A stretch of 15,163 nt of DNA from positions 1-15,163 of the forward strand of contig CBDAFS010000025.1 in the NCBI GenBank assembly GCA_965195285.1, given 5' to 3'. The stretch is from an uncultured Aminicenantes bacterium. Its GTDB lineage: Bacteria > Acidobacteriota > Aminicenantia > UBA2199. The position numbers and the translations under genes were made by a program. Every line of letters begins with the position of its first letter. Positions within the stretch are counted from its first letter, which is position 1. Under the pieces are notes generated by a model, which was given only the letters and a program-made list of their open reading frames with translations, was not told the origin of the DNA and made no database searches. Of this stretch, positions 1 to 15,163 are shown piece after piece.

Positions 1-602
1 CCCAGGGACCAGATGTCGGAACGGTGATCCATTTTGTCTCCGGTTGCCTGTTCCGGAGACATGTAGGCCACGGTTCCCAATGTGGTTCCCTCTTTGGTGA
101 GTTTGGTCTGACCTTTCAGTTTGGCCAAGCCAAAATCCAGGATCTTTGCCACTCCTTCATGGGTGATGATAATATTAGCTGATTTGATATCACGATGAAC
201 AATTCCTTTTTGATGGGCTTTATCAAGTCCTTCGGCGATCTGGATGGCGATGTTGATGGCTTCATGTATGGGTAAGGGCGAACCGCCATTCGCCCCTACA
301 CCTGAAATTTTATCTTTTAATGTCTGGCCTTCGTAATAGGCCATGACTATGAACATTTGCCCGTCTTCGGTTTCATCGATTTCAAAGATATTGCAGATGT
401 TGGGGTGGTCCAGGGCAGAGGCGGCGCGTGCCTCATGCAGAAACCGCTTTTTGGCTTCCCTGTCGCTGGTTAGTTGAGGCGGCAGGAATTTCAAGGCAAC
501 CGTTCGCTTGAGTTTGGTGTCTTCCGCCTTATAGACCACCCCCATACCACCTGCACCAATTTTTTCTAATATCTTGTAATGAGAAACAGTTTTTCCAATC
601 AT
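1..602 (-). CDS. Hanks-type Ser/Thr protein kinase, N-terminal catalytic domain (runs off the left edge)
   Basis: Manual translation from ATG at 602 is open to the window edge: MIGKTVSHYKILEKIGAGGMGVVYKAEDTKLKRTVALK...HPNI...HRDIKSANI...KILDFGLAK...GTVAYMSPEQ...DIWSL. Gly-rich loop, VAxK lysine, HRD, DFG and SPE motifs are present. Absent from the ORF track because it has no stop in the window. Confidence 0.96.
   Translation of the reverse strand, partial: MIGKTVSHYKILEKIGAGGMGVVYKAEDTKLKRTVALKFLPPQLTSDREAKKRFLHEARAASALDHPNICNIFEIDETEDGQMFIVMAYYEGQTLKDKISGVGANGGSPLPIHEAINIAIQIAEGLDKAHQKGIVHRDIKSANIIITHEGVAKILDFGLAKLKGQTKLTKEGTTLGTVAYMSPEQATGDKMDHRSDIWSL
272..299. repeat. GTAG-type REP-like imperfect palindrome inside the kinase CDS
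   Basis: Minus strand reads GTAGGGGCGAA-TGGCGG-TTCGCCCTTAC. The 11-bp arms match at 10/11 around a 6-nt loop, the element begins with GTAG, and it encodes VGANGGSPL. Confidence 0.7.
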
Positions 603-721
603 GATTTAATTTCTATTTCACATTTGATATTAAACATGATACATTTGCCATTAAAATCTCCCATCCCCCCGGCACCCAGCTTCTCCAAAACCTTATAATG
701 AGATATAGTTTTTCCGATCAT
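599..721 (-). pseudogene. 40-codon ORF, truncated paralogous copy of the kinase N-terminus
   Basis: Translates as MIGKTISHYKVLEKLGAGGMG-DFNGKCIMFNIKCEIEIKS*. The first 21 aa match the downstream kinase at 18/21. Its TGA (601-599) overlaps the kinase ATG (602-600). Confidence 0.8.
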
Positions 722-740
722 ATTTAAACTCTTTTTGATC

Positions 741-770
741 TAAGGTTAAGGTTGAGGCTGAGGTTAAGTA
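741..770. repeat. Imperfect hexamer tandem repeat
   Basis: TAAGGT TAAGGT TGAGGC TGAGGT TAAGTA: five units of consensus TRAGGY, the last degenerate. Confidence 0.65.
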
Positions 771-1002
771 AATAGATCATCCTTCCTTCTGTCTCCTTAA
801 TTCTAAGATGATATTTGAATTTTTTCACTATCCACTGATTTATGGTTTCTCCTATCATCCATCCACATTTTTATAAAATGGTGTTTTTTCTTCATGTTCT
901 TAATAACAAATTAAGATTTTTTTTGCAATATTATTTGACAATATTTATCGATCCAGATGAATTGCTCATTAATAACTCTTAATAGCGGTTATTATTATTC
1001 TA

Positions 1003-1033
1003 TGCAAATTGGAAGTTGGCATTCCAAATTACA
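1003..1033. promoter_or_regulatory. Operator-like inverted repeat upstream of the ATPase promoter
   Basis: TGCAAATTGGAA-N7-TTCCAAATTACA, arms matching at 10/12, ending about 21 bp upstream of the -35 box. Confidence 0.5.
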
Positions 1034-1054
1034 AACTTTTTTAGGAAAAATTCA

Positions 1055-1083
1055 TTGACTATTTGGCCCAAAATCCATATAAT
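1055..1083 (+). promoter_or_regulatory. Sigma70-type promoter of the ATPase gene
   Basis: TTGACT (1055-1060), 17 bp spacer, TATAAT (1078-1083). ATG at 1090 lies at the expected +1. Confidence 0.75.
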
Positions 1084-1089
1084 AATTCC

Positions 1090-2256
1090 ATGAATGATTA
1101 TGTATATAGAGTTTTAACCAACGATATCTTGAGAAAATTAAAAAATATACCCGTAGTGGCTATACTTGGACCCAGACAATGCGGTAAATCAACATTGGTC
1201 AAAAAGTTACTTCCATCACTGAAAAACAACATTTACCTGGACTTGGAGCGTCCATCAGACATGAATAAACTCAGGGATGCCGAGGCCTTCTTTAGACTCA
1301 ATAAAGATAAGCTAATTTGCCTGGATGAGATCCAGAGAAGCCCGCAACTGTTTCCTTTGATACGCAGTGTGGTTGACGAAAGCGATAAAAACGGGCAGTT
1401 TATTATACTGGGTTCCGCCTCACCAGACCTAATAAAACAGAGTTCTGAATCCCTGGCCGGACGTATTTCTTATCTGGAATTAACACCATTTTTAATCCAG
1501 GAGTTGATACAGAATGACGGTATAGAGGAATTAAGGAAAATATGGTTGAGGGGAGGTTTCCCCAGGAGCTATCTGGCAGCTGATGAAACCGATAGTTTTG
1601 AGTGGCGAATAGATTTTATCCGCGCTTTTTTAGAACGAGATATCCCCAATCTGGGTTTTAAAATAGCCACAAAGAATATGGAAAGATTATGGAAGATGTG
1701 TGCCCATATTCATGGGCAGGTGCTTAACCGTTCAAAACTGGGAGAGTCTCTGGGAGTGTCTCATCATACTGTGCAATCCTACCTGGATATACTTTCTGAA
1801 ACATTCATTCTAAGGGTTTTACCTCCCTTTGAAGCCAACCTGAAAAAACGACTGATCAAATCTCCAAAAATCTTTGTTCGGGACTCAGGTCTCCTGCATG
1901 CACTGCTGCTTATCGAGGGGCAAAACGATCTTTTTGGCCACCCGGTTTATGGTGCCTCCTGGGAAGGTTTTGCCATGGAGAATATTCTCTCTTCTATCTC
2001 CAATTGGCAGGCTTCCTTTTTCAGGACGGCTTCTGGGGCTGAAGTGGATTTAATCCTGGAGAAAGGAACCAGGCGCGTTGCTGTTGAATTCAAGGTGTCC
2101 ACCTCACCTTTGGTTTCAAGGAGTTTCTGGACTGCTCTCGAAGATATAAAACCTGAGGAAGCCTGGATTATAGCTCCGATTGAAGAATCCTATCCCATAA
2201 AAGGAAGCGTCCAAGTCGCACCTCCCCAGATCCTGATTTCCAAGCTGCAGCGTTGA
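1090..2256 (+). CDS. AAA+ family ATPase (AAA_14 plus DUF4143-type C-terminal domain)
   Basis: Walker A GPRQCGKST, Walker B ICLDEIQ, family motifs LGSAS, SESLAGR, RGGFP, KSPKIFVRDSGL, and a C-terminal EVDL...VEFK motif. ATG 1090 is preferred over TTG 1063, which lies inside the promoter spacer. Confidence 0.9.
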   Translation: MNDYVYRVLTNDILRKLKNIPVVAILGPRQCGKSTLVKKLLPSLKNNIYLDLERPSDMNKLRDAEAFFRLNKDKLICLDEIQRSPQLFPLIRSVVDESDKNGQFIILGSASPDLIKQSSESLAGRISYLELTPFLIQELIQNDGIEELRKIWLRGGFPRSYLAADETDSFEWRIDFIRAFLERDIPNLGFKIATKNMERLWKMCAHIHGQVLNRSKLGESLGVSHHTVQSYLDILSETFILRVLPPFEANLKKRLIKSPKIFVRDSGLLHALLLIEGQNDLFGHPVYGASWEGFAMENILSSISNWQASFFRTASGAEVDLILEKGTRRVAVEFKVSTSPLVSRSFWTALEDIKPEEAWIIAPIEESYPIKGSVQVAPPQILISKLQR

Positions 2257-2357
2257 AGCTTCTCTTATCTGAATATTTGGTTGGGGACTGGAAGCCGGGG
2301 CTGAGATCAAGGATAAGTGAAGAGGATATTCTCCTTCTGACTCCTGAATTCTTTTTT

Positions 2358-3395
2358 TTAGATTTTTGACAATTTATCCCAGTAATCTTTGGGCATTTCC
2401 CGGGCCATGGTCAGGGCGCCGTTGGCTCCGACAAAAAGCGGGTCATCCACAATTTTTACCTGGCAGTGGCCATATTCTTTCATGGAATCTTCCAGGTATT
2501 CCCGGATTCCCTTGATCTGGCTTCCGCAACCGGCAATAACAATATTATTCCTGATTTTATTCTGGTATTCCGGATCAAACTTGGCAATCATCTCGGCCAG
2601 GGTTTCAATGATCGGAGGGAAGACGCTTTCACAGGATTTTTTGATCTCATCGGTAATATTGTGAATGGTGGGTTTACCCGCCACCGGTATCTTTACTTTT
2701 ACAGGATTCTGGCTGTTGCCCACAAAGCTGTTTTCCTCTTTAAAGGAGCGGACCATGTTCAGGTTGAAGGCGGATTCGGGGTGTTTATCCTTCAGCAGGT
2801 TGAATAAATGCTGGTCGATGTAATCTCCGGCGGTCAGAATGGTGCGCTGATCTTCCTCAAGCGGGATGGTACCGTGCATGATGCAAAAATCAACGGTTCC
2901 GGCACCGATATCGATGATCAGGGCATTGTTCAGTAAATTCATGCCATAGGCCACGGCAAAGGGTTCGGAAACCACGATGATGGAATGAACAAAATCGGAT
3001 ACGGCGTTGCGAATGGCCATGCGGTTGACCTTGAATGATTCGGCCGGCACGCCGACCACGGCCAATACCTTCTGGTCCTGATCGGGTTTTACCAGACCGA
3101 TCAGGTGGCGGATCAGTTCTTTGACCGATTCCTCATCCTTTTCGGTTCCCTCTTTGATGACCCCGCGCTCCAGAGGTTTGCGGATGTCCAGGGATAATCT
3201 ATTCTTGATGGCTTCCATTCCGAACAGTATGGGTTTTTTTACCACTTTGGCCGCAATAAAGTCTTTGGGCCAGCCCACATAGCTTTCAGTCCAGTTTTTG
3301 ATCCCATTGCTGGCCACAATGGCACTGCTGGATGTTCCCAGGTCAATGCCGACGAATAAATTTTCATTTTTTCCCGGTGTTGCTTCCTGTTCCAT
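2358..3395 (-). CDS. MamK-like actin-family ATPase
   Basis: Phosphate-1 GIDLGTS, catalytic-Glu segment VVSEPF, phosphate-2 DIGAGT, adenosine motif AGCGSQI. Segments recalled as MamK-typical and not MreB-typical: SYVGWPKD, VGVPA, GTIPxxEDQ, KEENSFVG, AGKP, F-D-PEYQ and a C-terminal P-x-x-YW-x-x-L. SD GGGAGG lies upstream. No symbol is given because orthology to magnetosome MamK is unproven. Confidence 0.88.
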   Translation of the reverse strand: MEQEATPGKNENLFVGIDLGTSSSAIVASNGIKNWTESYVGWPKDFIAAKVVKKPILFGMEAIKNRLSLDIRKPLERGVIKEGTEKDEESVKELIRHLIGLVKPDQDQKVLAVVGVPAESFKVNRMAIRNAVSDFVHSIIVVSEPFAVAYGMNLLNNALIIDIGAGTVDFCIMHGTIPLEEDQRTILTAGDYIDQHLFNLLKDKHPESAFNLNMVRSFKEENSFVGNSQNPVKVKIPVAGKPTIHNITDEIKKSCESVFPPIIETLAEMIAKFDPEYQNKIRNNIVIAGCGSQIKGIREYLEDSMKEYGHCQVKIVDDPLFVGANGALTMAREMPKDYWDKLSKI

Positions 3396-3414
3396 GATGC
3401 ACCTCCCTTGGCTT

Positions 3415-4464
3415 TTATTTACTGTTTTTTTGGTTTAAATAAATCACGATGCCTTCCTCTAAAAATTGGGCAATTTCTTCCCGATAATGCTCCTGGTTTA
3501 ATTTTTTTTCTTCCAGATGATTGCTGAGACAGGTCACTTCTGAAAGCACGCTGGGGATATCTACTCCCAGGAGGACGATGAATGGGGCTTTTCTGACTCC
3601 CCAGTCTTCAATGTCCCGGTGGTGTTTGCTGATGTTCCGGAATAAACTCTTCTGGATGCACAGGGCGAGCAGATTGGATTCCTGGGTTTTGATGGTGTTG
3701 CCAATTTTCTTGATGATGTCTTTAAAATCACTCAGGGTATACTGGGTCCCTTTATTTTCCTGTTCCACCAGTGAGAGGGTGTTTTTATCCGAATTGGGAC
3801 CGAAAAAGTAAGTTTCAATAACATTGGTAGGCCGGTTGGGTATATAATTAACGTGAATGGAAATATAGATGTCTGCCTGGCGAGTGTTGGCAAAATTGAT
3901 CCGGTCTTCAAGTGACAGATGGATATCGGTTTCCCGGGTCATCAATACCTTGTAGGTCTGGTACCGGTTTAGTCGATTGCGCAGCTTTCGACCTATGTCA
4001 AGGGTAATGTCTTTTTCACGGGTTCCCAGCTTTCCGATGGCCCCGGGATCCTTGCCGCCGTGGCCGGGATCGATGATGATGGTTTTGACCTTCAACCCGA
4101 ATATCCGGCTGATCGGGGTTTGCAGGTTGTTCAAGAAGCTTTGGTATTGTGAGGGGGTAGAGTTGCTGAGACGGGAACTGAGCCGGTCGGAATCCTCGGT
4201 CGGACTGAGGGAGCCGGAATCTGAAATTTGGTATTTCTTGTACTGATAAAAGGGATTTTTGTGCAGGCTTGAGTGATTGAATACCAGGTAAGCGGTCATC
4301 ATCAGCAGAGCCATGGACCCAATCATGGTGAGGGTGGTGATGATGCGCTGTCTTTTCTGGTAACTGTATTCCTGGCCCATCATCCTCAGGTTTTCCTCGT
4401 AAACGCCCCTGAGAATGGTTCTTTTGATCTGGACCGGTCTTTTTTTAAAACTGAAGATGTTCAT
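3415..4464 (-). CDS. N-acetylmuramoyl-L-alanine amidase (Amidase_3), membrane anchored
   Basis: IIIDPGHGGKDPGA, REKDITL, ISIHVN and PSVLSEV supply the His/Glu/His zinc ligands and the catalytic Glu. One hydrophobic helix at about aa 42-62 is followed by a Ser-rich linker. Confidence 0.93.
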   Translation of the reverse strand: MNIFSFKKRPVQIKRTILRGVYEENLRMMGQEYSYQKRQRIITTLTMIGSMALLMMTAYLVFNHSSLHKNPFYQYKKYQISDSGSLSPTEDSDRLSSRLSNSTPSQYQSFLNNLQTPISRIFGLKVKTIIIDPGHGGKDPGAIGKLGTREKDITLDIGRKLRNRLNRYQTYKVLMTRETDIHLSLEDRINFANTRQADIYISIHVNYIPNRPTNVIETYFFGPNSDKNTLSLVEQENKGTQYTLSDFKDIIKKIGNTIKTQESNLLALCIQKSLFRNISKHHRDIEDWGVRKAPFIVLLGVDIPSVLSEVTCLSNHLEEKKLNQEHYREEIAQFLEEGIVIYLNQKNSK

Positions 4465-4515
4465 TTTGATTCCATCATTCGGATTTTATTCAAAAAACCG
4501 CCTCCTTCTGAATAA

Positions 4516-4544
4516 AGTATAAAATAAAATCAATTTTTTTCCAA
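4516..4544 (-). promoter_or_regulatory. Candidate sigma70 promoter of the amidase-actin unit
   Basis: Minus strand TTGGAA (4544-4539), 17 bp spacer, TATACT (4521-4516), followed by SD AAGGAGG at 4507-4501. Confidence 0.5.
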
Positions 4545-4646
4545 ATTTTACCCTATTATTTCAAAAAAAAAATAGCCTGTTTCAAGCCCCATGTTTTTCG
4601 ATTCCGATGTCAAACACGACTTTAATGTAAAGCCCTGTCCCTGGCA

Positions 4647-4675
4647 TTGACAAATAGAAATTCCACTGTCATAAT
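4647..4675 (+). promoter_or_regulatory. Sigma70 promoter of the J-domain gene
   Basis: TTGACA (4647-4652), 17 bp spacer, CATAAT (4670-4675), with an extended -10 TG. Confidence 0.7.
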
Positions 4676-4684
4676 AAACCGGGG

Positions 4685-6412
4685 ATGATGATGCCGGTAT
4701 CCACTCAAACATATCCGATTTCACTGGTGCTGAAAAATATATTGACCGACCGCTTCAGCGGGGAACTGGTCATCAAAAAAAACAACCTCAACAAAAGCCT
4801 GTATTTTCAGGACGGGGATCTTGTATTTGCCCGGAGTGATGTTTTTGACGAGCGTATAGGGGTAATCCTGTATCTGCTGGGTAAACTCGATGATCAGCAA
4901 TATGAATATATCCGCAAGCTTTACCATTCCAATGACCTTGAGATCGGAGATATTTTGGTCCAGAATCAATTTATAACCCGAGATGATCTTTTTTATACTA
5001 CCCTTTTCCAGATGAAAAAAGCGGCTATCAATGCCTTTAAACTCAGCAAAGCCGAATGGGAAATGAATACCCAGGAGGTGAATTTTGAGCTGAATCCGGA
5101 ACAGCGGATTCAATTGCCTCCGATCATTGTCGAAGGAGCCCGGAAAATAGAGGACCTGTCATTTTTCCTGAGTAAAATTCAATTTCTGACTCCCCGAACC
5201 TCCCGGATTCCGGAACCGTTGAAGCAGTTGCTAACCGGTGAAGAGATTTCCCTGTACCGTCGGCTTCAGGACTGTAAACACATGTCCAACCGGGAGGTAA
5301 TTTCCAAGTTGAACCTGGATCCCCAGTTTTACTGGAAAAACATGGTGTTGTTCATACTGCTTGATATCATTGATTTTGCCCGGAACCGCCTTGAATACAG
5401 TATAGAAGATAATATCCGGAAGCTCATCGAATTTCAGGCCAAACTCAAGCAGAAGAACCTGGACCCATATCAGATTCTGGGTGTTTCCAATTCGGCCTCA
5501 AAAGCCGAATCCAAGCTGGCTTTCCTGAAATTGTCCAGACAATTTCATCCCGACCGTTACGGTTCGGCAGCGGCACCGGAGATCAAGCGGATCGCCGGTT
5601 ATGTGTTCAAGCAAATCGAAACCGCCTACAAAGGTTTGAAGAAAAAGTATAAAAAGAGCCGGACTAAAGTGCGGGAAAAGGACCGGGTCATCATGGAGGA
5701 AATTGAAAATCTGAATTTCAACCAGGATATTAACGAGAACTTTGAAATTGATCTGGAGGGTTCGGACGATCCGGAAGCCTCTGAACCGGATAAGGCGGAA
5801 ATGATTGAAATCGAGAGGGATATTCAAAAAGAAATGTACGGAGATATACAGGAGCCTGTTCCTGAACCGGAGGAGGAACCCGGTCCTTCAATTATTTCAG
5901 TTAAGGAAGAGATGAACGAAATCATTGAGCCCGGTATCTTAAAAACCGGGGAAGTCCCGATTCAGGATAAGGACCGGGAAAAAGAGGTTGTCCCGCCCAA
6001 GGTATCGGAAGCCGATATCCTGGAAGATGCAGAAGCGCTCTATTCCGAAAAAAAGTATCATGAGGCCAATAGAATTCTAAAGGCAGCTTTGAAAAAAAAT
6101 CCCGACAGGGCGGAATACCATTATCTCTTAGGGCTCTGTCAGACCCATATGGAGTTTTTTCAGGAGGAAGCGGAGCGGCATCTGAAAAAGGCTGTTGAGT
6201 TGAATCCCTGGAATTCCGATCCGGTTTATGCCCTGGGAATTTTGTTCCGGATCCAGGGGAAGACAAAGCAGGCTGCGACCTGTTTTGAACGGGTGATGAG
6301 GATCTCCAAAGACCACAGCAAAGCGGTGAAAGCCATGAGGGAACTTTCAAAAAGAAAACGAAAAAAAAGCTCCCTGTTTCCTTTTTTGAAAAAGGAAAAC
6401 AGGGGAAAATAG
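4685..6412 (+). CDS. Multidomain co-chaperone-like protein: DUF4388/PATAN-like N-terminus, J domain, acidic linker, TPR repeats
   Basis: N-terminal FSGELVI...KSLYFQDGDLVFARS...ERIG..L...G pattern. J domain DPYQILGV...LSRQFHPDRY...FKQIETAY with intact HPD at 5546-5554. Glu/Pro-rich linker. C-terminal TPR-like units (AEYHYLLG, AVELNPWN, YALG). Start is uncertain among ATG 4685, 4688 and 4691. Confidence 0.85.
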   Translation: MMMPVSTQTYPISLVLKNILTDRFSGELVIKKNNLNKSLYFQDGDLVFARSDVFDERIGVILYLLGKLDDQQYEYIRKLYHSNDLEIGDILVQNQFITRDDLFYTTLFQMKKAAINAFKLSKAEWEMNTQEVNFELNPEQRIQLPPIIVEGARKIEDLSFFLSKIQFLTPRTSRIPEPLKQLLTGEEISLYRRLQDCKHMSNREVISKLNLDPQFYWKNMVLFILLDIIDFARNRLEYSIEDNIRKLIEFQAKLKQKNLDPYQILGVSNSASKAESKLAFLKLSRQFHPDRYGSAAAPEIKRIAGYVFKQIETAYKGLKKKYKKSRTKVREKDRVIMEEIENLNFNQDINENFEIDLEGSDDPEASEPDKAEMIEIERDIQKEMYGDIQEPVPEPEEEPGPSIISVKEEMNEIIEPGILKTGEVPIQDKDREKEVVPPKVSEADILEDAEALYSEKKYHEANRILKAALKKNPDRAEYHYLLGLCQTHMEFFQEEAERHLKKAVELNPWNSDPVYALGILFRIQGKTKQAATCFERVMRISKDHSKAVKAMRELSKRKRKKSSLFPFLKKENRGK

Positions 6413-6447
6413 ATCCGGGTACGCAAAAAGGAAATGAGGTGGCTGAC

Positions 6448-7029
6448 ATGAAGATGTTCAGATTAACAGGGTTTTGTTTGGTGTTGATTCTGCTGGCCGG
6501 ATGTGCCGGCAAAAAGGCGGGTACCGAACCGTCAACCATGATTGATGTTCCCAAGCTGAATATTGCACCGGATCCGGGAATGTACAAAGTTCTCCAGGTG
6601 ATCAAGCGGTTTGGGAATAAGACCATAGATCACCTGAGCTATGCCGAGGTTAAGAAACGGGAAGCCACAGCGCAAAATGCCACATTTAATCCGGATGTGT
6701 TCTATGACCAGTATGTGCTGGACCTGAATGAAAAAAATTACTGGATTACCGTCACATTCCGGACAGCGACTCGGGCCAGGAGAAGGGATTCCCGCATTCG
6801 GGATCTGATGCAAAATTTTCCTGAAAATGCCATTGATATGCTGTTGAAAACACCCGCCAATAAAATCTTTTTATTGAGTGACAGCAATGGTGACGGTGTG
6901 CTTGATTTTGCCAGACCCGAGGGCAAACAGCATAAGCTGACCGTGGATATCGAATTCCTCAAGGCTATGCAGCAGAAGTATGGCTGGATTCTGGGTATTA
7001 TCAAACGCCACTATAAACGAAATAAATAA
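6448..7029 (+). CDS. Putative lipoprotein of unknown function
   Basis: MKMFRLTGFCLVLILLAG-C signal with lipobox LAGC. GAGGTG lies 6 nt before ATG 6448 (the ORF track starts at GTG 6439). Contains a DSNGDG motif. Confidence 0.8.
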   Translation: MKMFRLTGFCLVLILLAGCAGKKAGTEPSTMIDVPKLNIAPDPGMYKVLQVIKRFGNKTIDHLSYAEVKKREATAQNATFNPDVFYDQYVLDLNEKNYWITVTFRTATRARRRDSRIRDLMQNFPENAIDMLLKTPANKIFLLSDSNGDGVLDFARPEGKQHKLTVDIEFLKAMQQKYGWILGIIKRHYKRNK

Positions 7030-7077
7030 ACTACCAGAATATGAGTGTTGCAATCAGTAAAGACGGAGGCCACCATT

Positions 7078-7362
7078 ATGATTGTTCGAATCGTACTCAT
7101 GAACTTTCAGGAAGATAAAATTGAAGCTGTGAAGGAATTCCTGGATGAGGTCCGGGTCAAGATCATAAAAGTTCCCGGCTGTGAACATCTGGATATTCTC
7201 CAGGATGTTGCCCGGCAAAATATTTTTTTCTCCTACAGTTATTGGCGATCAGAACAGGATTTGGAGAATTACCGAAATTCCGATTTTTTCAAAAAAACCT
7301 GGGCCCGGGCCAAAGAGTGGTTTGTAGATAAACCCAGGGCCTGGTCTTTGAACCGTCACTGA
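7078..7362 (+). CDS. Antibiotic biosynthesis monooxygenase (ABM) domain protein
   Basis: 94 aa from ATG 7078 with SD GGAGG. The MIVRIV...PGC..L..LQD...FFSYSYW.SE.DLENYRNS..F...W pattern fits the dimeric alpha+beta barrel ABM family. Confidence 0.82.
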   Translation: MIVRIVLMNFQEDKIEAVKEFLDEVRVKIIKVPGCEHLDILQDVARQNIFFSYSYWRSEQDLENYRNSDFFKKTWARAKEWFVDKPRAWSLNRH

Positions 7363-7371
7363 TCGGTTGGA

Positions 7372-10140
7372 TTAGGGTGCCTTGGGGTTGTCAACCAGCA
7401 GTTCATTCAGTTTTTCAATTAATTTTTCCAGGGTAAAGGGTTTTTGAATAAATCCGGCCAGGCCTTTTCCCACAAAAAAACTGGTGGCATCCTGCTCGTT
7501 GTAGCCGCTGATCAATATCACTTTCGCATCCGGATTCATCTGCCGAAGTTGCTTGAAGACCTCATCCCCGTTCATTTCCGGCATGGTTGTGTCCAGTAAA
7601 ACCAGGAATATGCTGTCCCCGTGTTCGCGGTATATTTCGATTCCCTCCCTGCCGTTGGCCGCTTCAATAACCTTCATATCATGGCTCTTTAGCATGTCCC
7701 TAATCACTTCCCGGACAGTTTGTTCATCATCCACCACCAGTACCGTCTTGCCGCCCAGCTCGGCCTGTTTGGTGGTTTCAAGGGGGATCTTTTTCGGTTT
7801 TATCGTCTTTTCCGCGGGAAACAATACCTTGATGGTGGTTCCCTGGCCGAGTTCGCTGTACACTTTAATGGCCCCCTTGTGACCGCGTACGATTCCCAGC
7901 ACTGCGGCCATGCCCAGCCCGTGGCCCTTGAATTTGGTAGTGAAGAAAGGATCGAATATTTTTTCCTGAGTGGCCTTGTCCATACCAATGCCATTATCCG
8001 AGATTTCAAGGAATACATACTCGCCTTCCGGTATATTATCGCTAAAAAAGGTTTCAATCAGATATGTGTCGTCCACTGTCATAATATTGGTCCGGACCGA
8101 AATAACACCGACTTTGTCTTCGATGGCTTCAGAGGCGTTAACGATCAGGTTCATGATCACCTGGCTGATCTGGGATACATCGGCCTCGATATCCGGCAGG
8201 TCCTGGCTGAAATCATAGCGTATGCTCACGTTTTTTGAAATTGACACCTTGAGCAGCTGGGTCATCTCCTCGACCAGTTCCGACAGGTTCACCGGCTGGA
8301 TCACAAATTTACCCTTCCCCGAGTAGGCTAACATCTGATTGGTGAGCTTGGCGGCCTGGTGGGATGATTTTTCGATTTTTTCAACATATTGTTTGGCTTC
8401 GATGGGGTTGTCCAGGCTCTTCAGGGTGAGGCTGGCATTGCCCAGGATACCCATCAGTAAATTATTGAAGTCATGGGCGATGCCCCCGGCCAGCACCCCA
8501 AGGCTCTCCAATTTCTGGCTGTGCTGGATCTGGGCATGAAGCCTCTGGCGTTCTTCCTCCAGTCGCCGGCGGTCGGTGATTTCCCTATCGATTCCCCGGT
8601 AACCCAGCAGATTGCCCTTCCCATCAAAAAACGGGAGTCCGTTGGTATCCAGTATAACGGTGTGGCCGTCCTTGTGGATGTTCTTGTTTTCCAGTCCGAT
8701 GATAGGGAGGCGATCTGCCACCTTCCGGTTGAATAGTTTTTCCACCCGGGCGGTTTCGTTCCGGGCTATCAATTCAAGTTTGTTCTTTCCCAGCATCTCC
8801 TCGGGCCGAAAACCGAGCAGGTCCATGCATTTCGGACTGACATAGGTGTACACCCCGTTTTGATCCACTTCCCAGATGAAGTCATGGGTGGTTTCCACCA
8901 GGGAACGGAAGCGCTCTTCGCTCTCCTTCAATCCCCGGGAGGCCCGCTCCTTATCGGTCCTGAGTAGTCTCATTCGATCGGCCAGGGCCAGTGATATCAA
9001 TAACATGAACAAGATAATTCCCAGGGAGAAACCGTGATCGAAGTGGGGATTGCTGCGTATCATTCCCAGCCTGACCAGCAGATGGTTGATGCCGCTGATA
9101 CCGATGGCGGCAATCCCGATTAAATAGTAACGGGCCGGGTGAAATCCCTTTACCATGGAATTGATGCCGATAAGCAGCAGCAATACGGCCCCCAGGATTC
9201 CCCAGATAACCATGGAGCGGACGATAAGCCGGTAGTTGAGGATAGGAATCAGCACTACCAGCAACATCATTCCAATCAGGTGGATGTTGGCGAATTTGTG
9301 GGCCAGGGGCATCTTTTTTTTGGCCATTAAAAAGTAGTCGGTGAATTTGATGATGGACATGGCCATCAGACTGCCAAAAAAGGGCAGAGCCATCTGGTTC
9401 CACGAGGTGAGCTTGGGCCAGAGATAGGCAAAGGTGATGCCATTGGCGGTCAAAGAGAAAAAAAGACAGGCGGCAATTGCCAGGATATAATATAGATAGC
9501 TCCTGTCTCTCAGCAAAAAAAACAGAAAAGCATGAAACCCGATCATGATCAGCAGAATACCGGTGAATGCCCCGAGCAGGATATGGCTGGATTGGCTTCG
9601 CTTCATAAACCGGGTCATGGACCACAGGATCAGGGGGATAGTCATGGATTCATCGTTTTGAAAACGCAAGTATACGGTCTGGAGGGTGTTTTTGGGCAGG
9701 GGGAGAAGAAAAACCATGTGATGGTATGGATAATCACGGGTTTCTACCGGCAGCAGGGTGCCGGTTTTTTTGGCTCTCATCAGCTGACCCGATTCAGTCA
9801 GATGGTAAAGATCGGCATAATGCATGTTGGGATAGTCCAGTTCCAGGGTCCAGGGCGAGCGGGTGCTGGCCCGGTTTAATACCCTGAAGCGTACCCAGAT
9901 AGCCGAGCGGGTAAATCCCAGGTTGGGCACCCGTTCCCGGTTGGGTTTGAACCGTAAACTGTATTCCGGTGAGGTGACCTGCTCCAAAGTCAATTCTGCC
10001 CCGGGATCCTCCAATATCTCCAGGTACAATCCCAGCGGGTATTTTTGCTGGTTATCTTTCAGGGTCAGAATTTTCTGGCTCCTTAATAACCCACTGAATA
10101 TCAATATGAAAGAAAATAGATAGACTTTAATTCTGAACAT
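7372..10140 (-). CDS. Hybrid sensor histidine kinase: 7TMR-DISM extracellular domain, 7TM, PAS, HisKA, HATPase_c, receiver
   Basis: NLGFTRSAIWVRF in the extracellular domain, seven hydrophobic segments ending in LSLALADR-like ISLALADR, PAS (FIWEVD...YTYVSP...LLGF...GYRGIDREIT), H-box GGIAHDFNNLL, N-box NLIVNA, DNGIGM, FFTTK, GLGM, and receiver LVVDDE...LLDTTMP...FIQKPF. The start may be ATG 10140 or GTG 10155. TTG 10161 overlaps the -10 box. Confidence 0.95.
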   Translation of the reverse strand: MFRIKVYLFSFILIFSGLLRSQKILTLKDNQQKYPLGLYLEILEDPGAELTLEQVTSPEYSLRFKPNRERVPNLGFTRSAIWVRFRVLNRASTRSPWTLELDYPNMHYADLYHLTESGQLMRAKKTGTLLPVETRDYPYHHMVFLLPLPKNTLQTVYLRFQNDESMTIPLILWSMTRFMKRSQSSHILLGAFTGILLIMIGFHAFLFFLLRDRSYLYYILAIAACLFFSLTANGITFAYLWPKLTSWNQMALPFFGSLMAMSIIKFTDYFLMAKKKMPLAHKFANIHLIGMMLLVVLIPILNYRLIVRSMVIWGILGAVLLLLIGINSMVKGFHPARYYLIGIAAIGISGINHLLVRLGMIRSNPHFDHGFSLGIILFMLLISLALADRMRLLRTDKERASRGLKESEERFRSLVETTHDFIWEVDQNGVYTYVSPKCMDLLGFRPEEMLGKNKLELIARNETARVEKLFNRKVADRLPIIGLENKNIHKDGHTVILDTNGLPFFDGKGNLLGYRGIDREITDRRRLEEERQRLHAQIQHSQKLESLGVLAGGIAHDFNNLLMGILGNASLTLKSLDNPIEAKQYVEKIEKSSHQAAKLTNQMLAYSGKGKFVIQPVNLSELVEEMTQLLKVSISKNVSIRYDFSQDLPDIEADVSQISQVIMNLIVNASEAIEDKVGVISVRTNIMTVDDTYLIETFFSDNIPEGEYVFLEISDNGIGMDKATQEKIFDPFFTTKFKGHGLGMAAVLGIVRGHKGAIKVYSELGQGTTIKVLFPAEKTIKPKKIPLETTKQAELGGKTVLVVDDEQTVREVIRDMLKSHDMKVIEAANGREGIEIYREHGDSIFLVLLDTTMPEMNGDEVFKQLRQMNPDAKVILISGYNEQDATSFFVGKGLAGFIQKPFTLEKLIEKLNELLVDNPKAP

Positions 10141-10160
10141 TTTTACTATACTCACACCCA

Positions 10161-10190
10161 ATTATAGCATTATAAAAAGTAATATTTCAA
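10161..10190 (-). promoter_or_regulatory. Sigma70 promoter of the hybrid kinase
   Basis: Minus strand TTGAAA (10190-10185), 18 bp spacer, TATAAT (10166-10161), with an extended -10 TG. Confidence 0.65.
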
Positions 10191-10213
10191 CTGGAAGGCA
10201 ATTAATGCGGTTT

Positions 10214-11251
10214 TTATTTTTCCGGTTCTTCTTCCTCTTTTTTATCCCTTTTCTTCAGGTCCTTGATCAATTGCTTGACACTGCTGATCGATTCACTGAT
10301 CAATTTTTTCTGGTGTTTCGATAACTTTTTGCTTTCCAGGACATGCTTTTCGATTTCCTGTTGAATATCGTCCAGAGAGGGAATGTTTTTAAAGTCCATT
10401 GCTTCAACCTGCTTGAGTTCGATAATGAGTTTTTCTTTTTCTTTGTCCAGTTTTTTGAGCAATTCGTCATAATGGAAATTTTCAAACTTGAATCCGGATA
10501 GTTTGATTTTAAACTGGCTCAGAAGGTTCTTTTTTCTGATGGCCAGGCCTTTTTCATCGGTTTTTATTTTCCCCTCTTCAATCACGTAGTGTCCCTTTTT
10601 CAGCTGATCGCAAACATAAACGTACAGTTTTTTTTCCTTTTCCTTTGAGGAGTCGCGGGCGCTCAACAGGATGGCCCCGATTTTAAGGGCCTCGGTGATG
10701 AATGGTTTGACCCCTTCAGATACCAGTTTTTCCTGGTTACCAAAATTTTCATGTATCTCTTTGATTTTTTCTGGTTCACGGGGCAGGTCCATTTTGAATT
10801 CGTAATCGGTCTCGGCATATCCGAAATCCTTGAATTTCATCTTGACCAGTTCCTCTTTTTGCCGGGGCTGGCTGGAGGGGGAGTATAAATGCGAGTGTTC
10901 GTAGACGGCCTGGGGGGTGGTGCCCAGTGAAAAATATAGTTTGGAGTCGGTGATGACCTTGCCGTTGTCCAGAACGGTGATCTTACCCGGCCGGTTCCAG
11001 TCGGTGATGCCGGCCATGATTCCGAATGACAGGGATAAGAAGAAAACGATGGCAATGGCCGCGGTCCATGGATGGCTCTCGGATACGATCTCCTTTTGCT
11101 TGAAGGCGTCCCGGGTTTTTTTCCGGCTTCTCATGAACAATATACTGAGTGTGATGATGGCCAGTATGGCAATGATATAGCATACCACCTTAAAAAGGGG
11201 GTGTTGAAGAATGGGCCCCACAAATGACGTAATGGCTGAAACCGTGCTCAT
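10214..11251 (-). CDS. Membrane protein with two N-terminal TM helices, a divergent SPFH/Band-7-like domain and a C-terminal coiled coil
   Basis: Two hydrophobic helices (about aa 19-39 and 62-82). The segment VKMKFKDFGYA...LPREPEKIKEIHENFGNQEKLV...VKP...DQLKKGHY...FKIKLSGFKFENFHYD resembles divergent SPFH domains as recalled. Lys/Glu-rich helical tail. SD GAGGAG. The CDS is secure, the SPFH call is tentative. Confidence 0.6.
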   Translation of the reverse strand: MSTVSAITSFVGPILQHPLFKVVCYIIAILAIITLSILFMRSRKKTRDAFKQKEIVSESHPWTAAIAIVFFLSLSFGIMAGITDWNRPGKITVLDNGKVITDSKLYFSLGTTPQAVYEHSHLYSPSSQPRQKEELVKMKFKDFGYAETDYEFKMDLPREPEKIKEIHENFGNQEKLVSEGVKPFITEALKIGAILLSARDSSKEKEKKLYVYVCDQLKKGHYVIEEGKIKTDEKGLAIRKKNLLSQFKIKLSGFKFENFHYDELLKKLDKEKEKLIIELKQVEAMDFKNIPSLDDIQQEIEKHVLESKKLSKHQKKLISESISSVKQLIKDLKKRDKKEEEEPEK

Positions 11252-11304
11252 GGTTGTTCTCCTCTTTTCTCCTGTTGACGGAAAAAACGTCTTTTCCGAT
11301 TCAC

Positions 11305-11333
11305 ATTATAGCGGTTTTGTTTTGAATATTCAA
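11305..11333 (-). promoter_or_regulatory. Sigma70 promoter of the SPFH-like gene
   Basis: Minus strand TTGAAT (11333-11328), 17 bp spacer, TATAAT (11310-11305). A short hairpin at 11279-11298 lies in the predicted 5' UTR. Confidence 0.7.
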
Positions 11334-11349
11334 TACAGTCATATCCTGT

Positions 11350-11432
11350 AAATGGGAGAATGAGTGAATGCGGAAAACCAGTCAACAAATTTTTGGTGAT
11401 TTTCTCATCTACCCATTAACCCATCAACTCAT
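11350..11432. repeat. Two arrays of imperfect 8-bp repeats in inverted orientation
   Basis: Left array ATGGGAGA ATGAGTGA ATGCGGAA. Right array read on the minus strand ATGAGTTG ATGGGTTA ATGGGTAG ATGAGAAA. Confidence 0.55.
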
Positions 11433-11588
11433 ATATCCCAAAGGGACAGACCTTGACATTAAATATTTTTCGCCATGTCGGACAGTCCTGGCGGTCGGCT
11501 ACCGGTAGCGTACTTCTTCTTGATTTTACATTCTCCTTGGGATTGAAATTTATTTGGAAAGCGATTAAGATAAAAGACAGAGGTGAAG

Positions 11589-12284
11589 ATGAAAACCATT
11601 GGATTGTTGGGGGGGATGACTGCCGAATCATCGGCCGAGTACTACCGGATCATCAATCAGGTTGCACGGGAAAAGTTAGGCGGTATTCACTCGGCCCGGA
11701 GCGTGATGTTTTCGCTGGACTTTGAAGAAATCGACCTGTTGATGGAAGCCGGAAAATGGGATGAGATCCGGGATATTCTGATTGAAGCGGCCCGGTCAGT
11801 TGAGCGGGCCGGGGCTGATTTCCTGGTCATCTGCACCAACACCATGCACAAGCTGGCCCCGGAGATCCAGGCCCGCATCGGCATCCCGATTTTGAATATC
11901 ATTGATGCAACCGCGAAACAGATAAAAAAAAGGGAGTTTCAAACCATCGGGCTGGTGGGCACCCGATTTACCATGGAGGAGGACTTCTATTGCAACCGTT
12001 TGCAGCAAAAACACGGATTGAAGGTATTGATTCCTTCACAAGAAGATGTCCTGACCGTTCACCGCATCATCGTAGAGGAATTAGCCATCGGAGAGATCCG
12101 GGAAACCTCAAAACAAACCTACTGGGAAATCATGGGCCGGCTGGCCGATCAGGGAGCCGAAGGCATTATCCTGGGCTGCACCGAGATTCCCCTGCTGGTC
12201 AAGCAAGAGGAAGGCAATATCCCTCTGTTTGATACCACCGCCATCCATGCCCGGGCCGCTGTGGATTATGCGCTTGATTATTAA
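11589..12284 (+). CDS. Aspartate/glutamate racemase family protein (YgeA/RacX-like, PLP-independent)
   Basis: MKTIGLLGGM, YYRIIN, LGGIHSA, ICTNTMH, LVGTRFTME, ILGCTEIPLL, FDTT. GAGGTG lies just upstream of ATG 11589. Confidence 0.93.
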   Translation: MKTIGLLGGMTAESSAEYYRIINQVAREKLGGIHSARSVMFSLDFEEIDLLMEAGKWDEIRDILIEAARSVERAGADFLVICTNTMHKLAPEIQARIGIPILNIIDATAKQIKKREFQTIGLVGTRFTMEEDFYCNRLQQKHGLKVLIPSQEDVLTVHRIIVEELAIGEIRETSKQTYWEIMGRLADQGAEGIILGCTEIPLLVKQEEGNIPLFDTTAIHARAAVDYALDY

Positions 12285-13651
12285 TCATATGTTTGAATTT
12301 TCTTATCCGGATTCATCGGGCCGGTGATTTTTAGCACATGTTTAAAGAGGAAAATCAGGGCGGTCACATTGATAATGACGATGGATGCATTCAGGATATC
12401 GGCTGAGCTCCACACCAATTCCGGTTCAAGAAAACCAAAGGCGATCACCACACAGAAGACCCAGCGAAAAACTTTTCTCATAGAAGTTCCCCAGATATAG
12501 ACAAAACACTGTTCACCGTAGAAGCACCAGGCAATCAGGGTGGAGTAGCCAAAGAGAAAGGAAGCGGCAAACACAAAATATATTCCACTTCTTCCAAAGG
12601 CCTGGGCAAAGGCAGCTGTGGTCAGGGCGGTGCTGGTTTCGCCTGTACTCCATACTCCGGTGATCAGGATAATGAAGGCGGTCAGGGTACCGACCAGGGT
12701 ATCAATGAATACCCCGAACATGCCGATCAGACTCTGTTTAACCGGCTGGTCGGTTCTGGCAGTGCTGAACATGATGGCTGAGCTGCCGGTACCGGCCTCG
12801 TTACTGTAAAATCCCCGGGCCACGCCGTAACGCATGGCCAATAACACAGAAGAGCCGGAAAACCCGCCGACAGCACCGGCCGGGGTAAAGGCCTTTTTGA
12901 CAATAAGCCGGAGCATAGGCGCGAACTCCTGGTGAAAGTGAATGATAATTATGGCGCCCAGGATTAAATACATGAGAACCATTAACGGGGTGATCTTTTC
13001 CAAAGTCCGGGCAATGGATTTTAATCCGCCGATGACAACCAGCCAGGTTAGAACAGCCAGTATTAAACTAAAGGGTAACAAGGATGGTATCCAGCCGGGC
13101 ATGCCGGACAGGTTGAATGCCTTTCCGGCTGCCAGGGCAATGGAGTTGGATTGAATGGTTGAGGTGGCCAGGAGGGTTTTCAATCCCATGGCCAGGGCAA
13201 AAAGCACGGCCAGCCAGCGGATTTTCAGCAGTTTTTCAATATAAAACATGGGCCCGCCGGAAAATGTACCGTCAGTTGCCCTGATGCGGTTGGAAATGGC
13301 CAGCAGGGTCTCCGCGTATACAATGACCATGGCAATGAAAGAGGAAATCCAAAGCCAGAAAACCGCTCCGGGGCCGCCTATGGCAATGGCGGTGGCCACA
13401 CCGGCAATATTCCCGTTGCCGATCATGCCTCCAAGGGCTGAGAAAAGGGATTGGAGAGGGGTCATGTTGCCCGGCCCCTGGGCCCGGCGGTAGCTGACGG
13501 TCAGTTTGGCTGCAGTGAAAAAACGGGTGAATTGCAGTCCCTTCAACCGGATGGTAAACATCATCCCCACTATGGTCAAAAAAGTGAGCATGGGGTAAGA
13601 CCACAGGCTGGTTGCCGTGTCCCTGATTACCCGGTTGATTAACTCAAGCAA
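12281..13651 (-). CDS. Alanine/glycine:cation symporter (AGCS family)
   Basis: GNIAGVATAIAIGGPGAVFW, GGPMFYI, IQSN, GVARGFYSNEAGTGS, GVFIDT, WCFYGE, and many TM helices. TTG start lies 3 bp after the upstream stop. Confidence 0.94.
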   Translation of the reverse strand: MLELINRVIRDTATSLWSYPMLTFLTIVGMMFTIRLKGLQFTRFFTAAKLTVSYRRAQGPGNMTPLQSLFSALGGMIGNGNIAGVATAIAIGGPGAVFWLWISSFIAMVIVYAETLLAISNRIRATDGTFSGGPMFYIEKLLKIRWLAVLFALAMGLKTLLATSTIQSNSIALAAGKAFNLSGMPGWIPSLLPFSLILAVLTWLVVIGGLKSIARTLEKITPLMVLMYLILGAIIIIHFHQEFAPMLRLIVKKAFTPAGAVGGFSGSSVLLAMRYGVARGFYSNEAGTGSSAIMFSTARTDQPVKQSLIGMFGVFIDTLVGTLTAFIILITGVWSTGETSTALTTAAFAQAFGRSGIYFVFAASFLFGYSTLIAWCFYGEQCFVYIWGTSMRKVFRWVFCVVIAFGFLEPELVWSSADILNASIVIINVTALIFLFKHVLKITGPMNPDKKIQTYD

Positions 13652-13654
13652 GGC

Positions 13655-14539
13655 CTATTTCCGGGTAAGTTCGTCGTAGATCCAGCCGATGTTGTTCTTG
13701 CGGGTCATGAAGTTGCCTTTTTCCTTCAGGTGTTTGTAGGCCGTGACATCCACGGTTTCCATAGCCTTATCCCGGGTTGTTCCGGCATCAATGGCTTTTT
13801 TCACCTCTTGCCTCAGGTATTCCAGGTAGTCGGCAAATTTTGAAAATTCCTTCATGTCGGTGACCGGACCGTGTCCGGGAATCACTGTAAAATCCGGGTA
13901 AGTCATGGTTAGCACTCGAATGATTTTTATCCAGTTACCGGTATCGGATCCATTTTTTACATCAATATAGGGCGCAATGCCGTTGAAGAACAGGTCTCCG
14001 GTGTGCACCACTCTGGCCTTGGTAAAAACTACCACAATGTCTCCGTTGGTATGGCCGGGTCCGAAATGGATGAGCCTGATGGTCTCCTTTCCCCATTTAA
14101 TTTCTTTTTGGGTTTTGAAGGTTTCCGAGGGAATACCGATATTGGCCGGGGATTCTTCGGGCTTCAGGCCGGCCATCATGGACTGGCGGCAGTTTTCGTG
14201 GGCCAGGATCAAGGCCTGTTTTCCCAGCACCGGGTTGCCTCCGGTGTGGTCCCGGTGATAGTGGGTGTTGATCAGCATCTTGACCGGAAAGGGGCTGAAC
14301 CCGTACAGTGTTTCGGACACATCATCGGCCAGGCGGGCATGGCCGGCATCAATGAGCAATAATTTCCTGTCAGCCTGAAGAACGGCAATATTACCGCCGG
14401 CATTGGAAATGCAGTGCAGATTTTCGGTAACTTTCTGGACCTTTAATTCGACTTTTTCCCGGGCCTGGATTGATGCATTTCCCGGCGTCAGGATCATGCA
14501 CAGAACAATGGTTATTAAAAAATATGTGTATGTTTTCAT
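13655..14539 (-). CDS. Exported metallo-beta-lactamase-fold hydrolase
   Basis: N-terminal signal peptide, LLIDAG, THYHRDHTGGN (HxHxDH), GHTNGD, TGDL, IPGHG. Confidence 0.92.
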   Translation of the reverse strand: MKTYTYFLITIVLCMILTPGNASIQAREKVELKVQKVTENLHCISNAGGNIAVLQADRKLLLIDAGHARLADDVSETLYGFSPFPVKMLINTHYHRDHTGGNPVLGKQALILAHENCRQSMMAGLKPEESPANIGIPSETFKTQKEIKWGKETIRLIHFGPGHTNGDIVVVFTKARVVHTGDLFFNGIAPYIDVKNGSDTGNWIKIIRVLTMTYPDFTVIPGHGPVTDMKEFSKFADYLEYLRQEVKKAIDAGTTRDKAMETVDVTAYKHLKEKGNFMTRKNNIGWIYDELTRK

Positions 14540-14616
14540 GTTATATTAATAACCGTACCCCCAATAAAAATCAACTGAATTTCACCCAATTCGTTAATTG
14601 AACTGAATATCAATAT

Positions 14617-14645
14617 TTGATTTTAGGAAATTCTTTTTGTAAGAT
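14617..14645 (+). promoter_or_regulatory. Candidate sigma70 promoter of the last gene
   Basis: TTGATT (14617-14622), 17 bp spacer, TAAGAT (14640-14645). Confidence 0.5.
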
Positions 14646-14696
14646 TTAAACCAAGCGATGGGAAATTATTACATTCATTTAACAGGAGGTTGGTTC

Positions 14697-15163
14697 ATGA
14701 AAAGAGTAATGGTTATTGTTTTTTTGGTTTTGTTTTTTATTAGTACTTTTTTACTCATGGCCGGACGTTTTCCTCACCGGGGAACCGGAGTCTCTATCTG
14801 GTTTCCAAATCACTGGGAAGTACGCCAGGTCGGAGAAGCCTATTACGGGATTTCCCCCGACGGTCAGGCAGTGGTGCAGTATATCCGGTTGGAAGCCCAC
14901 AACATGAAACAGGCTCGAAAAACCTTTCGGCCGTCTCTGGAACCCCAAATTCAAGACTTCCGGATTACCCGGGAGGGGCCTCGGTTTACCCGCAACAACC
15001 TTTTTTTCAAGACTATTTACGGAGAAGCCCGTCATAAGCGGGCAAACTGGGTCGTTACTGTTTTGCTGGTTCAAACGCCCCGGGCCATGGGCATGTTACT
15101 GCTGAGACGCATGGAAAGGGCCGGGAGCTACAAGGTGCCCTTCACCAATATTATGGAAAGCCT
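14697..15163 (+). CDS. Exported hypothetical protein, possibly PsbP/DcrB-like fold (runs off the right edge)
   Basis: SD AGGAGG, ATG 14697, frame open to the edge: MKRVMVIVFLVLFFISTFLLMA-GRFPHRGTGVSIWFPNHWEVRQ...SPDGQAVVQY...FTNIMES. The signal peptide is clear. The fold is guessed only from the GxSIxxPxxW start and the F..I..S end. Missed by the ORF track. Confidence 0.8.
   Translation, partial: MKRVMVIVFLVLFFISTFLLMAGRFPHRGTGVSIWFPNHWEVRQVGEAYYGISPDGQAVVQYIRLEAHNMKQARKTFRPSLEPQIQDFRITREGPRFTRNNLFFKTIYGEARHKRANWVVTVLLVQTPRAMGMLLLRRMERAGSYKVPFTNIMES

Follow-up and report, generated by a model that had tools for sequence, protein, structure and literature searches.

A MamK-family actin gene adjoining a gene for a membrane-anchored peptidoglycan amidase: a candidate cytoskeleton-to-cell-wall module in an uncultured Aminicenantes bacterium

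A gene for an actin-like ATPase of the MamK family lies immediately downstream of a gene for a bitopic peptidoglycan amidase in the DNA of an uncultured Aminicenantes bacterium, and the same arrangement recurs in most of the related loci that could be compared. Based on the sequence comparisons described below, we consider it moderately probable that the two genes specify a conserved cytoskeleton-to-cell-wall module, in which a filament of the actin would dock a short helix in the cytoplasmic tail of the amidase and position the activity of this enzyme in the periplasm.

The DNA analyzed here is contig CBDAFS010000025.1 of assembly GCA_965195285.1 (Acidobacteriota; Aminicenantia; UBA2199), and we refer to the whole of this stretch, 15,163 nt in length, as the window. 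The bacterium from which it derives is a non-magnetic, sediment-type organism.

Organization and conservation of the gene pair

The features of the locus are listed in Table 1. The initial annotation had described two co-oriented ORFs, separated by 19 nt containing a Shine-Dalgarno sequence and flanked by a convergent gene downstream and a divergent gene upstream, and had considered them a self-contained two-gene unit. The ORFs, the ribosome-binding site and both flanking genes were found as described, but a strict two-gene operon does not hold, since close relatives carry a Ser/Thr kinase gene downstream of the pair. This kinase gene follows the actin gene after a gap of ~150 nt in a relative that is 97% identical to the window, and it directly follows the actin gene in the related loci L004 and L006. 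The AAA_14/DUF4143 gene of the window sits within a 1.7-kb stretch that is missing from the 97%-identical relative, and the truncated kinase gene at the end of the contig probably represents the third gene that the operon originally had in this lineage. Homologues of the divergent DUF4388 gene also occur near the amidase-actin pair in relatives (loci L005, L006 and L020); the DUF4388-DnaJ-TPR protein is thus a recurrent neighbour and possibly an accessory part of the module. On the 5' side of the amidase gene, promoter-like hexamers matching the consensus at 9 of 12 positions were located at 4544-4516 and 4512-4483 of the minus strand, within a region where 14 such sites were counted as compared to 7.9 +/- 2.9 in shuffled sequences, all of them being consensus matches only.

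Table 1. Features of the amidase-actin locus and its surroundings (positions are those of the window)
Feature	Position	Strand	Basis
PknB-like Ser/Thr kinase gene, 5' part only, truncated at the contig end	3..602	-	Pkinase, E 5.5e-42
Convergent AAA_14/DUF4143 gene downstream of the actin gene	1063..2256	+	
MamK-family actin-like ATPase gene, 345 aa, amidase-linked subfamily	2358..3395	-	ORF, NCBIfam
Gap of 19 nt between the two genes, containing GGGAGG as the ribosome-binding site for the actin ATG	3396..3414	-	Sequence read directly
Bitopic N-acetylmuramoyl-L-alanine amidase gene, 349 aa	3415..4464	-	ORF, Pfam Amidase_3
Amidase_3 catalytic domain with putative regulatory insert, aa 129-339	3448..4080	-	Pfam, alignments
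Transmembrane signal-anchor, aa 42-62	4279..4341	-	Hydropathy; AF2 model helix 32-67
Candidate actin-docking peptide in the cytoplasmic tail of the amidase, conserved helix motif QIKRTILRGVYEENLRMMG, aa 12-30	4375..4431	-	Alignments, model
Divergent intergenic region, promoter-like hexamers for the amidase operon and the DUF4388 gene	4465..4684	.	Consensus matches only
Divergent DUF4388 (PATAN)-DnaJ-TPR protein gene, 575 aa	4685..6412	+	Pfam

Among 59 loci with relatives of the actin gene, 57 include DNA upstream of that gene, and in 47 of these 57 a co-oriented amidase gene is immediately upstream. In an independent sample of 401 genomes from the phylum of the window, the actin was detected in 30, and the amidase gene was adjacent in all of the 29 loci that remain when the window's own is left aside. 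The pairing is thereby strongly conserved in other genomes, and in most of the closer relatives the alignment to the amidase of the window includes its tail (query start at residues 1-14). An extra downstream gene is present in 31 loci of the Nitrospirota type, and in a representative it encodes Response_reg and SPOR domains; the product in Nitrospirota relatives is a bitopic protein made up of a cytoplasmic domain, a transmembrane helix, a Pro-rich linker and a SPOR domain.

No fusions between amidase and actin were found, all of the 21 longer relatives of the actin (617-1319 aa, E <= 1e-30) being devoid of an Amidase_3 domain, and the extensions of these 21 proteins scored no better than reversed controls against an HMM of the amidase tail motif described below. 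One of the 21 has a PilZ domain. The genome of the host also encodes FtsA (404 bits), MreB and two other Amidase_3 proteins, and the actin was detected in none of 11 other genomes of the host's family; for these reasons we consider the module to be an accessory one.

The actin and its relationship to magnetosome MamK

MamK is the actin that positions magnetosomes. The actin of the window scores 430.9 bits against the NCBIfam model for MamK (NF040964; cut-off 400), over profile positions 1-332 of 335, and 431.3 bits in the search of the whole genome, and it falls below the cut-offs for BeeR (224.3 versus 530), MreB (80.7 versus 293), FtsA (26.5 versus 175.85) and salactin (26 versus 400). It matches the solved MamK structure 5ljw over its full length (E 1.3e-88, 300 bits), as compared to 150 bits for the BeeR-like 8r2n and 48 bits for MreB. 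It carries the phosphate-binding and adenosine motifs, and VVSEPF and DIGAGT are conserved between the protein and 5ljw. Among 27 orthologues, with a mean column identity of 83%, D162 is invariant and E144 occurs in at least 90%; these residues align with D161 and E143 of MamK, which we take to have their roles as ATPase residues of the actin fold. By its profile scores, its match to the sequence of solved MamK and the trees, the protein is of the MamK type rather than MreB or FtsA, as initially proposed, with no other named actin-like protein providing a fit, and its sequence characterizes it as a distinct and slowly evolving MamK-type subfamily that keeps the nucleotide-binding motifs.

The family name raises the question of whether the gene might be a displaced or remnant mamK of a magnetotactic host, and the score of the protein above the MamK cut-off is in agreement with such an origin. 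We consider this origin highly improbable, since several observations contradict it. The host genome, which is 94.9% complete, was searched with models for MamA, MamE, MamO and MamI, with the result that MamA reached at best 83 bits (cut-off 200), MamE 175 (cut-off 800) and MamO 89 (cut-off 800), and that MamI had no match. Within the window itself, none of the 13 ORFs was recognized by Pfam or NCBIfam models as a mam, mms, mad, feo, mreCD or par gene, as annotated, and the sole "MamA" match among them reflects generic TPR similarity, at 55 bits versus a cut-off of 200. The MamK proteins of Nitrospirota magnetosome clusters are only 41-45% identical to the actin described here. In quick trees, the magnetosome-cluster MamK of 14 MamI-positive Nitrospirota genomes and the orphan proteins of Planctomycetota form a clade that excludes it (SH-aLRT 100). 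The MreB outgroup of these trees lies on an 8-unit branch that does not fix the root, and no direction of evolution is claimed from them.

The neighbourhoods and score distributions point the same way. No amidase gene was found within 1.5 kb at any of 15 magnetosome-cluster mamK loci, and none was present at 10 orphan loci of Planctomycetota and Geobacteraceae, which lie outside the clade of the window; neighbours encoding cation efflux, LemA or magnetochrome proteins were likewise absent from the Planctomycetota and Geobacteraceae loci. Scores across 401 Nitrospirota genomes have a bimodal distribution: 24 genomes fall at 599-715 bits, the 14 that are MamI-positive fall at 351-380 bits, and no genome among the 401 has both types.

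The amidase, its tail motif and a proposed mode of action

Amidase_3 is the only Pfam domain in the amidase (aa 129-339, E 4.6e-43, 147.7 bits), and no AMIN, LysM or SPOR domain was found in it by Pfam. This result and the length of the N-terminal tail (41 aa) agree with the initial description of a basic tail of ~40 aa in front of the membrane helix and of a protein without recognizable targeting domains. One strong hydrophobic segment lies outside the catalytic core (aa 42-62, mean Kyte-Doolittle value of 1.75 over 19 aa), and the charge of the tail (10 K/R versus 3 D/E in 41 aa) would fit an N-in topology. The anchor looks uncleaved, in place of the cleavable export signal plus AMIN domain of AmiB and AmiC. 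From these features, the protein is predicted to be a type-II membrane protein laid out as a cytoplasmic tail, a single transmembrane helix, a variable linker and a periplasmic catalytic domain of the AmiA/B/C type. Its AF2 model (pLDDT 75.8) retrieves AmiA (8c2o), AmiC (4bin) and AmiB (8c0j) as the top Foldseek matches, AmiA being first. The profile of the amidase aligns without a break across the insert of AmiC 4bin, Bartonella AmiB 3ne8 and AmiA 8c2o, whereas alignments with insert-less enzymes stop at approximately position 220; the model has helices at 227-236 and 244-254, with a pLDDT of 62-73.

Residues H135, E150, H204 and E309, which are presumably the zinc ligands and the catalytic Glu, are invariant among 32 aligned orthologues, and together with the retention of the putative regulatory insert they argue for a working and regulated enzyme. 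They therefore weigh against a scheme of reverse polarity, in which the amidase, possibly weak or inactive, would mainly anchor the filament to the membrane and wall, while the real cargo would be something else, such as the nucleoid, a storage granule, a complex at the pole or the proteins encoded by the neighbouring kinase or DUF4388 genes. Such a scheme would be in keeping with the positioning of an organelle by MamK, with the far higher conservation of the actin (83% mean column identity) than of the amidase (55%), and with the occurrence of the same type of tail motif on coiled-coil partners that are not enzymes, both in magnetosome clusters and in Planctomycetota (see below), which gives the motif the look of a general adaptor tag. 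We regard it as unlikely, since in addition to the conservation of the putative active site, the SPOR partner encoded in Nitrospirota hints that the product of the amidase is being made, and no candidate cargo gene is conserved across the lineages.

Outside the catalytic domain, the most conserved part of the amidase is a motif of the ILRGVYEENL type in the cytoplasmic tail, with the consensus (K/R)-x-I-L-(R/K)-G-V-Y-E-E-N-L, which stays constant among amidases whose transmembrane helix and linker vary. In 32 sequences, N25 is invariant, and L18, L26 and G30 each occur in at least 90%; a regular expression for the motif matched 68 of 70 amidase N-termini, one of the two misses being cut by a contig end and the other being a close variant. 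The AF2 model has a tail helix at aa 10-28, which is amphipathic (hydrophobic moment of 0.96 per residue), and the invariant polar residues of the tail seem better suited to a protein interface than to a plain membrane-surface helix.

Similar motifs were noted beside other genes of the MamK family. At 14 of the 15 magnetosome-cluster mamK loci, the upstream ORF (114-239 aa) ends in L-(R/K)-x-I-V-x-E-N-I-x-L, and seven Planctomycetota orphans have a similar motif near the C-terminus of the upstream ORF. When an HMM of the amidase tail was run against 25 non-amidase loci, its top match within the locus fell in the last 45 aa of the upstream ORF in 10 of them, where ~0.2 would be expected by chance from residue counts; the partners at the 15 magnetosome-cluster loci are homologues of each other, so they amount to roughly one observation. 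Other tests yielded less: the first tail HMM (from 41 close tails) gave E 0.25 versus 0.63 for reversed sequences in six-frame translations of the 25 loci, which is not significant; a broader HMM gave a best E of 0.049 versus 2.5 reversed, with single-sequence matches that are statistically weak; and hhalign placed residues 7-34 of the amidase tail onto positions 174-201, at the C-terminus, of a mamK-upstream partner (P 0.024, with a probability of only 2%). Among the motif tests on the 25 loci, only the position test clearly exceeds chance. Five of the mamK-upstream partner proteins had no NCBIfam family, save for a CheW-like N-terminus in one. The accessible part of a paper on Mad proteins gives no MamK-binding motif (PMC12748827), and a search for MamK-binding or interaction motifs retrieved nothing relevant in the portions of the literature that it reached.

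The marginal statistics of single-sequence matches, together with the amphipathic character of the tail helix, might instead be taken to mean that the two proteins are co-expressed for one process, such as cell separation or the response to envelope stress, without touching each other, and that the tail motif binds some other factor or the membrane; the adjacency of the genes, though conserved, does not by itself show binding. We assign a low probability to this explanation, since the recurrence of the motif is specific to the gene immediately preceding that of a MamK-family actin, across three gene contexts with no other protein family in common, and since the spacing of the genes is tight (19 nt here).

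In the docking mechanism that we favour, the actin, which is assumed from homology to polymerize, would form filaments beneath the membrane, and the tail helix would dock on these filaments, which would determine the sites at which the amidase removes peptides from the peptidoglycan, or whether it does so at all. The proposed contact between tail and filament draws indirect support from the conservation of the tail motif and from the similar motif in partners of other MamK-family genes. The activity of the amidase, likewise assumed from homology, would probably be under a second, periplasmic activation step, since the protein appears to keep the insert that auto-inhibits AmiA/B/C. The products of the third genes, which are specific to the lineage (the Ser/Thr kinase here and the receiver-TM-SPOR protein in Nitrospirota), are likely to link the module with signalling and with the denuded glycan left by the enzyme.

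We also offer, more tentatively and with less than even confidence, a broader interpretation in which the MamK family serves generally as a cytoskeleton for the positioning of cargo, by way of a portable docking peptide, a short helix of the type phi-L-(R/K)-x-(I/V)-(V/Y)-x-E-N-phi-x-L, carried by a cargo adaptor that is encoded directly upstream. The adaptor may be the amidase in Acidobacteriota and Nitrospirota, a coiled-coil protein in the magnetosome clusters of Nitrospirota and an unnamed protein in Planctomycetota; the magnetosome chain would then be one specialization of an older system used mostly to steer cell-wall cleavage. If this were true, adaptors of MamK could be predicted from the docking motif in any genome.

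Significance and comparison with known systems

How bacteria aim their wall hydrolases, which are potentially lethal, is a long-standing question, for which periplasmic targeting by AMIN and SPOR domains and the FtsEX-EnvC system are known answers. The holding of an M23 peptidase by its tail through a bactofilin is a recent further answer, and here a filament of a MamK-family actin seems hard-wired to an amidase. The module spans two large phyla of mostly uncultured bacteria and would add a third actin system to the MreB and FtsA of the cells that carry it, by which MamK-type actins would gain a function outside of magnetotaxis. The similar peptide on the neighbour of true mamK genes would also have a bearing on how magnetosomes are attached to MamK in deep-branching magnetotactic bacteria. 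No description of a module of amidase and MamK-type actin was found in the literature searched, with subscription journals and bioRxiv supplements being outside its reach; a paper on chromosomal ParM shows no more than a sporulation amidase as a neighbour, in a figure legend (PMC12270681).

The MamK of Magnetospirillum magneticum (PDB 5ljw, 5jyg and 5ljv) resembles the actin described here in its full-length sequence match, above the family cut-off, and the upstream partner in magnetosome clusters has a short helix motif similar to that of the amidase tail. The actin of the window differs in belonging to a separate clade, in residing in a host in which no magnetosome genes were found and in having a peptidoglycan amidase as its partner. 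The E. coli divisome combines the actin-fold protein FtsA, the bitopic SPOR protein FtsN and the amidases AmiA/B/C. The likeness to the present system lies in the association of a membrane actin-fold protein, a bitopic SPOR protein (the product of the third gene in Nitrospirota relatives) and an amidase of the AmiA/B/C type. However, the host has its own FtsA, the amidase is itself anchored in the membrane and is devoid of AMIN, and the operon of the window is devoid of a SPOR gene; the host does have three SPOR proteins, whose genes lie elsewhere.

Bbp is a MamK-like actin of non-magnetotactic bacteria that is additional to MreB, as is the actin here, but its published description places it between MamK and MreB and gives a hypothetical gene and a Kelch-like gene as its operon partners; the comparison is one of descriptions only. 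The paper on Bbp is missing from the literature matches to "MamK" plus "amidase" and so does not contain the word amidase.

The BacA-LmdC system of Hyphomonas neptunium and Rhodospirillum rubrum, in which a bactofilin recruits a bitopic M23 endopeptidase through direct binding of its tail, provides a further parallel, as far as the accessible text of its report extends (PMC10945521). Whereas that system comprises a bactofilin, an M23 peptidase and a tail in the form of a beta-hairpin, and the module proposed here an actin-fold ATPase, an Amidase_3 enzyme and a predicted helix, in both cases the gene for a polymer adjoins the gene for a bitopic hydrolase whose N-terminal cytoplasmic tail is short and conserved (PMC10945521).

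The amidase-actin pair in its host genome

The host genome (3.28 Mb in 62 contigs, 94.9% complete) contains the window as one entire contig, C25, of 15,163 bp, in which an amidase gene lies directly upstream of a gene for a MamK-family actin. The two ORFs are co-oriented, as the initial annotation had it, and the 19 nt between them include a Shine-Dalgarno sequence, GGGAGG. Since the host also has its own MreB-like gene (contig C35), a bona fide FtsA (404 bits) and two further Amidase_3 genes, the amidase-actin module is an extra system in this bacterium.

Coordinates of the amidase-actin pair, its neighbours and related genes
Feature	Position	Strand	Remarks
Amidase gene	3415-4464	-	349-aa ORF
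Actin gene	2358-3395	-	345-aa ORF
AAA_14/DUF4143 ATPase gene	1063-2256	+	Convergent to actin; inside stretch 603-2357
DUF4388 (PATAN)-DnaJ protein	4685-6412	+	Divergently upstream of pair; TPR repeats in window's copy
DUF4388 homologue	L005:4-1386	-	
DUF4388 homologue	L006:4-1131	-	
DUF4388 homologue	L006:9465-11201	-	
DUF4388 homologue	L020:8271-10037	-	
ORFs of 168-345 aa	6439-7029; 10214-11251; 14658-15161	+; -; +	No Pfam or NCBIfam family at thresholds used
7TMR-DISM hybrid histidine kinase, Asp/Glu racemase, sodium:alanine symporter, metallo-beta-lactamase-fold protein, ABM monooxygenase			Ordinary-looking remainder of window
PP2C phosphatase-TM-SPOR protein of host (G000:C21)	L076:1474-2715	-	413 aa
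Partner ORF upstream of mamK	L108:652-1368	+	Magnetosome-cluster locus

The actin scores 430.9 against the NCBIfam model for MamK, above the curated cut-off of 400, and falls below the NCBIfam cut-offs for BeeR, MreB, FtsA and salactin in the profile search. Compared with solved structures, it aligns with MamK from end to end (E 1.3e-88), and the next actin structure (8r2n, 150 bits) and MreB (48 bits) both lie far under that match; its nucleotide-binding motifs are conserved. These results uphold the earlier reading of the protein as MamK-like rather than MreB or FtsA, and it is a member of a distinct subfamily.

Amidase_3 (aa 129-339, E 4.6e-43) is the sole Pfam domain of the amidase and is preceded by one hydrophobic segment (aa 42-62) and a low-complexity linker. 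The basic N-terminal tail of about 40 residues that had been described ahead of the TM helix is 41 aa long, with 10 K/R against 3 D/E, and the predicted topology is consistent with a type-II membrane protein whose catalytic domain is on the outer side. In an AlphaFold2 model built from 32 aligned sequences (mean pLDDT 75.8), residues 10-28 form one helix and residues 32-67 a second, long one, the linker at 68-121 is disordered, and the catalytic domain is modelled with confidence; in that domain H135, E150, H204 and E309, presumably the zinc ligands and catalytic Glu, are invariant among 32 orthologues. The best Foldseek matches include AmiA (8c2o), AmiC (4bin) and AmiB-EnvC (8c0j) of E. coli, and the amidase-family profile runs unbroken through the insert of AmiC, Bartonella AmiB and AmiA, whereas against the insert-less CwlV, AmiC2, CwlD and LytH it aligns only to about position 220. 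The structural ranking and the alignment through the insert thus point to an amidase of the regulated, cell-separation type.

Conservation of the pairing and its relation to magnetosome MamK

A pattern scan with one genome per species located actin relatives at 59 loci, and in 47 of them tblastn with the window's amidase found an amidase gene immediately upstream and co-oriented. The 12 other loci comprise two whose contig lacks DNA upstream of the actin (L004, L046) and 10 from Planctomycetota and Geobacteraceae, with actins that share only 36-44% identity with the window's. The second, independent sample was 401 genomes from the phylum of the window, searched with a profile: the actin was present in 30 of them, the host counted, and in none of the 11 further members of the host's family; the amidase lay directly upstream in all 29 non-window loci, even at 43-58% actin identity. 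The linkage that had been put forward from a single contig is therefore borne out across genomes by this neighbourhood survey.

One Nitrospiraceae MAG carries three amidase-actin pairs on three contigs (L030, L047, L062), in two of which the actin match comes in partial pieces that could be frameshifts, pseudogenes or assembly errors. The NCBI titles of MAGs including L039, L006 and L040 (Chloroflexota, Clostridia, perhaps Desulfobulbaceae) may inflate the phylum count of the module; L039 (genome G003) is titled Chloroflexota, yet was drawn as a member of Nitrospirota, the phylum of G001. Among the relatives of the actin, P0122-P0142 are MamK-like proteins of 617-1319 aa, several titled candidate division KSB1, and in most of those checked the actin domain is C-terminal behind a long unannotated N-terminal extension; in the exception, P0130, it is N-terminal and accompanied by a PilZ domain.

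The pair had been placed outside any magnetosome cluster, and in the 94.9% complete host genome MamA, MamE and MamO scored far under cut-off, at the level of generic TPR or HtrA-type matches, and MamI gave no match, which agrees with that placement. The MamI model itself works, with 14 strong matches in 401 Nitrospirota genomes. MamK-family genes occur in all 14 of these genomes, at a total of 15 loci, and in 12 of the genomes the gene shares a contig with mamI at a distance of about 6-8 kb; the encoded proteins have 41-45% identity with the window's actin, and an amidase occurs within the 1.5-kb flanks of mamK in none of the 15 loci. The amidase-linked actins of Nitrospirota are 59-66% identical to the window's, across a phylum boundary. 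That the window's actin might be a stray magnetosome gene is effectively excluded.

Actin-profile scores in the 401 Nitrospirota genomes are bimodal, with 24 at 599-715 bits and the 14 magnetotactic ones at 351-380 bits; no genome has both types, and since about 0.8 co-occurrences would be expected under independence, this zero shows no exclusion of one by the other. In two trees (70 and 76 proteins, from quick searches, the second omitting 23 near-duplicate Nitrospirota rows) magnetosome-cluster MamK and the amidase-free Planctomycetota proteins form one clade (SH-aLRT 100 in both) that holds no amidase-linked protein. We make no statement on whether the amidase-linked or the magnetosome form is older, because the MreB outgroup is joined by a branch exceeding 8 changes per site and the trees do not resolve their deepest splits. 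A Geobacteraceae MamK-family gene between two single-domain receiver genes (L057:275-2171) encodes a long-branched member of the magnetosome-cluster clade; no magnetosome genes are visible on its 5.5-kb contig.

A conserved cytoplasmic tail motif

Apart from its catalytic domain, the amidase is best conserved at aa 12-30 of the tail (consensus x-I-L-R-G-V-Y-E-E-N-L-R-I-x-G-K), where N25 is invariant and L18, L26 and G30 are each present in 90% or more of 32 sequences; the TM helix and linker, unlike this motif, vary freely. A loose regular expression finds it in 68 of 70 amidase N-termini, and the two misses are an amidase truncated at a contig edge and a near variant; RLLSELVQDNVDLIQG and SILKDAIRENVDVIEG are examples of its form in more distant Acidobacteriota. 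We consider it slightly better than an even chance that the actin would form filaments close to the membrane on which the tail helix docks, and that docking would determine where or when the amidase acts; an activator in the periplasm would probably be needed too, because the amidase appears to keep the regulatory insert. It is rather unlikely that the membrane-bound amidase serves instead as an anchor, and we regard as similarly doubtful a functional link between the adjacent gene products without contact.

A similar motif recurs beside other MamK-family genes. In 14 of the 15 magnetosome-cluster loci a partner ORF of 114-239 aa, which stops 32-430 nt before mamK, has it at the C-terminus (ALLRGVLQDNIML, SFLKSIVMENVEL, AFLRNIVNENIDL), and 13 aligned partners share an invariant L and N seven residues apart, the L18-N25 spacing of the amidase; seven amidase-free Planctomycetota loci have it near the C-terminus of the upstream ORF (GMLKVVFEQNVRLRQE, AMLRQIFEQNRLLREQ, SMLSQIYQQNLHLRDQ). 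An HMM of amidase tails only gave a weak best single match (E 0.049, against 2.5 on reversed sequences), a narrower tail HMM gave no separation from reversed sequences, and a profile-profile alignment of tail 7-34 on partner positions 174-201 was marginal (P 0.024, probability only 2%). A position test gave a clear result: of 25 non-amidase loci, 10 had their locus-wide top match in the 45 C-terminal residues of the ORF that directly precedes the actin gene, one of the ten (L106) with a dubious 36-aa ORF; this zone makes up 0.2-1.5% of each locus's six-frame residues, and about 0.2 loci would be expected by hand calculation from residue counts. Because the partners in the magnetosome clusters are all homologous, the ten amount to about three independent families. 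The recurrence is real but moderate evidence for a shared putative docking peptide. In the L108 partner, a CheW-like N-terminal domain (78 bits, under cut-off) is fused to a coiled-coil and the C-terminal motif.

Neighbouring genes and the nearest known systems

A third co-oriented gene follows the actin in 31 Nitrospirota-type loci; the product of a representative (Pfam matches Response_reg and SPOR) runs from a receiver-like domain through an acidic linker, a TM helix and a Pro-rich linker to a SPOR domain. SPOR domains bind peptide-stripped glycan strands, the product of amidases. This receiver-TM-SPOR gene is absent from the window; elsewhere the host encodes three SPOR proteins, among them the PP2C phosphatase-TM-SPOR protein, whose architecture parallels the Nitrospirota one, and the host module adjoins a Ser/Thr kinase.

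In the window's own subgroup a PknB-like Ser/Thr kinase follows the actin (L004; L006, there with TPR repeats). In L004, with an actin 97% identical to that of the window, the kinase begins about 150 nt past the actin, whereas in the window 1.7 kb with the AAA_14/DUF4143 gene, a stretch missing from L004, comes between, so the convergent gene is probably an insertion that looks recent. The lowest-GC part of the window (0.35 at 501-1500) overlaps this stretch, and DNA identity to L004 is 96% for the actin and only 78% for the kinase. The convergent gene that had been noted downstream is present, but the proposed self-containment of two genes needs qualifying. L005 likewise has a DUF4388 gene in the divergent upstream position, and in L006 and L020 such genes lie no more than a few kb from the pair; the proteins by the pair in these four loci, most with a DnaJ domain, are possibly an accessory part of the module.

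The pairing had been called undescribed, and full-text literature searches gave no account of an amidase paired with a MamK-type actin. Two published systems come nearest, Bbp and the bactofilin-LmdC module. Bbp is a MamK-like actin of large bacteria and is encoded in a different operon (PMC10580974). The bactofilin-LmdC module (PMC10945521) is the closest working analogue of the amidase-actin pair.
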